From IMG/VR virus record IMGVR_UViG_3300045988_106231, positions 70,775 through 134,774 of that record: a stretch of 64,000 bases of DNA; one strand, written 5' to 3'. The translations under genes and the position numbers were made by a program. This document shows, piece by piece, positions 1-64,000 of the stretch; position 1 is the stretch's first letter, and every line of letters begins with the position of its first letter. Source of the stretch: a virus. The notes beneath the pieces were generated by a model. It searched no databases. It was given only the letters and a program-made list of their open reading frames with translations, and was not told the DNA's origin.

Positions 1-47
1 GCGTGGATTCCATTGGGACGATGAGACTGTAAAGGAGATGGAAGAAA

Positions 48-284
48 ATGCGTAAGTACACTCGGAAAGAACTGAAGAATATGGTTGCCCTTGGAATGGC
101 AGAAGATGTTACTCGTGCAAACAATGAGGATTATGAAAAGATTATCAAAAGAGAAGATTATCTTTCTCAGGTCGGATATTCCTCTGGTGTTTATGGTTGC
201 GATGGAATGTTACTCAAAGGATACAAAACCGGAACATATTATGCCGTGACTTCCAGAACGTCAGCAATTTATATTTTTGGTTAA
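48..284 (+). CDS. hypothetical early protein
   Basis: ATG with AAAGGAG 10 nt upstream; first of tightly packed same-strand ORFs. Confidence 0.55.
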   Translation: MRKYTRKELKNMVALGMAEDVTRANNEDYEKIIKREDYLSQVGYSSGVYGCDGMLLKGYKTGTYYAVTSRTSAIYIFG

Positions 285-287
285 GAG

Positions 288-536
288 GTGAAAATTTTGA
301 TAATTGATCTGATTCTTGACCGTAAAAACGGCAGACGATACAGCGCACATGATTTCTATCTTGAGGTTAGAAAGTATGAGCGTCTGGGTGTTGGCACTCA
401 TTGTGAAGATATTTCTATTGCAATGGATTACGGCGATAACAGAGATGTGCAGCGTGTTCTGTGTCAGTATATCCAGCGCAATAGATACCCGGCAGACATT
501 GAGGACTACATAAGAAGTCAAGTCTGGGTGGTATAA
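288..536 (+). CDS. hypothetical protein (GTG at 288 or TTG at 297)
   Basis: ORF with AAGAGG upstream; start codon ambiguous. Confidence 0.45.
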   Translation: MKILIIDLILDRKNGRRYSAHDFYLEVRKYERLGVGTHCEDISIAMDYGDNRDVQRVLCQYIQRNRYPADIEDYIRSQVWVV

Positions 537-626
537 GCAGCAGATGCTAGGTGATTAGCGGTACTAGGGCAGACATAACCGCTACCAGAATGTGAAAACA
601 CAATAATATTAAAAGGAGTGTTATGT

Positions 627-1007
627 ATGGCTTATATCGGTAAAAAGGACTTTCAGATGCTTGGAAAGATGTGGACACAGATGCGAGATCACAATGGATA
701 TGTACCTGAAAGTATGTTTCTTGAGTTTTCCGATGTAATGCATAGAGTTTCGATAAACAACGATAAAGTCACTAAAAGAACTGTTAAAAAGATATATGAA
801 GCTAGAGAGAAGGATAAGAATTATGGTCGCCGCCAGCAGAGATTTGTAAAGGCTTATCGGTGGGCATACGATTGTAAAGCGAAAGAGGCAGTGGAGATGT
901 ATAAGAAATATAGAGAAGAATCTCCTGAGAAGATTAACGAAGTTATTGATTATTATGACAAGTGTCAAGAACAGTGTCGTCTTAAAAACGAAGAGAGTGA
1001 TATCTAA
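627..1007 (+). CDS. hypothetical protein
   Basis: ATG at 627 is 8 nt after AAGGAG; ORF-track start 618 is an in-frame GTG inside the RBS. Confidence 0.6.
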   Translation: MAYIGKKDFQMLGKMWTQMRDHNGYVPESMFLEFSDVMHRVSINNDKVTKRTVKKIYEAREKDKNYGRRQQRFVKAYRWAYDCKAKEAVEMYKKYREESPEKINEVIDYYDKCQEQCRLKNEESDI

Positions 1008-1021
1008 AAGGAATGATTGAT

Positions 1022-1237
1022 ATGGAAACAATGTACGATCGTATTAAGCGGATGGATAAGCATGAACTTGCTGAGTTTATCTATATTATTTATCAAGTTG
1101 GTGTTAAAGATGGGGAACAGAATCTTTGTGATTCTCCTATGGGATTTTTTGGTTGCTGTTACTTCCTTAATGATAATGCAAAAGTATGGATGCCGAATGA
1201 TAAGCCCAAAGATCTTTGTGATGCTTGGAATATCTAA
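1022..1237 (+). CDS. hypothetical protein
   Basis: ATG 9 nt after AAAGGA; Cys-containing small protein. Confidence 0.5.
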   Translation: METMYDRIKRMDKHELAEFIYIIYQVGVKDGEQNLCDSPMGFFGCCYFLNDNAKVWMPNDKPKDLCDAWNI

Positions 1238-1262
1238 AATCATGCTTTTATGAGGTGAGAAT

Positions 1263-1514
1263 ATGTTTGATCCAAAACGTGTTTGGAATTGGTTGACGAA
1301 TTATGTGAATAATTCACTTGACAATGAGATTATTTGGACTGATGGAGAAAGCATTTTTACAAAAGATGAATATTACGCAAACGATATTTCTAATGCTATT
1401 GATCTTCTTGTTGGTAGAAATGTTTCAGTAACGGGCTATTACGATCCAAAGGAAGATGAAATAAATAGATGCACAGATGAATATACCGGATGGTATTACG
1501 TTTCAATTGAATAA
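1263..1514 (+). CDS. hypothetical protein
   Basis: GAGGTGAG RBS then ATG. Confidence 0.55.
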   Translation: MFDPKRVWNWLTNYVNNSLDNEIIWTDGESIFTKDEYYANDISNAIDLLVGRNVSVTGYYDPKEDEINRCTDEYTGWYYVSIE

Positions 1515-1547
1515 AACAGATATTTTACAATGATTAAGGAGATTCTA

Positions 1548-1751
1548 ATGAAACCATTAAGAGATAATCCTATCGAAGAAGGAATAGATGCTTTCTTTGA
1601 AGAAAAACAAAGACTCGAAGAAGAAAAGCAAAAACTCGAAGAAGAAATCAGAGATTACGAACAGGATTATTTGGACCGATATTATGATCTGTTAGAGGAG
1701 GAAGAACAAGAGTGTCGTTTAGAATTACTTAATGACTTTTACAATGACTAA
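1548..1751 (+). CDS. hypothetical acidic coiled-coil protein (EEKQ(R/K)LEEE repeat)
   Basis: AAGGAG 6 nt before ATG 1548; internal direct repeat at protein level. Confidence 0.55.
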   Translation: MKPLRDNPIEEGIDAFFEEKQRLEEEKQKLEEEIRDYEQDYLDRYYDLLEEEEQECRLELLNDFYND

Positions 1752-1763
1752 GGAGGTTACATT

Positions 1764-2195
1764 ATGACATTTGAACAGTATAAAAAGAATCGTCCGTTAT
1801 TTTCCGATCCATACTATTTGGATATCGTCGAAAGAGTAGAAAGACAATTTTCTATGATTCCAACGAAATATATTCATGATGCAGAAAGCGAACTTCCACC
1901 AAAACTTGATTTTGGGATTTTAGGAGAATCAAAATATCTTTCCGTTCCGTGTATTGTTTTTATGAGTGATGGTACAGAATACGGAACGTATGTTGACCTT
2001 TCATGTTATTACAGCTATCAAGACAATCAATGGTATTTTGATCGCATTGATGTTTGTAGAACCTTATCTTTACGTGAAGTGTACAGAAGAAAACCAACTG
2101 TTTTGAAGTGGGTTCCGTTAAAGATTGTATGCAACGAAGATAAAAGAACAGATAAATCTTTCAAATATTACAATAACTATTACGAAATGATGTAA
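1764..2195 (+). CDS. hypothetical protein
   Basis: AAGGAGG RBS, 143 aa ORF. Confidence 0.6.
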   Translation: MTFEQYKKNRPLFSDPYYLDIVERVERQFSMIPTKYIHDAESELPPKLDFGILGESKYLSVPCIVFMSDGTEYGTYVDLSCYYSYQDNQWYFDRIDVCRTLSLREVYRRKPTVLKWVPLKIVCNEDKRTDKSFKYYNNYYEMM

Positions 2196-2209
2196 AAGGA
2201 GATTACACT

Positions 2210-2431
2210 ATGAAAGTTTATAAGAGCAAGGAATCGAAGAATACGGCTTATATTAGTGAAGTTATGATGCATCCTTATTACGGTGCTCCAGTGCAACGTG
2301 GATATCAGTTGGCTATCTATGATTCTTACGGATTCAATTATCATGTGTCGTGTCACGAAACGCAAAACGATGCTCTTTGGTATCTTCAGAATCGTTGTGG
2401 TGGTGGGTACGAATACGATAAGGAGATTTGA
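2210..2431 (+). CDS. hypothetical protein
   Basis: AAAGGAG RBS, 73 aa. Confidence 0.55.
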   Translation: MKVYKSKESKNTAYISEVMMHPYYGAPVQRGYQLAIYDSYGFNYHVSCHETQNDALWYLQNRCGGGYEYDKEI

Positions 2432-2433
2432 GT

Positions 2434-2619
2434 ATGACCAACAAAGATATGAAAGTGATTCTCACAGCACTTAGTTTCTACCGCAGAAAACTGATTGACC
2501 AGTCTGTTGTGTTCCTTAGAGCTGGCAATCATGAGGATGCAAAGCAGTCAACGATGGAAGCGGCCAACGTGAATGCGCTGGTGATTAAGTTTACAAGAGA
2601 AAAGGAGATTGCAATATGA
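2434..2619 (+). CDS. hypothetical protein
   Basis: ATG 2434 downstream of AAGGAG; ORF-track 2428 is a TTG. Confidence 0.5.
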   Translation: MTNKDMKVILTALSFYRRKLIDQSVVFLRAGNHEDAKQSTMEAANVNALVIKFTREKEIAI

Positions 2620-2879
2620 TTTCAATCACCGAAAATGACATGAAAGTTAAAATTCCAAACGGATATCTCGTGTGTGTTCCTACGGGTGGTGCTGATGAAT
2701 ATCCTGGTGTTGGTGTTTTCTTTTCAAAAGACGGCAAATATGCAAGCTGGGACGATTTAGTATCAATGATAGAATATAATTCAGCGTTTGAAAACATTCA
2801 AACAGTTGGATTTAAAAAAGGTAGCGACGATTATGTGGCCGCTATTCGATTTGAAGATGGCGATATTAGTACAGATTGA
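2616..2879 (+). CDS. hypothetical protein
   Basis: AAGGAG RBS; start overlaps previous stop (ATGA). Confidence 0.55.
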   Translation: MISITENDMKVKIPNGYLVCVPTGGADEYPGVGVFFSKDGKYASWDDLVSMIEYNSAFENIQTVGFKKGSDDYVAAIRFEDGDISTD

Positions 2880-2890
2880 GGGGGAGCAAT

Positions 2891-3211
2891 ATGAATAACG
2901 AAAACAAGATTGTTGTGACTAGTTGGACAGGGAAATCTTGGGAGATGACCCCTGAACAGATTGAAGCAGCATATCGTTACAGAGAATTTCAGTATCGTAT
3001 CAGTGATGCTAAGAATCAATTGGAACTTAATGCGGACTGGATTGAAGAAAAATACGGTTATTCTAACGATGAAGCTATTGAGTACGCAGAGGAACTGGCT
3101 GAACGTTTTCAGGATGATTTTGATTGTAATGTACCTGAAAACGAGGCATGGAATAATTGTATCGCAGAAGTATTTGATGGGCTTGGCAGAAAGGAGAGTA
3201 ATGATGACTGA
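2891..3211 (+). CDS. hypothetical acidic protein
   Basis: GGGGGAG RBS then ATG 2891. Confidence 0.55.
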   Translation: MNNENKIVVTSWTGKSWEMTPEQIEAAYRYREFQYRISDAKNQLELNADWIEEKYGYSNDEAIEYAEELAERFQDDFDCNVPENEAWNNCIAEVFDGLGRKESNDD

Positions 3212-3440
3212 TCCTTGTCGTTATTGCGTGGCACCGGAGCGTCATCCCGGCTGTCATGACCATTGTGAGAAGCTGAAAGCCCATCGTGAAAGTGACGAGT
3301 ATAAGAAGCTGTGTGAATATAAGAATACATACCTAAAAAGTCATTCGACAGCAAGTTCTTCTCAGATTAACAAAGCGATGCGGTATTTTAAATGTAAAGG
3401 TTATAGCCTTTATGGATTTAAGAATGTTGGGAGTGTGTAA
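3204..3440 (+). CDS. hypothetical Cys/His-rich small protein (CxxC, HPGCHDHC)
   Basis: ATG 7 nt after AAGGAG at 3191; upstream part of track ORF 2961..3440 overlaps previous gene and is rejected. Confidence 0.55.
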   Translation: MTDPCRYCVAPERHPGCHDHCEKLKAHRESDEYKKLCEYKNTYLKSHSTASSSQINKAMRYFKCKGYSLYGFKNVGSV

Positions 3441-3441
3441 A

Positions 3442-3675
3442 ATGTGGGTTTTAGCTAAATGTCAATATTCAAATGATAACAAGATTGGATATGCTGTATT
3501 TTACGATATTGATAAGCTTGGGTGTGTAACACTTATGTTCAAAATATATGAAGATACAAATTCTATTGAGTTCTTTTATTGTCTATTAGAAGTGAGCACT
3601 CGGCTAGAAAAGAAAACGTGTGAGAATATTTTAAAAGCCTATTTGAAAGAGAAAGGGATTTTTGTAGAGGATTAA
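3442..3675 (+). CDS. hypothetical protein, paralog family 1 (C-terminal ...IFVED)
   Basis: Sequence similarity to the next three ORFs (KIGY/YGIG, ...IF(V/G)ED end). Confidence 0.55.
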   Translation: MWVLAKCQYSNDNKIGYAVFYDIDKLGCVTLMFKIYEDTNSIEFFYCLLEVSTRLEKKTCENILKAYLKEKGIFVED

Positions 3676-3677
3676 CT

Positions 3678-3899
3678 ATGTGGGATTTAGTTGAAAATGA
3701 ATATTCTAAAAAATATGGGATTGGGTGCGCAACCTTTTTTCGTGACAAACAATTAAAAACAGCAATGGTTATGTATAAATATAATGGCCGTAGCGTTATG
3801 TTTTGCTATTCCGAGTACGATAATAAGATTCTATCTGACGGTGATAAAGATGAAATTGAGATGACAATCAAAAAGAAACTCAACTTTTGGAAGGATTAA
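3678..3899 (+). CDS. hypothetical protein, paralog family 1 (MWDL... N-terminus)
   Basis: N-terminus MWDLVENEYSKKYGIGCA matches the next ORF's MWDLMGNNYSEVYGIGYA. Confidence 0.6.
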   Translation: MWDLVENEYSKKYGIGCATFFRDKQLKTAMVMYKYNGRSVMFCYSEYDNKILSDGDKDEIEMTIKKKLNFWKD

Positions 3900-3901
3900 T
3901 T

Positions 3902-4138
3902 ATGTGGGATTTAATGGGTAACAATTATTCAGAAGTATACGGTATTGGATATGCTTTACTGAATGGAATTTCAGCTGGATTTTATGTAAGTGTCATGTAC
4001 AAGAATCTTGGAAATGAAATTTACTTCTATTATCTTGATGATGCTTCTTACGGAGAACTCGATGATAATACCAAAAACAAAATTGAAGATATTATCTATG
4101 ATGATCTTAACAAGCGTCATATTTTTGGGGAGGACTGA
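3902..4138 (+). CDS. hypothetical protein, paralog family 1
   Basis: ATG 3902; paralogous to 3678..3899 over its full length. Confidence 0.6.
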   Translation: MWDLMGNNYSEVYGIGYALLNGISAGFYVSVMYKNLGNEIYFYYLDDASYGELDDNTKNKIEDIIYDDLNKRHIFGED

Positions 4139-4140
4139 TT

Positions 4141-4389
4141 ATGTGGGATCTGATGGAAGTTCACGCTTGTTTTGATGGTGAAGGTTGGGTTTGGAATGAA
4201 TCTTTTCATCACAAGGATGTATTTGTAGATGAGAACGAAAACCCGAGAGAAATCTTTTGGCAAGAATGTCAGATGTTCTTCCTTCAGGATTATCTGAACA
4301 AATGTGAGGTCGTGGATGATGGTGATATCCTAGAACTTCAGCTAAAGGATTCTGGTGAACCAGTTCTAGCTATGATTATAGCAGAGTAA
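4141..4389 (+). CDS. hypothetical protein, paralog family 1 (N-terminus only)
   Basis: Shares MWDLME N-terminus; remainder diverged. Confidence 0.55.
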   Translation: MWDLMEVHACFDGEGWVWNESFHHKDVFVDENENPREIFWQECQMFFLQDYLNKCEVVDDGDILELQLKDSGEPVLAMIIAE

Positions 4390-4402
4390 AGGAGAATGAG
4401 TT

Positions 4403-4723
4403 ATGAAAATTCATCCTAAATATATTGATGTTTTGGAATCGCTGGATTGGCGCGTATGTGACTATACAGGTGATGGCAGAATTGAAATTGAAAATTATTC
4501 TCCAGCAGGAGAGAACTTAATCGTTTGTGTGGAGGTTGAGAACTTCCCTGAATCAGTTTATGAATATGCTCGTGATTTTGATGCTGATGAGCACGCAGAG
4601 ATGTGGGTGGGACATCGTGGGGAAGGCGGTTGTCCTTCTAGTGTCAGAGAACTTATTGACGACGCTGATGCTATTAAAGAAATGTTGGAAGAATTAGCTA
4701 GTAGACTTATGGAGGTGGAATGA
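4403..4723 (+). CDS. hypothetical acidic protein
   Basis: AAAGGAG RBS, 106 aa. Confidence 0.55.
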   Translation: MKIHPKYIDVLESLDWRVCDYTGDGRIEIENYSPAGENLIVCVEVENFPESVYEYARDFDADEHAEMWVGHRGEGGCPSSVRELIDDADAIKEMLEELASRLMEVE

Positions 4724-4726
4724 ATT

Positions 4727-4999
4727 ATGACTCGGTTTTATCTTAATGCGGGTGCTTTTGGCCGTTGGATGCACCAGAATAAAGCACTATACACTGGTGC
4801 TTATATTGAAGGTGTTTTGGTCGATAGTTTTGTTGTTGAAACGAAGCGTGGAATCGCAGCCTTTTATGAGCATCCTTTGAACGAGTGGACGAGCAACTAT
4901 TATGTTGAGTTTACCGATTATAAAAATGGTTTTAAGAACGGAGAGGTCGATAAGATTTGGTCTGATTGGGACGCTTTTGAAGAAAAGGCTAGTGCATAA
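4727..4999 (+). CDS. hypothetical protein
   Basis: Compact spacing after previous stop, 90 aa. Confidence 0.55.
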   Translation: MTRFYLNAGAFGRWMHQNKALYTGAYIEGVLVDSFVVETKRGIAAFYEHPLNEWTSNYYVEFTDYKNGFKNGEVDKIWSDWDAFEEKASA

Positions 5000-5012
5000 G
5001 AGGTGAATGAAT

Positions 5013-5198
5013 ATGAATGATGTTAAAAAGATTATCATTGCCTTAAAGGACGAATATTCTTATTGCCAAGATATTGCTTACACTGCACAAAAAGAAGGCG
5101 ATGAAGAGAGAATGACATGGTATTATGGCAAAGCAACCGGAATTAAAAAGTCTATTGAAACAATCAAAAAAATGAAGAATTACGGAATCATTTTATAA
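5013..5198 (+). CDS. hypothetical protein
   Basis: ATG 5013 is 7 nt after AAGAGGTG. Confidence 0.5.
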   Translation: MNDVKKIIIALKDEYSYCQDIAYTAQKEGDEERMTWYYGKATGIKKSIETIKKMKNYGIIL

Positions 5199-5214
5199 AA
5201 GGGAGATTTTAGAT

Positions 5215-5700
5215 ATGAAAAACTATATTTTGATCGCCGTTAACGAACGGAAAATTTTCGAACCTGATTGTTTTGAAACTCTTGATGAGGCTCAAGCAGA
5301 GATGAGAAAACGTGTTGAGCAAATCGTGAGTCAATCTGGCGGAGAAACAGAAGTTGATTTTGAAATCAACAATGACAGTGCCTATGTGACGGACGCTCAT
5401 TTTGAGCTTGGCGATGGAAACTGGGATTTTGCAATTTGCGAAGTGGTTGATACGAAATACCCTGAAAATATTAAAGATGCCATGTTTACTTCTGTTTGGG
5501 ACGGTGGCTTTGAAGTCACTACGAAATGCAAGGTGAATACGGAAACAAAAGAGATTTTTGATATCGAGGTGTCGGAATCTACTGCAGATGCCGTGAATGA
5601 ACTCGACGAAGAATATGTCACTATTGATGGCGTAGATTATTCAGCTGCAAATCATGATGACATCGATGAAGACGATAAAGAAACTTACTGGTATGAATAA
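5215..5700 (+). CDS. hypothetical highly acidic protein (possible DNA-mimic type)
   Basis: 161 aa dominated by D/E; AAGGGAG RBS. Confidence 0.6.
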   Translation: MKNYILIAVNERKIFEPDCFETLDEAQAEMRKRVEQIVSQSGGETEVDFEINNDSAYVTDAHFELGDGNWDFAICEVVDTKYPENIKDAMFTSVWDGGFEVTTKCKVNTETKEIFDIEVSESTADAVNELDEEYVTIDGVDYSAANHDDIDEDDKETYWYE

Positions 5701-5718
5701 ACTTCAAGGAGAATAAAC

Positions 5719-6585
5719 ATGACTGCTCTGTATTGTTATGACAACGAAATAATAAAGTGGACTTACGGCGATAATCTGTATTGCTTGCATATCCAGCGCG
5801 ATAATGAAGCGGATAATAATCCTCGTTGGTGGGATGACCACGATTCTGTAATGGCCTGTTTCCATTCTCGATACAATCTGGGCGATAAGGTTGATGCAAA
5901 AACACCGGAAGAGTTTTGGAATAACCTGGTTTACAAATATTGTTATGATGATGAAGTTCTTGATGCGCTTTTTAATATGAAGCTGGAAGATACATGTGTC
6001 GTTGTTGATGAAAATTATAGCGACGAAAAAAGATATGCCATCTGCGGTATTGGAACTCTTTTTAATGAAAAGGTTTCGGTAAACCCGATGTATGTTGGTT
6101 TGAAGTATAACGAGATTGTTACATACGTTACTGGTGAGTTTTCGATTCGCGATTGTCAGATTCTTCTTGATAAGTATATTGCATGGCTTCCTCTTTGGCT
6201 GCATGACCATTCTGGCTTGTCCATGGATTGCGATACACAGTTCAGAGGTTCATGGGACGATAGTAATGTTGGCTGGATTGTGACCGCTATTACGGATGGT
6301 TCTGATAGTACCAAAAATGAAGCAGAACGAATCATGCGTGATGAGGTAAAGACTTATAGCGATTATCTTTCCGGTGAGAACTATGGCTATACGCTTTATC
6401 GAGAAGAACACGGAGAATGGAAGGAGATTGACAGAACATTCGGATTTATCGGTTCTGACGTGTTTGAAAACGGTATCACATACAGTGTAAGCTATGGTCT
6501 TGAAAAGGCATTGAGGGAAGATCGATGCCGTATTGGTGATGCAGAAAAGGTTGTCACTGTTACTTATGATTTTGATAAATGTTGA
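5719..6585 (+). CDS. hypothetical protein (288 aa)
   Basis: AAGGAG RBS; long ORF, no motif recognised. Confidence 0.65.
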   Translation: MTALYCYDNEIIKWTYGDNLYCLHIQRDNEADNNPRWWDDHDSVMACFHSRYNLGDKVDAKTPEEFWNNLVYKYCYDDEVLDALFNMKLEDTCVVVDENYSDEKRYAICGIGTLFNEKVSVNPMYVGLKYNEIVTYVTGEFSIRDCQILLDKYIAWLPLWLHDHSGLSMDCDTQFRGSWDDSNVGWIVTAITDGSDSTKNEAERIMRDEVKTYSDYLSGENYGYTLYREEHGEWKEIDRTFGFIGSDVFENGITYSVSYGLEKALREDRCRIGDAEKVVTVTYDFDKC

Positions 6586-6609
6586 GCTCTAAAATGGGGT
6601 TGAATAGAT

Positions 6610-6774
6610 ATGGCATATAAATATACCGAAGAAGAAGTTTGGAATGCGATTCATACACTTTCTGATATGAGAGCTGGATTTAACTGCTTTGACGAAAATG
6701 ATGTACAGAAGTATGAAGCGTGTTCAATGGGGATTGTTGCATTAAGAACGCTTGTGAACGCCGATAAAAGTTGA
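6610..6774 (+). CDS. hypothetical small protein (54 aa, not in ORF track)
   Basis: ATG..TGA ORF fills the gap between flanking genes. Confidence 0.35.
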   Translation: MAYKYTEEEVWNAIHTLSDMRAGFNCFDENDVQKYEACSMGIVALRTLVNADKS

Positions 6775-6793
6775 ATTTTAGAAGGAAAATAAA

Positions 6794-7288
6794 ATGGATG
6801 ACAATATGATGGAACGTCAAATTGCTGATTATATGGTAGAGTATGGCACTAAGAATACAAATTATGGCACATGGGTGTTTGAGGTTGATGAACTGGCGAA
6901 AAAGTTCAATATTACAGAGAAATGGATTCAGGAACATGAAGACGGTATTATGTCTGAGCTGTATCTCAGAGAAGAAGTGGCTGACGTTGAACGTGAATTA
7001 AGCGGCAATGATATGACTATCACACTTTTTGATGTGAATTTCTACACCGACTATTGCCCTAACTATATTGAAGACGAACAGGAAAAGGATGATGGCGTAA
7101 ATCAATATTGGTTTGCTGAAACTCGTTGGTGTATCGATGATATTATCGGTATTGCAAAAGACAATGGAATTGAAATGACTCCGCAGCAAGCAGAACAGTG
7201 GTGGAAAAAGAATGAAAATTGGTTCAGAAATGCTCTTGTTGAATATGGTAATGAAGTGCTAAAAAATGTAAATTTTGATGAGGTATAA
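6794..7288 (+). CDS. hypothetical acidic protein
   Basis: GAAGGAAAA RBS region, 164 aa, acidic. Confidence 0.6.
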   Translation: MDDNMMERQIADYMVEYGTKNTNYGTWVFEVDELAKKFNITEKWIQEHEDGIMSELYLREEVADVERELSGNDMTITLFDVNFYTDYCPNYIEDEQEKDDGVNQYWFAETRWCIDDIIGIAKDNGIEMTPQQAEQWWKKNENWFRNALVEYGNEVLKNVNFDEV

Positions 7289-7291
7289 AAC

Positions 7292-7462
7292 ATGAAAATG
7301 AATATTGATATTGATATTGAACGTGTTGGAAGTGGTTTGTTTAACGTCTATATCAGTGATAATGGAAACTCTGGTGCCGAATACAAAAATGTAGACTGCA
7401 ATCAAATTGGTGAATATGTAGCAGATTTGATTGATTGTTTGGAAGAAAGTTATGAGGTGTAA
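7292..7462 (+). CDS. hypothetical small protein (56 aa, not in ORF track)
   Basis: GAGGT RBS then ATG 7292; fills gap. Confidence 0.4.
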   Translation: MKMNIDIDIERVGSGLFNVYISDNGNSGAEYKNVDCNQIGEYVADLIDCLEESYEV

Positions 7463-7465
7463 GGT

Positions 7466-7801
7466 ATGAATTATGATAATGGACCTTGCTGGTTGTGTAT
7501 TGAGAAATCTTGCAAGAACTGTCCATGTGCTGTTGCTGAAGCATATGAAAATACATATTTAGATGCACAGTGGATGCAGAAGCTAAGTTGGAATAAAGAT
7601 GATTGCGATAAATTTGTTGAGCGTCTTTGGAAAGAGAACACAGATATCGCATGGACCGAAAATGAACGTGGAGAACTAGTTCTTGATCAGAATTGGAGAG
7701 GTTTCCCAGTTGGCAACTTTACACAAGATGATTGGTTCCGTTGGGTGGATGAGTTTCATAGTAAAGGTGTTGGCTGGGTTTACGAGAATGTGAGGGTTTG
7801 A
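7466..7801 (+). CDS. hypothetical Cys-rich protein (CWLC...CKNCPC)
   Basis: GAGGTG RBS; 111 aa. Confidence 0.55.
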   Translation: MNYDNGPCWLCIEKSCKNCPCAVAEAYENTYLDAQWMQKLSWNKDDCDKFVERLWKENTDIAWTENERGELVLDQNWRGFPVGNFTQDDWFRWVDEFHSKGVGWVYENVRV

Positions 7802-8046
7802 TTATGAAATATATGTGGGCGGTTTGTGATGTAAAAGCAGACGGAAAATATTATGCTTATCCAATAAGGATTTCCGTAATGGATAATCTGTTAAGCAAAT
7901 TAGCCATTAAGGGTATTAAGGCTGCAAATCTCTGTGAGAGTAAAAAGAAGGCAAAGAGGTTGCGGATATGTGGAATGAGTGCCATAAGACAAATAAACAA
8001 TATATGTTCACGACAGATGGTCCAACGTTTTGAAAGGAGAAAATGA
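7798..8046 (+). CDS. hypothetical basic protein
   Basis: ATGA overlap with previous stop; weak RBS. Confidence 0.4.
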   Translation: MIMKYMWAVCDVKADGKYYAYPIRISVMDNLLSKLAIKGIKAANLCESKKKAKRLRICGMSAIRQINNICSRQMVQRFERRK

Positions 8047-8047
8047 T

Positions 8048-8284
8048 ATGTGGTGTGTTATTGAATGTGGTTCTGAAGGTGAGATTTTTGAGCCTGAATT
8101 TTTCAAAACCAAAACGGAAGCAATAAAATACATTATGGATGATTCGGAAGAATGTTATGCAATGTATTCTGATTTTCCTGACGTCCAAACTGATTATGAT
8201 GACAATGAATTTGAGGCACAAGTTTGGACAGATAAATTCAGTTTCAAATGGAAAGCATTTGATGTTTCTGGTAAGTTAATGTAA
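8048..8284 (+). CDS. hypothetical acidic protein
   Basis: ATG 8048 is 8 nt after AAAGGAG. Confidence 0.55.
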   Translation: MWCVIECGSEGEIFEPEFFKTKTEAIKYIMDDSEECYAMYSDFPDVQTDYDDNEFEAQVWTDKFSFKWKAFDVSGKLM

Positions 8285-8299
8285 AAGGAGAGTTTTATT

Positions 8300-8485
8300 A
8301 TGAAATATGACACTCAAGCGATGGCCGAGGTCCTTTGTAAAACAGCAGGCGTTGAATATAGCTCTGATTTGGAAAAATTGCTGTACCATTTAAATGTTCA
8401 AGCACAAAATCCTTACAATGCAGATTTTCGGCGTACAGGTTTGGCTATCATTGTAAAAGTGTGTGAGGAGTTGGAAAAACGATAA
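8300..8485 (+). CDS. hypothetical protein
   Basis: AAAGGAGAG RBS, 61 aa. Confidence 0.5.
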   Translation: MKYDTQAMAEVLCKTAGVEYSSDLEKLLYHLNVQAQNPYNADFRRTGLAIIVKVCEELEKR

Positions 8486-8658
8486 TGTATTACCATCTTG
8501 AATATTCTGTCAGGCATTTTATGTACGGCGATACATACAAAGGGCATGAAATCTATCCAACAAAAGAGCTGCGTGATGCAGAACTTAACTGGATGAAAAC
8601 GTGTTATAGTAAGCCGACAGAGCTTGTCTATACAACGTATGAAAACCGAAACGCTTAG
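8485..8658 (+). CDS. hypothetical small protein (57 aa, not in ORF track)
   Basis: ATAATG overlap with previous stop; fills gap. Confidence 0.35.
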   Translation: MYYHLEYSVRHFMYGDTYKGHEIYPTKELRDAELNWMKTCYSKPTELVYTTYENRNA

Positions 8659-8680
8659 TGAAGATAAGATAATGATATGA

Positions 8681-9007
8681 ATGGAAATAGATATGAGTAA
8701 TTTGAAATATAGCTGGAAATACGGGGAAAACGAACATCAAAAATATTACGATGTTTATATTGGAAAAGACTATCTTTGTGTCTGGCAAAACAAATGGGAA
8801 CCTGATATTTGGATGGGGATGTCCCGTGATAAAATGATTCATAACAAAACAAAGAATAATAAATATCGTCGCAAAGAAAAACTTCCTTTGAATACACATT
8901 GGAGCGAACTGCGATGTGACACTATTCTTTGTAGTATTGATCCTGTTTATATGATGAAGAAAGTCGAATATTGTTATCGTCATAATATTGATGAAATTTC
9001 AGAATAA
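8681..9007 (+). CDS. hypothetical protein
   Basis: 108 aa ORF; start 8681 or 8693. Confidence 0.5.
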   Translation: MEIDMSNLKYSWKYGENEHQKYYDVYIGKDYLCVWQNKWEPDIWMGMSRDKMIHNKTKNNKYRRKEKLPLNTHWSELRCDTILCSIDPVYMMKKVEYCYRHNIDEISE

Positions 9008-9018
9008 GGAGAATGAAT

Positions 9019-9336
9019 ATGACGGCACGAGAGATCGCAAGAGATTTTATTTCTAAGATGAATCCATGTAGATGGAATGGACGTGGATACAAACCGGATA
9101 CATTTAATGATAAAGATCAGATTAGATATCATGTAGATGGTCACCCTGAAATTGATGTGGATGTTTATTATGAATATGATGCTGGCGATAATAGCTGGTG
9201 GCATTTTTGTGATGCGCGTGATAATGCTTCTGGCGATAAAATTCTTGGTGTATGTAATCCTAATGTTTGGTCTATTGATGCAATTGAAGAATCTGTTAAA
9301 CATTTATTTAACAAAATAAATATTAAAATTAAATAA
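9019..9336 (+). CDS. hypothetical protein
   Basis: ATG 9019 is 7 nt after AAGGAG. Confidence 0.55.
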   Translation: MTAREIARDFISKMNPCRWNGRGYKPDTFNDKDQIRYHVDGHPEIDVDVYYEYDAGDNSWWHFCDARDNASGDKILGVCNPNVWSIDAIEESVKHLFNKINIKIK

Positions 9337-9352
9337 AATCGAGGTTTTAAAA

Positions 9353-9598
9353 ATGTGGACTTTTAATAGGATTTATCTTCGGGAAAGTTGTATTTTGCTT
9401 GTTGAGGAGGACGGAGAAAAGAGTGCGATCACAACAAGTGTATATGACTTAATAAGAATGTATAATAACGGTGAGAGTGAATGTCCTAGTGATAACGCAA
9501 AGGTTATTTATTGCTCGATTTTTAATGTAAAAATGAAATGTAAAACGTTCAAAGATTTTATGGATATGCTTGAGAAAATTGTAGCTGATTGTTGTTGA
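9353..9598 (+). CDS. hypothetical protein
   Basis: GAGGTT RBS region, 81 aa. Confidence 0.5.
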   Translation: MWTFNRIYLRESCILLVEEDGEKSAITTSVYDLIRMYNNGESECPSDNAKVIYCSIFNVKMKCKTFKDFMDMLEKIVADCC

Positions 9599-9608
9599 GG
9601 TTTTAGAT

Positions 9609-9866
9609 ATGAAAAGTTATTTATTTGATATGAATAATGTATTTTGTATTACGACAGAAGCAAGCAAAAAGATTGTTGTTTTTGATGAAGATTTTACAAG
9701 CAAGGATGTAGTTCTTTATTATTTGTGTAAACGAATTGTTGACCTCGAAAATGCTGGTTATTTAGTTTGCGGGGTCACAGAATTAAATCCAGATGGTTCT
9801 CATCCGAAGGTTGCGTTTCGTAATACGAAAGAATATAAGAGAGCTAAAAAGGAGTATAAATTGTGA
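9609..9866 (+). CDS. hypothetical protein
   Basis: 85 aa ORF; GAGG upstream. Confidence 0.5.
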   Translation: MKSYLFDMNNVFCITTEASKKIVVFDEDFTSKDVVLYYLCKRIVDLENAGYLVCGVTELNPDGSHPKVAFRNTKEYKRAKKEYKL

Positions 9867-10072
9867 TGAATGTCAATGAAATTCGTTACTTTGAACGCAA
9901 GATGACCAACAGTGCATTCGACGATGCGGTGAAATACGATCCAGCGATTGCAGTTCGTGCAAAGCGAGCATGGGTTATGAAGATGCAAGGGCTGATTTCG
10001 TTCCGGGAGTACATTTCTTGTTTGCAAGATATCACAGGCAATGCACGACTGTTCTGGAAATACCAGTTTTGA
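9863..10072 (+). CDS. hypothetical protein
   Basis: Overlapping start/stop (GTGATGA), AAAAAGGAG upstream. Confidence 0.5.
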   Translation: MMNVNEIRYFERKMTNSAFDDAVKYDPAIAVRAKRAWVMKMQGLISFREYISCLQDITGNARLFWKYQF

Positions 10073-10101
10073 TAAAACAGTTCTTTTAGGAGAGAAGTAA
10101 T

Positions 10102-10353
10102 ATGAATGAAAAGCGATTCGCAATCGATACGCCCATCGGAAAACTGGTTGCTGAAGCTGATGGAGATTATAAGGATTATCCAGGAATTTATATTTATCTT
10201 CAGAGAGAAGATGGCGTTCAAATTGATTTGTCTTGTACGGAAATTGATAAAGACTCTGGCGAAGGCAGAGTCTTTATCTGGGAAAATACGTCTACGGATG
10301 AATGCACCAGGATGATGCGCTGGACTAAAGAACAACTTATGATTAAAGAGTGA
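10102..10353 (+). CDS. hypothetical protein
   Basis: AGGAGAGAAG RBS then ATG. Confidence 0.55.
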   Translation: MNEKRFAIDTPIGKLVAEADGDYKDYPGIYIYLQREDGVQIDLSCTEIDKDSGEGRVFIWENTSTDECTRMMRWTKEQLMIKE

Positions 10354-10372
10354 GCGGAGGGAGTAAACAAAA

Positions 10373-11677
10373 ATGACTACTAATAATCCTATGACTGTAA
10401 TAACCTCTAAGCCCTTCGGCGCATTGAGTATGGATGTATACGAGGACAACAATCATCAGTATTACATGACCCGTGAACAAATTGGTACGGCGCTTGAATA
10501 CAATAATCCTAATAAGGCAATTCAAAACATCCATGTTAAGAATACGGATCGTCTTGACCCTCTTTCAACATTCCTCAAACTGAGGAATGTTGAGGGCGGA
10601 ATTACGAAGGAACGTGAATATATCGTATACAGTTTGCGTGGTGTTATGGAAATCTGTCGTTTGTCTCGTCAGCCGAAGGCAGATGCGTTTATGGATTTCT
10701 GCTGGGACATTATGGAATCTTTGATGCGTGGTGATTCTGTTCTGGCTACTCCTCAGATGGATGCTGCACTGAGTAAGGAGTTCATTGATGTAAGACTTCA
10801 CGCCTTGTTTGATAGTGTAAAGAATCTTCAGAGCGAACTTGATTCCACTCGTAAGGATCTTAGTGAACAGATTGAGGAAGCTCGTGCTACTAGCAACGAA
10901 GCGCTGAATGTAATCAGCAGCGTATCTCAGTGTGTTCATCAGATTAAGGACAAGCAGATGGATAATGCGATTCGCGCTAAGAATTATACTCCTCGCAATG
11001 TTTTTCAGGACGAAATGAGTGAATGGCGTAAAGATTTGTATAGCAAGATTGGTGTGATTGCAAATACTAAAGGTTATACAAATAAGGAAACGATTCACAA
11101 AATCTATGAATATCTGAATCGTAATTATGGTTTCGTTTTGGAAGATGCTCGTGCAAAGTATATTAAGAGAACGAATCGTAGTGGGAAAATCTCTACGATT
11201 GATATTATCGAAGAGGACTCCACTTGGAAATCCATTATGGGTGCTGTTGTTGCAGATATGTACGCAGCATCTATTGAACGTCTGCACCAGAATCAGAATG
11301 AACTTCGTCCGGTTTTGAAAACTATTGAAGCAGCTCCTGAAGTAAATGTAAACGATGCTCCTATGGTTGAAGTTGAAGTTAAAGAAGTTGTGGAAGAAAA
11401 GCCCAAGAAGCAGAGTGAAACGGCAACTCGTCTGGTTCCGATTATTGAACCGCTGGCTCAAAAACTTGGTGATAAAACTGTTCATTATCATAAAACCTAT
11501 CGTATGGTTTACAACAAGATTGGATTCACTAAGATGGAAAACATGATGAAGCAGTATAAGCGTATTCATGGTCGTGTTCCGAGTCCCAAGACAAAAGTAT
11601 TCCTTGAGAATGACAAAGCTATGCGGATGTTTAAGAAAGCGGTTAAAGAGCTGATGAAAGAGCAGGAAAGTAAGTAA
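10373..11677 (+). CDS. phage antirepressor-like protein (Bro-N-type N-terminal domain)
   Basis: N-terminal ~110 aa pattern (FGALSMDVYEDNNHQYYMTREQIGTALEYNNPNKAIQNI...) resembles the Bro-N/antirepressor fold; long alpha-helical C-terminus; GGAGGGAG RBS. Confidence 0.45.
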   Translation: MTTNNPMTVITSKPFGALSMDVYEDNNHQYYMTREQIGTALEYNNPNKAIQNIHVKNTDRLDPLSTFLKLRNVEGGITKEREYIVYSLRGVMEICRLSRQPKADAFMDFCWDIMESLMRGDSVLATPQMDAALSKEFIDVRLHALFDSVKNLQSELDSTRKDLSEQIEEARATSNEALNVISSVSQCVHQIKDKQMDNAIRAKNYTPRNVFQDEMSEWRKDLYSKIGVIANTKGYTNKETIHKIYEYLNRNYGFVLEDARAKYIKRTNRSGKISTIDIIEEDSTWKSIMGAVVADMYAASIERLHQNQNELRPVLKTIEAAPEVNVNDAPMVEVEVKEVVEEKPKKQSETATRLVPIIEPLAQKLGDKTVHYHKTYRMVYNKIGFTKMENMMKQYKRIHGRVPSPKTKVFLENDKAMRMFKKAVKELMKEQESK

Positions 11678-12300
11678 TGTATGTAATCTCGAATGGTCAT
11701 AACTATATTATGAAACGGAAGGGAGGTCGAATTTGCGCTACCTGTGATATCAATCTGGCATTGCAATTTGAATCTAAGGGTCTAGCGATTTGTGAAATCA
11801 ATAAGCTTCCCGCCGGGTACAAGAATGGTCACTACGCACCGAAGTCTATGGATGAAATTGAAGCGGCGAGTAAGAGTCCAAATATATCGGTTCAGACTGC
11901 AAAGCCAAATACATACGCATTTCACATAGAAGATTCTAAATGGTTGGCCGAGTTGAAGAAAAATCTTGAGATTACAGACAAAACAATGGGAAGTCTCAAT
12001 GATTTATACACCAAGGTCTACAGTGATTTAACTGCGGCCAGCGATGAAATTGCCGATATTGAACACGCAATTGAGTTTAAAACAGTGAATGCAGCACAAG
12101 GTTATCAGCTTATGGCGGAATTAAAGAAGGCTCGTCGTAAGAGGAGAGAAGCTAAGGATGCAAAGCTTCTAATTGAGATTGCGATGAGCCATCGAAATAA
12201 CAATGATTGGGGTCATGGTCGGCTTGAGACAGCTATCGAGCAGCTTGACTCGCGTCAGTTTACTCCGAAGGTTCGTAACGATTTGTTTGAAAAGAATTGA
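11677..12300 (+). CDS. hypothetical coiled-coil protein
   Basis: 207 aa; start overlaps previous stop (TAATG). Confidence 0.55.
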   Translation: MYVISNGHNYIMKRKGGRICATCDINLALQFESKGLAICEINKLPAGYKNGHYAPKSMDEIEAASKSPNISVQTAKPNTYAFHIEDSKWLAELKKNLEITDKTMGSLNDLYTKVYSDLTAASDEIADIEHAIEFKTVNAAQGYQLMAELKKARRKRREAKDAKLLIEIAMSHRNNNDWGHGRLETAIEQLDSRQFTPKVRNDLFEKN

Positions 12301-12310
12301 GGTACATAAA

Positions 12311-12565
12311 ATGACGATTCATATTTTATACGAATGTATCGACTCTAGCGATTTCTACGCGGAAAGTAATATTATTACCATTAACAAAGATAAAGAGAAG
12401 TTGTCTGAAAAGATGTTCTTACTTTATAAGGATTGCCGGGACTCGGAAGGAAATAGTGTGAACCAGGACGAAACGTGGTGTGATTCATGTGAAGCGTCCG
12501 TTGTTAGTGGGAGTTCTGGAAATTACTATCGACATCATTGGAAAATTGACAAGTTTGAGGTGTGA
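12311..12565 (+). CDS. hypothetical protein
   Basis: ATG 12311 after GAGGT; upstream part of track ORF 12203 overlaps previous gene. Confidence 0.5.
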   Translation: MTIHILYECIDSSDFYAESNIITINKDKEKLSEKMFLLYKDCRDSEGNSVNQDETWCDSCEASVVSGSSGNYYRHHWKIDKFEV

Positions 12566-12568
12566 ATT

Positions 12569-12793
12569 ATGATGGTATATGGAAACATAACGTGTAATCG
12601 CTGTGGCATTACATGGTATGGCCCTAAATGTGGAAAGCTCTATTGTGATGAATGTCGTAAGATAATAAGAAATGAGGCATCCATTCGATGCAAGAATAAA
12701 AAGAAACATAAACCAACATTTGTTGAGATTGTAAGAATGGCAGATGCTGAAGGATTATCTTACGGTAAGTATTGCTTGAAGTATGGAATTTGA
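12569..12793 (+). CDS. zinc-ribbon small protein (CNRCG...CGKLYCDEC)
   Basis: Two CxxC pairs; GAGGTG RBS. Confidence 0.5.
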   Translation: MMVYGNITCNRCGITWYGPKCGKLYCDECRKIIRNEASIRCKNKKKHKPTFVEIVRMADAEGLSYGKYCLKYGI

Positions 12794-12800
12794 GGTGAAT

Positions 12801-13652
12801 ATGATGAGTGCGCTTGAAAACGAAAAGAAAATCGAAAATACTGTTGCTTTTGATTTTTCTGACTACGATTCTTCTAACAAAGAAAAAAGTCAGAAAGTAG
12901 TTAAAAAGAATTATAGCCTGACTCGTATGGAAGCAAATCATGGGTCGGTTCAGCCAATTAAAGACAAAGAGGATATCAAACGTATTTCAGAATATTTTTG
13001 GATTAAACGTCAGTACCGCAACTGGTGTTTGTTTAATGTAGGATGTTGCACAGGATTCAGAGCAAGTGATTTGCTTCGTTTGAAGGTTTCTGATGTAGCA
13101 GCTACAGATATGAATGGAAAGGTCGTAGTGAATTTTAACGCAAAACTTCGTGTTAAGGAAAAGAAAACAAATAAGTATCGCATTCTTAAAGTTCCGGTCC
13201 CGGCACTAAAGTGTATTCAAACTTATATCAATATTGATGGATTGTCTTATGACGATTGGCTCTTCCCGTCTCGGCAAGGCAGTTGGAAGAACTCCATGAG
13301 AACAAACGGTGGAACAAGTGTAAGTAAATCTGATGTGTTCCGTAAGTATGATGCAAATCCAAAAGAAATGGGCGACCCGCTTGATGTGGATTCTTTTGGC
13401 AGAATCATGCGTCAAGTTGGTAAGGAGTTAGATCTTCCTGTCCAGCTTGGTTCTCATAGCTGCCGCAAAACTTTCGGATATCAGTTTATTGCATCTCATC
13501 CAAATGACGTAAAAGCTCTTGCGTGGTTGCAGCATAGTCTGAATCACAGTAGTCAGGCAATTACGCTTCGCTATATTGGTCTGGATGAAGAAGTGGATGA
13601 TGAATACTACTCTGGGATTGATTATGGCGTGGACTGCCATGAAAACTCTTGA
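12801..13652 (+). CDS. tyrosine site-specific recombinase (small, phage-integrase family)
   Basis: Catalytic signature visible: TGFRASDLLRL (Arg I), HSCRKTFGY (HxxR), LQHSLNHSSQAITLRYI (His, Arg, Tyr); start 12783/12801/12804 ambiguous. Confidence 0.75.
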   Translation: MMSALENEKKIENTVAFDFSDYDSSNKEKSQKVVKKNYSLTRMEANHGSVQPIKDKEDIKRISEYFWIKRQYRNWCLFNVGCCTGFRASDLLRLKVSDVAATDMNGKVVVNFNAKLRVKEKKTNKYRILKVPVPALKCIQTYINIDGLSYDDWLFPSRQGSWKNSMRTNGGTSVSKSDVFRKYDANPKEMGDPLDVDSFGRIMRQVGKELDLPVQLGSHSCRKTFGYQFIASHPNDVKALAWLQHSLNHSSQAITLRYIGLDEEVDDEYYSGIDYGVDCHENS

Positions 13653-13660
13653 GGTGTGTT

Positions 13661-14326
13661 ATGGCTGATACTTATATTAAAATCTGGGATACTTATGAGA
13701 GCTACTTTGAACCACTTAGTGCTGCTGAGGTGGGGCGTCTGGTACTGGCGATGATGAAATACAAATCGTCTGGAATGGAGCCTGAGCTCAACGGAAATGA
13801 GCGGTATGTGTGGCCTGCTATCAAGAGAGATTTAATTAAAGATGCCGAATACATCGAAGGTAAGAGGATTTCTGGTAAAGCTGGTGGCGTATCAAGCAAG
13901 CGTAAGCAAAACGAAGCAAACGCAAGCAAAACCAAGCTAGAAAAAGAGAAAGAAAAAGATAAGATATCGTCTTCGTCTTGTGATGAGACGACAACGACGA
14001 AACCTGTTGAGGATGTTTTTCGAGAGAATATCGGGAAACTCGGTGCTACTGGTCAAAAGGCTTTAGCAGAATATGTTGAGCGCATGGGTGATGAACTTGT
14101 GCTTGCTGTGATTGGTAAGTGTTCTGATCTAGGTGGTAGTACATGGGCTTATGTGCGAAAAGCTCTGGATGAAGCAGAATCTCTTGGTTGCAAGACTGCT
14201 GATGATTATCGCCGGGCTTGTCCGATAGGGAGTGGTCGTAATCTTAGAGTGAGTAGGGAGATGCCTAGTTGTGGTGATTGGCTGAACGCGACGCATAGAC
14301 GTCCGCTGATAAAGAAAGACGCTTAA
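13661..14326 (+). CDS. DnaD-domain-like replication protein
   Basis: C-terminal segment VLAVIGKCSDLGGSTWAYVRKALDEAESLGCKTADD resembles the DnaD/DnaB C-terminal (DDBH2) pattern ...YV..IL..W...G..T..; GAGGTG RBS. Confidence 0.45.
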   Translation: MADTYIKIWDTYESYFEPLSAAEVGRLVLAMMKYKSSGMEPELNGNERYVWPAIKRDLIKDAEYIEGKRISGKAGGVSSKRKQNEANASKTKLEKEKEKDKISSSSCDETTTTKPVEDVFRENIGKLGATGQKALAEYVERMGDELVLAVIGKCSDLGGSTWAYVRKALDEAESLGCKTADDYRRACPIGSGRNLRVSREMPSCGDWLNATHRRPLIKKDA

Positions 14327-14349
14327 AAGTAATATTTTAGGAGGAGCTT

Positions 14350-14541
14350 ATGGGTAATTGGTACAAAGTATCAGGTCAATACGATGACGGTTGTAAGGTG
14401 TATAAGAAAGGCTATATCGTCTTTGCAGAGTCCAGCTCTGATGCAGAACAAAAGATTTTTCACTTGAAATTGCCGTATGATTGTTCTTTTTTTCCTTGCA
14501 CGGTAACTCAGTTGATTAAAAATATTATTTATGAATTTTAA
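14350..14541 (+). CDS. hypothetical protein
   Basis: TAGGAGGAG RBS, 63 aa. Confidence 0.5.
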   Translation: MGNWYKVSGQYDDGCKVYKKGYIVFAESSSDAEQKIFHLKLPYDCSFFPCTVTQLIKNIIYEF

Positions 14542-14569
14542 TAAAAGAATGATTTTAGTGGAGGAAAGT

Positions 14570-14740
14570 ATGAGTGAAGCTGAATATATTGAGAAAATCA
14601 GACGCTTAGAGATGACGGTTGAAGAACAAAATAAACTGATCAGAAAAGCCTATTGCGATTGGGTGACGCTAGTAGCCTTTTTAACAGCAGCTATGTTGTC
14701 ATATTATATTTTCTTTGGAGCTATTGTTCGTTTAAGTTGA
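14570..14740 (+). CDS. small membrane protein (C-terminal TM helix)
   Basis: GGAGGAAAG RBS 6 nt before ATG 14570; hydrophobic C-terminus VTLVAFLTAAMLSYYIFFGAIV. Confidence 0.5.
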   Translation: MSEAEYIEKIRRLEMTVEEQNKLIRKAYCDWVTLVAFLTAAMLSYYIFFGAIVRLS

Positions 14741-14755
14741 TTGGAGGTTTGAATT

Positions 14756-15157
14756 ATGGGATTGTTACTTGGTTTGGGTTTAATTGGTGCAGCATTTGGT
14801 ATTGATGCAGTAAAGCAAGCGCCGTTTGATAGGGCATATCGTCGTTTGGAAAATGAGTGGGGAAGGTGTACCTCAGAAGAAAATAAACGGTGCGATGCGC
14901 TGGAATACGCAGTCAAGAATGGTTTGTGTTTCGAGGATGAAAAGAAACCTGTGATTGAGTGGCAGAAGCTGAGAGACCTTCAGTGGAAGTATCAGCTGGC
15001 TGGCATCTCTTGGCCGAGAGAATCTGCGATTCGAGATGTGTGTCGTTTGGCAGCTCGTGACCGTGGATTTGAGTATAAGGGGTATCTGCGAAACACGTTG
15101 ACGTTTGGTTATATCACTGATCCGAAAAATATTTGCAAGCTTGGTATCGTAGATTGA
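14756..15157 (+). CDS. hypothetical protein with N-terminal TM/signal segment
   Basis: MGLLLGLGLIGAAFGI hydrophobic N-terminus; GGAGG RBS. Confidence 0.55.
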   Translation: MGLLLGLGLIGAAFGIDAVKQAPFDRAYRRLENEWGRCTSEENKRCDALEYAVKNGLCFEDEKKPVIEWQKLRDLQWKYQLAGISWPRESAIRDVCRLAARDRGFEYKGYLRNTLTFGYITDPKNICKLGIVD

Positions 15158-15170
15158 GGGAGATTTGAAA

Positions 15171-15497
15171 ATGAATAACACTCGTAGAAAAGCTATCCGT
15201 AAATCTATTCAGGACATCAATGAAATCATTCCAAGAATCAATGCACTGGCGGATAGTCTGAAAAGCATTGTAACAGATGTTGAAATCATTAAAGCTGACA
15301 TTGAATGTATTCAGTATGATGAAGAAGACGCTCGTGATAATATTCCTGAAAGTTTGCAGGATAGTGAACGGTATTGGGCTTCTAATGAAGCGTGTGATAA
15401 TCTATCGGATGCAGTGACTGAACTGGAAGATATTTTGGACAATCTGGACGTTTCGTTTGATGAAGCTATTGAATATCTTAATGGTGCAAAAGAATGA
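15171..15497 (+). CDS. hypothetical acidic protein
   Basis: ATG 15171 is 9 nt after GAGGGAG. Confidence 0.55.
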   Translation: MNNTRRKAIRKSIQDINEIIPRINALADSLKSIVTDVEIIKADIECIQYDEEDARDNIPESLQDSERYWASNEACDNLSDAVTELEDILDNLDVSFDEAIEYLNGAKE

Positions 15498-15682
15498 TTA
15501 AGGCCACGTATCCATTGAAAAGAAATGCGTGGGCTGTATTCTTGTACAGAGGCAGGCAAGTTTGTTCATATCTTTTGCGTAATAGCAATCTTGGGGACAA
15601 GGAACGCATGGTAGAACTGTTGGCACGAAGGTACATGACAGAGCCTGAGAATATTGTTGTAGATATCGAATTTAGAGATTGA
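15494..15682 (+). CDS. hypothetical protein
   Basis: Overlapping start/stop; weak RBS. Confidence 0.35.
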   Translation: MIKATYPLKRNAWAVFLYRGRQVCSYLLRNSNLGDKERMVELLARRYMTEPENIVVDIEFRD

Positions 15683-15806
15683 GGTGATAGAGAATGACCG
15701 CATTTGTAATGTTTGCTTTTAATGTGGCACTGATAATAACAGTGAATAGTAATCCATTTGCGTTTTGATAAAACCTAAATTCTTCTTTGAAAGGATAAAT
15801 GAAAAT

Positions 15807-16037
15807 ATGGGAAGTCAAAATTGGAGAGTTGACACATTGCGTGATGGTGCGGTGAAACTAGCTGGTTATCTGGATGAGCGATATATTCTTGCAAGAGGAT
15901 TTAATCGTAATCCAGACGAAATGTATTACGAAGGGCTTTTAAAAGCTGTTGAAGTACTCGGTGGCGATTGGCAGCGTGACGAGAATGGTAAGCATAAAGT
16001 GTTTATCTGTGGTGTCAGAGGAGAGGCTGAAGAGTAA
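15807..16037 (+). CDS. hypothetical protein
   Basis: ATG 15807 after AAAGGA; track start 15765 lacks RBS. Confidence 0.45.
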   Translation: MGSQNWRVDTLRDGAVKLAGYLDERYILARGFNRNPDEMYYEGLLKAVEVLGGDWQRDENGKHKVFICGVRGEAEE

Positions 16038-16052
16038 GAATGGTGAATAATT

Positions 16053-16256
16053 GTGAAGATTGATTTGAATCTTAATGAGGCACGAGTAATCCAAGACGCA
16101 CTTGATGCGACAAGCCTGTGCCGGTCTGGATGTTATAAGAGCGGAGACAAGGATCTGTGTTTTAGGCTTGATAAAGATGGTGATTGGTTCTGTAAGCTAA
16201 TGCGTGAAATTGATTCCATCAATAGCAAGATTGAAGACGCAATGAACGGAAAGTGA
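16053..16256 (+). CDS. hypothetical protein (GTG start)
   Basis: 67 aa ORF. Confidence 0.4.
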   Translation: MKIDLNLNEARVIQDALDATSLCRSGCYKSGDKDLCFRLDKDGDWFCKLMREIDSINSKIEDAMNGK

Positions 16257-16486
16257 TGATGAAAAGTAATGACGAGAAAATCAAAGTGTTATGCAAAGGT
16301 ATTAGACAGTTAACGAATGAGCTTGATGAACAATGGAAAGGGTTAGAACACTTTTCTGGAGATTTGTATGAAATAAAACGTGCTGAATACATGACGAAAT
16401 TAGAGCCTATCAAAACTCTTGGCGGATTTTATTTTCGTTATGATAACGGCAAGCATACAGTTTCCATTATGGGGTTTGATGGCTAA
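16253..16486 (+). CDS. hypothetical protein
   Basis: Overlapping start/stop (GTGATGATG). Confidence 0.45.
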   Translation: MMMKSNDEKIKVLCKGIRQLTNELDEQWKGLEHFSGDLYEIKRAEYMTKLEPIKTLGGFYFRYDNGKHTVSIMGFDG

Positions 16487-16831
16487 TGATGTAAAGTATG
16501 CAAGAATTGATAAAATCCGGGTTCTTGTGGATACTTAACAAAAGGATGTGCAGACTGATGATATAACTATTGATGACGTAGGATTATTAGTAAAATTTTG
16601 GTAATTTTGATAATTGTATTGTATTTGATCTTTGTGCGGTGTATGCTTGAGACAACCTCAATACAAACGGTCAAATCAAAAGACATGTGAGGTTAATATA
16701 ATGTGGATTATGATAATTTTCTTATTGTAACTGATGTCATGCTTGTGTGGAGTATGATGAAGGTGGCTTCCCTTGCCGATGCTCAGAGAGAGCAGAGGGT
16801 AATGGAACATGGCTGGAAGGAGTGATGTAAA

Positions 16832-17041
16832 GTGGATGGTAAAATCATTGGATGGGTAACCACAACCGATGGAAAATACAATGTTGACATTTGTATTTCT
16901 ACGCCAGATAATAATATCAAGTTGGGATATTTTAGTGATGCTCCAGACATGGAATTAAGTTCTGTTACATTAACAAAAGAAAATGCTCAATCGCTGATTT
17001 CTTTTTTGAACGTTGCGATTAGTACGACTGATAAAAGTTAA
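16832..17041 (+). CDS. hypothetical protein (GTG start)
   Basis: GGAAGGAG 9 nt upstream of GTG 16832. Confidence 0.5.
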   Translation: MDGKIIGWVTTTDGKYNVDICISTPDNNIKLGYFSDAPDMELSSVTLTKENAQSLISFLNVAISTTDKS

Positions 17042-17059
17042 GATTTAGGAGGAATGAAT

Positions 17060-17224
17060 ATGAACAGATATGAGCTTTCCGCTTATGCGATTGCAGTGTC
17101 AAACTTTTTGAAAGATAATGCTTCTGCTGGCAATAAACGATTTCCAATTACGGTCAATGAATGGGAACTCGCAGCGCAACTGGATAAGCTGGCAAAAGAA
17201 CTGCGTGTCCCAGATAAAAGCTGA
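17060..17224 (+). CDS. hypothetical small protein (54 aa, not in ORF track)
   Basis: TAGGAGG 7 nt before ATG 17060. Confidence 0.45.
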   Translation: MNRYELSAYAIAVSNFLKDNASAGNKRFPITVNEWELAAQLDKLAKELRVPDKS

Positions 17225-17245
17225 GATTTAAGGAGGAGGGTTCAC

Positions 17246-17494
17246 ATGGACAAAGTGAAATATTCTGATTACAATATAGAAGACTTGAAGCAGAGAAGGA
17301 AATCTTACGGAAGCGGCATTGAAATTTGCAGAAGTGGAGATGGAATTGACACTTCAATCGGTAGCAAAGTATGTTTTCCTGGACGAACATTGTCGCCGGA
17401 TGAGGCGATTGCTTTTGCGGAGAATCTGATTAAGGCCGCGAATGAGGCAAAAGAGTTTAAGTACAACGGATATTTCATCAATTGGCTTGAGTAA
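17246..17494 (+). CDS. hypothetical protein
   Basis: TAAGGAGGAGGG RBS. Confidence 0.6.
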   Translation: MDKVKYSDYNIEDLKQRRKSYGSGIEICRSGDGIDTSIGSKVCFPGRTLSPDEAIAFAENLIKAANEAKEFKYNGYFINWLE

Positions 17495-17519
17495 AACTAA
17501 TCTTTTAGGAGGATTTAAT

Positions 17520-18296
17520 ATGCCAAGGAAAAAGACGGTAGAAGCTAAACAATTGGCACCGAAAGAAATAGCTCGTAAGTCACCTACGTTTGCAGAGATT
17601 CCTGAGATGGCAAGTCGTGCTGGTGAGCCTACATACTATTATAATGTAGGAGATGCTGTAGTGATTGGCCGTCTTAGTGGTTGCAAGATTGATGAAGTCT
17701 GCGACGGTGGTTTATATTACGGTGTTTCTTATGATAATGGATACAGGTACGAAACGTGGTTCAATATTCGTAGAGCAGGAGTCGAGAAGGAGTCTCAGCT
17801 GACTAAGAATGATGACATTAAGATTTCCTACTCAAATGTGACCATCGAATCCTTGCTCCACAGGTATTACTTCTTTGGCATCAACTGCAATCCGAGTTAT
17901 CAACGCGGATCTGTGTGGACGGATGATGACCGTGAATTGCTTCTTGAGACAATTTTTATGGGTGGTGAAATCGGTCGATTTGTTCTGAAAAACATTGACA
18001 TGGACGAATGGCATGAAAATCAGAACTACCTTTATGAAATCATTGACGGTAAGCAGAGACTTCTGACACTTGCTGCGTTCTACGAAGATCGGTTCCGTTA
18101 TAAAGGATATCTGTACAGTGAACTCTCTAAGAAAGATAAGAGAACCTTTGATGAGACTGCAATTGCTATCGCGGATTTGCGGAATCTTTCTAAGAAAGAT
18201 ACGTTGCGTGTGTTCTTGCTTCTGAATCGCGGCGGCAAGGTCGTTTCCAATGCTGTGCTTGACCATGCAAAAGAGCTTCTGAACGAAATGGAGTGA
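17520..18296 (+). CDS. DUF262 / DGQHR (ParB-like nuclease superfamily) domain protein
   Basis: IIDGKQRLLTL matches the (I/V)DGQQR(L/I)T signature of the DUF262/GmrSD-N domain; TAGGAGG RBS before ATG 17520. Confidence 0.55.
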   Translation: MPRKKTVEAKQLAPKEIARKSPTFAEIPEMASRAGEPTYYYNVGDAVVIGRLSGCKIDEVCDGGLYYGVSYDNGYRYETWFNIRRAGVEKESQLTKNDDIKISYSNVTIESLLHRYYFFGINCNPSYQRGSVWTDDDRELLLETIFMGGEIGRFVLKNIDMDEWHENQNYLYEIIDGKQRLLTLAAFYEDRFRYKGYLYSELSKKDKRTFDETAIAIADLRNLSKKDTLRVFLLLNRGGKVVSNAVLDHAKELLNEME

Positions 18297-18300
18297 GTGA

Positions 18301-18636
18301 ATGATTTATACGGTTACAATGATTGACTCATTTAAGAATGAGCAGAATGCGAAATTTAGTTCGCCGGTGTCAAATACTGGAGGCATCTACTGGATGCCGG
18401 ATGATAGTTGGACCGCAGGATACTTCACAGATTTGGAAGAAGCTGTCCAATCTGTGATTGACAATGTAGCTGATGTCTTTGAACACTGCTATAACTATGC
18501 GGTTATTGAAGGATACGAGGAGGGGCTGTACCCTAGACCTGAATTAACGAAGTGGTTTAAGTACGATGCCAAGAGCGATAAGGCGTTTGAGATTGAACCG
18601 CCGCTGCATAATAATGTGTGTGGGTATGCTTTTTGA
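18301..18636 (+). CDS. hypothetical acidic protein
   Basis: Start overlaps previous stop (GTGAATG). Confidence 0.55.
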   Translation: MIYTVTMIDSFKNEQNAKFSSPVSNTGGIYWMPDDSWTAGYFTDLEEAVQSVIDNVADVFEHCYNYAVIEGYEEGLYPRPELTKWFKYDAKSDKAFEIEPPLHNNVCGYAF

Positions 18637-18653
18637 AGAAGGAGAATAAGACT

Positions 18654-18809
18654 ATGAATAGTGTACTTATTGATCGGAACGCAGCTAAGAAGGTAGAATC
18701 CATCTTCGAGCATCCTGATAATGTCTATTCGGTGTATTTGAAGACTGGCGGAGATGTCGTTTGGCTACAAGGTGAAATTGAGTTGTATGAATTTTTGCGC
18801 AGCTTATAA
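18654..18809 (+). CDS. hypothetical small protein
   Basis: GAAGGAGAA RBS then ATG 18654. Confidence 0.45.
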   Translation: MNSVLIDRNAAKKVESIFEHPDNVYSVYLKTGGDVVWLQGEIELYEFLRSL

Positions 18810-18830
18810 AACCAATATTTTTGAAAGGAA

Positions 18831-19457
18831 GTGATTCTTATTAACCCTAATTTGTTAATAAATCGTGAGCAAAGTATTGCTATTATATGTATAATGTGCC
18901 TGCTGGCAGGGAATCTGGTATCGAAGATCAGCCCGGTGATTCAGAATCAGAGCAATTCGTACCTTTATAATAGTAGTCCTCCGGCAGTGAGTACTGTGCA
19001 GCAAGAGGAAAAGGAGCCAGAAGTCATTGTAGAGACTGTTGTTGAGACGAAAGTGGTGAACTTTAGCCAGGGGAAATGCGAACTCACCGATGACGAGCGT
19101 GCTCTTGCAGAGCAGATCGTTGCTTGTGAAGCAGGTGCTGATAGCTTAGAAGGTCAGATGGCTGTGGCTCAATGTCTTTATGATTCTGCTGTGATTGATG
19201 GGATTACAATACAGGAAGTCTTTAAGAAGTATGGGTATAGTACCTTATATAATAGGAATGTGACGGCAGAGAACGAGCTGGCCGTATCTATGGTGTTTGA
19301 CTACGGCGCTAAGATTTCGGACAAACCTATTCAATGGTTTGTAACCCCGGCGGCAGCTCCCGGCAGTTGGCACGAGCGAGGAGCAACATTTGCTGGACAA
19401 TTTGGCGCACACAGGTTTTATTATGACGCGAAGCTGGTTGTGGATGATGCTGAGTAA
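18831..19457 (+). CDS. SleB/CwlJ-like cell-wall hydrolase with N-terminal membrane anchor
   Basis: ALAEQIVACEAGADSLEGQMAVAQCLYDS matches the Hydrolase_2 (SleB) consensus ...A.E..GE...GQ.AVA.V..NR; hydrophobic N-terminal segment; GTG start. Confidence 0.6.
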   Translation: MILINPNLLINREQSIAIICIMCLLAGNLVSKISPVIQNQSNSYLYNSSPPAVSTVQQEEKEPEVIVETVVETKVVNFSQGKCELTDDERALAEQIVACEAGADSLEGQMAVAQCLYDSAVIDGITIQEVFKKYGYSTLYNRNVTAENELAVSMVFDYGAKISDKPIQWFVTPAAAPGSWHERGATFAGQFGAHRFYYDAKLVVDDAE

Positions 19458-19510
19458 ATGGCATCATCTAAAATTTCGATAAATAATACAACAAAAAGAT
19501 GTGTAATATA

Positions 19511-19538
19511 TTGACGAAAACAAAAAGATGTGTATAAT
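19511..19538 (+). promoter_or_regulatory. sigma70-type promoter TTGACG-N16-TGnTATAAT
   Basis: TTGACG 19511-19516, extended -10 TGTATAAT 19531-19538; overlapped by two 21-bp direct repeats (19491-19511, 19520-19542). Confidence 0.6.
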
Positions 19539-19580
19539 ATATCTTGAAAGTTGTTTATGTGAGCGGAAGGCGGTATTTCA

Positions 19581-19907
19581 ATGAGTGAGAAAAAGGTTTT
19601 GGAAATTATACAGGTTGAAAACTTTTTGAAGTACATAAGAAAAAAGCGAGTGTGGGTCTGCTTTATTTGTAATGGTGTGGATGTTCACATGATCTGCAAG
19701 AAGATGAACGATATTGGTGTAGAGACACATGGGATTGTCAAAGGCATTGGATTTTTTGGAAACGAAAGTCATGTTGAGCTGCGGCAAGAATGCTACGAAG
19801 TAAGGAGGGTTGAGTTTAGGCCGGGCGATAAAGAGAAAGCGTATGAGATGATCTTCGATAACACCAGCGTGTTCGTATCAGAGAATCCAGAGTTGTACGG
19901 GCACTAA
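19581..19907 (+). CDS. hypothetical protein (Cys/His-containing; candidate partner of downstream toxin)
   Basis: 108 aa ORF immediately downstream of promoter 19511-19538. Confidence 0.55.
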   Translation: MSEKKVLEIIQVENFLKYIRKKRVWVCFICNGVDVHMICKKMNDIGVETHGIVKGIGFFGNESHVELRQECYEVRRVEFRPGDKEKAYEMIFDNTSVFVSENPELYGH

Positions 19908-19926
19908 AAATATTTTCGAAAACCTA

Positions 19927-19955
19927 TTGACTTCTGTAAAGGTATCCTGTATAAT
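19927..19955 (+). promoter_or_regulatory. consensus sigma70 promoter TTGACT-N17-TATAAT embedded in a 21-bp conserved motif (reverse orientation)
   Basis: TTGACT 19927-19932, TATAAT 19950-19955, 17-nt spacer. Confidence 0.7.
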
Positions 19956-19998
19956 ATAGCTATGGAACGGAGCTACACTATTATAGAGGAGAAAGACT

Positions 19999-20418
19999 AT
20001 GGACAACAATATTGACCCAAAGGTCGGAGAGGTTTGGTTGGTTGATCTATCCAATGCGACAGGTCATCAGCAGCGCGGTATTCGACCGTTCGTTGTGACG
20101 AGTAACAATAAGCGCAACTTCTTCAGTCCCACAATCAAAGGGAATCCGTTGTCTTCCAGAACATACAAGCGTTCTCCGGTTCATGTCCTGCTCTCAAAGG
20201 AAGATTGCGATTTCCTAGAGGTTGACAGTATCGTTCTCTGTGAAGAGACTGACACACTTAACAAAGGGCAGTTTATCAAAAAGCTTGGTGTCTTGTCTGA
20301 GCGTCATATGAATATGATCGCAATGGCCAGATGCAAGGATGAACCGTTTTTGATCTCGGCGTTCGTGAGCGGCGTACAACATACTATGGAATTTCAGAAT
20401 TTTGCCGCATTTGCTTGA
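19999..20418 (+). CDS. MazF/PemK-family endoribonuclease toxin
   Basis: N-terminus GEVWLVDLSNATGHQQRGIRPFVVTSNN matches the MazF/PemK signature (GE/DIW.VDL.P..G.EQ.G.RP.LVVS); 139 aa; AGGAGAAAG RBS. Confidence 0.75.
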   Translation: MDNNIDPKVGEVWLVDLSNATGHQQRGIRPFVVTSNNKRNFFSPTIKGNPLSSRTYKRSPVHVLLSKEDCDFLEVDSIVLCEETDTLNKGQFIKKLGVLSERHMNMIAMARCKDEPFLISAFVSGVQHTMEFQNFAAFA

Positions 20419-20471
20419 TTTTTTATAAGGGTTAATGGTACACTACATATAATAAGAAGGAGTGTGCCATT

Positions 20472-21398
20472 ATGCTTACTGAAGAAAAGATCAACGCTTT
20501 TGCTGAAAAGTATTCTGATAGAAGCGGCGAGTTTGTTATATCGACACTTAACCATGTTATGGACTACGAAGCGGAGTGCGGGTATGAGCTATTCGACTTC
20601 ACAAAAGATGATTTTGTAAAGATGTTTGCCAAATACAATTGGGTAAACTCAAGTCGTTCATTCAGAAATGTGAAATCGATAATCACTGGTTATATCAAGA
20701 ACGAAAATCGTACAAGCATGTATGATTTGGCTGAATTCTCAGAGAGCGATGTGAGTTCAGACAATATGTACGAGGACAAGTATTTTGCATCGGTTGATGA
20801 GTTTGTTGGTTTCTTAAACAAGTATGAAGAAGCGTATCAGATTCGTATGAATGTGATTGCTGTTTTGTACTGGATCGGTCTTACTTCTAGTGAGGTTTCT
20901 AATCTAACAATTAACGATGTAGACTTTGAATCTCGTACTGTCCTCGATAGGACTGATGTTGACGCAAGGTTGATGGATATCATCAAGCAGTGTTATGAAA
21001 TGAAACAGTATGATGCGCCCAATATGGGAGGATACAGAACATTTTATGTCATAAATGGTGATTACATTCTTCGTAAAACAGAGGATAGAACTGGTGTAGA
21101 CAGCGACCCGAAGATGTCTGTAAATACAATCCATAGTTATTTTGTGAGGCTGAATGACATTCTCGAAAAAAGACATCATACAAAGATTTTAGATCGAAGA
21201 CATCTGACCAGAAATGGTGAGTATGTGAAGGTCTACGATTACTGTAAGAGTAATTCAGAGTTCAACCTTGCGGAGCTTAGTTTCGGAAATGGTAAAAAAC
21301 CTCTTGCAGACATTATTGGAAGAAAGTGTAGCAAGGTAGCTTACATTAGTTTCCGGCAGGGATACAAGGGCTGGGTCGAATACTTCCACAAAAATTAA
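20472..21398 (+). CDS. hypothetical protein, possibly degenerate tyrosine-recombinase-like
   Basis: Segment AVLYWIGLTSSEVSNLTINDVDFESRTV resembles the integrase Arg-I region but with Thr in place of Arg; no clear HxxR/Y motifs. Confidence 0.4.
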   Translation: MLTEEKINAFAEKYSDRSGEFVISTLNHVMDYEAECGYELFDFTKDDFVKMFAKYNWVNSSRSFRNVKSIITGYIKNENRTSMYDLAEFSESDVSSDNMYEDKYFASVDEFVGFLNKYEEAYQIRMNVIAVLYWIGLTSSEVSNLTINDVDFESRTVLDRTDVDARLMDIIKQCYEMKQYDAPNMGGYRTFYVINGDYILRKTEDRTGVDSDPKMSVNTIHSYFVRLNDILEKRHHTKILDRRHLTRNGEYVKVYDYCKSNSEFNLAELSFGNGKKPLADIIGRKCSKVAYISFRQGYKGWVEYFHKN

Positions 21399-21403
21399 AA
21401 ACA

Positions 21404-21426
21404 GGGGGCTTCGGCCCCTTGATTTT
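21404..21426 (+). terminator. rho-independent terminator
   Basis: GGGGGC-TTCG-GCCCC hairpin followed by TTGATTTT. Confidence 0.7.
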
Positions 21427-21532
21427 AACATCATAACTATATGACACAGGATACTAAACTAAAATAGACATTTTATGAAGAATTGGAAATGAATAAATAA
21501 CGATAATGCGTTAGATAAAAGGAGCAAAAACA

Positions 21533-23605
21533 ATGTCTGATTTCAAGAAATTTCGCGCACTGCTGCAGGACCACTTCAATGAGATGGTGAAGGTCGAGAA
21601 TCCACTGTTTATCACCGATGCAGACGAGGATGAACTGTATAATCTGTATCTCGACAGCTTCCCGGTCGGCACGAATGAATTGTTTCGTAAGCGGCGCGAG
21701 TATGACTGTTCCTGCTGCCGCCGTTTTGTGAAGAATATCGGCAAGCTGGTAGCGTTTGATGCGGGTCGTAATCTGGTTTCTATTTGGGATTTTGATGCTA
21801 AGTCTGCCAAGTATCAGCCTGTTGTGGACGCTCTGGCTACTTACGTGAAGAGTCGCGCCATTGTGAATCCGTACTTTATCAGCCGCAATATGATCGGTTC
21901 TGGCAATATGTTCGGCACCGAGATGAACTACGAGTACGATGAAAACAACAAGGATGTGCATACTTGGGATCATTTCGCAGTCAAGATTCCGCAGCATTTT
22001 ATTACCAGTGGAGATGATGTGGCTACCAAGATGGCTCAGTGGCGTGATTCCGCAAATGTATACAAGCGTTCTCTGGAAGAGCTAACCATGGAGGCCGTTG
22101 ATACTGTGCTGGAGCTGATTGCACAGAATAGTCTGTATCGCGGTAAGGAATTTGAAAACGCCGTCAAGGTATTCAAGACTAACAAGATTGAATACAATAA
22201 TACTCCGGCTGAGAACAAGGCCGCTTATGTTTGGCTGGCCCCGGCGTGGAGCGATATGGGACAGCTTCGTATCCGTAACACCGCTATCGGTACTTTGCTG
22301 GTAAATCTGAGTGAGGGTATGAACGTGGATGCAGCCGTTACTGCCTTCGAGAAAGTTGTTGCTCCCGCAAACTATAAGCGTCCAAAAGCAATTTTCACTA
22401 AGAAGATGCTGGAGGATGCACAGAAAACCGTCACTGAGCTGGGTTATATGAATAGTCTGGGTCGTCGGTTTGCTACTCTGGACGATATCACCGCAAACAA
22501 TATCCTGTTCTGCAACCGTGATGCCGCTCCTCGTATTGCTGGTGCTACAAATCCGTTTGAGGCAATGGCTAAGACTGTTACGATTGATCCCAAGAAGTTT
22601 GGCCGTGCAGAGGAAATTGGTATTGACAAGTTTATCAAAGACGTGTTGCCGACTGCGACCGGCCTAGAACTGTTCATGGAGAATCGTTTCGAGAAGAATA
22701 TGATGTCCCTGATTGCTCCGCAGGATAAGGCTGCGCCAAGCATGTTCAAGTGGCCCAATGGTTTCAGTTGGGCGTATACAGGCAACACGACTGACAGCCA
22801 GATCCGTGAGAACGTCAAGAATGCTGGCGGCAAAGTCGATGGCGTGCTGCGTTTCTCTATCCAGTGGAACGATAAGCAGTGCGAGTGGGATGAAAATGAC
22901 CTTGATGCCCACTGTGTTGAACCGAACGACTTTGAGATCTATTTTGGCAACAAACGAGATTGGAGTACTGGTGGCGATCTGGATGTAGATATTATTCATC
23001 CTGATCGTGATGAGGCCGCTGTTGAGAATATTACATGGCCTGATATCAAAAAGATGAAGGATGGCAAATACGAGTTCTTTGTTCATTGCTTCTCTAACCG
23101 TGGCGGCAAAACTGGTTTCCGCGCAGAGATTGAATTTGATGGTCAAATTTACTCCTTCAATTATAATATTCCGCTGCGTCAGACTCAGAATGTTTCTGTT
23201 GCTACTGTTGTGTTGAAGGATGGGCAGTTTACTATTAAGGAACATCTCAATAGTTCTACTTCTTCCCGTGAAATCTGGGGTGTGAATTCCAATCAGTTTG
23301 TGCCGGTGTCCGTAGCTATGTATTCTCCGAACTACTGGGATGAGCAGACTGGTAATGGCAACCGTCACTACTTTTTCATGCTCAAGGATTGTGTCAACCC
23401 TGAAAAACCCAACGGATTCTATAATGAATTCCTGAAGGTGGAGTTACTGCAGCACAAGAGAGTGTTCGAGGCTCTTGGCTCTCAGATGGCGGTTCAATCG
23501 GTGGATGACCAGCTGTCTGGTGTTGGCTTCTCTGAGACGAAGCACGACCTCTTCATTGTCAAGGTTCAGGGAGCTACTGAGCGAGTTCTGAAAGTTGTTA
23601 TTTGA
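21533..23605 (+). CDS. large hypothetical protein (690 aa)
   Basis: Long ORF with AAAAGGAG RBS; CSCC cluster near N-terminus; no family recognised by eye. Confidence 0.7.
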   Translation: MSDFKKFRALLQDHFNEMVKVENPLFITDADEDELYNLYLDSFPVGTNELFRKRREYDCSCCRRFVKNIGKLVAFDAGRNLVSIWDFDAKSAKYQPVVDALATYVKSRAIVNPYFISRNMIGSGNMFGTEMNYEYDENNKDVHTWDHFAVKIPQHFITSGDDVATKMAQWRDSANVYKRSLEELTMEAVDTVLELIAQNSLYRGKEFENAVKVFKTNKIEYNNTPAENKAAYVWLAPAWSDMGQLRIRNTAIGTLLVNLSEGMNVDAAVTAFEKVVAPANYKRPKAIFTKKMLEDAQKTVTELGYMNSLGRRFATLDDITANNILFCNRDAAPRIAGATNPFEAMAKTVTIDPKKFGRAEEIGIDKFIKDVLPTATGLELFMENRFEKNMMSLIAPQDKAAPSMFKWPNGFSWAYTGNTTDSQIRENVKNAGGKVDGVLRFSIQWNDKQCEWDENDLDAHCVEPNDFEIYFGNKRDWSTGGDLDVDIIHPDRDEAAVENITWPDIKKMKDGKYEFFVHCFSNRGGKTGFRAEIEFDGQIYSFNYNIPLRQTQNVSVATVVLKDGQFTIKEHLNSSTSSREIWGVNSNQFVPVSVAMYSPNYWDEQTGNGNRHYFFMLKDCVNPEKPNGFYNEFLKVELLQHKRVFEALGSQMAVQSVDDQLSGVGFSETKHDLFIVKVQGATERVLKVVI

Positions 23606-23621
23606 AAAGGAGAGAATGAAT

Positions 23622-24005
23622 ATGGAAAAGAATCTATTTGAAATCGCAACTCGTAACCGTTATCGTTTTACCTACAAGGGTGTCATGACCGTGGAAGACC
23701 TGTGGGATCTGAGCGTCGAGGCGTTGGATGCAATTTTTAAGACTTTGAACCGTCAAAAGAAGACTGCCGACGAAGATTCTCTGCTGACCACTAAGAGCGC
23801 CGCCGATACTGAGTTGGCTAATAAAATCGAGCTGGTCAAATATATTGTGTCTATTAAGTTGGCTGAGGCCGATGAGCGAGTGAATGCCGCCGAGAAGAAG
23901 GCACAGCGCGATAAGATTCTGGCTATCATGGCTAAGAAACAGGATGCCGCCCTTGAGGGTATGGATATGAAGCAGTTGGAAGCAGAGCTTGCAAAACTGT
24001 CCTAA
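23622..24005 (+). CDS. hypothetical alpha-helical protein
   Basis: ATG 23622 is 7 nt after AAAGGAGAG. Confidence 0.55.
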   Translation: MEKNLFEIATRNRYRFTYKGVMTVEDLWDLSVEALDAIFKTLNRQKKTADEDSLLTTKSAADTELANKIELVKYIVSIKLAEADERVNAAEKKAQRDKILAIMAKKQDAALEGMDMKQLEAELAKLS

Positions 24006-24071
24006 CTAAGATATTTTCTTCCTCCGAAAATGCCCTGCGCGGGGCTGACAGCCGGGAAAGACCGGCGATAT

Positions 24072-24156
24072 GGGGATATGGTGAAATTGGCAGCCACGCT
24101 TGATTCAAACTCAAGTGTCAAAAGACGTGTCGGTTCAAATCCGACTATCCCTACCA
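24072..24156 (+). tRNA. tRNA-Leu(CAA), type II, CCA encoded
   Basis: Manual fold: acceptor GGGGATA/TATCCCT, anticodon arm CTTGA-TTCAAAC-TCAAG, long variable arm, T-arm GTCGG-TTCAAAT-CCGAC. Confidence 0.7.
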
Positions 24157-24353
24157 TGAAAATCAGTTGTTTCAGCTAGATCGGGGATTGGCCGTTCATT
24201 GGCAAACGACAGGTATCATACCGGTAAAGGATACCGAGCCAAATAGGAAGGGAAATAAGGTGCAAGCCGAGTAGCTGTCGGACGAATACTCTTCAGGTAG
24301 CCAGTAAACTGGAACGTAAAACGAATGTTGGCTGTTTCTGATTTTCTTTACAA

Positions 24354-24437
24354 GCCACTGTGGTGAAATTGGCAGACACGAGGGACTTAAAATCCCTTTC
24401 TGGCAACAGAGTACGGGTCCAAATCCCGTCGGTGGCA
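24354..24437 (+). tRNA. tRNA-Leu(TAA), type II, no CCA
   Basis: Acceptor GCCACTG/CGGTGGC, anticodon arm AGGGA-CTTAAAA-TCCCT, long variable arm, T-loop TTCAAAT. Confidence 0.7.
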
Positions 24438-24444
24438 TTTATAT

Positions 24445-24520
24445 CCGGGTGTAGCTCAGTTGGAAGAGCGCGTGTTTTGGGAACATGAGGCCGCAGGATC
24501 ATGACCTGTCACTCGGACCA
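24445..24520 (+). tRNA. tRNA-Pro(TGG), CCA encoded
   Basis: Acceptor CCGGGTG/CACTCGG, D-arm GCTC..GAGC, anticodon arm CGTGT-TTTGGGA-ACATG; T-loop ATCATGA is non-canonical (A54, U58). Confidence 0.55.
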
Positions 24521-24525
24521 TATAA

Positions 24526-24599
24526 TGCGTCGTAGCCAAGCGGTTAAGGCAGGGTCCTTTGAAGTCCCGATTGCGAGAGTTCGATTCTCTCCGGCGCAA
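24526..24599 (+). tRNA. tRNA-Gln(TTG), no CCA
   Basis: U1:A72 first pair as in bacterial tRNA-Gln; anticodon loop CTTTGAA; T-arm GAGAG-TTCGATT-CTCTC. Confidence 0.6.
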
Positions 24600-24604
24600 T
24601 TTAT

Positions 24605-24690
24605 GCGGGTATGGTGAAATTGGCGAGACACGAATGCTTTAGGGACATTTGCCGAAAGGTATACCAGTTCGAATCTGGTTACCCGCACCA
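24605..24690 (+). tRNA. tRNA-Leu(TAG), type II, CCA encoded
   Basis: Acceptor GCGGGTA/TACCCGC; anticodon arm AATGC-TTTAGGG-ACATT with a C31·A39 mismatch; long variable arm; T-loop TTCGAAT. Confidence 0.55.
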
Positions 24691-24793
24691 CGGTCATAGA
24701 ATGGTTGCGTACCGTTTATTGATCTCCTTTGACCACTATTATTCCCAGCTTACTCGTAAGAGTGCAGTAGTACTTTGTAAGTTGGGTTCTTAT

Positions 24794-24869
24794 GCGACTG
24801 TAGTTCAATTGGCAGAGCGTCAGATTTCCAATCTGAATGTTGCGGGATCATACCCCGTCAGTCGCTCCA
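24794..24869 (+). tRNA. tRNA-Gly(TCC), CCA encoded
   Basis: Acceptor GCGACTG/CAGTCGC, anticodon arm TCAGA-TTTCCAA-TCTGA, discriminator U; T-loop ATCATAC is non-canonical. Confidence 0.6.
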
Positions 24870-25000
24870 CGCGCAGCCCCTTACGCTGCACCGGTTACTC
24901 AGAGCCGAAAGGAACCTATATGTTACGACATGGTTGCCAAGAGTGATCATATTGGAACGCGACGTAGCTTGGATAGTAAGAATTAAATTCTGAGGTATAC

Positions 25001-25067
25001 GGCTGGATAGCTTAATGGTAAAAGCGCTCGGAAACACCGAGAGATAAGGTTCGATTCCTTCACTGGC
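25001..25067 (+). ncRNA. degenerate tRNA-like element (pseudo-tRNA?)
   Basis: Canonical D-arm (GCT-TAATGGTAAA-AGC) and T-arm (AAGG-TTCGATT-CCTT), but no pairable acceptor stem and an aberrant anticodon hairpin CTCGG-AAACA-CCGAG. Confidence 0.35.
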
Positions 25068-25096
25068 ATCGCGCCGATGAAAGTCGGCGTTTGCAT

Positions 25097-25188
25097 GGGA
25101 CGTTAGCTTAGTTGGTTAAAGCTCCTGGCTCATAACCGGGTGATGAGGATAACACCTCACAGGGGTTCGAGTCCCTTACGTCCCACCA
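25097..25188 (+). tRNA. atypical tRNA, anticodon CAT, 20-nt variable arm (92 nt, CCA encoded)
   Basis: Acceptor GGGACGT/ACGTCCC, D-arm GCTT-AGTTGGTTA-AAGC, anticodon arm CCTGG-CTCATAA-CCGGG, variable arm with TGAGG/CCTCA stem, T-arm AGGGG-TTCGAGT-CCCTT. Confidence 0.55.
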
Positions 25189-25385
25189 GCCCGATAGGGC
25201 ATACATAAAATCTGCTAGAACTTTTGTTTTATAAGCGAATGAATAATATGACGTTAATACGTCTATTATTTTTCGCTCATTTTTAAAGTTTTAGCTATAT
25301 TACACAGGATACTAAAGGGGGAGTTGTAATCTTACGAGTTTTAATTGCCTGTGAGGAATCACAGGAAGTTTGTAAAGCATTTCGA

Positions 25386-26018
25386 TTGCTTGGTCATGAA
25401 GCGTATTCTTGTGATATTCAACCTCCGTCCGGTGGTCACCCAGAGTGGCATATTTTGGGTAATGCACTGGCAGCTTTACAGGGTGGGCAGATAGTCACAA
25501 TGGACGGCACACAACACTATGTTAAGCAGTGGGATCTATTGATTGCACATCCTCCGTGTACATATTTATCAAACGCTGGCGCACGATGGTTGTGGGCTGG
25601 GCACAAATTGAATCAAGAACGGTATCAACAGGGATTAGAAGCTAAGGAATTCTTTATGGCGTTTTACAACGCACCGATCAAACACATTTGTGTTGAGAAT
25701 CCAATTCCGAGTGCTGTTTATGAAATGCCAAAACCATCGCAGATGATTCAGCCATATGAATTTTATGGTAAGGACCATCCATGGACAAAGAAGACCTGTT
25801 TATGGCTGAAAGGTCTTCCTAATCTGGTTCCGGTTGAAGCGGTTGAACCGAAGGGTCCGTATTGCCCTTGTGGAACTTCGGCCAATAAAGGCAATGTAAG
25901 AAATCGTGGCGCAGCTAAACGTGGTGAGGATGCAAAGAATAGAGCTAAGACCTTCCATGGGATTGCTCGTGCTATCGCAGAACAATTTTCAGAGTACATT
26001 GAAAATGAGGTGAATTGA
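25386..26018 (+). CDS. C5-cytosine-methyltransferase-like protein with degenerate motif I; start unclear (in-frame extension to 25317 with no ATG/GTG/TTG)
   Basis: AHPPCTYLSNAG matches C5-MTase motif IV (PCQ.FS.AG) with catalytic Cys; ICVENP matches motif VI (ENV). The upstream in-frame sequence LRVLIACEESQEVCKAFRLLGHEAYS aligns to the motif I region but lacks the FxGxGG glycines. GGGGGAG RBS at 25317-25323. No target-recognition domain; only ~230 aa. Confidence 0.5.
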   Translation: MLGHEAYSCDIQPPSGGHPEWHILGNALAALQGGQIVTMDGTQHYVKQWDLLIAHPPCTYLSNAGARWLWAGHKLNQERYQQGLEAKEFFMAFYNAPIKHICVENPIPSAVYEMPKPSQMIQPYEFYGKDHPWTKKTCLWLKGLPNLVPVEAVEPKGPYCPCGTSANKGNVRNRGAAKRGEDAKNRAKTFHGIARAIAEQFSEYIENEVN

Positions 26019-26560
26019 TGCCAGAAAACAAAGGATATCTTACAGCTGACCGATCTGTATCAGGTGATGAGCGATATACACCGGTTTATGCGGTTGTTCC
26101 ACTGCTTGAGTTCACCCCCCCGTCGAGTAAAGCTGTGATTTGGTGTCCGTTTGATAAAGAATGGTCTTCCTTTGTGAAGGTATTCAGAGATGCTGGGTAC
26201 AAGGTAGAATGTAGCCACATTGATAACGGGCAAGATTTCTTTACATATGAACCAGAGCGTTGGGATGTTATGATTTCAAATCCTCCTTTTAGTAGGAAGG
26301 ATGAAGTATTGCGTAGAGCCTATGAGCTTGAAAAGCCGTTTGCTCTACTACTTCCTGCAAATAGTATTCAGGGTAAGACACGATTTGACATCTTCAAAAA
26401 TGATGTACAGATGCTGTGTTTTGATTCTCGAATCGGATTTATGGACCCTGAACATACTGACAGCCCTGTTGAGGGAGTGTCGTTTGGAAGTGCGTACTTC
26501 TGTAGAAATTTTCTTCCAAGTAAGTTAGAGTTACGGAAACTCGATAAAAAAATCTCATAA
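26018..26560 (+). CDS. N6-adenine DNA methyltransferase, phage Dam-like
   Basis: YTPVYAVVPLL followed by ISNPPFS (motif IV NPPF/DPPY); 4-nt overlap with upstream MTase-like gene. Confidence 0.6.
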   Translation: MPENKGYLTADRSVSGDERYTPVYAVVPLLEFTPPSSKAVIWCPFDKEWSSFVKVFRDAGYKVECSHIDNGQDFFTYEPERWDVMISNPPFSRKDEVLRRAYELEKPFALLLPANSIQGKTRFDIFKNDVQMLCFDSRIGFMDPEHTDSPVEGVSFGSAYFCRNFLPSKLELRKLDKKIS

Positions 26561-26588
26561 AAGGCTAATTCAAATAATAGGTGACCTA

Positions 26589-26795
26589 ATGAACAGCAAA
26601 ATTCCTATCAATGTAACTATCGACCACGGTTCCTTGAGCCTTCCGGCAAGTCCTATCTTTCAGAAGGAGAAGAACACGTATCTCTGTCCGTTTTGTGTGA
26701 CGAAGCTGGAAAAGTTCGAGTGTGAATGTTCTGATTGTCATCGCAAGATGGATTGGAGCAGGTTTACTGAAAAGAAGGAGGAGATGTTTAGTTGA
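26589..26795 (+). CDS. zinc-ribbon small protein
   Basis: CPFC...CECSDCHRK Cys pairs. Confidence 0.5.
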   Translation: MNSKIPINVTIDHGSLSLPASPIFQKEKNTYLCPFCVTKLEKFECECSDCHRKMDWSRFTEKKEEMFS

Positions 26796-27070
26796 ATATA
26801 GATTTCTTCCAACGGCGCAAGACACAGCTTGAAGATACGCTTCTTTTGAAAAATCAGGCAGTCGATATGCTTGATTACCTAAAGACGCACTGCATCAACA
26901 ACGACCAGTATTGCGCCATTCGAGATTACATTGAAGAAGCTGCGAAGATTCTGGAGAGTGACCTCGAATATGCAAACAACAAGCTACAGTCCGCATTCAG
27001 ACCTAAGTATGGCCGGAATAATAGACTGACTCGTGCTCAATCTAAGATGTTCCGTGATAGAGAATATTAA
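26792..27070 (+). CDS. hypothetical protein (TTG start)
   Basis: AAGGAGGAG 8 nt before TTG 26792. Confidence 0.5.
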   Translation: MNIDFFQRRKTQLEDTLLLKNQAVDMLDYLKTHCINNDQYCAIRDYIEEAAKILESDLEYANNKLQSAFRPKYGRNNRLTRAQSKMFRDREY

Positions 27071-27087
27071 AAATGGGGTGATGCCGT

Positions 27088-27300
27088 ATGAACACATGTA
27101 AGAAAATATGTAACTGGTGTGGTCGTGAAATCAAGTCGATAGGTAGCGAGCAGGGAATCAGTTTTGAGCATCAATACTCTTATGGTAGCCAGCTTGATGG
27201 TTCGTTTTTGAGTTTTGATTTGTGTCCTGAGTGTTCAGAACTGCTCCCAATAGTGCTCGGCGCAATGTTTGTACATAATCCCTTAAAGGACGATTTCTAA
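27088..27300 (+). CDS. zinc-ribbon small protein (CNWCG...CPECS)
   Basis: Two CxxC pairs; 70 aa. Confidence 0.5.
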   Translation: MNTCKKICNWCGREIKSIGSEQGISFEHQYSYGSQLDGSFLSFDLCPECSELLPIVLGAMFVHNPLKDDF

Positions 27301-27445
27301 CGGCGAGTGCCGTATGAAATATAAGCCATCAATAAGCCAGACGGAGGACAATACATAGAATGAATAGTACGTGAATTGATTTAAGACAATAAAAAGAAAC
27401 ATAAGTGATTATCAATGAAATAAAATTACATAAAGGAGACTTGAT

Positions 27446-28549
27446 ATGGCAGATAGAATTTTTAATCTTCCTCAGACCCGTGGTTCTTTTGAGATGGCTG
27501 GTAAGGTCACAGGCACCCAGCGTAGCAACTTCTATAACGAGAAGGAGACCAAGAGTGGTGCTATGCGCCGTGTTCTGAGCTTTGGCGTTCAGACTTCCAA
27601 CGAAAATACTTTCTATGTTGATCTGGCTGGTATGCCTCGTGATAAGGTTTACTTCTTCCGCCGTGCCGATAAGGACAAGGGCATCGAGAAGGATAAGAAG
27701 GAAGTCGCGTGGAAGGATCGTCTGACTTATGTTGCACCGGAAGGCTATGATATGATTGGCGTTAAGGTCGGTGTTACCAAGAAGACAAATGAGTCTGGTA
27801 AGGTCGTCAATGATAACAAGACTCTGACCGACTTCGATGCAACCAAGGAGATTTCTGAGAACCTGCACGACGGCGATAACGTGTATGTTCGTGGTAACAT
27901 CGAGTACAGCACTTACAATGGTAAGCACCAGATTCGCTTTGTTCCTACTCAGGTGTCGCTGAGTTCTAAGGAAATCGACTTCGATGCAGAGGGTTTTGAG
28001 GAACTGGCTCTGTTCACTCAGACCATTGTGTACACTGGTTGCCGCAAGAGCGATGAGGATGATGAAGTAGTTGTTGATGCCAAGATTGTGAACTACAACA
28101 CCATCGAAGATGCCGAGTTCTTTATTGACTATAAGGCAAACGCTCAGAATAAGGTTCTGGCAGACTCTATTCGTAAGCGTCTGAAGTCTTATACCAGTTT
28201 TGAGTGCTTTGGTCCTATCGTTAATCAGCAGAAGGTTGAGGAAGTTGAGACCGAGAATATCTGGGGTGGTCCCAACAAGATGAAGCGCCAGAGCACTCCG
28301 GCGGTTCGCAAGCTGTATATTGAGGGTGTTAATCCTGACTCCTTTGATCCGAACCCCGGCGAGAAGGATGCAGAGCCCACTTACACTGAGGACAATATCT
28401 CCGAGGCACGGGCAAAGATTGCTGCCAATGCTCAGGCAAAGAAGGACTTCGACGGTAAGGCCGCTGAGAACGACACTTCTTGGTGGGGTGATTCTAACAA
28501 GTCTACTGCAACTCCTGTAAACGAGGAAGAAGATGACTGGGGACTGTAA
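27446..28549 (+). CDS. putative ssDNA-binding/annealing protein (acidic C-terminal tail)
   Basis: 367 aa; AAAGGAGA RBS; ends in acidic ...NEEEDDWGL tail reminiscent of SSB C-termini; located just upstream of the Sak4-like ATPase. Confidence 0.35.
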   Translation: MADRIFNLPQTRGSFEMAGKVTGTQRSNFYNEKETKSGAMRRVLSFGVQTSNENTFYVDLAGMPRDKVYFFRRADKDKGIEKDKKEVAWKDRLTYVAPEGYDMIGVKVGVTKKTNESGKVVNDNKTLTDFDATKEISENLHDGDNVYVRGNIEYSTYNGKHQIRFVPTQVSLSSKEIDFDAEGFEELALFTQTIVYTGCRKSDEDDEVVVDAKIVNYNTIEDAEFFIDYKANAQNKVLADSIRKRLKSYTSFECFGPIVNQQKVEEVETENIWGGPNKMKRQSTPAVRKLYIEGVNPDSFDPNPGEKDAEPTYTEDNISEARAKIAANAQAKKDFDGKAAENDTSWWGDSNKSTATPVNEEEDDWGL

Positions 28550-28594
28550 TTTTTAGTCTTAGCTAAGTAATACAGGATACAGAGAGGGCTAGTT

Positions 28595-28888
28595 ATGCAA
28601 AATACTCTTGAATATACTGCCTATAATGGCATGAAGTTTTACATTGTTTATATTGAGACGCTTGAAAAAGAGCCAGAAGAAGATTCTCCCATGATGTCTA
28701 TTTTGTTTACTACGCATCCTGAGATTATTGAAGAAGCTATAGCTTATGCGGAATGTAATGATAATGCTATTCCGGTAGGGTGTAAGGATATTCTGGCTGA
28801 TAGTGTGGATAGCATTACCCGCCAGTTGGATTATATTGCTCATGCAGTTGAGACTGGTGATCCATGGTATGAGTGTTTGAAAGTTTAA
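28595..28888 (+). CDS. hypothetical protein
   Basis: Preceded by a copy of the 21-bp conserved motif and GAGAGGG RBS. Confidence 0.55.
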   Translation: MQNTLEYTAYNGMKFYIVYIETLEKEPEEDSPMMSILFTTHPEIIEEAIAYAECNDNAIPVGCKDILADSVDSITRQLDYIAHAVETGDPWYECLKV

Positions 28889-28921
28889 TAAAAGAAAAGA
28901 TTTAGAGAGGAATTTACATAT

Positions 28922-30070
28922 ATGGCTATGATTCGTAAGGCATCTGCTGTTCGTAAGAAGCTTCATATGCTGATTTATGGCGAACAGGGAACTGGTAAGT
29001 CTCGTACTGCTATGCAGCTGTGCTATTTGAAGAATGCAGACGGTAAGCCGTTCCGTGTTCTGTATTTGGATACCGAGAATGGTTCTATTGATAATTACAC
29101 CGAGGAGCTGGAAGCCAATGGTATGAATCCTGATAATCTGCTGATTGTTTACACACAGTCTCTAGCAGAGGTTCAGGATTATATCAAGATGGTTACCAAC
29201 GATGAGGATATTGAGGATGAGAATGGAGATGTTTATCTGGATGCAGATGGCAAGCCGTTCCGTGCAGACGCTCTGGTTGTTGACTCCGCTTCCATCCTCA
29301 AGATGACTGCTACCCAGGGCCTCACCGCCTTCTCGCAGAAGCGTGCCAAGGTTAAGGCTGCATCTCAGGGTCTGACCGGTGATGAAAAGGCAGTTAAGAT
29401 TGAGGGTGCTGGCATGGAGCTCAAGGATTTCAATACCCTGAACTTCAAGGGTCAGTCTCTGATTTTGGATCTGAATGCATCTGGTGTGAACTACATCGTT
29501 GTTTGCCGAGAGAAGGACGAGAAGCATACTAAGGTTGTGAATGGTTCTATCGTAAGTGAGCCTACTGGTCGTAAGATTCCTGATGGGTTTGCTGGTCAGG
29601 AGTACAACGTTGATACTGAGTTCCGCCTGTATTTTCAGGATGGTCAGCAGCTCGCTTTCTTCGATAAGGATCGTACCGGTATGCATAAGGGCGGTGAGGT
29701 AGTTGAGGATCTGACCCTGCTTGAGTATCAGGATATTATCTCTAGTAGCGCAAAGAATCGGGAGAACGTCATCAAAAACGGCTTAAACGATGCTGTTAAG
29801 ACTGAGGTTAAGCTGAGTATGCGTGACCTTGGTATCGAAAATGATGACCCCGACGACGCGCCTGCGGACAAGAGTTCTGAGTTTAAGGAGCCTTCTCTGG
29901 ATGACATCAAAGCAAAGCTGAACGACCTGATTGCTTCCGCTTCTCCTGTGAAGAAGAGCGCTGCACAGAAGGCTGTTAAGGCGGCTGGCCTGTCTACCGC
30001 ATTCCGTTCCATGACTGATGTTGAGGAACTGAAGAAGGTTGCTGCAATCATGGAGAAGGAACTGGCTTAA
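28922..30070 (+). CDS. RecA-like/AAA ATPase (Sak4-like phage recombination/replication ATPase)
   Basis: Walker A YGEQGTGKS near N-terminus; Walker B-like LLIVY...D; 382 aa. Confidence 0.5.
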   Translation: MAMIRKASAVRKKLHMLIYGEQGTGKSRTAMQLCYLKNADGKPFRVLYLDTENGSIDNYTEELEANGMNPDNLLIVYTQSLAEVQDYIKMVTNDEDIEDENGDVYLDADGKPFRADALVVDSASILKMTATQGLTAFSQKRAKVKAASQGLTGDEKAVKIEGAGMELKDFNTLNFKGQSLILDLNASGVNYIVVCREKDEKHTKVVNGSIVSEPTGRKIPDGFAGQEYNVDTEFRLYFQDGQQLAFFDKDRTGMHKGGEVVEDLTLLEYQDIISSSAKNRENVIKNGLNDAVKTEVKLSMRDLGIENDDPDDAPADKSSEFKEPSLDDIKAKLNDLIASASPVKKSAAQKAVKAAGLSTAFRSMTDVEELKKVAAIMEKELA

Positions 30071-30762
30071 TGGAACTTACCCGTAAATGTATGATTTGCG
30101 GGAAGAATATTTTCATCGAGCGAGACCGTAGCACGTTTTTCTACGACAAGACGGGCTTTTGCCATAAAGATTGTTTTGTAGAAAAAAAGAAAAATCAAAA
30201 ACGCCCTTGGACAGATGACCTGCTAAGGGCATTTTTTGACAAAGTGAAACCTGATACGGATAAAAAGGTCGATGATATTCTTTCCAAAAAGAGAGAACAA
30301 GACCACAATCGTGAGCTTGCACAGATCAAACAGGAAGAAAAAAAGATTCTTTTCGACCATATTCGAGATACATACGCCCCGGCGGTTGTTCCGGGCAGTT
30401 TCTACTCGAAACTTACGCAGTTGATTTCCGGTAATTATTACAAATATAGAGGTTCGATTCCTCCGCTAGAACTTTACGATATGTGGGTTCTAGCGAAACC
30501 CCGACTAGATAAAATAATTGCCGAGAAAGAAGCAAAAGGTTTTGATATGAGTCAGCGATGGAATTATGACTTGGCTGTTTTGCTGGCACAATATCCGAGT
30601 TATCTCGAACAAAAAGAAAGACAAGCTTCGATTCGTAGTGAATGCGAAGGTAAAACAAAGGAAAACCTGATGGAAACGGTACTGAAACGGATGAAAACAG
30701 TACCAAAACAGAACAAAAACGAGAATGAAATAGATATAAATGCAATTCTCGATGAGATATAA
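30070..30762 (+). CDS. hypothetical protein with N-terminal zinc finger (CMICG...CHKDC); possible helicase loader
   Basis: Sits between the ATPase and the DnaB-like helicase; ATGG overlap with previous stop. Confidence 0.5.
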   Translation: MELTRKCMICGKNIFIERDRSTFFYDKTGFCHKDCFVEKKKNQKRPWTDDLLRAFFDKVKPDTDKKVDDILSKKREQDHNRELAQIKQEEKKILFDHIRDTYAPAVVPGSFYSKLTQLISGNYYKYRGSIPPLELYDMWVLAKPRLDKIIAEKEAKGFDMSQRWNYDLAVLLAQYPSYLEQKERQASIRSECEGKTKENLMETVLKRMKTVPKQNKNENEIDINAILDEI

Positions 30763-30783
30763 AAGCACGAGGGAGGTGGATGA

Positions 30784-32307
30784 GTGGAACTCATTTCAAA
30801 TATCCCGAACGAAATTCTATTTGTCGGCGCAATCTACAAGCATCCTGATTATTTGGTCGAATATGGGCATTATGTCAAGAGCAAGTACGATTTTGCCGAT
30901 GAAGCAACAAAATTTTTCTACGATTCAGCGTTAATTATTTACGAAACTCGGACTCAAGAATTCAACAAAACATCTGTTCTAACGTTTATGGCTGAAGATG
31001 AGTCCAGACTGTCCCAATACAAGCGGCTAAAGGGCTGGTCAACCATTGAATACTATATGAGTCTTGCAAATGACGAGGATATCAAGGGATATTTCAATAT
31101 CCTAAAGAAATACTCGTTACTTCGTGAGTATCAGAGAAACGGATTCAACATTGAAGGAATCTTGAAGCATCGACAGTTTGAAATGTTTGGTGCTCAGGAC
31201 ATTTACAAACTGATTCGTGGTAAGGCTGACAAGATCAATACCGTCATCATTACAAACGATGATGCTGAGATTTTGAATAACGGTCTACTACCGATGATCA
31301 ATGAACGTCTGAGCGTTCCTGATATGGGCTTGCCATTCCAGTATCCTATCATGAATGATTTGTTCCGAGGATTGAAACTAGGCACTGTGATGTTCAATGG
31401 TATGCCATCTAACGCTGGCAAGACTAGATACATGATGGCGATTGTTGCCTACGTCACATTAGTTCAAAAGCAGAAAGCTCTTCTGCTGCTGAATGAGATG
31501 GATCTTGAGTCAGTCCGGTATTGCTTACTGGTCACTGCCATCAATAATCCTGAGTTTCAAGAGTTGCATGGTCATCGCTTCCACAAAGATGAACGAGAAA
31601 TCACCCTTGGAATGTACCGGGACGCAAATGGAAACTTCATCTTCCGAAAGCAAAACGAAGATGGAGAGTACATAGAAAGCATTGATGAGTTCACTGCTCG
31701 TGTCTACGAGGAGAGCGAAGAGTATCGTAATGTGCTTGATGTTTGCCAGTGGATCGAGAACGAATCACAGGGCTTGATTATCGCAAAGGATGTCTCCGCT
31801 GATTATAGTGATAAGTCTCTGCGGTTCGAGATCCAGAAGGCAGCTCTCACCCAGGGTGTCAAGTATGTGTTCTACGATACTCTAAAGAACGATATTGCTT
31901 CGATTGGTGAATGGGCAGCATTTAAGGTCACAGCCACCGAACTTGAAGAGATTGCAAAAAATCTGAAAATCTTTATCTACGGTAGTATCCAGTTGGCTGA
32001 AAATGCTCATGAGTATCTTCCTGATGAGCTGAATTCAAACAACATTGCTGAGTCAAAAATGATTAAGCATGTTGCTTGGACGATGGTTCTATTCAAGGAG
32101 ATTCCAAAAGATAAGTTCGTGAAGTATCAATACATTTCTCATGACCCTGAGTGGGGCGGTGACTGTGCTCATCGGCTAAATCCAGATAAGCGGTATTACG
32201 TTGGAAATATTGATAAGAACCGCTTTGGTGAGAAAAAGAAAATCATGTTTGAAGTAAATTTGAACCAGAATGTCTGGAAAGAGGTCGGTGTCTGCACCAG
32301 AAAGTAA
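30784..32307 (+). CDS. DnaB-like replicative helicase (GTG start)
   Basis: Walker A GMPSNAGKTR resembles DnaB G.PS.GKT; N-terminal domain pattern similar to DnaB N-terminus; GGGAGGTGG RBS. Confidence 0.55.
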   Translation: MELISNIPNEILFVGAIYKHPDYLVEYGHYVKSKYDFADEATKFFYDSALIIYETRTQEFNKTSVLTFMAEDESRLSQYKRLKGWSTIEYYMSLANDEDIKGYFNILKKYSLLREYQRNGFNIEGILKHRQFEMFGAQDIYKLIRGKADKINTVIITNDDAEILNNGLLPMINERLSVPDMGLPFQYPIMNDLFRGLKLGTVMFNGMPSNAGKTRYMMAIVAYVTLVQKQKALLLLNEMDLESVRYCLLVTAINNPEFQELHGHRFHKDEREITLGMYRDANGNFIFRKQNEDGEYIESIDEFTARVYEESEEYRNVLDVCQWIENESQGLIIAKDVSADYSDKSLRFEIQKAALTQGVKYVFYDTLKNDIASIGEWAAFKVTATELEEIAKNLKIFIYGSIQLAENAHEYLPDELNSNNIAESKMIKHVAWTMVLFKEIPKDKFVKYQYISHDPEWGGDCAHRLNPDKRYYVGNIDKNRFGEKKKIMFEVNLNQNVWKEVGVCTRK

Positions 32308-32316
32308 GGAACTACA

Positions 32317-33339
32317 ATGGTAAATATCGCAGATTTGAAAAATTACATTCTTGAAGAACAGCAGATTGAGCCGATCCTAGAGGAGCTTGGTTGTCATCAT
32401 ATTAGTCACAAAGCTGGATATTACCAGTGTGCGAATCCAGATGGCGACAATAGAACGGCACTCTGTATTTACGAGAATGAAAATCTTACTGCGGTAGATT
32501 ACACACGAGACATTGCCAATGGAAAGACCAGCTATGATTTGATTTCTGTCGTCCAGTTTTTTCTGGAACTGTCTTTCCCAAAAGCCATTAAGCAAATCTG
32601 CGAATGGGTTGGGCTTGATTACTATCATAACTTTGAGGAAGACCTTCCTAAAAGTATGTTGATCTTAAAAGAGCTTATCGCCATGCAAAATGAAGGTGAA
32701 GAACACGAGGATGACCGTCCGATAGTCCCCATCTCTGAAGCTATCCTCGGCTATTATAAACCTCATGTAAACCAGATTTTTGCTGACGATGGGATATCTT
32801 ACGAGACGCAGCAAGAGTTCGAGATTGGCTTTGATGAGCTGACAAATAGAATCACGATTCCAATCAGAGATGAAATTGGTACTCTGGTTGGTGTAAAAGG
32901 AAGATACTTTGGTAAACCCCCAGAAGGTGAATTGAAGTATCTGTATCTTGAGCCGTGTGCCAGAAACCGTATTCTGTATGGCCTGTACAAAACAGAGCCC
33001 TATATCAAGAATAAAGGTCTGGTATATGTCGGTGAGGCTGAAAAGTCTGTCATGCAGATGTGGAATATGGATGTCTACAACTGTGTGGCGACTGGCGGTA
33101 AGAAGGTTTCACAGAATCAAATTGAAATTTTAACACGTCTTTGTGTTGATATTTGTTTCGTCTTTGATAAAGACGTTCAGCTTAGTGAGCTTATGGTTCT
33201 CGCCAATCGATTTGTCGATGGCGTAAGTGTGTATGCTGTAGTAGATGATAAAGGGATTCTGGATGAAAAGGAAGCCCCGACTGATAATCCTGAAAAATTT
33301 AAGGCGTTGATTGAGAACTGTGTTAGGAGAATTAAATGA
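32317..33339 (+). CDS. DnaG-like primase (Toprim domain)
   Basis: N-terminal Cys/His cluster (CHHISHKAGYYQCANPDG); central YVGEAEKSVMQ...ATGG Toprim-like acidic motifs; adjacent to helicase. Confidence 0.5.
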   Translation: MVNIADLKNYILEEQQIEPILEELGCHHISHKAGYYQCANPDGDNRTALCIYENENLTAVDYTRDIANGKTSYDLISVVQFFLELSFPKAIKQICEWVGLDYYHNFEEDLPKSMLILKELIAMQNEGEEHEDDRPIVPISEAILGYYKPHVNQIFADDGISYETQQEFEIGFDELTNRITIPIRDEIGTLVGVKGRYFGKPPEGELKYLYLEPCARNRILYGLYKTEPYIKNKGLVYVGEAEKSVMQMWNMDVYNCVATGGKKVSQNQIEILTRLCVDICFVFDKDVQLSELMVLANRFVDGVSVYAVVDDKGILDEKEAPTDNPEKFKALIENCVRRIK

Positions 33340-35060
33340 ATGTAAAACTCTGGAAGGGGAGTAGGAACGACCTATCAGACCCGATTGGAACGATTATGGA
33401 GAACAGAGGGGTTGAGGATTATAAGACCTACATGAATCTGGATGATTCTTGCTTAAATTCTCCGTGGGAACTGGGTAACATGGAAGATGCTGTTAGGCTG
33501 TTGAATAAACACATCTGGAATAAGTCTATTATCTCTATCCTTGTAGACTGTGATGTGGATGGATTCACAAGTGCTTCAATGATGTTTCAGTATTTGAAGA
33601 CGATTGGTTATTTTGGAAAAATCAATGTTCTGCATCATAGTGGAAAGGAGCATGGGCTCTCTAAAGAAATTGAGGTTCCACCTGAAACTACCTTGCTGAT
33701 TATTCCTGATGCTGGCAGCAATGATGTTGAGCAGTGTAAGGAGCTCCGTGAAAAGGGCATTGATATTTTGATTCTTGACCATCACATCTGTGATAGAGAA
33801 AATCCTTACGCAGTAATCGTCAACAATCAGAACGGTACATATCCCAACAAGGAACTGTCCGGTGCTGGTGTTGTGTATAAGTTCCTTCAGGCTGTTGACG
33901 AATATAATTGGACTGACGTTGCAGATAGGTATCTTGATCTGGTGGCTGTTGGAAACATCGGTGATGTCATGGATATGCACTCGCATGAGACGAAGCGCCT
34001 TTGCACGAAAGGTCTGGCACGTATTGTAAATTCGATGATTTGTGCCCTAGTTGAAGCAAATAGCTTCAATATTAAGGGTGATCCTACTATCAATGATGTT
34101 CAGTTCTACATTGTTCCGATGATGAACGCACTGATTCGTGTTGGTTCGTCTGAACAAAAGAAGCGGATGTTCCGTGCAATGGTCGGTGAAAAACAGACTT
34201 TCCAGTACACTCCGACTCGTGGTAAGAATGCTGGTGTCACGATTGATGAAACTCTGGCGCAACATGTGGCTCGTGAGTGTTCCTCTTGCAAGTACCAGCA
34301 GAATAAAATCAAGGACAAGGCTGTTGGAGAGCTTCAAAAGTTAATTGAAAAGCACGGTGCAGACCAGAATAAGATTCTTTTCTGTAACTCTACAGGTATT
34401 CTTGATAACACTCTGACCGGTGTTGTAGCAATCAAGCTGGCTGAAATGTACGCAAAACCGTGTGTGTTGCTTCGTACTTTTGCCGATGAACCGGACTATT
34501 ATGGTGGTTCAATGAGAAATCCCGACGGTTCTCCGATTGAAAGTCTAAAGGAATTCTTGATGAGTACCGGAGATTTCGAATCGGTTCTTGGTCACGATAA
34601 CGCTGCTGGCGTGAAAATCAAGAAAGAAAACGTGCCAAAGGCTATTGCAGACTGTGATGAGCTGCTTAAAGATGTCACGATGAGTAAGGCAATCGTGGTT
34701 GATTTTGATTTTGATTATAATAAATTGAACATTGCATTGCCGAAGATGATGTACGAGATGCGCAAAGTCTGGGCGCAGGGCATTTCTGAGCCGTATTTCT
34801 ATATTAGAAACATTCCGCTTGTTCATAGTGGGTGTGCTCCGATGGGCAAAAACGGAAATATGTGGAAGTATTCTGATGAAGAAAAAGGCATTGATTTTGT
34901 GTGCTTTACAGATAATGGCCGGATGCTTAGTTGGATCAATAATGACTTCTATGGTGATCAGGAAGAGAAATACATCAATGCGGTATGCCGGTTGTCTCTA
35001 AATCAGTATGGGAACAAGGTCACGCCACAGGCACAAATTGTGGATCTTGAGGTGATTTGA
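33336..35060 (+). CDS. DHH-family phosphoesterase (RecJ-like exonuclease)
   Basis: DCDVDG (DHH motif I), IIPDAGSND (motif II) and LDHHIC (motif III, DHH). Confidence 0.6.
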   Translation: MNVKLWKGSRNDLSDPIGTIMENRGVEDYKTYMNLDDSCLNSPWELGNMEDAVRLLNKHIWNKSIISILVDCDVDGFTSASMMFQYLKTIGYFGKINVLHHSGKEHGLSKEIEVPPETTLLIIPDAGSNDVEQCKELREKGIDILILDHHICDRENPYAVIVNNQNGTYPNKELSGAGVVYKFLQAVDEYNWTDVADRYLDLVAVGNIGDVMDMHSHETKRLCTKGLARIVNSMICALVEANSFNIKGDPTINDVQFYIVPMMNALIRVGSSEQKKRMFRAMVGEKQTFQYTPTRGKNAGVTIDETLAQHVARECSSCKYQQNKIKDKAVGELQKLIEKHGADQNKILFCNSTGILDNTLTGVVAIKLAEMYAKPCVLLRTFADEPDYYGGSMRNPDGSPIESLKEFLMSTGDFESVLGHDNAAGVKIKKENVPKAIADCDELLKDVTMSKAIVVDFDFDYNKLNIALPKMMYEMRKVWAQGISEPYFYIRNIPLVHSGCAPMGKNGNMWKYSDEEKGIDFVCFTDNGRMLSWINNDFYGDQEEKYINAVCRLSLNQYGNKVTPQAQIVDLEVI

Positions 35061-35061
35061 T

Positions 35062-35403
35062 ATGGAAAATTGGAAACGTGCTATCGCCATCGACTTTGAT
35101 GGTACACTCTGCGAGAATGAATATCCTGATATTGGTGAGCCGAATTGGAATGTCATCTATCAGGCAATTCAGGAACAGAAGTATGGTTCTGGTTTGATTC
35201 TTTGGACTTGCCGGGAAGGTGAACTGCTTTATAACGCACTTGAGGCTTGTGCTGAATGGGGACTGTATTTTGATGCCATCAACGAGAGCCTTCCTGAATG
35301 GAAAGAGCATTTTGGGACTTCACCTCGAAAGGTCGGCGCTAATGAATATTGGGATGATAAGGCTGTGCCTGTGAAGAATGGAGGGCTGGTTTACAATGAC
35401 TAA
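35062..35403 (+). CDS. HAD-superfamily small phosphatase-like protein
   Basis: AIDFDGTL matches HAD motif I DxDGT. Confidence 0.45.
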   Translation: MENWKRAIAIDFDGTLCENEYPDIGEPNWNVIYQAIQEQKYGSGLILWTCREGELLYNALEACAEWGLYFDAINESLPEWKEHFGTSPRKVGANEYWDDKAVPVKNGGLVYND

Positions 35404-35701
35404 TGTGAATAACTACGATTTGTCGTTAAATCTATTAGATGGCGCATATAAATCACTTGCAAACGCTTCAAAAAACTTGGAGCTACTTCGGGAAGGAACC
35501 GCATTTAATCAGGTTCTGAACGATACTACACATATTATTGAACCGGATGAGCTAATTCATATTCTTGATAAATTCGCAGAGCAGCATCCTGACTGGGAAA
35601 TCTGTCTTAAAACTGACCATGGAACGGTTAGTGAAAAACTCAAAATGAATCATAATTTCTACGAAGGAATGGGTAATATGATTGTCCTTGATTTTGAATG
35701 A
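35396..35701 (+). CDS. hypothetical protein
   Basis: ATG 35396 is 10 nt after GGAGGG. Confidence 0.45.
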   Translation: MTNVNNYDLSLNLLDGAYKSLANASKNLELLREGTAFNQVLNDTTHIIEPDELIHILDKFAEQHPDWEICLKTDHGTVSEKLKMNHNFYEGMGNMIVLDFE

Positions 35702-35952
35702 AGATGACAAAACGACGATATAGACATTACATAATCGATTATCGTACATACAATTACACACTCAAGAAATATCACTACTTACACAGGGAAATCTACGCTG
35801 AAAATGCAAGAGATGCAGTTAAAATGCTAAGAAGCAAGGAATGCAATCGTGAATTTGAGATTGTTAAAGTCTGGTTTGTTGATATTTTTGGTGATAGAAA
35901 TGATAGATTTTATCCACGAACTTATGTGATTGACAAAGAGGATTATGAGTGA
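35698..35952 (+). CDS. hypothetical basic protein
   Basis: Overlapping stop/start ATGA. Confidence 0.45.
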   Translation: MKMTKRRYRHYIIDYRTYNYTLKKYHYLHREIYAENARDAVKMLRSKECNREFEIVKVWFVDIFGDRNDRFYPRTYVIDKEDYE

Positions 35953-35958
35953 GGTGGC

Positions 35959-36144
35959 TTGATGACTACTTGCGAACAACTTGAAACAGCAATTCGTGAT
36001 TTTATTGAAGAATGCCAGAGTCATCCGGTGCCGGATTTGTCAAAAGATGACCCGTGTGAAGGGTGTCGCTTTGAGGATTTTTGCAATAGATTCTATCCGG
36101 GTGATGGTAGCACATGGCATTGGCAAGTTTATGAGAAGGGGTGA
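35959..36144 (+). CDS. hypothetical Cys-containing protein
   Basis: GAGGTGG RBS, 61 aa. Confidence 0.45.
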   Translation: MMTTCEQLETAIRDFIEECQSHPVPDLSKDDPCEGCRFEDFCNRFYPGDGSTWHWQVYEKG

Positions 36145-36148
36145 GTGT

Positions 36149-36904
36149 ATGGTTTACATTACAGGTGATATTCATGGCGAATTTTACCGTTTTTTTAAAT
36201 TAGAGAAATTCTGCCATAAACATAATCTTGGAAAGAATGACTGGATCATTTGCCTTGGCGATGTCGGTTTGAACTACTACGGCAAAGACGACCCTCGTGA
36301 ATGGAGTATTAAGACTATTGCCGCAGATATCCCTGCGAATCTGTTTTGTATTCATGGAAATCATGAACGCCGCCCATCTCGTAAAAATGGCTATAAAATA
36401 AAGGAAATCAGTGGAGATATTTGCGGTAAAGTGTGGTATGACCCACATTATCCTAATCAGTATTTTGCTATTGATGGCGAGGTTTACCAGATTCTTGCTG
36501 ATAGGGAAATTTTAAACTGTCTTGTCTGTGGCGGAGCCTATTCTGTAGATAAATATTATCGGTTGGAGCATGGCTGGAATTGGTGGCCGGATGAACAGCC
36601 GAATGAGAAAACTAAGAAAAAGATCTGGAATATTACGCACGATCCTCAAATTGATGATATTGATGTTATGCTCACGCATACCTGTCCATTCCGGTTCATT
36701 CCAACTGAATTGTTTATCGGTGGTATTGATCAAAGCACAGTAGACCAGTCAACTGAAATATTCTTCGATAATATATACGAATGTTATCCTAACGATCGTA
36801 AACCATTCTGGTACTTCGGCCATTTTCATGGCAACAAGTATACCGATGACTATGTAATGCTTTTTGATGATATTATTAAGTTTGGAGATAAGAGGAAGGA
36901 GTAA
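36149..36904 (+). CDS. calcineurin-like metallophosphoesterase
   Basis: GDIHG, GDVG and GNHE motifs in order; ATG 36149 after GAAGGGGTGAG. Confidence 0.7.
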   Translation: MVYITGDIHGEFYRFFKLEKFCHKHNLGKNDWIICLGDVGLNYYGKDDPREWSIKTIAADIPANLFCIHGNHERRPSRKNGYKIKEISGDICGKVWYDPHYPNQYFAIDGEVYQILADREILNCLVCGGAYSVDKYYRLEHGWNWWPDEQPNEKTKKKIWNITHDPQIDDIDVMLTHTCPFRFIPTELFIGGIDQSTVDQSTEIFFDNIYECYPNDRKPFWYFGHFHGNKYTDDYVMLFDDIIKFGDKRKE

Positions 36905-36906
36905 GA

Positions 36907-39900
36907 ATGTCAAGTAGTTTACACACGCACTCGAATTACAGTCTGCTAGATGGGTACTCTTCTCCTGAAGAAAATCTAAAAAGAGCATCTGAACTCGGTT
37001 TAAAGGCCATTGCTATTACGGAGCATGGTGAGGTAACAAGCTGGCCGTATTACTCAGAACTGAAAGACAAGTATCCGAATGTAAAACTTCTTTATGGTAT
37101 TGAGGCATATGAGTGTGAAGACAGGGCAGTTAAGGATAAGAACAGTAAATACTGGCACCTGATTATTATCGCAAAGAATGAGGCTGGCCGTCAGGCTGTT
37201 AATCGCTTGTCTACACTCGGTCATCTTCATGGTTTTTATAGCCGTCCTCGTATCACAAAAGAGGATATCGCTAAGGAAGATACGAATAATTTGATTATCC
37301 TGTCTGCTTGTTTAGCAAGTAGGCTGTCCAGAACAGATGATTATAACGCTTGTATTAAGCTGGTTCAAGAGTATAAGAGCTTATTTCCTCACTATTATCT
37401 TGAAGTTCAGGCTCATGCAAACAGTGAACAGGCAAAATACAATCAAAAAATCATGCGGCTAGCAAATGACACTCACACAAAAGTGGTTGTCACAAACGAT
37501 GTTCACGCTGCCACCAAAGAAGATCTTTATTATCAGGACTATTTTCTTCGTATCGCTCACGACACGGAAACCGCCGCAGAAATCTATGAAGGGTGCTACT
37601 TCATGTCTCGTGAGGAACAACATAGAATTCTTGATGGTCAGATTGGATATGAAGCGACAGAATGGTGTATCAATAATACTGACGAGGTTGCTGACCTGTG
37701 TGATGATGTAGATATGCCTTGGCATGAACCGGAACTTCCCAAAATTAAGATTCCGCCACAGTATTCTAATTCGGCAACTTACCTGAAAGACCTTGTAAAA
37801 GAGGGATGGAAGAAACGTGGAATTGATAAGTTTGATGTAGAAAAGCAGAAAATCTATCGCAAACGTGTTGATGATGAGTTGTTTGTCATCGAGAAAAAAG
37901 ACTTCTGTGACTACTTTTTGATTCTGGTCGATTACATCAACTGGTGTAAGCAAAACGATGTTATTGTTGGCCCAGGGCGAGGCTCTGCTGCCGGTTCACT
38001 CGTGTGCTATCTGATTGGTATTACGCAGCTCGATTCCATCAAGTATGAGCTTGATTTCGGACGGTTCCTTACTATTGAACGAAAAGACCTTCCTGACGTT
38101 GACGTAGATGTTAGCGACCGTGCGAAAGTTGTTGAGTATTTGACTCAGAAGTATGGAGAAGATCGAGTAGTTCAAGTTATGAACATCGTGTACACTACTC
38201 CGGTCACTTCGATTCAAGACGTTGGTAAGGTGTTGGGATTCCCGTATGCTGAGATTAGAAAAATCAGTGAGAAGTTTGTTCAAAAGACATGGAAAGATTG
38301 TCTTGAGGCAAACCCAGAAGTGGCTGAAAATCCGAAGTATCAGGAATTACTTGACATCGCAAGTCATATCAATGGTCGTCCACGAGGATATGGCATCCAT
38401 GCTGGCGGTGTTATTGTCTGCCGACATCCTTATTATGAGTATATCGGCATTCGGCACGGCACTGACGGAGAACATGTTATCTCTGTTGATAAAGTGATGG
38501 ACGAGAAAATCGGACTCGTCAAGTTTGATATTCTTGGTGTTGCGTCACTGGTTGCCATTGATGAAGCAAAACGTGAGGACAACATTCCAGAATGGGAAAT
38601 TGATATCAACAATCCAGAGTTTGAAAACGATAAGGCAACTTACGATTTGATTTGTTCCGGGCGGACAGACAATCTATTCCAGATTGAGTCTTCGGGAATG
38701 AAGGATCTGGTCGCACAGCTTCAGCCGAGGTCAATTGAGGGACTATCAGCTTTGATTGCACTTTATCGTCCTGATGCGATGCCGTCCATTCCTACATACG
38801 TTGATTGCAAGTACCACCCTGAACACATTCACTACTTCCATCCTGACATGGAACCAATTTTTCGCAGCACCTATGGTGTGAATATCTATCAGGAACAAAG
38901 TATGAAGCTCACGAAGGTCTTTGGCGGTCGAAACGATGCCGGAGCTGATAGAATGCGTAAATGCTTGGCAAAGAAAAAGCCTGAGAAAGTCAAGGAAGAG
39001 GTTGAGCTTCTTTACGATGAGATTCTTGCAAACGGATACGATGAAGCAACCGCCGAACATATTTGCGATGAACTGTCAACGAAGGGCGGCTACGGATTTA
39101 ACAAGTCACATTCTCAGGCGTATGCCGTTATCTGCCTTCAAACAGCATACTTAAAAACACACCATCCGCTTGCGTTCTTTAAGGCTATGCTAAACCTGAA
39201 TAAAGCAAAGGTTGGTAAGGTAAACAAGATTATGGTAGATGCACGGAGTTTTGGTGTTCAGGTTCTTCCTCCGAGTATCAATCGTTCCGGCATGGATTTT
39301 ACTGTATCGAATGGGAAAATTCTATTTGGTCTATCCGCAATCGGTGGCATTGGTGATACGCTTGCCGATGCTATTATTGCCGAAAGAGATAAGAATGGAA
39401 AGTTCAAGGGTCTTGATGACTTTACGAGCCGTGTCCGTGCAACAAAGGCACAGATCATCGCACTGGTTAAGTCTGGTGCCATTCCTACAAAGAATAAACG
39501 AGCGTTTTTGGAAAAGTACATTGCGAGTGGTTTGGAGCAATCTGAGTTCAAACCGGTAAGCACACTTCCTACAAAAGCTGTCCTGCTGAGTAAGTGGGAT
39601 ATTGATACGGAGCATTATAGGGTTGGTAAGAAGGTTGATAAAGAAACTGTCCTACGAATCTATAACGAAAAACGTCGTGTTGTATATGAGACTGAAAAGC
39701 TCAAGAAAAAAGAAACATACATGACTGAGCAATCAGAGAAGTATTTGAGGGACGAGCAATTCTGGGAATTCCAGACATTACAGACATTCATCATCGATAA
39801 GAATCCGTTTGAAAAAGCATATGAGTACATTCGAGATTTCTCAGAGCTTGAGAATGGTGACTCTTGTGTGCTGGTTGGTATTATCGCAAAGATTCAGAAG

Positions 39901-40122
39901 AAGAAAACAAAGACTGGTATGCAGTTTGCGTTTGTAAATCTGTACTCTGGTGATGGTATCATTGAGCTAACTGTGTGGCCGAGAATCCTTTCTGATTATC
40001 AGGATTTGATTGTTAAGGGAAGTCAGGTAGCTGTGCTTGGTAAGAAGGAAGATGATTCGCACGTTATTGCGAATGACTTCAAGCCTTACAAGCAATGGCT
40101 GCATGATAGAGAGATAAGGTAA
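36907..40122 (+). CDS. dnaE: DNA polymerase III alpha subunit, DnaE-type
   Basis: PHP domain N-terminus HTHSNYSLLDGYSSPEE...AITEHG; 1071 aa; internal GGVIVCRHP-type palm-region motifs consistent with the Pol III alpha architecture. Confidence 0.85.
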   Translation: MSSSLHTHSNYSLLDGYSSPEENLKRASELGLKAIAITEHGEVTSWPYYSELKDKYPNVKLLYGIEAYECEDRAVKDKNSKYWHLIIIAKNEAGRQAVNRLSTLGHLHGFYSRPRITKEDIAKEDTNNLIILSACLASRLSRTDDYNACIKLVQEYKSLFPHYYLEVQAHANSEQAKYNQKIMRLANDTHTKVVVTNDVHAATKEDLYYQDYFLRIAHDTETAAEIYEGCYFMSREEQHRILDGQIGYEATEWCINNTDEVADLCDDVDMPWHEPELPKIKIPPQYSNSATYLKDLVKEGWKKRGIDKFDVEKQKIYRKRVDDELFVIEKKDFCDYFLILVDYINWCKQNDVIVGPGRGSAAGSLVCYLIGITQLDSIKYELDFGRFLTIERKDLPDVDVDVSDRAKVVEYLTQKYGEDRVVQVMNIVYTTPVTSIQDVGKVLGFPYAEIRKISEKFVQKTWKDCLEANPEVAENPKYQELLDIASHINGRPRGYGIHAGGVIVCRHPYYEYIGIRHGTDGEHVISVDKVMDEKIGLVKFDILGVASLVAIDEAKREDNIPEWEIDINNPEFENDKATYDLICSGRTDNLFQIESSGMKDLVAQLQPRSIEGLSALIALYRPDAMPSIPTYVDCKYHPEHIHYFHPDMEPIFRSTYGVNIYQEQSMKLTKVFGGRNDAGADRMRKCLAKKKPEKVKEEVELLYDEILANGYDEATAEHICDELSTKGGYGFNKSHSQAYAVICLQTAYLKTHHPLAFFKAMLNLNKAKVGKVNKIMVDARSFGVQVLPPSINRSGMDFTVSNGKILFGLSAIGGIGDTLADAIIAERDKNGKFKGLDDFTSRVRATKAQIIALVKSGAIPTKNKRAFLEKYIASGLEQSEFKPVSTLPTKAVLLSKWDIDTEHYRVGKKVDKETVLRIYNEKRRVVYETEKLKKKETYMTEQSEKYLRDEQFWEFQTLQTFIIDKNPFEKAYEYIRDFSELENGDSCVLVGIIAKIQKKKTKTGMQFAFVNLYSGDGIIELTVWPRILSDYQDLIVKGSQVAVLGKKEDDSHVIANDFKPYKQWLHDREIR

Positions 40123-40134
40123 GGGGGTTGTAAG

Positions 40135-42465
40135 GTGGCAGATAAGAAATTTAATGAAAATATGATCCGTTGTTACATCAGGATAAAACGAGTCTTTTAT
40201 CCGAAAGATTGGAAGGAGGTGGAGCCCGGCGGCTTCGCCACTTTCTCTGCCGAAGTGGTAAAAATCAAGCAGGGAAACCCTATCATGAGCCGATATAGTG
40301 ACCTCCGACTGAAAGGCAACGTCCCTAGTCTTGATATGGATAAGACTTATTCGTTCTGTGGCGAGTATGTTCACCATGAAAAGTTTGGTGACCAGTATAA
40401 AATCGTCTACATGAATGAGTTTCAAGAGATTACTGACCCAGAAGAACAGAAAAGCTTTCTCCATTTTATCTTAACAGAACATCAGTTTGAGATGCTTTAT
40501 GAAGCATTTGACAATCCGTATGAGATCATCAAGAACGGTGATATCAAGTCTCTTTGCACTGTTAGTGGCATCACGGAAGGTCGAGCACAGAAAATTATCG
40601 ATGCCTTTGAAAATAATATTGATAATAGCGAAGCATACACGAAGCTGATTGAGTATGGTTTGACTCCCAGTGCAATCGGGAAACTTGTTCATCAATATCA
40701 CGGTGCAGACACTCTGGTTAGGAAGATTGAAGAGAACCCTTATGTTCTGATTGACGATGTATATGGTATTGGATGGAAGAAAGCTGACGCTCTTGCATTG
40801 AATATGGGATTGAAGCCAAACTCTCAGTTCCGAATTGAAGCTTACGTCATGCATTTTCTTGCCGACCGTGCCGAAGAAGGCAATTCTATCATCCCGGCAA
40901 ACCAGACAATAAATAGTTGCATTAAGGAACTTGGCTTGGATGAGGGTGACCAAGAGGTTATCAAGAGAGCACTTTTCCATCTGCACGATGTCCGTGAAAC
41001 GCTTTGGTGGAGTGATGATCGTCAAGAATTTGCTTTGACCAGAGTGTGGAATCTGGAAAATGAGATTGCAAAGGAAATTAAGCGTCTGGCGGATGCACCT
41101 GTTGAGCCGATTGGTCGAAACATGGACGCTGCAATCGATGAGGCGGAACGTGCTCTTGGCATCGAGTACACCGAGGGGCAGAGAGATGCTATTAAAAAGG
41201 TATGCTCTAGTAATGTCTGTATCTTGACAGGCTACGGAGGAACCGGTAAAAGTACCGTTGTCGCTGGTGTCCTAAAGGTTCTTCGTGGTAAGTCGTTTGC
41301 CCAGACTGCACTCTCTGGTCGTGCTGCTGCTCGTATGCAGGAGATTACTGGTCAGGACGGCAAGACAATTCACCGCCTCCTTGGTTACGACATTGAAAAT
41401 GGTGGCTTTATTCATAATAAGAACAATCCTTTAGAGGAGGATATCATCATTCTGGATGAAACCTCTATGGTTGGCGCTAAATTATTTTACGATTTGATTC
41501 AAGCAATCGAAACTGGTAAGCGATTTATCATGATTGGTGATGACGGACAGCTTGAGAGTATCGGTATGTGCAACATCTTCAAGGATATGCTTGCATCTAA
41601 GGTTGTTCCTGTTGCTCGTTTGACTAAGATCCATCGTCAGGCAGCTAAGTCTGCAATTATCACGGAAAGCATTAAGGTTCGTAATGCTACGCAGTTGGTT
41701 CCTTATGGCTGGGCTGGCAATGAGATTCGTGGTGAACTTCGTGACTTGGAGCTTGATATCTATAAGGATGCAAATGAGTCGTTCAACCACATCATCAATC
41801 AGTACCGTACCTTATATAATAAGGTAGGGAATGATAGTGCGAAGATTCAGATTGTACTTCCGCAGAAGCTCCGTGGTAGCATCTGCACCTACGAGGTGAA
41901 TAACGCTATTCAGGAGATTGTGAATCCAAATCGTGGTCAGACCGAAGCGAAGATTTCCGTCTATGGTGATGGAAAGGACAGAGTGTACACTCTGCGCGAG
42001 GGCGATCAGGTCATTATCAACAAGAATAACTATGAACTTCATACATACAATCTCAAGACAAAGAAAAAAGAAGAGAAGTGTCCGGTGTTTAACGGCAACC
42101 GTGGCATCATTCGAAAGATTGAAAGCAGTTTTATTCTGGTTGATTTTGACCAGTGGGGAACGATCTTCATTCCACATTACTTTGGTGGGAATAACATCTG
42201 GGCAACGCTTGAACTTGCTTATGCTTTAAGTTGTCATAAACTGCAGGGCAGTGAGGCTCCGTATGTGATTGTTGGTATGGATAACTCTGCGTACTTGATG
42301 TTGACGAGAGAATGGCTCTATACGGCCATCACTCGTGCTAAGAAGTATTGTGTGATTTGTGCTGAAACTCATGCTCTTGATCGGGCGGTAAAGACTTCGA
42401 GAGTTCCATATAAGCGGACGTTCCTGAAGGAATTTTTACGGAAAGAATTTTCAGAAAAGCATTGA
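40135..42465 (+). CDS. RecD-like SF1 DNA helicase (GTG start)
   Basis: Walker A TGYGGTGKST, Walker B IIILDETSM; HhH-type region GIGWKKADALAL; C-terminal SF1 motif ACLMLTREWLYTAITRAK. Confidence 0.75.
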   Translation: MADKKFNENMIRCYIRIKRVFYPKDWKEVEPGGFATFSAEVVKIKQGNPIMSRYSDLRLKGNVPSLDMDKTYSFCGEYVHHEKFGDQYKIVYMNEFQEITDPEEQKSFLHFILTEHQFEMLYEAFDNPYEIIKNGDIKSLCTVSGITEGRAQKIIDAFENNIDNSEAYTKLIEYGLTPSAIGKLVHQYHGADTLVRKIEENPYVLIDDVYGIGWKKADALALNMGLKPNSQFRIEAYVMHFLADRAEEGNSIIPANQTINSCIKELGLDEGDQEVIKRALFHLHDVRETLWWSDDRQEFALTRVWNLENEIAKEIKRLADAPVEPIGRNMDAAIDEAERALGIEYTEGQRDAIKKVCSSNVCILTGYGGTGKSTVVAGVLKVLRGKSFAQTALSGRAAARMQEITGQDGKTIHRLLGYDIENGGFIHNKNNPLEEDIIILDETSMVGAKLFYDLIQAIETGKRFIMIGDDGQLESIGMCNIFKDMLASKVVPVARLTKIHRQAAKSAIITESIKVRNATQLVPYGWAGNEIRGELRDLELDIYKDANESFNHIINQYRTLYNKVGNDSAKIQIVLPQKLRGSICTYEVNNAIQEIVNPNRGQTEAKISVYGDGKDRVYTLREGDQVIINKNNYELHTYNLKTKKKEEKCPVFNGNRGIIRKIESSFILVDFDQWGTIFIPHYFGGNNIWATLELAYALSCHKLQGSEAPYVIVGMDNSAYLMLTREWLYTAITRAKKYCVICAETHALDRAVKTSRVPYKRTFLKEFLRKEFSEKH

Positions 42466-42490
42466 CAATTATATAAGCATCCTGTATAAT
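42462..42490 (+). promoter_or_regulatory. consensus sigma70 promoter TTGACA-N17-TATAAT
   Basis: TTGACA 42462-42467, TATAAT 42485-42490; -10 lies inside a copy of the 21-bp motif. Confidence 0.7.
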
Positions 42491-42557
42491 ATAGCTATAA
42501 AAAGTCTCCATCTCGGAGGCTTAAAAATCTCTCTTTAGCTATATAATACAGGATACG

Positions 42558-42596
42558 AGAAAGAAATGGCTTGCTCGTAATGGCAAGCCTTTCTTT
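42558..42596 (+). other. long imperfect hairpin (terminator/attenuator-like) in the ligase leader
   Basis: GAAAGAAATGGCTTGC-TCGTAAT-GGCAAGCCTTTCTTT, 15-bp stem with one bulge, followed by a T-rich tract. Confidence 0.55.
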
Positions 42597-42638
42597 ATTG
42601 GTTGTAACTACACAACACAGGATGCATGAGGAGGCTTT

Positions 42639-43970
42639 ATGACAGATAAGGAGCTCATAGGTAAGCTCAATGCGATGGTAAGGGCATTACAAAGCACGAA
42701 GAAAAAGACAGACAAAGCCCGCATTTTACTGGATGTACGAAAGGATTTCGGAGATGAGGCTGACGAGCTGATGGCCTTCTTCCGATTCTTGCTTGATCCA
42801 GCAATCGTAACTGGACTGTCGGATGCAAAAATCAATAAGCAGGTTAATGCCAAGCCTGAAATTGATATTCAGTATCTCAGTTGCGGATACCTTTATATTA
42901 CAGGTGCTGGTCACAACACTGGTTCTGACGTGTCTATCGCAACAATCCAGAATTATTTACATAAAAATCCTGAGCACGAAGAATTCTTGAAACGACTGTT
43001 TACCAAGAACCTGCCGATTGGCGTGGAAGCAGCCACCATTAACAAGGTATATGGCGAGGAAATCATTCCTGTCTGGGAAGTTCAGCAGGGATATCCAATC
43101 GATAAGGTGAAACTGAAACCCGGCATCTGGTTCAGTCTGAGCCAGAAGATGAACGGCAATAGGGGCACAATGTATCGTGGAGATTTAATTTCTCGTCAAG
43201 CGCAGAAGTTTGAAGGACTCGACCATATTAAGAATGATCTGCTCGCTCTATATGATGGAGGTGTGGAGAGGCGAGATTCTTTGGTGTTTGATGGCGAACT
43301 CATTTATAAGAACCCTGAAGGAATGTCGGACGGAGAGGCGTTTCGTTTCGGCACTGGCCTACTTAATTCTGACAGCAAGAACAAGACTGGAATTAAATTT
43401 GTGATTTTTGATGTAATTCCTGTTGTAGAGTTCGACTGTGGAAAGTGTGCTGTCCAGTATCAAACCCGCCGGGAATGGCTAAATTGTCTTCGTGCGGAGA
43501 TTGCTCGTAAGAACCTTGAAAACATCGAAATTGTTCCAATGGTATACGAAGGTACTGACCAGAGTGTGATTCCGAAGTGGCTTGATTATGCTGTGGCACA
43601 TGATTGGGAGGGTTTGATGTTAAACACGAGCGTTCCTTATCAGCGTAAGCGTCATACTGGTTGTCTTAAAATCAAGCGTTTCTACACGGTTGACCTTCAC
43701 ATTACTGCAATCGAGGAAGGACAGAATCGGCTGGCTGGTACGATGGGTGCCCTAGTTGTGGACTACAAGGGCAACGAACTTCGGGTTGGTTCTGGCTTTG
43801 ATGACGCTACGAGAGCTGCCGTGTGGGCAAATCTTGATGACTATATCGGAAAAATCGTAGAAGTAAAATACAAAGAAAAGTCATGCGACAAGAAAACTGG
43901 TGCTGAATCCCTGCAATTCCCGACCTTTGTAAGATTTAGAGATGACAAGAATGAGGTGTCTTATGGCTGA
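42639..43970 (+). CDS. ATP-dependent DNA/RNA ligase-like nucleotidyltransferase
   Basis: Motif I-like SQKMNGNRG (KxNGxR variant of KxDGxR), motif III-like LVFDGELIY, motif IV-like EGLMLN, motif V-like LKIKR. Confidence 0.55.
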   Translation: MTDKELIGKLNAMVRALQSTKKKTDKARILLDVRKDFGDEADELMAFFRFLLDPAIVTGLSDAKINKQVNAKPEIDIQYLSCGYLYITGAGHNTGSDVSIATIQNYLHKNPEHEEFLKRLFTKNLPIGVEAATINKVYGEEIIPVWEVQQGYPIDKVKLKPGIWFSLSQKMNGNRGTMYRGDLISRQAQKFEGLDHIKNDLLALYDGGVERRDSLVFDGELIYKNPEGMSDGEAFRFGTGLLNSDSKNKTGIKFVIFDVIPVVEFDCGKCAVQYQTRREWLNCLRAEIARKNLENIEIVPMVYEGTDQSVIPKWLDYAVAHDWEGLMLNTSVPYQRKRHTGCLKIKRFYTVDLHITAIEEGQNRLAGTMGALVVDYKGNELRVGSGFDDATRAAVWANLDDYIGKIVEVKYKEKSCDKKTGAESLQFPTFVRFRDDKNEVSYG

Positions 43971-44169
43971 TGTAAAAGATTGTCCGCTGAAGTTCGCCAG
44001 TTCTGGTTTATTTTACTACAAAGATAAGTGCAAATGCTCAAAAGAGAACTGCGCATGGTGGATTGCAGTTGATAGGCGATGTGCGATGGAAAGTATTGCG
44101 TGTAATACAAATCATTTGAAATATATTGATGATTTTGTTGGGCGACTACTTGACTTGTATGCACGATAA
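43963..44169 (+). CDS. hypothetical Cys-rich small protein
   Basis: ATG 43963 after GAGGTG; overlaps ligase stop. Confidence 0.45.
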   Translation: MADVKDCPLKFASSGLFYYKDKCKCSKENCAWWIAVDRRCAMESIACNTNHLKYIDDFVGRLLDLYAR

Positions 44170-44180
44170 GGTGATAAACA

Positions 44181-44477
44181 ATGCCTAAAAATAAGTTAAA
44201 AGATTCCTTTTATTGGATGGGCAAAAATGGTAATGAATGTGATGTGAACTTGCTTGATAAGTCTGTTGCGAAAAGAATTAAGGAAGTAAAAGAACATCTC
44301 AAGAATGTTCCTTCTGGCAAGGCTGACTTCATGTATATCTCTGCAAAAGAATCGCTTATCGCCGGTTTTGTAAACGAAGAAGGAGAACGGTTCATCTTCA
44401 TGGCAAGAGATTACTGGGAAGCGGATTATGTTCCGGGATGTGGGTGGATAAAAGTGGAGGATGAAGATGGTTATTAA
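44181..44477 (+). CDS. hypothetical protein
   Basis: AAGGTGA RBS, 98 aa. Confidence 0.5.
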   Translation: MPKNKLKDSFYWMGKNGNECDVNLLDKSVAKRIKEVKEHLKNVPSGKADFMYISAKESLIAGFVNEEGERFIFMARDYWEADYVPGCGWIKVEDEDGY

Positions 44478-44577
44478 AGAAGATCAGGTTAAGGATTTTA
44501 TTGATTTTGCAAGGAAAGTTGGGTCAGCAAAAATCTGGATGAGATTTTAGATATGATTGATGTAGAGGAGTCAAGAG

Positions 44578-44850
44578 ATGAATCTTTCAAAGAAGACAAT
44601 TAAGTACATCCTTCGGATTCTGGATAACAAATGTATCGAGGTTCCTACAAAGGCATTCGCTTATAGCAATGGTGGACGTAGAATTTTGACTCGTGATTTT
44701 GAGCCAAAGGAGTCACACGGAATGAATGGCTGGCAAAGAATCGTCTATGTGCCGTCTGAAGGATATTTTTACGGAATTTATAACGGGCAGACAAAGGAAG
44801 ATTGGGATATTCCAGACATCTGGTCTCCTGCCCAGCTTGCAGATTTATGA
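44578..44850 (+). CDS. hypothetical protein
   Basis: GAGGAG RBS, 90 aa. Confidence 0.5.
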   Translation: MNLSKKTIKYILRILDNKCIEVPTKAFAYSNGGRRILTRDFEPKESHGMNGWQRIVYVPSEGYFYGIYNGQTKEDWDIPDIWSPAQLADL

Positions 44851-44859
44851 GGCTTTACA

Positions 44860-45084
44860 ATGTTTATTTTAACACAGAATAAAACAGGAGTTGTTAATAC
44901 AAATGAATGCTTTTCTATTCGTATAGTGGAAAACACAACGACAATTAGAGCTTATGGACCCGATTCACACACATGGTTTCGACTTGGCTATTATCAAACT
45001 ACAGAGAGGGCAAAGGACGTAATTCAAGAGATTAACACTGCTCTTTGTGAAAACCGTATTGGTTTCGATATGCCGGAGGATTAA
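44860..45084 (+). CDS. hypothetical protein, paralog family 2
   Basis: MFILTQNK...RAKDVIQEIN parallels the next ORF's MLLLTQGG...RCHDVISEIY. Confidence 0.5.
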   Translation: MFILTQNKTGVVNTNECFSIRIVENTTTIRAYGPDSHTWFRLGYYQTTERAKDVIQEINTALCENRIGFDMPED

Positions 45085-45085
45085 A

Positions 45086-45325
45086 ATGCTACTTTTAACA
45101 CAAGGCGGAGAAATTATAAATCTTGACCGCATGGCTATCATCGACATTTCAAGTTTTGATGTGTACGACACTTCAAATTTTAATGTGTACGCAAGACAAG
45201 ATATAAATGATAGAGGAATTCTTCTTGGCGGTTATGACTCCGAGAGTAGATGCCACGATGTCATTTCTGAGATTTACGAATCGTACTCGAAAGGTAGTCT
45301 GTCTTGTACAATTCCACAAAAGTAA
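45086..45325 (+). CDS. hypothetical protein, paralog family 2
   Basis: ATG 45086 after CCGGAGGA. Confidence 0.5.
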   Translation: MLLLTQGGEIINLDRMAIIDISSFDVYDTSNFNVYARQDINDRGILLGGYDSESRCHDVISEIYESYSKGSLSCTIPQK

Positions 45326-45336
45326 TGGAGAACAAA

Positions 45337-45732
45337 ATGAAAAAGTTTTATGCAGTAACTTCTTGTGATTGTTCTGAACATTTCATCATCACTATTACGG
45401 ACAACAAGGAAAACGCAGAGCGTATCGCTGCAGCCTATGATGCTTGTGTGGAGGAATACGAAGATAATATTATCGACCCAGTTGGTGTTTGGTGTGTTTT
45501 TTATAAAGAATATAAAGACGGAGAAACAAAGTGGAGCACGTTTTGTGAAAGACCAGAGTTTTATGGAGAAGATGATGTAGAGAAGTCTCCTTATGCAAGG
45601 AAAACAACAGTTTATGGAAAAGAATGTTTTGTCTGGTCTGCCTATGTTTTTGCTAAGGATAGAAACCATGCAATTAAAGCTGGTCAAGATCGATACGCCC
45701 AGTGGAAAGCAGAACAGGAAGGCATTGTATGA
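45337..45732 (+). CDS. hypothetical protein
   Basis: ATG 45337 after GGAGAAC. Confidence 0.5.
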   Translation: MKKFYAVTSCDCSEHFIITITDNKENAERIAAAYDACVEEYEDNIIDPVGVWCVFYKEYKDGETKWSTFCERPEFYGEDDVEKSPYARKTTVYGKECFVWSAYVFAKDRNHAIKAGQDRYAQWKAEQEGIV

Positions 45733-45968
45733 CAGACTTCCGAAAACTTGCCATTCCAAAACGTGAGCGGCTTGAAGTTCAGCTTATGGATGGCACAGAA
45801 GAACACAATATATTGTATATAATCGCATCTCTAGCCACTATTAAAGGTGCTGAGATTTTTAAAAATTTTCGTTTGTATTCTGTAGGCTCCGCCGGGGAGC
45901 TCAACTTATTAGAGAAGCGAGACGGCGATCCCTACTTTGATAAGCTGAAAGGAACAGAATATGAGTAA
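45729..45968 (+). CDS. hypothetical protein
   Basis: ATGA overlap. Confidence 0.45.
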   Translation: MTDFRKLAIPKRERLEVQLMDGTEEHNILYIIASLATIKGAEIFKNFRLYSVGSAGELNLLEKRDGDPYFDKLKGTEYE

Positions 45969-46308
45969 TTCGATGAATCGAGAAGACCGGCGCAGAGAGC
46001 AGCGTAAAGCACGAATCCTTGCCCGGAGAATCAAGAAGGCTGGTGGCCCTGACTTTCTGGCTGGAATGCCAGTAGAGGAATGGGAACCAAAGATTGGTGA
46101 TGAGGTCACCATTAAGGTAAAGAGGATTCAGGGTAAGAAGGATTTCTTCAAGATGAGTCCGCAGTATCAGGATTTCATCAATAGCCTTGAAGACGGAAAG
46201 CCTTATAAGATTACTAGCACCGGCATGAAGGGTCAGGTCTACGGCATTGACGCACATCCTTATTTCCAGATTTGGAAGGGTGATATGGAGCCCTATAAGG
46301 AGTCCTAA
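45961..46308 (+). CDS. hypothetical protein with basic N-terminus
   Basis: 115 aa. Confidence 0.5.
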   Translation: MSNSMNREDRRREQRKARILARRIKKAGGPDFLAGMPVEEWEPKIGDEVTIKVKRIQGKKDFFKMSPQYQDFINSLEDGKPYKITSTGMKGQVYGIDAHPYFQIWKGDMEPYKES

Positions 46309-46556
46309 TGAGGATGTACTTCAGGACGGATTATAAAGAGTGGGGCCCGGCAGAAGCCACTTTGCAGAAAGGGCACTGGTATAAGGTTCTTTGTGATGCT
46401 GGCGACTTCTACATAATTGACAACAGACCGGAAAGTAACAAGTGCGGCCTGCGACTAGGAGAAATATCGTTTGTTGATAAAGAAGATCTCGAAGATGACG
46501 TCTATGTCGTGACCGGAAAGAGTGAAGAATTTGAGGAAGGAGGTGGGGCGATATGA
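46308..46556 (+). CDS. hypothetical protein
   Basis: TAATG overlap. Confidence 0.5.
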   Translation: MRMYFRTDYKEWGPAEATLQKGHWYKVLCDAGDFYIIDNRPESNKCGLRLGEISFVDKEDLEDDVYVVTGKSEEFEEGGGAI

Positions 46557-46756
46557 TTGGTATTGACCATCGTGAGCAGGGTCGTAAGGAACGAGCCCTT
46601 GCAGAGTACTATAGAACCTTAGCTCGATATCCTGTCGAGTGTGGAGAGCCGATTACATATCAGTTATCGGAAGAGCAGCTTAAACAGGTTCTCTGTGGAG
46701 AGGTTACCGTGGATGAGTTGATTGAAAGAGGTGAGGTAAATGAGAGACAGGATTAA
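46553..46756 (+). CDS. hypothetical protein
   Basis: ATGA overlap; GGAGGTGGGG RBS. Confidence 0.5.
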   Translation: MIGIDHREQGRKERALAEYYRTLARYPVECGEPITYQLSEEQLKQVLCGEVTVDELIERGEVNERQD

Positions 46757-46757
46757 G

Positions 46758-46904
46758 ATGTGGATCTCTTTTATTAAGATTTTCAAGGATTATTTTATTG
46801 CGGTCGGAATCATGATTGCGTTGTGGCTGCTGTCTTGCCTTATCAAATATGGAATTTCAGTATCCAGCTTTCCGGATTGGTTTAAGTTTGCACTTCTAAA
46901 ATAA
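46758..46904 (+). CDS. small hydrophobic membrane peptide (not in ORF track; alternative start 46740)
   Basis: GAGGTGAGG RBS; predicted TM helix. Confidence 0.35.
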   Translation: MWISFIKIFKDYFIAVGIMIALWLLSCLIKYGISVSSFPDWFKFALLK

Positions 46905-46915
46905 AGGAGAATTAA

Positions 46916-47140
46916 ATGGTAACCGATATTCTCAATAGAGAGATTCATGTTGGCGATACAGTTCTTAGAGCTAGAACTCGAAAAGGTCGAGGAGTTCTTT
47001 GGAGTATTCATAAAGTTGTCGCCATTATGAACGTAATGATTAAAGTTCAAGATGGAAAGTACACTTTAAATGTTGCACCTAAAAATTGCATTGTAATTGG
47101 TAAGAACGACATTCCTGAAAACTGGCAGGATGAATATTAA
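46916..47140 (+). CDS. hypothetical protein
   Basis: AAAGGAGAA RBS. Confidence 0.55.
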   Translation: MVTDILNREIHVGDTVLRARTRKGRGVLWSIHKVVAIMNVMIKVQDGKYTLNVAPKNCIVIGKNDIPENWQDEY

Positions 47141-47150
47141 GGAGAGTTAA

Positions 47151-47942
47151 ATGACTGTTGAACTGATTGCACATACTCCTGATCCTGAAAAGGTGGTAGC
47201 TGCCGCTGCAAAGCTGTGCTATTCCAATTCGAGTATTCAGGATTTGATGGATGGACTGACCGATGAGAAGGTCGATGAATTTTTGAATCGACTTTCTAGC
47301 CTTGGTCACGCCAGTCCTACTGAACATGTGACTTTTACTTTTGGAATCGAAAGTGTGAGCCGTTCTTTGCTTGCTCAGATAACCCGCCACCGCATTGCGT
47401 CATTTAGTGTGCAGAGTCAGCGCTATGTGCGAATGAATAATGCAGAAATCATCATTCCTGATGTTATTGATGAGGATAGCGAAGCACGAGAAGTGTTTGA
47501 ACAGGCAATTCAGACTGCTGAATATTCCTATAAGCACCTATGTCAGATTCTTGAGGACAAGATTACTGAGGAACTGATGGTTGCTGATTCTCGTTTGACT
47601 GAGAAAAAGGCACGCGCAAAAGCGTCCAAGATTGCAAACGAGAATGCACGTTCTGTTCTTCCAAATGCTTGTTCTACAAAGATGATTGTTACAATGAACG
47701 CTCGTTCGTTGAATAATTTCTTTAACCTGCGTTGTTGTGAGCGAGCGCAGCCGGAAATCAGGGAGCTTGCAACCGAGATGTTAAAGCTGGTTTATCCGAT
47801 TGCTCCTCATCTGTTTAAGTATGCTGGCCCCAACTGCTGTGGTAATGGTTGTACTGAAGGAATGATGTCTTGTGGTAAGTTCCACGAGATTCGTGATAAA
47901 TACGACAAACTGAAACAGGAGGCTTTAAATGGAAACACTTGA
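47151..47942 (+). CDS. thyX: flavin-dependent thymidylate synthase ThyX
   Basis: ThyX signature RHRIASFSVQSQRY (RHR..S....SQRY) present; AAGGAGAG RBS. Confidence 0.85.
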   Translation: MTVELIAHTPDPEKVVAAAAKLCYSNSSIQDLMDGLTDEKVDEFLNRLSSLGHASPTEHVTFTFGIESVSRSLLAQITRHRIASFSVQSQRYVRMNNAEIIIPDVIDEDSEAREVFEQAIQTAEYSYKHLCQILEDKITEELMVADSRLTEKKARAKASKIANENARSVLPNACSTKMIVTMNARSLNNFFNLRCCERAQPEIRELATEMLKLVYPIAPHLFKYAGPNCCGNGCTEGMMSCGKFHEIRDKYDKLKQEALNGNT

Positions 47943-48369
47943 TGACATCAAGAAAAATACAGACCATCCTTCCCACTACGGAGGCGCAGATAATCCGTAT
48001 GAAGCAATTAAGGTGCTTCATGAATGGGGATTGGACAAGGATGCTTATCTTTGGAACACTGGTAAGTATCTGAGCCGTGCAGGGCACAAGGATGGCAATT
48101 CTCTGCTTCAAGATTTAACGAAGGCACGTTGGTATTTGGACTATAAAATCCGACTTTTAGAGGAACAGCAGAAGATTGTTGAAAGCGTCGTAGATACGCT
48201 AAAGAAGATTCCTAACGAGGTAACTGACAAGCTGACTACGATGCCGGATTACATTCCTCGTCATGCAAAGCCTGACTATACGGATGATTTGGTTTTCTGT
48301 CCAGAGATTCATGCTCCAAACATTGAGACTGCCGTGGTTCCTGATTGTGCCGATGAAGTCAAATTCTAA
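47929..48369 (+). CDS. DUF3310-like hypothetical protein
   Basis: Pattern HPSHYGG...EAI...W...GKYLSRAGHKDG...DLTKARWYL resembles the DUF3310 consensus recalled from phage genomes. Confidence 0.4.
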   Translation: METLDDIKKNTDHPSHYGGADNPYEAIKVLHEWGLDKDAYLWNTGKYLSRAGHKDGNSLLQDLTKARWYLDYKIRLLEEQQKIVESVVDTLKKIPNEVTDKLTTMPDYIPRHAKPDYTDDLVFCPEIHAPNIETAVVPDCADEVKF

Positions 48370-48382
48370 GAGGTTTACATAT

Positions 48383-48472
48383 ATGAGATACAACTGGGAA
48401 GAACCATTTGCGGCATTCGCCCTGTTTGTTACAATGTTGTTTTTTGGCTTTGCCAAATTTGTTTTAAAATAA
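48383..48472 (+). CDS. possible 29-aa hydrophobic peptide
   Basis: AAGAGG RBS; very small. Confidence 0.25.
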   Translation: MRYNWEEPFAAFALFVTMLFFGFAKFVLK

Positions 48473-48488
48473 TCAAGGAGAAAAATAC

Positions 48489-50012
48489 ATGAATATGATG
48501 TTTATTGCAATTCCTGTCGTTATTGTCCTTCTGGTCGCCTTTGCATTTACTTGCTACAAGAAGGCTCCTCCTACTCAGGCAATTGTCGTAACAGGTTTTG
48601 GACTGTCTAAGCCAAAAGTTATCTGTGGTCGTGGCGTGTTCGTTCTTCCGGTTATTCAGCGAGCTGACCGTCTAAATATGCGACTGCTCAAGATTGATGT
48701 CAAGACTCCTGAAACTGGTGTCAAGACTAAAGAGGGCGTTTCTCTGTGGCTGGACTCTGTTGTTACTGTTCAGGTTTACTCTGAAAACTCTACTGTAACT
48801 GATGATGAGATTAAGAGCGCCGGTTGCGGGGATGCAAAGACTTACATTAGTGCTCGTCAGCAGGCTGCTATTTCCAACTTCCTTGGCATGAGTGAAGATG
48901 GCATTAACGAGAAGATTAACGATGTCCTTCAGGGCAATCTGCGAGAGATTGTTTCTGAGATGACTGTCAACGATATCCTGACCAATCGTAAACAGATGGC
49001 AATTTCCGTTGTTGAGAATGCTCGTCCTGATCTAGCAAAGATGGGTCTGGAAGTTGTTACTTTCAATGTTCAGGATATCAAGGATGCTATTGATGCTCAG
49101 GGTCACAACCACGGCGTCATCGAGGCCATCGGCGTTCAGCAGGAAGAGCTTGTGAAGAAGCAGGCAGAGATTGCTAAGGCCGAAGCCGCTCGTGATATTG
49201 CTCGTGCTAAGGCAGATACTGCTCGTGAATCAAATGAAAAGGAAATTGAATCTAAGACTGCTATTGCACAGCGTAACAATGAGTATCTTCTGACTCAGGC
49301 TGCTCTGAAGGCAGAGGCTGATAAGGCAAATGCTGATGCAGAAGCTGCTGGTGAGATCCAAATGAATCTGCGTGATAAGGAAATCAAGGAAGCTGAGGCT
49401 GACGCAGCTATTGCGAAGCAGAAGAAGATGGTTGAATTGGCCGCCCAGGAAGCAGAAGTTCGTCAGCAGAAGCTGGATGCAGAGATTCGTAAGCAGGCAG
49501 ATGCTGACCTGTATAAGCGTCAGAAAGAAGCTGAAGCAAAAAAGTACGAGGCAGAGCGTTTTGCAGAATCTGCGAAGTTTGCTAAGGAGCAGGAAGCTGA
49601 AGGTATTCGTATGGTTGGTATGGCCGAGGCAGATGCTATCAAGCAGAAAGGTCTTGCTGAGGCAGAAGCTATGCTGAAGAAGGCTGAGGCTTACAAACAG
49701 TATAACGGTGCTGCAATGGGCGAGATGATCATTAAAATTCTGCCTAGTATCGCAGAACAGGTTGCAAAGCCTCTGGCATCTATTGATAAGGTTTCCATTA
49801 TCGGCGGTAACGCAAATGGCGTTTCTGAGATTTCTGGGAATGTCCCGGCGGTCATGGCACAGACTTTTGAGGCTGTTAAGGAAGCCACTGGCATTGATAT
49901 GCGAGAGATTGTACGTGCCAACAGTTACGATGCCAAGGTTACTAAGAATGTAAATCTTGTAAGTGATTCTACTATCACTTCCGAGAATAACAACGCACAG
50001 AACGTTGAGTAA
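48489..50012 (+). CDS. SPFH/band-7 family protein, flotillin-like (N-terminal TM, long Ala/Glu-rich coiled coil)
   Basis: N-terminal TM helix then an SPFH-like core (QAIVVTGFG...RGVFVLPVIQRADRLNMRLLKIDV) and a ~250-aa AEAEA-rich coiled coil. Confidence 0.65.
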   Translation: MNMMFIAIPVVIVLLVAFAFTCYKKAPPTQAIVVTGFGLSKPKVICGRGVFVLPVIQRADRLNMRLLKIDVKTPETGVKTKEGVSLWLDSVVTVQVYSENSTVTDDEIKSAGCGDAKTYISARQQAAISNFLGMSEDGINEKINDVLQGNLREIVSEMTVNDILTNRKQMAISVVENARPDLAKMGLEVVTFNVQDIKDAIDAQGHNHGVIEAIGVQQEELVKKQAEIAKAEAARDIARAKADTARESNEKEIESKTAIAQRNNEYLLTQAALKAEADKANADAEAAGEIQMNLRDKEIKEAEADAAIAKQKKMVELAAQEAEVRQQKLDAEIRKQADADLYKRQKEAEAKKYEAERFAESAKFAKEQEAEGIRMVGMAEADAIKQKGLAEAEAMLKKAEAYKQYNGAAMGEMIIKILPSIAEQVAKPLASIDKVSIIGGNANGVSEISGNVPAVMAQTFEAVKEATGIDMREIVRANSYDAKVTKNVNLVSDSTITSENNNAQNVE

Positions 50013-50024
50013 AGGAGGAATCAC

Positions 50025-52226
50025 ATGGATTATGTGATTAAACGAAACGGAACGAAAGTTCCTTTTGACAAAAGTAAGATTGTAAATGCGATTGAGAAGG
50101 CGATGACCTGTACGCCGGGTGGTATCGACGCTCGTGTGTCGAATGCGATTGCTGACTATATCGCAGACATGCCGGACATTCTTTCTGTTGAGCAGATTCA
50201 GGATATCGTAGTGAACAGTCTAGCAAATAGCCCGTTCATCGATGTTGCAGATGCATATAGTCAGTGGCGACAGTATCGTCAGGAAATTCGAGATAAAGAG
50301 AAAACCAACGCAAGTATTCTTGAAATTCTTGATGCCCAGAACGACGCAATCAATCAGGAAAATAGTAATAAGAACGCAACCATCAATAGCACGCAACGTG
50401 ATTACATGGCCGGAGAGGTATCTAAGGAACTAACTGACAGACTTCTACTTCCAAAGGATATCCGAGATGCACACAAAAATGGTTTAATTCATGTGCATGA
50501 TAAAGATTATTTTGTGATGCACTGCCATAATTGCGATCTGGTCAATCTGGAAGATATGCTCCAGAACGGCACTGTCATCTCCGGCACCTATATCGAAAAG
50601 CCCCACAGCTTTTCCACGGCCTGCAATATTGCGACCCAGATCATCGCACAGGTGGCTTCGATGCAATTTGGAGGTCAGAGTATTACACTTTCACATCTGG
50701 CTCCATTCGTGGATGTTTCCCGCAAGAAGATTACAAGTGAAGTACACCAAGAATTTTACGAGATGGTTCAGAATAATGAAATCGATAAGATGCCGGAGTC
50801 TGAAACTATCAATCGAATTGTAGAAGAGCGTTTACATAAAGAAATTGCTCGTGGCGTGCAGACCATCCAGTATCAGGTCGTCACTTTGATGACCACCAAT
50901 GGTCAGGCCCCCTTTATCACCGTGTTCATGTATCTCGATGAAGTTCCAGAAGGTCAGACTCGTGATGATTTAGCTCTAATTGTTGAAGATGTGTTAAAAC
51001 AGCGCATTCAGGGTGTAAAGAATGAAGTTGGTGTATGGGTTACTCCGGCCTTCCCAAAGCTCATTTATGCTCTTGATGAGGATAACATTCATCCTGATTC
51101 TAAGTATTATTACCTGACTGAGCTGGCGGCTAAGTGTACTGCCAAGCGAATGGTTCCTGATTATATTTCCGCAAAGGTTATGAAGGAGCTTAAAGGCGGT
51201 GTGTGGCCTAGCATGGGCTGTAGATCCTTCCTTACTCCTGACCGCACCACTGAGAACGTAGCTAATGCCAAGAATTGGGTTAAGGGGCATAAGTATTATG
51301 GCCGCTTTAACCAGGGTGTGGTAACTATCAATCTGGTAGATGTGGCTTGCAGTTCAAAAAGGGACAAAGATAAATTCTGGAAAATCTTCGATGAACGACT
51401 CGAATTGTGTCATCGAGCTCTACAGATTCGTCACAAGCGTCTACTCGGCACTCCTTCTGATATGGCCCCTATCCTGTGGCAGTACGGTGCATTAGCTCGT
51501 CTAAAGAAGGGCGAGAAGATCGACAAGTTGCTCTTCGGCGGCTATTCCACCATCAGCCTGGGCTATGCCGGTCTGTATGAGTGTGTAAAGTATATGACCG
51601 GCAAGAGCCACACCGATCCTGATGCTAAACCTTTCGCTCTCGAAATTATGCAGCACATGAATGATAAGTGTAACGAGTGGAAGGCCGCTGAAAACATCGA
51701 TTACTCCCTGTATGGTACTCCTTTGGAGTCCACTACATATGAATTTGCACGTTGCTTGCAGAAGCGGTTCGGTATGATTCCAGATGTTACTGACCATGAC
51801 TACGTAACAAATTCTTATCATGTCGTTGTCCGTGAACATATCGATGCTTTCACTAAGCTAAAGTTTGAGAGCGAGTTCCAGAAGCTTTCTCCCGGAGGAG
51901 CGATTAGCTATATCGAGGTGCCAAATCTGCAGCAGAACATTCCTGCGGTGCTTAGTGTTATGCAGTTTATTTACGACAACATCATGTATGCGGAGCTGAA
52001 CACCAAGTCCGACTACTGCCAGTGCTGTGGTTACGACGGCGAAATTAAAATTGTAGAAGATGAGAAAAACCACAAGCTTGTATGGGAGTGCCCGAATTGT
52101 GGTAATCGTGACCAGAACAAAATGAATGTCGTAAGACGTACCTGCGGTTACCTGGGAACCAATTTTTGGAATCAGGGGCGCACTCAGGAAATTCGAGATC
52201 GAGTAGTTCATCTGAGCGACAACTAA
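50025..52226 (+). CDS. nrdD: anaerobic ribonucleoside-triphosphate reductase NrdD (class III)
   Basis: C-terminal Zn-ribbon CQCCG...CPNCGN followed by glycyl-radical motif RRTCGYLG; 733 aa. Confidence 0.85.
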   Translation: MDYVIKRNGTKVPFDKSKIVNAIEKAMTCTPGGIDARVSNAIADYIADMPDILSVEQIQDIVVNSLANSPFIDVADAYSQWRQYRQEIRDKEKTNASILEILDAQNDAINQENSNKNATINSTQRDYMAGEVSKELTDRLLLPKDIRDAHKNGLIHVHDKDYFVMHCHNCDLVNLEDMLQNGTVISGTYIEKPHSFSTACNIATQIIAQVASMQFGGQSITLSHLAPFVDVSRKKITSEVHQEFYEMVQNNEIDKMPESETINRIVEERLHKEIARGVQTIQYQVVTLMTTNGQAPFITVFMYLDEVPEGQTRDDLALIVEDVLKQRIQGVKNEVGVWVTPAFPKLIYALDEDNIHPDSKYYYLTELAAKCTAKRMVPDYISAKVMKELKGGVWPSMGCRSFLTPDRTTENVANAKNWVKGHKYYGRFNQGVVTINLVDVACSSKRDKDKFWKIFDERLELCHRALQIRHKRLLGTPSDMAPILWQYGALARLKKGEKIDKLLFGGYSTISLGYAGLYECVKYMTGKSHTDPDAKPFALEIMQHMNDKCNEWKAAENIDYSLYGTPLESTTYEFARCLQKRFGMIPDVTDHDYVTNSYHVVVREHIDAFTKLKFESEFQKLSPGGAISYIEVPNLQQNIPAVLSVMQFIYDNIMYAELNTKSDYCQCCGYDGEIKIVEDEKNHKLVWECPNCGNRDQNKMNVVRRTCGYLGTNFWNQGRTQEIRDRVVHLSDN

Positions 52227-52336
52227 ATAAAGTATAAGACGGGATAGTAAAATGCGAGAAATCGTGATTTTCTTTTTGATTGTGTGGGCGATTTCCTACT
52301 ACATCTTAAAAGACAATTTTAAATAAGGAGAACTAT

Positions 52337-53188
52337 ATGAAAAAGTTTGGAGCCATTATTGGTGCGTTTATTATGGCAGTATGTGTATTGCTGTGTACTG
52401 AGCGGGTACATACCGGTTATGTAGGTGTTGTATATTCTGCTAAGGGTGTTGAACAGCAGACTATTTCTCAGGGCTGGCACTTTATGAGCCCATTGAAGCA
52501 TGTGTCTGAGTTCCCGATCACTCAGCAGCGTGTGGTATTCTCTAATGCAGCATCTGATTACGGTGCAAAGGAGCACGCAGACTGGCATATTGACGCTCCT
52601 GCAAATGGCGGTACGATTGCAATCAATCTGACTGTAAACTATAATTTCCTGCCTGAGCATGTCGTTGAGCTGTATACCAAGTTTGGTGGCATGGATGGCG
52701 AGAGCCTTATGGAGAGCAAGATTCAGAATGACATTATTGCTTATGTCAAGGAAGTGACTCCTCAGTTTAGTGTCATGCAGATTTACTCTGATGATCGAGC
52801 AGGTGTGAATACTGCAATTACCAATTACCTGAATGAGAAGCTGACCGCCGAATACGGTATCAATGTCTCTTCCGCTCTGATTGTTGATGCACAGCCGGAT
52901 GATACCCTGATGCAGAAGATTCGTGCCAAGGAGCAGGCCAAGCAGGACGCAGAGATTGCTGAGTTGAATAAGCAGACCGCTCTGGCTCAGGCCGAAACTG
53001 ATAAGGTCAAGGCTCAGACGGAAGCTGACGTTAAGATGATTGAGGCACAGGCTGAGGCTGATGCAAATAAGGTACTTTCCGAGTCCATCACTCCTGAACT
53101 AATTCAGATGAAGGAAGCAGAGGCACGTTTGAAGCATGGCTGGGTAACTGTACAGGGTGCTGACACCGTTGTAACTAAGGGTGAGTAA
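52337..53188 (+). CDS. SPFH/band-7 family membrane protein (HflK/C-like)
   Basis: N-terminal TM helix; SPFH-type core (GYVGVVYSAKGVEQQTISQGWHFMSPL...); C-terminal AQAE coiled coil. Confidence 0.6.
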   Translation: MKKFGAIIGAFIMAVCVLLCTERVHTGYVGVVYSAKGVEQQTISQGWHFMSPLKHVSEFPITQQRVVFSNAASDYGAKEHADWHIDAPANGGTIAINLTVNYNFLPEHVVELYTKFGGMDGESLMESKIQNDIIAYVKEVTPQFSVMQIYSDDRAGVNTAITNYLNEKLTAEYGINVSSALIVDAQPDDTLMQKIRAKEQAKQDAEIAELNKQTALAQAETDKVKAQTEADVKMIEAQAEADANKVLSESITPELIQMKEAEARLKHGWVTVQGADTVVTKGE

Positions 53189-53238
53189 GTAGCATCTTAT
53201 TGATGGAATAAAAGCAGGGTGGGTTGGTGGGATTAAAT

Positions 53239-53715
53239 ATGGACAGACTTAGTAAGAAGCTGCAAGAAGAAAAGAAGAAAGAAACCAAGGTCACAAAATA
53301 CTATCATTACAAGGACATGAACATTAAAACACCTTATTGGTTTCTGTATCCGATTCTTATCATTATCTACTGGCTTGAGAGACTCTTTGTTGTCGCAGAG
53401 AGGTTCCGTCGCAAGAAGTTGAATAAGTGGAGCGATAAGCGAACTGACCGTATCCTAAGATATGCGTTTCCAAAAGTGTGCAGCGTGTGTACTTTGGACA
53501 ATAGTTTTTATCTTACTTGCCGTGATAATGCATATCTTCTTCATTGGTCGGAATGGAGTAGACCATGGGACTGGTATTATTGCGATTTACACAACCTTGA
53601 AATTCTAAATTATCTTGCGTGGAATTTTGAAATGCCCGGATATGTGAAAACAACAAAGGAAGAAGATGATTATCCAGATAACTGGATTACGGTTATATTC
53701 AAAAAGGAGACTTGA
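53239..53715 (+). CDS. hypothetical membrane protein with Cys/Trp-rich C-terminal region
   Basis: TM helix YWFLYPILIIIYWL; ATG 53239. Confidence 0.5.
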   Translation: MDRLSKKLQEEKKKETKVTKYYHYKDMNIKTPYWFLYPILIIIYWLERLFVVAERFRRKKLNKWSDKRTDRILRYAFPKVCSVCTLDNSFYLTCRDNAYLLHWSEWSRPWDWYYCDLHNLEILNYLAWNFEMPGYVKTTKEEDDYPDNWITVIFKKET

Positions 53716-53987
53716 TTATGATTATTACAGGTATGGCTCACTTCGAAAGTGTTTGTAAGAATGCTCTTGTCAAGTGGTACTATGAGCATACGTCCGATGA
53801 AATTACGCTGGAAAACGTTTTTGTGGTCTGGAGCTGCAAAACTCTCCAGAACTATAAGGCTCTGCTGTCCACCACCATTAGCGGTGACGGCATCTATGCA
53901 GAGTATACCTACAACGGCGACAAGCAGGAGCTTTACGAGGATGTATATGAAAAGCTGACTAATCAGTGCATCAAAGAGGAGCTATAA
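53712..53987 (+). CDS. hypothetical protein
   Basis: ATGA overlap, 91 aa. Confidence 0.5.
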   Translation: MIMIITGMAHFESVCKNALVKWYYEHTSDEITLENVFVVWSCKTLQNYKALLSTTISGDGIYAEYTYNGDKQELYEDVYEKLTNQCIKEEL

Positions 53988-54016
53988 AATGAAAATTTTT
54001 GAAAGAAGGTGATTGG

Positions 54017-54172
54017 ATGATTGCTAAACTTTTGAAACGTCTACTCCATTGGTTCCTTCCCGAATGCAGTAGCTGTGGCGGTGTTATGCTTTACGATAAC
54101 ACTCATAGCTGGCATGATAAATGGCACTTTGTATGTGATACATGTGGTAGAGAAAAGTGGGGTGCTTTATGA
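54017..54172 (+). CDS. zinc-ribbon small protein (51 aa, not in ORF track)
   Basis: CSSCGG...CDTCG; AAGGTGA RBS. Confidence 0.4.
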   Translation: MIAKLLKRLLHWFLPECSSCGGVMLYDNTHSWHDKWHFVCDTCGREKWGAL

Positions 54173-54420
54173 GTGTTGAGTCAAAATGTCACTTCAATAT
54201 TGAGCCTCTGCTTAACCCATCATATAAGGAAGTGCTCATTATCGAAACCGACAATTGGGCATCTTGTGAGATTGTAAATAAAAACACTTATTATGAAGTG
54301 GAAAGTACAATAAGGTACGAATACCGCAATAATGAACCAAATGAAACAAAATATCTTGAGGCAAAAAAGATAAATGGAATTCCGTTGAGAAATCTTTGGA
54401 TAGAAATTCATTCACGATAA
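54169..54420 (+). CDS. hypothetical protein
   Basis: ATGA overlap. Confidence 0.45.
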   Translation: MSVESKCHFNIEPLLNPSYKEVLIIETDNWASCEIVNKNTYYEVESTIRYEYRNNEPNETKYLEAKKINGIPLRNLWIEIHSR

Positions 54421-54445
54421 AAGTGCCGTTCTAGGAGGCGACTGT

Positions 54446-54700
54446 ATGGAAAAGAAATATGTGAAAATCTTTAAATGCCGTGGGTGTGGTCGCGATGTCA
54501 TTAAAAATGATGTAGACCTATCTGCTACTGAACAATGGAGTCTTTCTGGAGTATTTGAAGACAAATATAAAGTGGCAGAAGTGTCTGGCGGTTCTAGGCT
54601 TTCTGGACAGAACAAATTCCTGCTTCATCGGTGTGATCCGGAGAAGCTTTGTATTTGTGATTTCATTGGATGGAAAGAAATCGAGGCTAAAAATGATTAA
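54446..54700 (+). CDS. zinc-finger small protein (CRGCG...HRCD...CIC)
   Basis: TAGGAGG RBS. Confidence 0.5.
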   Translation: MEKKYVKIFKCRGCGRDVIKNDVDLSATEQWSLSGVFEDKYKVAEVSGGSRLSGQNKFLLHRCDPEKLCICDFIGWKEIEAKND

Positions 54701-54854
54701 CGATCCTTTTGCAGAAGATGGCATCATTTCCTGCCAGTGCTGTGGCAGTGGTGAATATCTCTTTAATGAAGATGGTAACCATAATGGTTACTGTGGTAAC
54801 TGCGGAGCTAGAATCGACTGGCCGGAGGACAACGATGAAGAAAGTAACACTTGA
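54693..54854 (+). CDS. zinc-ribbon small protein (CQCCGSG...CGNCG)
   Basis: Start ATG 54693 overlapping previous stop. Confidence 0.45.
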   Translation: MINDPFAEDGIISCQCCGSGEYLFNEDGNHNGYCGNCGARIDWPEDNDEESNT

Positions 54855-55179
54855 ACTTCTGGTTGATGAAATCGACAATGAGAATATCAAGTCTATCGAA
54901 GACGATATTCGTATAGAGCTTTCTAATTGTTACCACAATATCGAAATCTCGTCTTACAAAGAGGTTGATTATGACCCACGATGGATTCGAGTAAAAGACA
55001 GAGAGCCGGTTGTCAGCAACAAACTCCGCTCCGAAAATGTCTATATCCGATATGGTAACGACGGTCCAGTAGAGATTGCCTTTATGGCATGGAATACTCA
55101 GTGGTATGACTTAAATTGTGATGTAATCGACAAGCCAGACTTCTGGCGATATATAACCGAGGATGAGAAGCAGGAATAA
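54832..55179 (+). CDS. hypothetical protein
   Basis: ATG 54832 after GGAGGA; track start 54709 overlaps upstream genes. Confidence 0.45.
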   Translation, partial: TMKKVTLELLVDEIDNENIKSIEDDIRIELSNCYHNIEISSYKEVDYDPRWIRVKDREPVVSNKLRSENVYIRYGNDGPVEIAFMAWNTQWYDLNCDVIDKPDFWRYITEDEKQE

Positions 55180-55215
55180 CAAAATAGAATTCCGCATTTA
55201 TTAGAAAGGAAAAGT

Positions 55216-55524
55216 ATGTTTAAGACTTTCAAAAATACTGCCGTATGCGTACTTCTAGCAGCTATTATACTGACTGGATGCAGTACAAGCGTGAAAGACT
55301 CAGTAGGAAATGTAGCTGTAGAGAATGGATGGTTCTATCGTATCAGTGATACCCCTATGGTATACGACAAGGATACACACGTCATGTATTATTTGTTCAA
55401 AAAAAGTGCAGGTAATCAAGGCTACGGATATATGTCTCCTTATTATAATGAGCACGGTCAGATGTGCTACTACGTTGATGGCCAGATTATTCCTGTAGAG
55501 GAGGTGGTAATTGATGTTAACTGA
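55216..55524 (+). CDS. predicted lipoprotein
   Basis: Signal peptide plus lipobox LTGCS. Confidence 0.6.
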   Translation: MFKTFKNTAVCVLLAAIILTGCSTSVKDSVGNVAVENGWFYRISDTPMVYDKDTHVMYYLFKKSAGNQGYGYMSPYYNEHGQMCYYVDGQIIPVEEVVIDVN

Positions 55525-55720
55525 GATTGCTTGGCTTCTTGTTGAATCGTATTTTATTTTAATTCTTACAGCAGCAATTATCCGCTCTGAAGAAATTCTA
55601 TACGATTTCTTATGTAGTACTGTAATGCATGACATCAAACTTAAATATGTAAAGTGGACTGTCGTTGCACTGAATGTTCTTATTATCGTATGTGTGAGTC
55701 TATGGACAAAGGTGATTTAA
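55511..55720 (+). CDS. small two-TM membrane protein
   Basis: Hydrophobic segments; overlaps lipoprotein stop. Confidence 0.5.
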   Translation: MMLTEIAWLLVESYFILILTAAIIRSEEILYDFLCSTVMHDIKLKYVKWTVVALNVLIIVCVSLWTKVI

Positions 55721-55721
55721 A

Positions 55722-56159
55722 ATGGATACTAGCTTTAATTTAAAGCACGTTCCCGGAAGCTTTGCATGGATTATTGAGCGAGAAAATGCTGATAAAAATT
55801 GTAATAAATGTGATGCTGACGGAAATGTGAACATAACATTCATTGATGGCACTCAGAAGAAATATCGTTGTCCTATCTGCCTTGGATATAAAAAGATCGT
55901 GAAAGACGTATATCGAATCAAAAAATGTAAAGTCAAGAGAGTGAATATCGGTGCAAGACTTGAAAAAGATGACGATTTGATAATAGCGGAAGAGTCTATT
56001 CAATTAGAAGGATTTGATATTAGCGACAACATCGATCCTGATTTTGAGTATTACATTCGTAATATCTATGATACAGAAAGTGATGCGAAAGCTGCCGCAA
56101 ATAAAATCAATAAAGCACGAGGGAACATTGATGAATTATATGAAGATTGTACCATGTGA
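55722..56159 (+). CDS. hypothetical protein with CxxC...CPIC zinc-binding pattern
   Basis: 145 aa. Confidence 0.5.
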   Translation: MDTSFNLKHVPGSFAWIIERENADKNCNKCDADGNVNITFIDGTQKKYRCPICLGYKKIVKDVYRIKKCKVKRVNIGARLEKDDDLIIAEESIQLEGFDISDNIDPDFEYYIRNIYDTESDAKAAANKINKARGNIDELYEDCTM

Positions 56160-56658
56160 TATAGCAAATGGTCCGGGCGTAAGAGTCACGTTATTCTGCG
56201 CGGGATGTAACCATCACTGTACCGGCTGTCAGAATCCTACCACATGGGACCCGAATGGTGGTCAGCTATTTACCGAAGAAACGCTTGATAAAATTGTAGA
56301 TTTACTTCGACCTGATTATATTCAGGGGCTTACGCTTACTGGTGGAGACCCACTGCTGCCGGAAAATAGAGAGGTTGTTGAGAAGATCGCCCATCGTGTA
56401 TGGACTGAATTTTTGAGCAAAAAAGACGTCTGGCTCTGGACTGGATATAAGTGGGAAGAGTTATGGAACCAAGATGGACTTGTGGCTGACATTCTTGCGG
56501 ATATAAATGTCCTTGTAGATGGTCCTTTTATTGAAGCAGAAAAAGATATTTCACTTCCATACATGGGAAGCAAGAACCAACGAGTAATTGATATTAAATG
56601 GAGTCTTGGGTATAAAGAACCAACCCTTTGGTGGGCTCCAGAAGAGAAAGGAAAATAA
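56131..56658 (+). CDS. nrdG: anaerobic ribonucleotide reductase activating protein NrdG (radical SAM)
   Basis: CAGCNHHCTGC = Cx3Cx2C radical-SAM cluster near N-terminus; ~175 aa. Confidence 0.75.
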   Translation: MNYMKIVPCDIANGPGVRVTLFCAGCNHHCTGCQNPTTWDPNGGQLFTEETLDKIVDLLRPDYIQGLTLTGGDPLLPENREVVEKIAHRVWTEFLSKKDVWLWTGYKWEELWNQDGLVADILADINVLVDGPFIEAEKDISLPYMGSKNQRVIDIKWSLGYKEPTLWWAPEEKGK

Positions 56659-56659
56659 T

Positions 56660-57193
56660 ATGGATTTAGGAAATACAACTACTAACCTTGGCCATGGCAT
56701 GAGTCGGATGCCGTATCGCCCCAACATTAAGATCAATAAACTGCACGATGATGCTCAGTTGCCGACCTACGGCTCTAAAAATGCTGCTTGTGCAGACCTG
56801 TATGCCTATATCGGTTTTGATGACGCAACAATGGTAAACAAGAACGGTGACCGTTGCATTATGATTCAGCCGGGTGAGACAGTTAAGGTTCATACTGGTC
56901 TGCGGATGGCTCCGCCGGAAGGTTGGTATGTCGCTATCTATGCTCGCAGCGGTTTAGCAACTAAGCTGGGACTTGCTCCTGCGAACAAAACTGGCATTTG
57001 CGATCAAGATTACCGTGGAGAGTATATCGTGGCACTACATAATCATTCTAATATCCCTCAAATGATCACTCATGGCGACCGTATTGCTCAGATGGCAGCT
57101 GTTCCATTCTGGCAGGCTAATTTTGAAGAAGTTTCCGAATTGGACGAAACTGAGCGTGGCGGCGGTGGCTTTGGATCTACTGGGGTGAAGTAA
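56660..57193 (+). CDS. dut: dUTP diphosphatase (trimeric dUTPase)
   Basis: dUTPase motifs present: AACADLYA, ARSGLATK, GICDQDYRGE, RIAQM, RGGGGFGSTG. Confidence 0.85.
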   Translation: MDLGNTTTNLGHGMSRMPYRPNIKINKLHDDAQLPTYGSKNAACADLYAYIGFDDATMVNKNGDRCIMIQPGETVKVHTGLRMAPPEGWYVAIYARSGLATKLGLAPANKTGICDQDYRGEYIVALHNHSNIPQMITHGDRIAQMAAVPFWQANFEEVSELDETERGGGGFGSTGVK

Positions 57194-57205
57194 TAGAGAG
57201 TGTAT

Positions 57206-57529
57206 ATGAAGTATTATACTATTGAATCTCATTACGAGAAAGAAGCTCCATTTGGAATTGCATGGCAAGTAAAGCTATTTGACGGGCATACGCTTTTGGA
57301 AGAGTACGACCACATCTTCTATAACGAGATTGCTGGCTACTGCAAGTGTCTTGAGGATATGGGGTTTGTTGAAAATGTTGAAGTGAAACTGGACATCAAA
57401 AACGAATTGAAGAAGCTACAGAATTTCCAGAAGAGTATCGATGAGATCACGGCGAAGGCCGCGATGCTGGAAAATCCTGCAAAAAGTGTAGAAACACCTT
57501 CAATTAGAACGAAATATTTATTCTGGTAA
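57206..57529 (+). CDS. hypothetical protein
   Basis: 109 aa. Confidence 0.45.
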   Translation: MKYYTIESHYEKEAPFGIAWQVKLFDGHTLLEEYDHIFYNEIAGYCKCLEDMGFVENVEVKLDIKNELKKLQNFQKSIDEITAKAAMLENPAKSVETPSIRTKYLFW

Positions 57530-57558
57530 AAGGTAAATTTTACGGAGGAAGTGATTCT

Positions 57559-57891
57559 ATGGCATACGCAGGCAAAAATGGATACGATGAAGACACGGAT
57601 ATTTTATTTCCGATAGCTACTAATATTATTGGATGGGTAGGTAAAGCAGATAGAGAAGAGATTCTTGATCTCAGTTTTGAACGAATTTCCCTTTATCAAG
57701 TAGGGAAGATCCTTGAAAAACTTGGCTATCAGAATATTGATATGAGCGAAAACGAATGGGAAATGGATTACTGGTGGGAGTACGAACTTGCCAATAACAC
57801 CAATGATATTCCAAGCCTTCCTTGTCGAGTTCAAATTAAAGGAAGTTGCGCAGAGGGCACAATGATGCTTAATGCTTTAGATAACGAATAA
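57559..57891 (+). CDS. hypothetical protein
   Basis: ACGGAGGAAG RBS. Confidence 0.5.
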   Translation: MAYAGKNGYDEDTDILFPIATNIIGWVGKADREEILDLSFERISLYQVGKILEKLGYQNIDMSENEWEMDYWWEYELANNTNDIPSLPCRVQIKGSCAEGTMMLNALDNE

Positions 57892-57927
57892 CTCTAATAG
57901 TAGTGGTGGGTGGGAGGAATAAACAAT

Positions 57928-58395
57928 ATGAAAGCACATATTCGAGAAGAAAAGAAAACAACTCCATTAAAACTTGGTGAGGGAATATTACTTCAAGAGA
58001 AAGACGGCAAAATGTATAAGATCTGCGACACGGCAGAATATGACGAGACGCATACAGATGATGAAGTTATCAAGTTCGCTCTGTCTGAAGAAAACTTACT
58101 CTCGGAAAGAGAATTGTGGTTCATCTACGGAGCTAATAACGTGTATGTAAATCGAGACGTAAATATGCATAAGACTGATAGTTTGAAAAATCCAGTAATC
58201 ATATTTCCGTGCAAGAACTGCGGTTGTACAACTAAGATTCGAGTGGCTTCTTTTGAAAATCCTGATTTGGACATTCCTGAGAATAATGTGATTGCGTGCT
58301 ATAGGTGTAGAGCGGAAGTTGCTGGATCTGAGTTTATTTCTTGGAAAGAGGCAACTAAAACTATTTTTACTGTGGAGGTGTCAGATGGCTGTTAA
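57928..58395 (+). CDS. hypothetical Cys-containing protein
   Basis: GGGAGGAAT RBS then ATG 57928. Confidence 0.5.
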   Translation: MKAHIREEKKTTPLKLGEGILLQEKDGKMYKICDTAEYDETHTDDEVIKFALSEENLLSERELWFIYGANNVYVNRDVNMHKTDSLKNPVIIFPCKNCGCTTKIRVASFENPDLDIPENNVIACYRCRAEVAGSEFISWKEATKTIFTVEVSDGC

Positions 58396-58717
58396 GATTG
58401 TCAAGCACGGCCATGAGCCAGAATCTCAGAAATTTGCTATCGAGTTTAAATGTCCTTATTGTTATTGTGATTTTTATGCCGACGACACATTTGATTCAAT
58501 CTACAAAGACTATTATACCACAGCTGCTAATTTCGAGTTGCGATACACTTGCCCTGAATGTGGAGAAACCGCTAAACAAATCGATATTGCAGATTACAAT
58601 GAGGTATTCGGTAAACCAACATTTTTTGAGTGGCTAAGAGCTATTTTTGAGACACCATTCGGTAGGTATTATAGGATTCAAAAAATCTTGAAGAGTCTGA
58701 GCGAAGGAGAAGAATAA
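58385..58717 (+). CDS. zinc-ribbon protein, paralog family 3
   Basis: MAVKIVKHGHEP...KCPYCYCDFYADD...CPECG parallels the next ORF; GGAGGTG RBS. Confidence 0.55.
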   Translation: MAVKIVKHGHEPESQKFAIEFKCPYCYCDFYADDTFDSIYKDYYTTAANFELRYTCPECGETAKQIDIADYNEVFGKPTFFEWLRAIFETPFGRYYRIQKILKSLSEGEE

Positions 58718-58947
58718 TGGCGATTAAAATCATTCAACATAAAAAGAAGTCTGTAAGATTCGCTCTGCACTTCAAATGCTGCTGTGGATGCGAGTTCTGG
58801 GCAGACGATAAAGAGGTTTTCGATTATTGCATGGGAAATGATATCGTATCACAACATCTTTGTTGGAATGCGTATTGCCCGGAGTGTAAACGACTCGTCC
58901 AAAGTGGAGAAAGTCCTGTGCCGAGAGAAAAGATTTTTGATGATTAA
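58717..58947 (+). CDS. zinc-ribbon protein, paralog family 3
   Basis: MAIKIIQHKKKS...KCCCGCEFWADD...CPECK. Confidence 0.55.
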   Translation: MAIKIIQHKKKSVRFALHFKCCCGCEFWADDKEVFDYCMGNDIVSQHLCWNAYCPECKRLVQSGESPVPREKIFDD

Positions 58948-58976
58948 AATGTATGTTTTAAAGTGTGGTGAACGTA

Positions 58977-59375
58977 ATGGAAGTTTGGGAACTAAATCTT
59001 CTGCATTATGGGTATATAGAACGAATATGTATGTGCTCTGATGAACAACCATTATTCGAAATGGCAGTCGATAGGGCATTTGATTTATTTGCAAAAATAA
59101 ATGAGTGGCCTCTCAAACAAGAAAATTGTCATGCTTCCGTAAGTATAAACGACAAGCTTCATTCTATTTTAGTGAAGATTAGCACACAAGACGATAATAC
59201 AGTTGAACTCTGGGAGTATAAATGGGAATGTATTTATAAAGAACCTCATGAAGACAAGTCTAGTGACACCTTACTTTATAAAGTTGTTTCTCGTGTACGA
59301 GACATTCCAAAACTATTTTATGATTGGGCAGAGAATTTCTGCTGGAAAGCGAGAAAAAATGGCTATTTGCAGTAA
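58977..59375 (+). CDS. hypothetical protein
   Basis: ATG 58977 (track start 58965 is a GTG). Confidence 0.45.
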   Translation: MEVWELNLLHYGYIERICMCSDEQPLFEMAVDRAFDLFAKINEWPLKQENCHASVSINDKLHSILVKISTQDDNTVELWEYKWECIYKEPHEDKSSDTLLYKVVSRVRDIPKLFYDWAENFCWKARKNGYLQ

Positions 59376-59742
59376 ATGTCTACATAAAGAAGTGTGCGCT
59401 TATAGAAGGCAAATAAGAGATAGTTGCGCAGAATCTTGCGAAAACTTCCTCGGTTGGGTTAAGGTCATGGATGAACGTCCGGTCCTTTTAAAAGACAACG
59501 TTGTAATAAGCGATTACGGTCTGTCGTTTATTGGATATTACGATTACAATAAGAGAGATCGAGAATACTTTTGCGATGCAAACACGCTTGAAAAAATTTA
59601 CGAATGCCCATCTTACTGGTTGAAAGGACTTGAATTGCATGAGCAAGAACGAATCGCAAACAAAGAATATGAACAACGATTGGTGGCTCGCAAAGAAGCG
59701 GAGAGCGTACTTCAAATTGTTTCTAATGCAGACGAGAGTTGA
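59362..59742 (+). CDS. hypothetical Cys-rich protein
   Basis: ATG 59362 within track ORF 59203..59742. Confidence 0.45.
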   Translation, partial: AICSKCLHKEVCAYRRQIRDSCAESCENFLGWVKVMDERPVLLKDNVVISDYGLSFIGYYDYNKRDREYFCDANTLEKIYECPSYWLKGLELHEQERIANKEYEQRLVARKEAESVLQIVSNADES

Positions 59743-59796
59743 CTTTTTTGACGCAATTTGTAGAGTATGTGAGAAAATCGAAGGATGGTGCAAGAG

Positions 59797-60195
59797 ATGA
59801 AAGCTCATATTAGTGATTGTCAATACGGAAAGCCGACCGACGCAAAAGAGAATAAAAGAATGAGTATGAGTCATGGTATGTTTGGATATATTCCTGATCT
59901 CATTGGATTCAATCCATATGAGTGCAGCCCTCTGGATATTCTTATCAAAATGATTCCGTGGCATAATGCAGAGTATGATATGCCAGACTTATTTGGAGTA
60001 TACGGTTACACAACATGTGGTATTGTTGAGGTTTGGAGATGGCTTCATAAGGATTCTATTTCAGACAAAGCAAGAAAAGATGGATGTAAGCCCATTGAGG
60101 AAGCGTCCGAGCTCGAATTATGGAAAATGATCGCGCTTATGTCTATTTTCGATGACAGAATGCGAATCAAAGAACTTATGGAACATAAAAAGTAA
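59797..60195 (+). CDS. hypothetical protein
   Basis: AAGGATGG upstream; start 59785 or 59797. Confidence 0.5.
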   Translation: MKAHISDCQYGKPTDAKENKRMSMSHGMFGYIPDLIGFNPYECSPLDILIKMIPWHNAEYDMPDLFGVYGYTTCGIVEVWRWLHKDSISDKARKDGCKPIEEASELELWKMIALMSIFDDRMRIKELMEHKK

Positions 60196-60268
60196 AATAA
60201 ATAACGTGTTATCGTTACAAAAACAAGTAAAAAATACGGTAAAACTAGACTTTTATGAGGTAGATTGA

Positions 60269-60730
60269 ATGGACGATAGATTTTCAATCGAAAAGAATCA
60301 CTGGGAAATACAAAATCCAGAATGGGAAAGCTATTCTCATTTCATCTGCACTAAAGACCATTATTGGACTGGTGTACACGGTATCAGCAACTATTTTCTT
60401 CAATATAAGAATTTTAGCAGAAGTAAACCAGTCGAACGATTTTCTGTAGAATGGCCGAACTTCGTAGAGCACATGTGGTTTATCCATTGGCGTGGCCCAT
60501 GGGATTATATTTTTGCTTCATATAAATTATCCGAGATCAAACGATTTTTAGAACTTGATATTGAAACCATTAAAAAGAACCATTGGCCGGATGGCCGTTG
60601 CACTTGCTACAGTATTTATGACTACGTGACGAAAAAATGGTACTATTTTAAAATCGAAAATTTGGGAACATTTTATGGATGCACGTGGCCGTTGGGTGAT
60701 GATACGTGGGAGGTAATTAGTTGTGACTAA
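60269..60730 (+). CDS. hypothetical Trp-rich protein
   Basis: GAGGTAG RBS. Confidence 0.5.
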   Translation: MDDRFSIEKNHWEIQNPEWESYSHFICTKDHYWTGVHGISNYFLQYKNFSRSKPVERFSVEWPNFVEHMWFIHWRGPWDYIFASYKLSEIKRFLELDIETIKKNHWPDGRCTCYSIYDYVTKKWYYFKIENLGTFYGCTWPLGDDTWEVISCD

Positions 60731-61211
60731 ACAAATAGGCTATTATAAATCCGACTGGTACATTATGGGCATTGATGGAAAATATAACAATGCCTGTATC
60801 TCGCATACAGAATCGCAGCTTCGATATACAGTTCCAAGGTCGCCAGAATGGACTATCAATGGATTGAGTTTTACTTACCTTAGAGAACATGGATTTGAAG
60901 ATTATCCTGAACTCTATGGTATTGTATTCTATGATATGGAGTGGTGGCGACGAAAACGCTATCCGGGTGACTTTTATGTAGAGATACCAATTTGCGATTT
61001 GTGTGAAGATGCCTTTCATTTAAAATGGCGTTGTAAGGAATTTCGTGTACATCGGTGGTCTAACTTGAGGAAAGAAACAAAGTGGGTGAAAGGTAGAAGT
61101 AACTACACTATTTGTGAGCTCGCCCATAAGTTGCCACACGAAGAATTTATAGAATATCTTAAAGACAACGGCATCTATATTGTAAACGAAGGTGGTGTTG
61201 AACTTGGATGA
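60723..61211 (+). CDS. hypothetical protein (GTG start)
   Basis: GGGAGG RBS. Confidence 0.5.
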   Translation: MTKQIGYYKSDWYIMGIDGKYNNACISHTESQLRYTVPRSPEWTINGLSFTYLREHGFEDYPELYGIVFYDMEWWRRKRYPGDFYVEIPICDLCEDAFHLKWRCKEFRVHRWSNLRKETKWVKGRSNYTICELAHKLPHEEFIEYLKDNGIYIVNEGGVELG

Positions 61212-61650
61212 TAAAATTTGTTTTGTGAACTACCGACCATACCTTACAATAGTAGATTATGGAGATTGGACTCCAAGATGGAAAATCGCATATTGGATTG
61301 ATATAGATGGATTTAAGCCTGGATTTAGAATCTCAAGGAACTTCATTCATCCATATCTAAATAACGTCACGCGCCCATGTTTAAACGTAGTAGCCTATGT
61401 CGATATGTGTGATCCATTCGTTAAAACACTTTTGTTGAGTTGTATGACAACAGATAAGTCAAATCTAATTCCGGGTGATTTATATCTTGTGTGGAGATGC
61501 CCCGGTAATTTTTCATGGCCGGACTGCGAGCCACATTTTACATTAAGAAAGTTCAATCAGAAATATTTATTCAAAGATGGCGACGTGAAATGTTGGGTGA
61601 ACATGAAAAATATCGATTGGAGCAAACAATGGCTCCTTCATCGTATTTGA
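61192..61650 (+). CDS. hypothetical protein (GTG/TTG start)
   Basis: 152 aa. Confidence 0.45.
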   Translation: MVLNLDDKICFVNYRPYLTIVDYGDWTPRWKIAYWIDIDGFKPGFRISRNFIHPYLNNVTRPCLNVVAYVDMCDPFVKTLLLSCMTTDKSNLIPGDLYLVWRCPGNFSWPDCEPHFTLRKFNQKYLFKDGDVKCWVNMKNIDWSKQWLLHRI

Positions 61651-61741
61651 GGTAATAAATGAGTAAAAATAATAGCGATAATGCGTTAAATATAAGCGAC
61701 AAATTTACAGTAGAATTAGGGTTTTATAAAGGAGGTTCACA

Positions 61742-62569
61742 ATGATTATTGACTGTAAATCCATCGCGCAAGATATCAAAAATAAAATCAAGAATATTAT
61801 CGCAGAAGCCGACTACGCTCCTGTTTTACTTATTTATCAAATAGGGGACAACCCTGCATCTAATGCTTATATTCGCGGCAAGCTGCGAGATTGTGAAGAG
61901 GTTAAAATTAAAGCAAAATATATCAAGTTGCCAGAGAAAACGACTGAAGATGAATTAAATAAAATGATATTGCAGAATCGTATTTATGAAGAAGCAGATG
62001 GCGTCATTGTTCAGTTGCCACTACCCAAACATATCAATCCTAAGAATATCATTATTCCAGACGAACTTGACGTTGATGGTTTTAATTTTACATCACCATT
62101 TCAGCCTTGCACTCCGCTTGGCGTTATGAAGATTTTCGACTCCATCGGTTACGATCTGGATGGCAAGAATGTACTCGTAAGCGGTCAATCTGATATTGTT
62201 GGTCGTCCGCTGGTTGATATGCTGATTAAGCGGCACTGTAATGTGATTTCTGTAAATAGCACGGGTTCCGCTATGAAGGACACTGCTCTCGAATTTAGAA
62301 TGGTTAATGTCATCATCTCTGCTGTTGGTAAGCGTAATTTTATCACACCAAGAGGACTAGATCGAGTTGATGTCTGCATTGATGTTGGTATCAACTATGA
62401 CGAGAATGGCAAGCAGCACGGCGACTGCTCCGACGCTGTTTATGACATCGAAGATATCAAGGTGACCCCTCGTATCGGCGGAGTTGGCCTCATGACCCGT
62501 GCCATGCTACTTTATAATGTATGTGTGGCGAAATATGGCGAGCACAAGCTGGAGGAGGTGATTGAATGA
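61742..62569 (+). CDS. folD: bifunctional methylenetetrahydrofolate dehydrogenase/cyclohydrolase FolD
   Basis: FolD-like blocks: LLIYQIGDNPASNAYIRGK, DGVIVQLPLP, GKNVLVSGQSDIVGRPL, PRIGGVGLMTRAMLL; AAAGGAGG RBS. Confidence 0.8.
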   Translation: MIIDCKSIAQDIKNKIKNIIAEADYAPVLLIYQIGDNPASNAYIRGKLRDCEEVKIKAKYIKLPEKTTEDELNKMILQNRIYEEADGVIVQLPLPKHINPKNIIIPDELDVDGFNFTSPFQPCTPLGVMKIFDSIGYDLDGKNVLVSGQSDIVGRPLVDMLIKRHCNVISVNSTGSAMKDTALEFRMVNVIISAVGKRNFITPRGLDRVDVCIDVGINYDENGKQHGDCSDAVYDIEDIKVTPRIGGVGLMTRAMLLYNVCVAKYGEHKLEEVIE

Positions 62570-62760
62570 AGGAAGTCCCAATTTGGGAAAAGACGACCCT
62601 GACGTTAAATGAAGCGGCTGCTTACACGGGGATTGGGGTCTGCAGACTAAGAGCGATTACTGATGATGAAAACTGTCCATTGGTACTTTGGGTGGGGAAT
62701 AAACGTCTTATCAAACGTAAGGCTCTCGAAAAATATATAGATCAAACGTATTCTGTTTGA
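62566..62760 (+). CDS. xis: excisionase, Tn916 Xis-like (HTH DNA-binding)
   Basis: MKEVPIWEKTTLTLNEAAAYTGIG...NKRLIKRKALEKYID closely parallels Xis-Tn916 (..[21 protein letters not shown]...NRIQIKRKQFEKIID); 4-nt overlap with folD. Confidence 0.7.
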   Translation: MKEVPIWEKTTLTLNEAAAYTGIGVCRLRAITDDENCPLVLWVGNKRLIKRKALEKYIDQTYSV

Positions 62761-62833
62761 AATATAGGCTCTGATGTGGTATACTCATGGTGTCACACCA
62801 GAGCTTCTTATATAACGTAAGGAGTTCCGCATC

Positions 62834-64000
62834 ATGATAAGACGTAAAGATAATAATGGCAAAGTTTTAAAAGACGGCGAGAGCCAGAGAAAGGATGGGA
62901 GATACCAATATAGATGGACAAACAAACTTGGAAAACGCTCAATAATATACGCCACTTCACTTAAAGAATTGAGAGAAAAAGAAGCTGAAATCCAAGAAAA
63001 ACTTAATTTTGGTGTAACGTCTATTTCAAAAATCACAGTGTACCAATTAGCAAAAAGACATCTCGAAGAAACAAAACTCACTATTAGGCCAAGCAGCTAT
63101 AAAACAAAATCGCAGAATTTGAAAATCTTTCAGAATCACCTAATTGGGGAAATGAATGCAACTGATATTTTAGTGCGCGATGTAAAACAATTTGCACGAG
63201 AATTGGATAACGAAGGATATTGTTATACAACAATCAGAGATGTCATGTCTTTAGCTAGACCGGCATTTCAAGAAATGTTTGATGAGAATATAATTCCTAG
63301 AAATCCATTCGTTTTTAAATTAAATACAGTTGTCAAATGTGACTCAAAAGAAAAAGAAATATTAACAGAAGAGCAGTATCAAAATCTGATCAAGTTCATG
63401 AAATCTAGTCGAGTATATAAAAGGCATGTTGGCATGGTGATGCTTTTGCACGAGACAGGACTTCGAGCAGGAGAATTATGCGGGCTAACAAAAAAGTCAT
63501 TTGATTTTGATAACAACACTGTTACTATATCTCATCAGATGGTGTACGATGGAAAGAGCGGCGGGCTGTATTTAGCACCTACAAAAACAGAAAGTGGGAT
63601 AAGGACTATCCCATTGTCTAAAGACGCCATCATTGCTTTTGAAGAAGCGATAAAACAACGACCGATTGTAAAAGCAGAGAGAATAATAGATGGGCAAGCC
63701 GACTTCTTGTTTATAGCAAAAACTGGAAGGCCCTATACGAATAAAAACCTTGTTAGAATTTTTGAAGGACTAATCAAAGCCTATAATAGTTGCCATGATG
63801 AACCATTGCCTGAAGTCACTGCCCATAGTATGCGCCACGAATATTGTACACGGCTTGTCAAAGCCAAGATGGATGTTAAATCGGTTCAATACCTCATGGG
63901 ACATTCGTCGCCCGATATAACCTTAAAAGTGTATACTCATATCTTAAAAGAAGAGACCGAAGCAGAGGCAATCAAACAGTTTAATAGGATTGTTTCCTAA
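62834..64000 (+). CDS. int: tyrosine integrase, Tn916 Int family
   Basis: N-terminus RRKDNNGKVLKDGESQRKDGRYQYRW parallels Int-Tn916 (RRDNRGRILKTGESQRKDGRYLYKY); catalytic AHSMRHEYCTRL and LMGHSSPDITLKVYTHI (H-R-Y); AAGGAG RBS. Confidence 0.85.
   Translation: MIRRKDNNGKVLKDGESQRKDGRYQYRWTNKLGKRSIIYATSLKELREKEAEIQEKLNFGVTSISKITVYQLAKRHLEETKLTIRPSSYKTKSQNLKIFQNHLIGEMNATDILVRDVKQFARELDNEGYCYTTIRDVMSLARPAFQEMFDENIIPRNPFVFKLNTVVKCDSKEKEILTEEQYQNLIKFMKSSRVYKRHVGMVMLLHETGLRAGELCGLTKKSFDFDNNTVTISHQMVYDGKSGGLYLAPTKTESGIRTIPLSKDAIIAFEEAIKQRPIVKAERIIDGQADFLFIAKTGRPYTNKNLVRIFEGLIKAYNSCHDEPLPEVTAHSMRHEYCTRLVKAKMDVKSVQYLMGHSSPDITLKVYTHILKEETEAEAIKQFNRIVS

Follow-up and report, generated by a model that had tools for sequence, protein, structure and literature searches.

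The phage gene at positions 25329-26018 of the window (the whole 64,000-nt stretch of viral DNA analysed here) is real and intact, not broken, and its product is most likely a weakly translated DNA cytosine methyltransferase with a presumed role in anti-restriction. We put the probability at roughly 0.6 that the gene encodes an active, compact enzyme of the DNA cytosine-5 methyltransferase (C5-MTase) type that belongs to the PHROG 757 family, starts at an ATC codon and forms part of an anti-restriction cassette.

Reading frame and start codon

The coding sequence and the elements proposed for its translation are as follows:

25329-26018, + strand: coding sequence of the compact C5-MTase-like protein (229 aa), with the stop TGA at 26016-26018
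25329-25331, + strand: proposed ATC initiation codon, at the position where homologues begin M(L)KVLIACE
25314-25323, + strand: Shine-Dalgarno-like purine-rich AAAGGGGGAG, ending 5 nt before the ATC at 25329

A purine-rich site resembling a ribosome-binding site, a product of approximately 230 aa and a possible rare ATC start had all been proposed in the first-pass annotation, together with the TTG at 25386 as the first in-frame ATG, GTG or TTG, and these points agree with what we find. The in-frame stop that it placed at 25314-25316 was misread: this triplet is AAA (Lys), and a TAA close by, at 25313-25315, belongs to another frame. The true in-frame stop is the TAA at 25284-25286, leaving the frame open for 10 codons further upstream than claimed, with no ATG, GTG or TTG from this stop until 25386. 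Among the approximately 95 stop-to-stop frames of at least 90 codons on the + strand of the window, the 33 codons that precede the first canonical start make this frame a clear outlier. The same scan flagged 2 other frames, each short and overlapping a larger frame; one falls within the NrdD gene.

Comparison with 2 related assemblies, L001 and L002, bears directly on the start. Both carry AAAGGAGGAA at the position equivalent to AAAGGGGGAG, 7 and 8 nt before the ATC, and across all 3 independent assemblies (window, L001 and L002) the ATC lies 5-8 nt past the Shine-Dalgarno site. TGTAATCTTACGAG is invariant across the 3 assemblies, which are distinguished by indels of 0, +1 and +2 nt immediately upstream of the ATC. 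Given these different upstream lengths, no frame further upstream can be common to all 3. Both substitutions found among the assemblies in codons 1-19 are synonymous, and the dN/dS of the gene against L001 and L002 is approximately 0.05, indicating purifying selection. Judged from these alignments, the missing canonical start is genuine and conserved, and the ATC at 25329 appears to be the best reading of the start; initiation there would be expected to yield the N-terminal peptide MLRVLIACEESQEVCK.

Near-cognate AUH starts have precedents. The E. coli genes infC and pcnB have AUU, AUC or AUA starts that limit expression, and they resemble the window gene in placing such a codon behind a normal Shine-Dalgarno site. 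AUC-type starts yield 1-2% of the AUG level in E. coli reporters (bioRxiv 10.1101/063800), an efficiency that may differ in the host of the window phage, which is probably a gut member of the Clostridia. As a weak start, the ATC would therefore keep the enzyme level low.

We rejected 2 other ideas about the start. An out-of-frame TTG/GTG-TAA start-stop overlapping the ATC, followed by re-initiation, was set aside as the main route because those codons lie 0-4 nt from the Shine-Dalgarno site, compared to 5-8 nt for the ATC. A link between the ATC and an odd tRNA(CAU) upstream was also discarded, since a CAU anticodon does not read AUC; moreover, L001 has a copy of tRNA(CAU) of normal length.

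A member of the PHROG 757 family

In a profile search, the 229-aa protein matches PHROG 757 ("DNA methyltransferase") with E = 2.1e-55 and 188.5 bits, and the match is full-length (residues 3-227 against profile positions 16-225 of 247). On this similarity, the gene is a further member of a catalogued family whose function is presumed from remote similarity. PHROG 757 comprises at least 4,171 clusters at 50% identity and is represented in 161 phage records, whose annotations read DNA, SAM-dependent or cytosine methyltransferase. Its members, all small, are spread over tailed phages, gut Clostridia prophages and microviruses, in genomes ranging from 5 kb to 130 kb. A 5.6-kb microvirus carries one as an accessory gene, which fits the remark in PMC9239249 on accessory methyltransferases for restriction escape in microviruses.

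The closest GenBank phage record is Clostridium phage phiCs5676-1 (OR574845.1), with 55% identity; other kin are proteins of Vibrio, Cellulophaga, Ruegeria, Arthrobacter and Pelagibacter phages and microvirus accessory genes. Like the window protein, these relatives are approximately 200-240 aa long, are encoded in replication/modification modules and contain the CE-x-S-Q/G, S-x-D, PPCT, ENP, K-x-T-x-LWL and KTFxGIAxAMAxQW blocks. They start at ATG or GTG, whereas the window clade starts at ATC, and most have Asp at position 45, where the window clade has Asn.

Matches to other resources are sparse. The family has no Pfam or NCBIfam model, the NCBIfam and PADLOC methyltransferase models do not match the 229-aa protein, and Pfam PF00145 gives no match to it at E ≤ 1; 9 of 72 family members match PF00145, all below threshold (best E 0.055). 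Megablast of positions 24900-26700 against 50,697 phage records returned no match, and 5 longer members (P0223, P0155, P0106, P0111 and P0005) contain no Pfam domain fusion that hints at function. In the literature, we found no biochemically characterised member of PHROG 757, and none shown to methylate DNA. A very large family, with neither the canonical SAM loop nor a target-recognition domain, has been named "DNA methyltransferase" by remote similarity alone.

Conserved motifs on a C5-methyltransferase fold

Conservation was counted in an alignment of 72 family members. To map the motifs, the PHROG 757 profile was compared by hhalign with a diverse C5-MTase profile assembled from 80 viral loci; the two matched with E = 0.0024 and a probability of only 12%. 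This diverse profile was needed for alignment beyond motif IV; against M.HhaI alone or 120 close M.HhaI homologues, motif IV alone was aligned. The elements identified are the following:

25350-25364, + strand: CEESQ loop (residues 8-12), following strand beta1, where motif I FxGxG would lie
25407-25415, + strand: S27-C28-D29, equivalent of motif II, at the end of beta2 (S27 and D29 each 72/72)
25458-25463, + strand: G44-N45, equivalent of motif III (GD), aligned with M.HhaI G59-D60
25548-25580, + strand: motif IV HPPCTYLSNAG with the putative nucleophile Cys77 (P76 72/72, C77 71/72)
25695-25703, + strand: motif VI ENP, E123-N124-P125 (E123 and N124 each 71/72, P125 72/72)
25740-25814, + strand: motif VII/VIII-like block QMIQPYEFYG...KKTCLWLKG (Q138 and K154 invariant, T156 and W159 near-invariant)
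25815-25946, + strand: variable basic loop of approximately 44 aa (residues 163-206), at the position of the target-recognition domain
25947-25988, + strand: conserved C-terminal KTFxGIAxAMAxQ[W/F] segment and helix

The window protein carries all residues that are invariant in the alignment (C8, E9, S27, D29, H41, P76, P125, Q138 and K154) as well as C77, E123 and N124, each absent from a single member. Its sole departure from the conserved set is N45, at the adenine-binding position, where 65/72 members have Asp.

Motif IV and the ENP of ICVENP had been recognised in the first-pass annotation, as had IACEESQE at the motif I position, and all 3 are borne out. HPPCTYLSNAG aligns with M.HhaI GFPCQAFSISG, placing C77 on C81, and D29, whose acidic side chain is expected to contact the ribose of the cofactor, is paired with M.HhaI E40. 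ENP is paired with M.HhaI E119-N120-V121 only where the hhalign alignment extends at lower confidence. In the same low-confidence extension, the motif VII/VIII-like block lies opposite M.HhaI LNALDYGIPQKRERIY, and HPWTKKTCLWL lies opposite IPQKRERIYMI of motif VIII (QxRxR), with no Arg pair.

The CEESQ loop was placed by predicted secondary structure (beta1 at residues 3-7, helix at 13-20) and an extrapolated hhalign register. FxGxG is absent across the family: the loop after beta1 is free of glycine in 65/72 members and has one Gly, at its last position, in 7/72. The description of this SAM motif as degenerate does not hold, as CE[E/Y/F]S[Q/G] is a conserved family consensus (C8 and E9 72/72, S11 70/72, Q12 65/72, Gly in its place 7/72).

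The view that the protein has no target-recognition domain is correct in that no large domain lies between motifs VIII and IX; it overlooked the basic loop of approximately 44 aa found there instead, which varies in length and sequence across the family (alignment columns approximately 235-300) and includes the residues of low confidence in the AF2 model (pLDDT 60-63 at residues 181-200). Beyond the loop, conservation reaches 90% or more at each of T208, F209, G211, A213, A215 and Q219, and the model has a helix over residues 210-228; this C-terminal segment is likely the counterpart of motif X.

The AF2 model of the 229-aa protein (pLDDT 92.8, pTM 0.90) has the C5-MTase catalytic-domain fold. 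Foldseek against the PDB placed DNMT3A/B at the top (E = 2e-5), with TM-scores of only approximately 0.45, and the structure matches in BFVD are mainly viral cytosine methyltransferases. DNA enzymes rank above Dnmt2 in both structure searches. HMM searches of PDB sequences, with the single sequence and with the family profile, gave no meaningful match.

Comparison with characterised enzymes

With canonical C5-MTases such as M.HhaI, M.HaeIII and Dcm (PF00145), the window protein has in common a catalytic fold of the Rossmann type, motifs II, III, IV, V (FF), VI and VII/VIII in the same order, a Pro-Cys nucleophile and, in motif VI, Glu-Asn. It differs in having C-E-E-S-Q for FxGxG, PCT for PCQ, ENP for ENV, apparently Lys154 and Thr156 for the motif VIII arginines, and the short loop for a target-recognition domain of 80-150 aa. 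The smallest target-recognition region known among C5-MTases is that of DNMT3A and DNMT3B. The DNMT3 enzymes, however, keep a standard glycine-containing motif I; they also form oligomers with DNMT3L or themselves, of which the sequence and model of the window protein give no sign, and have regulatory N-terminal domains.

CmoX (PDB 8yf3), a phage-encoded C5-MTase homologue, is the only C5-MTase with a weak sequence match to the window protein (E = 0.93). According to PMC12783734, CmoX is a DNA cytosine C5-carboxymethyltransferase that is encoded along with a phage CmoA gene and uses a key Arg to contact the Cx-SAM carboxyl group; on this account, it demonstrates that a cofactor switch is possible in the C5-MTase fold. 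CmoX is longer (372 aa) and an ordinary C5-MTase homologue by sequence, matched by M.HhaI at E = 4.9e-14. A PHROG scan of the 30 larger ORFs in the window revealed no CmoA or other cofactor-synthesis gene, and the acidic CEESQ loop would not favour a carboxylated cofactor of the CmoX kind.

Genomic context

Seven tRNA genes lie directly upstream of the C5-MTase-like gene in the window and in both L001 and L002. The elements flanking the gene in the window are:

25250-25273, + strand: terminator-like hairpin and T-run, GACGTTAATACGTC then TATTATTTTT, a consensus match from a pattern scan only
26018-26560, + strand: N6-adenine-methyltransferase-like gene (180 aa, NPPF motif, phrog_799 E = 1e-32)

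The hairpin sits between the tRNA(CAU) and the C5-MTase-like gene, and is probably a boundary between the tRNA cluster and the methyltransferase genes. The ATG of the N6-adenine-methyltransferase-like gene overlaps the TGA of the C5-MTase-like gene by 1 nt; its product has only sub-threshold Pfam matches and matches PADLOC MTase_II at E = 2e-4. L001 has a PF01555 methyltransferase in the equivalent downstream position, and a Dam-type N6A methyltransferase directly adjoins the PHROG 757 gene in 16 of 81 viral loci. Most PHROG 757 loci lie in replication/recombination modules, near genes for DNA methyltransferases, SSB and DnaD-like proteins, and are without an adjacent tRNA cluster. There is no sign of base hypermodification by the phage, the thymidylate-synthase match being an ordinary ThyX (RHRxxS...SxRY motif).

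Proposed mechanism and alternatives

We propose that the enzyme is translated at a low level from the ATC at 25329, behind a good Shine-Dalgarno site, and that it binds an adenosyl cofactor, most simply SAM by homology. Asp29 would hold the cofactor ribose and Asn/Asp45 would bind the adenine, leaving the methionine end to the Cys-Glu-x-Ser-Gln/Gly loop that is peculiar to the family. The target cytosine would be flipped out and attacked at C6 by Cys77, with Glu123 protonating N3, and a one-carbon group would be moved onto C5. Since a short, variable, basic loop replaces the target-recognition domain, the enzyme would probably recognise a very short motif or have low specificity. Its gene and the N6-adenine-methyltransferase-like gene next to it may constitute a small DNA-modification cassette that shields phage DNA from host restriction. 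In this picture, the data show the fold, the conserved motifs, the purifying selection, the geometry of the start site and the gene neighbourhood, from which the cofactor, substrate, chemistry and anti-restriction role are inferred.

The same fold and covalent Cys chemistry could instead serve another cofactor or transferred group; a switch of cofactor or substrate had also been raised in the first-pass annotation. PHROG 757 would then form a branch of its own within the C5-MTase fold, with a modified cofactor pocket, and would place a non-methyl group on cytosine or perform SAM-independent C5/C6 chemistry. On this view, the pocket would be given a different shape at the methionine/sulfonium end of SAM by the invariant Cys-Glu(-Glu)-Ser-Gln loop; the cofactor might be a SAM derivative, or SAM might be dispensed with, as in the addition of an aldehyde, a deamination or the removal of a C5 group. 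We consider this unlikely: throughout the family, invariant residues that are bulky or charged stand in place of the motif I glycines, and the Pfam, NCBIfam and PADLOC methyltransferase models miss the family, but the acidic positions that bind ribose and adenine are kept as in SAM enzymes, the scan of the 30 larger ORFs revealed no CmoA-like gene, and the neighbouring genes are ordinary methyltransferases. The family also occurs alone in 5.6-kb microviruses, and the cofactor must therefore be one that the host already makes. Were the pocket altered in this way, the family would represent one of the most widespread uncharacterised phage DNA-modification activities, from 5-kb microviruses to 130-kb phages, held at low dose by AUH starts in some lineages. 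The family may hold a C5-MTase that operates with only a small reading head and no glycine loop for its cofactor, or it may carry out a new DNA modification; each outcome would serve work on phage-host restriction and perhaps also the design of epigenetic tools. It is more doubtful still that the substrate is something other than double-stranded phage DNA, such as RNA (in the manner of the Dnmt2 tRNA m5C activity), single-stranded DNA or free nucleotides. The lack of a large DNA-reading domain, the upstream tRNA genes and the members in ssDNA microviruses would suit such a substrate; however, most family loci lack a tRNA cluster and lie beside DNA-related genes, DNA enzymes outrank Dnmt2 in the structure searches, and microvirus replication passes through a double-stranded form.

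An active DNA cytosine methyltransferase also accounts better for the conserved residues than a catalytically dead relic, be it an anti-restriction decoy or a regulator like DNMT3L, whose only role would be to bind DNA, a host protein or a partner methyltransferase. Inactive paralogues of the DNMT3L kind keep the fold and lose the catalytic Cys and Glu. The missing canonical SAM loop and target-recognition domain, the invariably small size and the frequent adjacency to another methyltransferase are compatible with a relic, and an inactive paralogue had been suggested in the first-pass annotation, but a pure binder needs none of Cys77, Glu123, Asn124 (each 71/72) and D29 (72/72), and the loss of the Cys in one member (P0179) is an isolated exception. 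This makes a dead protein quite improbable. We attach hardly any weight to a pseudogene or a 5' assembly error, likewise raised earlier, in which a TTG-initiated 210-aa product or nothing at all would be made. There is indeed no canonical start before 25386, and for 2 close relatives (P0001 and P0006) gene callers choose a start further downstream, either a TTG or an internal Met. Against this stand the identical ATC arrangement in 3 independent assemblies, the low dN/dS and the synonymous changes in codons 1-19; an informal look revealed no purine-rich site before the TTG comparable to the strong Shine-Dalgarno site that is optimally spaced from the ATC. Starting at the TTG would also delete strand beta1, the invariant C8-E9 loop and helix A. 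Gene calls that shorten this gene or its close relatives to the TTG or an internal Met remove that strand and the Cys-Glu loop, and so miss the true product.

Reading frame and start codon

The motif-bearing frame translates as ...SFSYITQDTKGGVVILRVLIACEESQEVCKAFRLLGHEAYSCD...HPPCTYLSNAG...ICVENP... up to its stop codon, and all the motifs picked out by the first-pass annotation were found in it:

25350-25364, + strand: CEESQ, translated frame
25548-25580, + strand: HPPCTYLSNAG, translated frame
25695-25703, + strand: ENP, translated frame
26016-26018, + strand: stop codon TGA, ending the motif-bearing frame

A frame scan likewise bore out TTG 25386 as the earliest in-frame ATG, GTG or TTG. 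The in-frame stop that had been placed at 25314-25316 is AAA (the adjacent TAA at 25313-25315 is out of frame), and the true upstream in-frame stop is TAA 25284-25286; apart from this one misplaced stop, the earlier observation is essentially right. The gene has 33 codons ahead of the first canonical start, which makes it a clear outlier: the window has approximately 95 + strand stop-to-stop frames with 90 or more codons. The same scan flagged 2 other frames, both short and overlapping larger ones; one of them lies inside the NrdD gene.

Either a rare start or a 5' defect had been proposed. We compared the start with those of 2 close relatives from unrelated assemblies, L001 (ENA ERZ28575496; 97-98% protein identity) and L002 (SRR5106481; approximately 95%), which have the same arrangement as the window gene. 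TGTAATCTTACGAG is identical in all 3 aligned DNA sequences, and the stretch between the Shine-Dalgarno and this block varies by 0, +1 and +2 nt (GGGGGAG--TTG, GGAGGAA-TTG and GGAGGAATGTG). Given these length differences, there is no common reading frame upstream of the invariant block, so translation must begin no earlier than this block. ATC 25329 is the first codon that could plausibly serve, at 5, 7 and 8 nt downstream of the Shine-Dalgarno in the 3 sequences. Codons 1-19 contain 2 substitutions, both synonymous (TTA/CTA and GAG/GAA), and dN/dS is approximately 0.05 in all 3 pairs (215 codons). Distant homologues have ATG-AAA-GTT at exactly the same place, giving MKVLIACEESQ, or start with MLKVL, and a TTG start would remove strand beta1, the invariant Cys-Glu loop and helix A. 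The ATC arrangement shared by unrelated assemblies and the low dN/dS argue against a 5' defect, and we conclude that the gene is intact, with a weak ATC start. AUC initiation in E. coli reporters is 1-2% of that from AUG, with Met inserted (10.1101/063800); a low level of the enzyme would be expected from such a start.

Where the usual initiator Met aligns (~5001), family locus L046 has ATT/ATA and loci L071, L079 and L086 have ATA. A Shine-Dalgarno-like sequence is present 6-9 nt upstream of the AUH codon in these loci, and alternative canonical starts are possible 6-11 codons upstream. Weak AUH starts may thus recur in PHROG 757 lineages.

Family membership and spread

The protein matches the phage "DNA methyltransferase" family PHROG 757 with E = 2e-55 over residues 3-227, and has no match in Pfam or NCBIfam. 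A tblastn search returned 161 phage records, 154 of them near full length, from phages of Flavobacterium, Vibrio, Cellulophaga, Pseudomonas, Ruegeria, Arthrobacter and Burkholderia, cyanophages and others, annotated as DNA methyltransferase, SAM-dependent methyltransferase, putative cytosine methyltransferase or hypothetical protein. An exhaustive HMMER scan gave 4,171 clusters (50% identity) at E ≤ 1e-3 and 2,603 at E ≤ 1e-10, the best-scoring being mostly 200-240 aa. An identical protein is encoded on IMG/VR UViG_3300045988_101066 (129.7-kb contig). The nearest chromosomal relatives, in gut and rumen Clostridia (Oscillospiraceae, Ruminococcus and Lachnospiraceae), presumably sit in prophages. 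With no more than 55% identity to any GenBank phage, the gene adds a new and somewhat divergent member to an already catalogued family.

The gene is also found as an accessory gene in Microviridae. The microvirus L250 (MG945386.1; circular, 5,635 nt, pig faeces) carries a homologue at 3790-4362, between VP1 and VP2, with 55% identity to the window gene over 165 aa, in agreement with the published accessory methyltransferases of microviruses (PMC9239249). Several 5-8 kb faecal or porcine records, mostly unannotated, also carry the gene (H2, H3, H5, H13 and H25).

The family protein P0004, from 79%-identical relatives (L003-L008, e.g., L004 4210-4899), belongs to a TAG-recoded phage; 4 of the 8 called genes of L004 contain an in-frame TAG. 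Both TAGs in the methyltransferase-like gene of P0004 align with Trp of the window protein and of the family proteins P0002 and P0003, at W40 (W/Y/F in 64 of 72 members) and at W89, which is variable across the family. The database translation of P0004 takes TAG as Gln, and the match of TAG with Trp comprises just these 2 sites.

The motif I loop

In an alignment of 72 diverse family members, C8, E9, S27, D29, H41, P76, P125, Q138 and K154 are invariant. C77, E123 and N124 are each conserved in 71 members, S11 in 70, and Q12 in 65, with G in the remaining 7. Of the 96 scorable sequences among 150 cluster representatives, 81 have CEESQ as the loop; CEYSG, CEFSG and CECSQ are minor variants. The loop is therefore constrained more strongly than most of the protein, and what had been called a degenerate motif I is the family norm, a functional element and not decay. 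Interest lies in the family, for its size, its absence from Pfam and its unusual cofactor loop, and in the conserved ATC start, not in a defect of the window copy.

One family representative, P0179 (238 aa), has lost the catalytic Cys, with DPPGEF in place of HPPCTY and CEKHQ as the motif I loop, and may be a genuinely inactivated derivative.

Relation to C5-methyltransferases

The relationship to C5-MTases is barely visible to sequence-profile methods and visible in structure. PF00145 gave only sub-threshold matches, in 9 of the 72 members, and HMM searches against PDB sequences found nothing. Foldseek matched DNMT3A/B (E = 2e-5, TM ~0.45), and the BFVD matches are mostly viral cytosine methyltransferases, some likewise short (150-225 aa). 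We also aligned the 72-member family with a diverse C5-MTase profile built from 80 viral loci (hhalign, E = 0.0024), using M.HhaI as reference (its sequence identical to PDB 10mh over 327 residues). In the confident part, AYSCD29 corresponds to VYSNE40 of M.HhaI (motif II), G44-D/N45 to G59-D60 (motif III) and WDLLIAHPPC77TYLSNAG to HDILCAGFPC81QAFSISG (motif IV); in the extended, less certain part, VE123NP corresponds to ME119NV and QPYEFYG..HPWTKKTCLWL to NALDYG..IPQKRERIYMI. Motif order from II to VIII is thus preserved, as are the nucleophile and the acidic residue of motif VI, supporting the original C5-MTase-like reading. In contrast to canonical C5-MTases, the window protein has CEESQ as motif I, PCT for PCQ and ENP for ENV, and lacks a target-recognition domain and, apparently, the motif VIII arginines. 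Residues 163-206 form a Lys/Arg-rich loop, variable in length and sequence and poorly predicted (pLDDT ~60). The protein is a C5-MTase-fold enzyme, filed under PHROG 757 and not PF00145 because it lacks 2 sequence features that define the Pfam family.

Function

An inactive paralog acting as a binding protein, as suggested initially, is argued against by the conserved catalytic residues, and an adenosyl cofactor is favoured by conservation of the acids that bind ribose and adenine. The simplest mechanism, every chemical step of which we infer, would be methylation of cytosine at C5 with SAM as donor, at short or loosely specified target sequences. Across the family, an invariant Cys-Glu stands in place of the glycine loop, so that a different cofactor or reaction is conceivable, with the phage enzyme CmoX as a precedent (PMC12783734); we consider this unlikely. 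Among the window ORFs scanned, none resembled CmoA or another cofactor-synthesis gene. For the putative cytosine methyltransferase, a DNA-modifying, anti-restriction role is favoured by its methyltransferase-rich surroundings and by its occurrence in minimal genomes.

Genomic surroundings

The gene is flanked by the following features:

24072-25188: seven tRNA genes, upstream
25250-25273: terminator-like hairpin, upstream
26018-26560: gene for a 180-aa NPPF protein, downstream with a 1-base overlap (phrog_799, E = 1e-32)

The 180-aa protein has the NPPF motif of N6-adenine methyltransferases, a sub-threshold Pfam match (EcoRI_methylase, 20.4 bits; cut-off 26.4) and CPFDKEWS at the usual position of the glycine-rich motif I. 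The corresponding position in L001 is occupied by a different, canonical N6/N4 methyltransferase (PF01555), suggestive of cassette exchange. Of 81 viral family loci, 16 have a small Dam-type (DPPY/NPPY) methyltransferase as the immediate neighbour (median gap 22 nt), and SSB, DnaD-like and RusA-like genes are often found alongside. The remaining window is a replication and nucleotide-metabolism region, with genes for a Sak4-like ATPase, DnaB, primase, RecJ, DNA polymerase, helicase, ligase, ThyX, a kinase, NrdD/G and FolD.

Three integrase-like (tyrosine recombinase) genes are present at 12783-13652, 20472-21398 and 62834-64000, an unusual number for 64 kb, in the same phage as a full replication module, seven tRNAs, ThyX, NrdD/G and FolD.

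Within the tRNA array, the tRNA with anticodon CAU immediately upstream of the gene (25097-25188; also L002 972-1063 and L009 4769-4860) is 92 nt long and carries a 17-nt variable-region insertion, gaugaggauaacaccuc, unusual for a Met/Ile-type tRNA; the L001 orthologue (465-539) has the normal length of 75 nt. An additional, weak tRNA-like element at 25002-25068 scores just above the Rfam threshold (30.1 bits), without an ARAGORN call. In L009, the IMG/VR contig with the identical protein, the Leu(taa) and Pro tRNA genes are approximately 82-85 nt nearer the gene than in the window (compared at window 24270-24450); an indel thus separates the tRNA arrays of otherwise near-identical phages.

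Follow-up and report, generated by a model that had tools for sequence, protein, structure and literature searches.

What two different SPFH-family membrane proteins do on either side of a phage's anaerobic ribonucleotide reductase gene is the question raised by the locus described here. SPFH genes have been known from phage genome papers since at least 2006, when such ORFs were listed in T4-like phages (PMC1524935), and the family of the smaller, 283-aa protein has long been annotated. According to a paper of 2026, the reason for SPFH genes in phages "remains unclear" (PMC13239085).

The window, that is, the whole stretch of 64,000 nt that was analysed (positions 70,775 to 134,774 of the IMG/VR virus record IMGVR_UViG_3300045988_106231), covers the arm of a temperate SPbeta-like phage (about 125–150 kb) that holds its early genes for replication and nucleotide metabolism. 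All of its genes lie on the same strand, among them those for a DnaB-like helicase, a Pol III alpha-type polymerase, RecD-like and RecJ-like proteins, a ligase and an integrase; 7 tRNAs are encoded as well. YonD, YomU and YomW domains, Xis and integrase are found in relatives, and the related IMG/VR contigs measure 120–150 kb. Prophages of this type abound in human gut metagenomes. The gene for the 283-aa SPFH protein has a 97%-identical copy that sits mid-contig in assemblies of 240–667 kb and has index entries in 1,110 collection blocks. A nucleotide search against deposited phages returned just four short fragment matches, none of them spanning the locus.

Two slots of variable content frame nrdD, slot A between the DUF3310 gene and nrdD and slot B after nrdD. 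The ORFs described in an earlier note on this DNA were all found at the same coordinates on the + strand. Two mini-ORFs had been overlooked, sTM-A directly upstream of the flotillin gene and sTM-B directly upstream of the gene for the 283-aa protein.

47151–47942, + strand: thyX, flavin-dependent thymidylate synthase (Pfam Thy1, E 9.3e-69)
47929–48369, + strand: DUF3310 protein (Pfam DUF3310, E 1e-9)
48383–48472, + strand: sTM-A, 29-aa single-TM mini-ORF (MRYNWEEPFAAFALFVTMLFFGFAKFVLK; from translation)
48489–50012, + strand: flotillin by profile, 507 aa, variable cargo of slot A (Pfam Band_7 and Flot)
50025–52226, + strand: nrdD, anaerobic ribonucleoside-triphosphate reductase (Pfam NRDD, E 5.5e-192; ATP-cone; Gly_radical)
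52252–52326, + strand: sTM-B, 24-aa single-TM mini-ORF (MREIVIFFLIVWAISYYILKDNFK; from translation), first gene of cassette B
52337–53188, + strand: prohibitin-like SPFH protein, 283 aa, second gene of cassette B (Band_7 and phrog_200)
53239–53715, + strand: single-TM, Trp-rich orphan, 158 aa (no family match)
53712–53987, + strand: DUF6275 protein (Pfam DUF6275, E 5e-30)
56125–56658, + strand: nrdG, NrdD activase, radical SAM (Pfam Fer4_12, E 7.3e-47; Radical_SAM)

The nrdD gene is present in every relative fetched. It starts 12 nt past the flotillin stop codon, with an AGGAGG site ahead, and its real functional partner is nrdG, about 3.9 kb downstream. The conserved flank gene thyX occurs among relatives as two very divergent alleles (95–97% versus 34–35% identity). 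The dut gene also lies near thyX, nrdD and nrdG in the window.

Profile searches did not place the two membrane proteins outside the SPFH family; Pfam puts both inside it, and the family call of the earlier note, including its description of the larger protein as flotillin-like, therefore stands. The 507-aa protein matches Band_7 (PF01145; E 1.8e-19; 70.9 bits, cut-off 23.6) and Flot (PF15975; E 3.5e-8; 34 bits, cut-off 27). In the PDB, its residues 27–489 match residues 6–434 of human flotillin-1 (9l3g_A; E 7.5e-49), and flotillin-2 is matched at E 2.1e-40. An N-terminal hydrophobic anchor is followed by the SPFH domain, the long Ala/Glu-rich flotillin coiled coil and a C-terminal tail. With these matches and this architecture, the ORF is by its sequence a genuine flotillin. 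It is not a FloT orthologue, because its 259 bits against the NCBIfam FloT model (NF058507) fall far below the equivalog cut-off of 700. Its N-terminus is uncharged and a Lys-Lys pair follows the hydrophobic segment, so that the protein is predicted to lie on the cytoplasmic face, as cellular flotillins do.

The 283-aa protein matches Band_7 at E 7.5e-24 (85.2 bits against the same cut-off of 23.6) and, over residues 1–280 of 283, phrog_200, the MbpS family annotated as phage "lipoprotein" (E 7.7e-54). Its features are an N-terminal KK-TM anchor, an invariant Cys20, the SPFH domain, a coiled coil and a conserved C-terminal EAEARLKHGWV. The label "HflK/C-like" is not supported. The NCBIfam HflK/HflC models yielded no family at E ≤ 0.01, and a profile built from ten phage homologues found prohibitin (3.1e-19) and erlin (1.3e-16) in the PDB ahead of HflK/C (about 1e-10), where a single-sequence search had found nothing. 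By this profile the protein is closest to prohibitin and erlin; its resemblance to HflC is limited to the predicted topology. Since the Lys-Lys pair precedes the TM segment (MKK, as in HflC, prohibitin and erlin), the positive-inside rule predicts an N-in/C-out protein whose SPFH domain and coiled coil should lie outside the membrane. Cys20 is invariant among close homologues, with a Cys at the equivalent position in phage K, LWP01 and S-CoN_Ph16, and could serve as a lipoprotein anchor, although the preceding residue, Leu or Met, misfits the canonical lipobox [LVI][ASTVI][GAS]C. The AF2 model is of low confidence (pLDDT 54.0); all of its 19 best PDB matches in Foldseek are SPFH cage complexes, which lends weak support. 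The flotillin and the 283-aa protein are no paralogues, their pairwise similarity being confined to the Ala/Glu-rich coiled coil, and the window holds no third SPFH gene.

The earlier view of such proteins as uncommon phage cargo applies to one of the two. True flotillins are rare in deposited phages, which gave 10 weak records, whereas tblastn finds members of the 283-aa family in 504 of 50,697 phage records, 498 of them with a query coverage of at least 80%. Its deposited members share 22–43% identity with the protein studied here, the closest being that of Clostridium phage Amboise (43%), and phrog_200-type proteins are common in the strictly virulent Herelleviridae. The gene adjoins the ribonucleotide reductase in Enterococcus phage EF24C and the DNA polymerase in Bacillus phage BigBertha, and lies inside the replication module of Amboise; in Streptococcus pyogenes prophage 315.1 it directly follows a repressor-like gene. 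The neighbours in EF24C and BigBertha indicate a recurring link with DNA-metabolism modules, which is explained here by shared timing only.

Both SPFH genes behave as phage genes. The closest cellular flotillins belong to gut Clostridia (Gemmiger 79%, Subdoligranulum and Dysosmobacter 78% amino acid identity). This wall of bacterial matches at 75–79% raised the possibility of a recent host capture, which was rejected on account of the phage-like GC3 of the gene and the large synonymous divergence within the phage clade. The GC3 of the flotillin gene is 0.43, compared with 0.35–0.48 in neighbouring phage genes and 0.88 in the Gemmiger flotillin gene, and the flotillin clade within the phage family has diversified (85–98% identity). 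One match, at 77%, sits in a cluster named "Clostridium sp. TM06-18"; another cluster name is "Bacteriophage sp.". With dN/dS of 0.036–0.050, flotillin is under strong purifying selection, as is the 283-aa protein (0.002–0.021 at dS 0.7–1.0), which evolves under tighter constraint than the reductase of the phage itself (nrdD, 0.030–0.043). Phage-like composition together with strong purifying selection marks each as a working phage gene.

The slot junctions were mapped by alignment. Slot contents were compared in 80 IMG/VR relatives, 78 of which can be scored for both slots. The left junction of slot A consists of the 3' end of the DUF3310 gene and the next start codon; the last ~60 nt of that gene plus "TAAGAGGTTTACATA-ATGAGATACAACTGG" are kept in phages of all three slot types. 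Slot A holds LemA and an overlapping gene for a 258-aa two-TM protein (p258) in 36 of the 80, flotillin in 13, and in the remaining 31, called "empty", only a TM mini-ORF of about 30 aa. LemA (PF04011, E 8.1e-34 in Pfam), a small membrane protein with an N-terminal anchor, is absent from the window; a literature search for a LemA–HtpX link gave nothing usable. sTM-A is preceded by a GAGG ribosome-binding site. Its MRYNW start recurs in the mini-ORF of 12/13 flotillin-type and 13/17 empty-type loci and forms the N-terminus of LemA in all 36 LemA-type loci. sTM-A is thus a resident of slot A, and weak evidence for a flotillin partner. Slot B is either empty or filled by a two-gene cassette, sTM-B plus the 283-aa gene, which appears as an indel of about 52238–53217 in the alignment with one relative (L007).

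The contents of the two slots vary separately. The 283-aa gene is present in 43 of the 78 scorable relatives: both SPFH genes occur in 4, flotillin only in 9, the 283-aa gene only in 39 and neither in 26. It accompanies 25 LemA-type slots and is missing beside 9 (2 unscorable), with corresponding counts of 4 and 9 for flotillin-type and 14 and 17 for empty-type slots. Any association between flotillin and the 283-aa gene would be negative (Fisher, odds ratio 0.30, p 0.07), and as the relatives are phylogenetically non-independent, such counts overstate their statistical weight. Slots A and B are separate variable indel slots whose contents assort independently, so the window represents one of a minority of genomes with both SPFH cargoes, and nrdD is a core gene between two hot spots for accessory cargo. 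The functional unit with nrdD implied by the earlier note does not agree with this arrangement.

Nor does the 158-aa protein downstream provide the NfeD-like partner once sought there. It matches no family in Pfam, PHROGs, NCBIfam or PADLOC, and its homologues form only 12 clusters, all at least 72% identical; by these searches it is a lineage-restricted orphan. The gene occurs in 14 of the 80 relatives, four times with the 283-aa gene and once with flotillin, and in some it travels with the DUF6275 gene, in the same order in L007. One TM helix is predicted, as described before, whereas "Cys-rich" was an overstatement, because only two of its four Cys are invariant among homologues. Its AF2 model (pLDDT 53.8, mixed alpha/beta) is of low confidence and its fold uninformative for NfeD. 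By family searches and distribution, the protein is neither NfeD nor linked to either SPFH gene.

A closer companion of the 283-aa gene is sTM-B, present in 43/43 relatives with that gene and in 0/37 without it. Its substitutions are conservative only, with dN at about 0.15 and synonymous sites saturated. Of 11 phages sampled, 10, including an archaeal virus, have a small TM gene directly beside the SPFH gene, compared with a baseline of 4/38 in the window, a contrast whose weight is overstated by the non-independence of the sampled phages. These mini-TM proteins have an N-terminal TM segment and a charged tail. The commoner, prohibitin-like phage SPFH gene is thus nearly always accompanied by a mini-TM gene. 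Pfam returned no match for sTM-A, sTM-B or the 158-aa protein, NfeD (PF01957) included.

On balance, it is probable that the two SPFH genes are independent accessory cassettes beside a core nrdD, encoding what are likely cage-type scaffolds, one on each face of the membrane, which may act on host membrane proteostasis. The ring or cage oligomer known from its family is the most likely assembly of each protein and would enclose a patch of membrane; this reading and the topology are based on analogy within the family and on the positive-inside rule, the AF2 models of the 283-aa and 158-aa proteins being poor (pLDDT 54). Cages of HflK/C, prohibitin and erlin enclose AAA proteases and their clients or control access to them. 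In B. subtilis, excess flotillin stabilises and stimulates FtsH (PMC3892786), and FloA–NfeD holds unfolded membrane proteins (PMC11222466). During lytic growth, the phage cages might similarly alter which membrane proteins are reached by FtsH and other host quality-control proteases, or might hold clients, a step that is put forward tentatively. The co-encoded mini-TM protein or phage membrane proteins could be such clients, and the membrane programme of the infected cell would be stabilised. Flotillin and LemA compete for one slot, which hints at related jobs; on this reading, the cytoplasmic side would be served by either LemA/p258 or flotillin. The location beside nrdD would reflect shared early or middle expression and insertion hot spots, with no reductase partnership.

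Superinfection exclusion, or another form of lysogen protection, is the strongest rival, though an unlikely one. The exposed 283-aa protein and its mini-TM partner would block the DNA entry or the receptor of competitors, and flotillin or LemA would alter the membrane of the lysogen. The patchy distribution of the genes as presence/absence indels is typical of morons, the phage is temperate and widely integrated, and the homologue in prophage 315.1 follows a repressor-like gene. The predicted outside-facing, possibly lipid-anchored topology of the 283-aa protein also resembles that of the known exclusion lipoproteins Ltp and Llp. For neither SPFH gene, however, is there a convincing dedicated promoter or terminator. 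Both lie in a co-directional early array, and promoter-like sites (20, versus 15.5 ± 4.4 in shuffled sequence) and terminator-like sites (7, versus 5.2 ± 2.3) are not enriched. The flotillin, the 283-aa SPFH protein and the 158-aa protein match none of 5,027 defence-system models (PADLOC-DB v2), and literature searches combining SPFH with superinfection exclusion or with anti-phage gave no functional link. Because strictly virulent Herelleviridae carry the family, lysogen protection cannot be its function there, although exclusion during lytic growth is still possible in these phages.

Control of lysis timing is more doubtful still. The mini-TM protein would act like a holin or antiholin, and by sequestering or organising it the SPFH cage would set the time of membrane permeabilisation. 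In the lysis region of Kayvirus, the homologues mbpV and mbpS are flanked by lysK and tgl, and mbpV, with a TM segment and a charged tail, is described as holin-like (PMC7150955), an architecture shared by the mini-TM proteins that abut the SPFH gene in 10 of the 11 sampled phages. The cassette of the present phage, like those of Amboise, BigBertha and EF24C, nevertheless stands among replication and nucleotide-metabolism genes and not among lysis genes. The 24-aa peptide, moreover, has almost no tail, and no holin family is matched.

The model of the earlier note, in which the two scaffolds form a membrane microdomain anchoring a replication/dNTP factory that includes NrdD, appears very improbable. 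The proximity of the SPFH genes to nrdD, thyX, nrdG and dut speaks for it. The neighbourhoods of the homologues in EF24C, BigBertha and Amboise fit it as well, and membrane-anchored replication occurs in some Bacillus phages, as with p1 and p16.7 of phi29. Against it stands the free assortment of the genes: the 26 of 78 scorable relatives with neither SPFH gene replicate all the same, 17 of them also without LemA. The flotillin slot more often holds LemA/p258, the predicted orientation of the 283-aa protein is away from the cytoplasm, the compartment in which NrdD acts, and the real partner of nrdD is encoded 3.9 kb away. That the genes are mere passengers, picked up recently from hosts and without a phage role, is strongly disfavoured: the nearest cellular flotillins (78–79%) are clostridial and a minority of relatives carry the gene, but dN/dS (0.04–0.05 for flotillin, 0.002–0.02 for the 283-aa protein) is low over substantial synonymous divergence, GC3 matches the phage and not the nearest bacterial gene, and the clade has diversified within the phage family.

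The earlier interpretation is thus partly supported. The tempting idea of scaffolds functionally tied to NrdD is removed, a genuine flotillin can be stable phage cargo, and the facts of the locus turn a vague annotation into specific testable questions.

Set beside known systems, the 507-aa protein has the architecture of human flotillin-1/2 and bacterial FloT/YuaG over its full length, but it is phage-encoded and stands within an early replication-gene array, in a slot that alternatively carries LemA. Unlike FloT, it has no adjoining NfeD gene, and none was found upstream of its nearest bacterial relatives in the loci inspected, where NfeD genes had been sought for a profile. The LemA fold is unrelated to SPFH, and yet LemA and the mini-ORF before flotillin have the first five codons and the TM region in common. 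With the prohibitin, erlin and HflK/C complexes, the 283-aa protein shares the predicted type-II topology, with its bulk non-cytoplasmic, and a long coiled coil suited to a ring or cage. Those complexes consist of two paralogous subunits, whereas each cassette here has one gene of the 283-aa type and no second HflK/C-like subunit was found, the flotillin being unrelated and assorting independently. Within phrog_200, which includes Kayvirus MbpS, EF24C ORF207, the "HflC-like" BigBertha gp142 and a haloviral "SPFH superfamily protein", the match runs end to end and covers the N-terminal anchor, the SPFH domain, the coiled coil, the C-terminal (E)AEAR.KHGWV motif and the abutting mini-TM gene. 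The differences are that the partner here is extremely short (24 aa) and that the host genome of the cassette is a temperate SPbeta-like phage, in which it comes and goes as an indel. As in the cellular SPFH–NfeD operons (YuaF–FloT, YqeZ–FloA, YbbJ–QmcA), the SPFH gene is tightly coupled on the same strand to a gene for a small membrane protein, although the phage partners, at 24–116 aa, are too short for the NfeD OB-fold domain. It is conceivable, and suggested here with reserve, that the phage prohibitin-like SPFH protein and its abutting mini-TM protein form a conserved two-component viral membrane module, from phages of Firmicutes to Caulobacter phages and haloarchaeal viruses, with LemA/p258 and flotillin as interchangeable cytoplasmic-side solutions to the same membrane task. 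If so, the natural slot variants would be a ready-made allelic series for asking why phages carry SPFH genes, and the module would be the viral counterpart of SPFH–NfeD.

The early gene array of the window carries two independent, selected accessory cassettes, each with one SPFH gene, on either side of nrdD. The four larger open reading frames lie exactly as described in an earlier note, which had read the two SPFH genes and nrdD as an operon-like unit and had overlooked the two mini-ORFs:

48383-48472, + strand: mini-ORF with a single TM helix, starting MRYNW
48489-50012, + strand: flotillin, 507 aa (Pfam Band_7 E 1.8e-19, flotillin-specific domain E 3.5e-8)
50025-52226, + strand: complete NrdD (Pfam E 5.5e-192)
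52252-52326, + strand: mini-TM ORF, 24 aa, MREIVIFFLIVWAISYYILKDNFK, inside cassette B together with the 283-aa gene
52337-53188, + strand: SPFH protein, 283 aa (Pfam Band_7 E 7.5e-24; phrog_200 matched end to end, E 7.7e-54)
53239-53715, + strand: 158-aa ORF with one TM helix

The window contains no third SPFH gene, and the similarity of the two SPFH proteins is limited to Ala/Glu-rich helices.

The operon-like unit does not hold up when relatives are compared. In an exact-sequence look-up, phages with an identical 283-aa protein have LemA (185 aa) and an overlapping 258-aa two-TM protein, p258, at the flotillin position (slot A, between the DUF3310 gene and nrdD), while a phage with a 96%-identical flotillin lacks the 283-aa gene after nrdD (slot B). 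Gene content was then scored by tblastn in 80 IMG/VR relatives fetched through NrdD. In slot A, 36 of them have LemA and p258, 13 have flotillin and 31 have neither one; in slot B, 43 have the 283-aa SPFH gene, 35 lack it and 2 are unscorable.

Slot A content of the 80 relatives, divided by the state of slot B
LemA and p258: 25 with the 283-aa SPFH gene, 9 without, 2 unscorable
Flotillin: 4 with, 9 without, 0 unscorable
Empty: 14 with, 17 without, 0 unscorable

Any association of flotillin with the 283-aa SPFH gene would be a negative one (odds ratio 0.30, p 0.07, for genomes that are not independent samples). Because of these counts and this ratio, the double-SPFH combination of the window is a minority outcome of free assortment. 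The "bracketing" of nrdD reflects two insertion hot spots flanking a core gene, and the seeming two-SPFH operon arose by chance through mosaic assortment. The LemA/p258 pair, absent from the window, is 91-100% conserved among relatives with NrdD differences of up to 20%. In the relative L002, the LemA gene (6403-6960) and the p258 gene (6908-7684) overlap by 53 nt; p258 has a TM helix at either end and a beta-rich middle, without a Pfam match.

The junctions of both slots were located by alignment. On the left of slot A (alignment A1), the last ~60 nt of the DUF3310 gene, a GAGG site and the sequence ATG-AGA-TAC-AAC-TGG (MRYNW) are conserved. MRYNW is the start of LemA in LemA-type phages. Flotillin-type phages and most empty-type ones have it at the head of a single-TM ORF of 29-30 aa; in the window the flotillin ORF comes next, with its own ribosome-binding site. 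Only 12 nt separate the flotillin stop from the nrdD start, and this gap holds the AGGAGG site of nrdD. Cassette B corresponds to an indel at about 52238-53217 relative to a phage without it. Its 24-aa mini-ORF is present in 43/43 relatives with the 283-aa SPFH gene and in 0/37 without, with conservative substitutions only. A promoter and terminator scan gave no enrichment over shuffled sequence, and the cassettes look co-transcribed with their neighbours.

The window belongs to a temperate prophage that is very widespread in the human gut and represents its arm for early replication and nucleotide metabolism, an assignment based on the gene content of the window, on the SPbeta-type and integrase genes of the relatives and on mid-contig copies. 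All genes of the window are on the + strand. They encode seven tRNAs, an anti-repressor-like protein, helicases of DnaB-like and RecD-like type, a RecJ-like exonuclease, a Pol III alpha-type polymerase, an ATP-dependent ligase, a DUF3310 protein, ThyX, NrdG, dUTPase and FolD, with an integrase at the window end. The IMG/VR relatives measure 120-150 kb and carry the SPbeta-type structural domains YonD_N, YomU_Tube and YomW plus Xis and integrase. A gene 97% identical to the 283-aa one occupies a mid-contig position in metagenomic contigs of 240-667 kb; it is indexed in 1,110 collection blocks.

The thyX gene (47151-47942) occurs as two alleles with a mutual protein identity of 34-35%, the window type being found in a minority of relatives, and these alleles assort independently of the flotillin/LemA slot. 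FolD, a methylene-THF dehydrogenase/cyclohydrolase (61742-62569; Pfam E 3.5e-34 and 5.1e-24), is encoded just upstream of Xis and integrase and, as a folate-cycle auxiliary gene product, would feed ThyX. In about a dozen relatives (L097-L107, 6001-9072) the nrdD match extends over ~3.07 kb instead of 2.2 kb, with a restart of its C-terminal block near position 7384; this implies a putative ~0.9 kb insertion inside the gene, in the form of an intron, intein or homing-endonuclease gene; the match in another relative, L065 (6001-8469), has ~270 bp extra. A second gene of the tyrosine-recombinase family (12783-13652; Phage_integrase E 2.8e-15) lies far from the terminal integrase, and the product of 17442-18296 carries a GmrSD_N restriction-endonuclease domain (E 2.7e-15). 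Two kb downstream of the SPFH cassette, a 102-aa ORF without a family match (55216-55524) has a canonical lipoprotein signal (…AAIILTG-C-STS). One NCBI metagenome-assembled prophage copy (L116, 5410-6585) carries an IS110-family transposase insertion a few genes downstream of the cassette.

The 507-aa ORF was correctly recognised as flotillin-like. Both its Band_7 and flotillin-specific domain scores exceed the Pfam cut-offs, and it matches the cryo-EM structures of human flotillin-1 and flotillin-2 (9l3g, 9bq2) over near-full length (E 7.5e-49 and 2.1e-40). On the NCBIfam FloT equivalog model it reaches 259 bits against a cut-off of 700; judged by its sequence, it thus belongs to the flotillins without being an orthologue of FloT. 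The closest cellular flotillins come from gut Clostridia (Gemmiger formicilis 79%, Subdoligranulum 78%, Dysosmobacter 78%). The Gemmiger gene has an ordinary chromosomal context, with no NfeD gene beside it in the locus inspected. Its GC3 is 0.88 vs 0.43 for the phage flotillin, a value similar to that of the neighbouring phage genes, and the clade in phage relatives spans 85-98% identity. The phage-like GC3 and this span speak strongly against a fresh pick-up from a host and mark it as settled phage cargo. A shorter variant in slot A of L024 (8001-9371; 456 aa, 51 aa shorter) is 85% identical in full-length alignment; its precomputed Pfam annotation lists Band_7 but not the Flot domain, and a dN/dS of 0.038 indicates persisting purifying selection. 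A 557-aa flotillin, 77% identical to that of the window and belonging to a cluster of 3,342 member sequences, occurs at L026 (6001-7674) and L027 (2902-4575) in a different, mobile-looking context with genes for an Mrr_N-domain protein, an HNH/RRXRR protein and a Y-family polymerase. Within gut Firmicutes, this clade is apparently passed from one element to another.

The earlier note's view that SPFH genes are uncommon in phages applies to the flotillin only. Among 50,697 deposited phage genomes, tblastn found flotillin in 10 records at <=37% identity, several of them short fragments and one a crAss-like phage annotated "flotillin family protein"; it is rare cargo. The family of the 283-aa protein (the MbpS family) was found in 504 records, among them phages of Staphylococcus Kayvirus (MbpS), Enterococcus, Bacillus, Streptococcus, Caulobacter, Aeromonas and haloarchaeal viruses, with Clostridium phage Amboise as the top match (43%). 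By sequence, the 283-aa protein thus adds a member to a known yet uncharacterised phage family. SPFH ORFs of T4-like phages were tabulated in 2006 (PMC1524935), and as late as 2026 a paper describes why phages have SPFH proteins as unclear (PMC13239085). The sole functional comment found is the speculation that MbpS might aid Sec export of Tgl (PMC7150955).

As a single sequence, the 283-aa protein found no match in the PDB. When ten phage homologues were combined into a profile (alignment A5), it matched, nearly full length, prohibitin (E 3.1e-19), erlin (E 1.3e-16), HflC and HflK (E about 1e-10), QmcA (E 3e-9) and stomatin (E 1e-7). Its SPFH membership is thus upheld, but "HflK/C-like" is not the best label because an NCBIfam scan gave neither an HflK nor an HflC match. 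The AF2 model is poor (pLDDT 54.0), and its top 19 Foldseek matches are all SPFH cage complexes.

Selection was estimated by pairwise Nei-Gojobori dN/dS, which is 0.036-0.050 for flotillin (dS 0.2-0.7), 0.002-0.021 for the 283-aa SPFH gene (dS 0.7-1.0) and 0.030-0.043 for nrdD (dS 1.9-3.3). The 283-aa protein is 96-100% identical over hundreds of contigs and, given such low dN/dS at dS 0.7-1.0, this identity reflects constraint and not recent spread.

The 158-aa protein had been proposed as an NfeD-like partner. It has no match in Pfam, PHROGs, NCBIfam or PADLOC and is an orphan of the phage family (12 clusters, all >=72% identical); its model has mixed helix and strand content and is unreliable (pLDDT 53.8). 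It is not such a partner: of its 14 occurrences, 4 are with the 283-aa gene and 1 with flotillin. A small TM protein gene abuts or overlaps the SPFH gene on the same strand in 10 of 11 sampled phages of the 283-aa family, compared with a baseline of 4/38 larger genes in the window.

Small TM neighbours of SPFH genes in the 283-aa family
Window: 24 aa
Clostridium phage Amboise: 59 aa
Phage K MbpV: 102 aa
Listeria LWP01: 51 aa, unannotated
EF24C ORF206: 49 aa
BigBertha gp141: 44 aa
Halorubrum HRTV-14 gp78: 44 aa
Caulobacter Magneto gp179: 116 aa
Aeromonas LAh_8: 66 aa
S-CoN_Ph16: 91 aa
S. pyogenes 315.1: absent

Since the 11 phages are few and partly related, this recurrent neighbour is a lead and not a result. 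The LWP01 ORF (L119, 2289-2444), whose TM helix is N-terminal, runs exactly up to the SPFH start codon and is probably a gene missed in the deposited record.

The two SPFH proteins may face opposite sides of the membrane. In the 283-aa protein, as in HflC, Lys-Lys (MKKF...) precedes the hydrophobic segment, so that by the positive-inside rule the SPFH domain should lie outside the cytoplasm, like the SPFH domains of prohibitin, erlin and HflK/C; Cys20 is invariant among close homologues, but the residues before it do not make up a canonical lipobox. The flotillin has an uncharged N-terminus with Lys-Lys after the hydrophobic segment, which predicts the cytoplasmic orientation usual for flotillins. 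If these orientations are right, the scaffolds work on opposite faces, another reason against one joint device.

Each SPFH protein probably assembles, like others of its family, into a ring- or cage-shaped oligomer that encloses a membrane patch. The flotillin would act at the inner face, with LemA/p258 as its alternative, and the prohibitin-like protein at the outer face with its mini-TM partner. Their likeliest purpose, though a tentative one, would be an altered turnover or organisation of membrane proteins in the infected cell. In B. subtilis, excess flotillin stabilises and stimulates FtsH (PMC3892786), and FloA-NfeD holds unfolded membrane proteins (PMC11222466). Superinfection exclusion by the cassettes is a rather unlikely explanation, and control of lysis timing an unlikely one. 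The scaffold for a replication/dNTP factory suggested earlier is very doubtful: the two SPFH genes assort freely, 26/78 relatives have neither, and the 283-aa protein is predicted to face outwards. It retains some support from homologues of the 283-aa gene, one following immediately after a ribonucleotide reductase gene in Enterococcus phage EF24C (L120, 1-1635) and one immediately preceding DNA polymerase in Bacillus phage BigBertha (L121, 527-2123), so that unrelated virulent phages repeatedly have this family among their DNA-metabolism genes. That the cassettes are passenger DNA is hardly credible.

The earlier observation is thus confirmed and its interpretation partly supported. Three points bear on the question of why phages carry SPFH genes: the alternation of flotillin and LemA, the extreme constraint on the prohibitin-like gene and the near-universal mini-TM neighbour of the latter (among the phages sampled). 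The locus consists of known kinds of gene and represents no new system.
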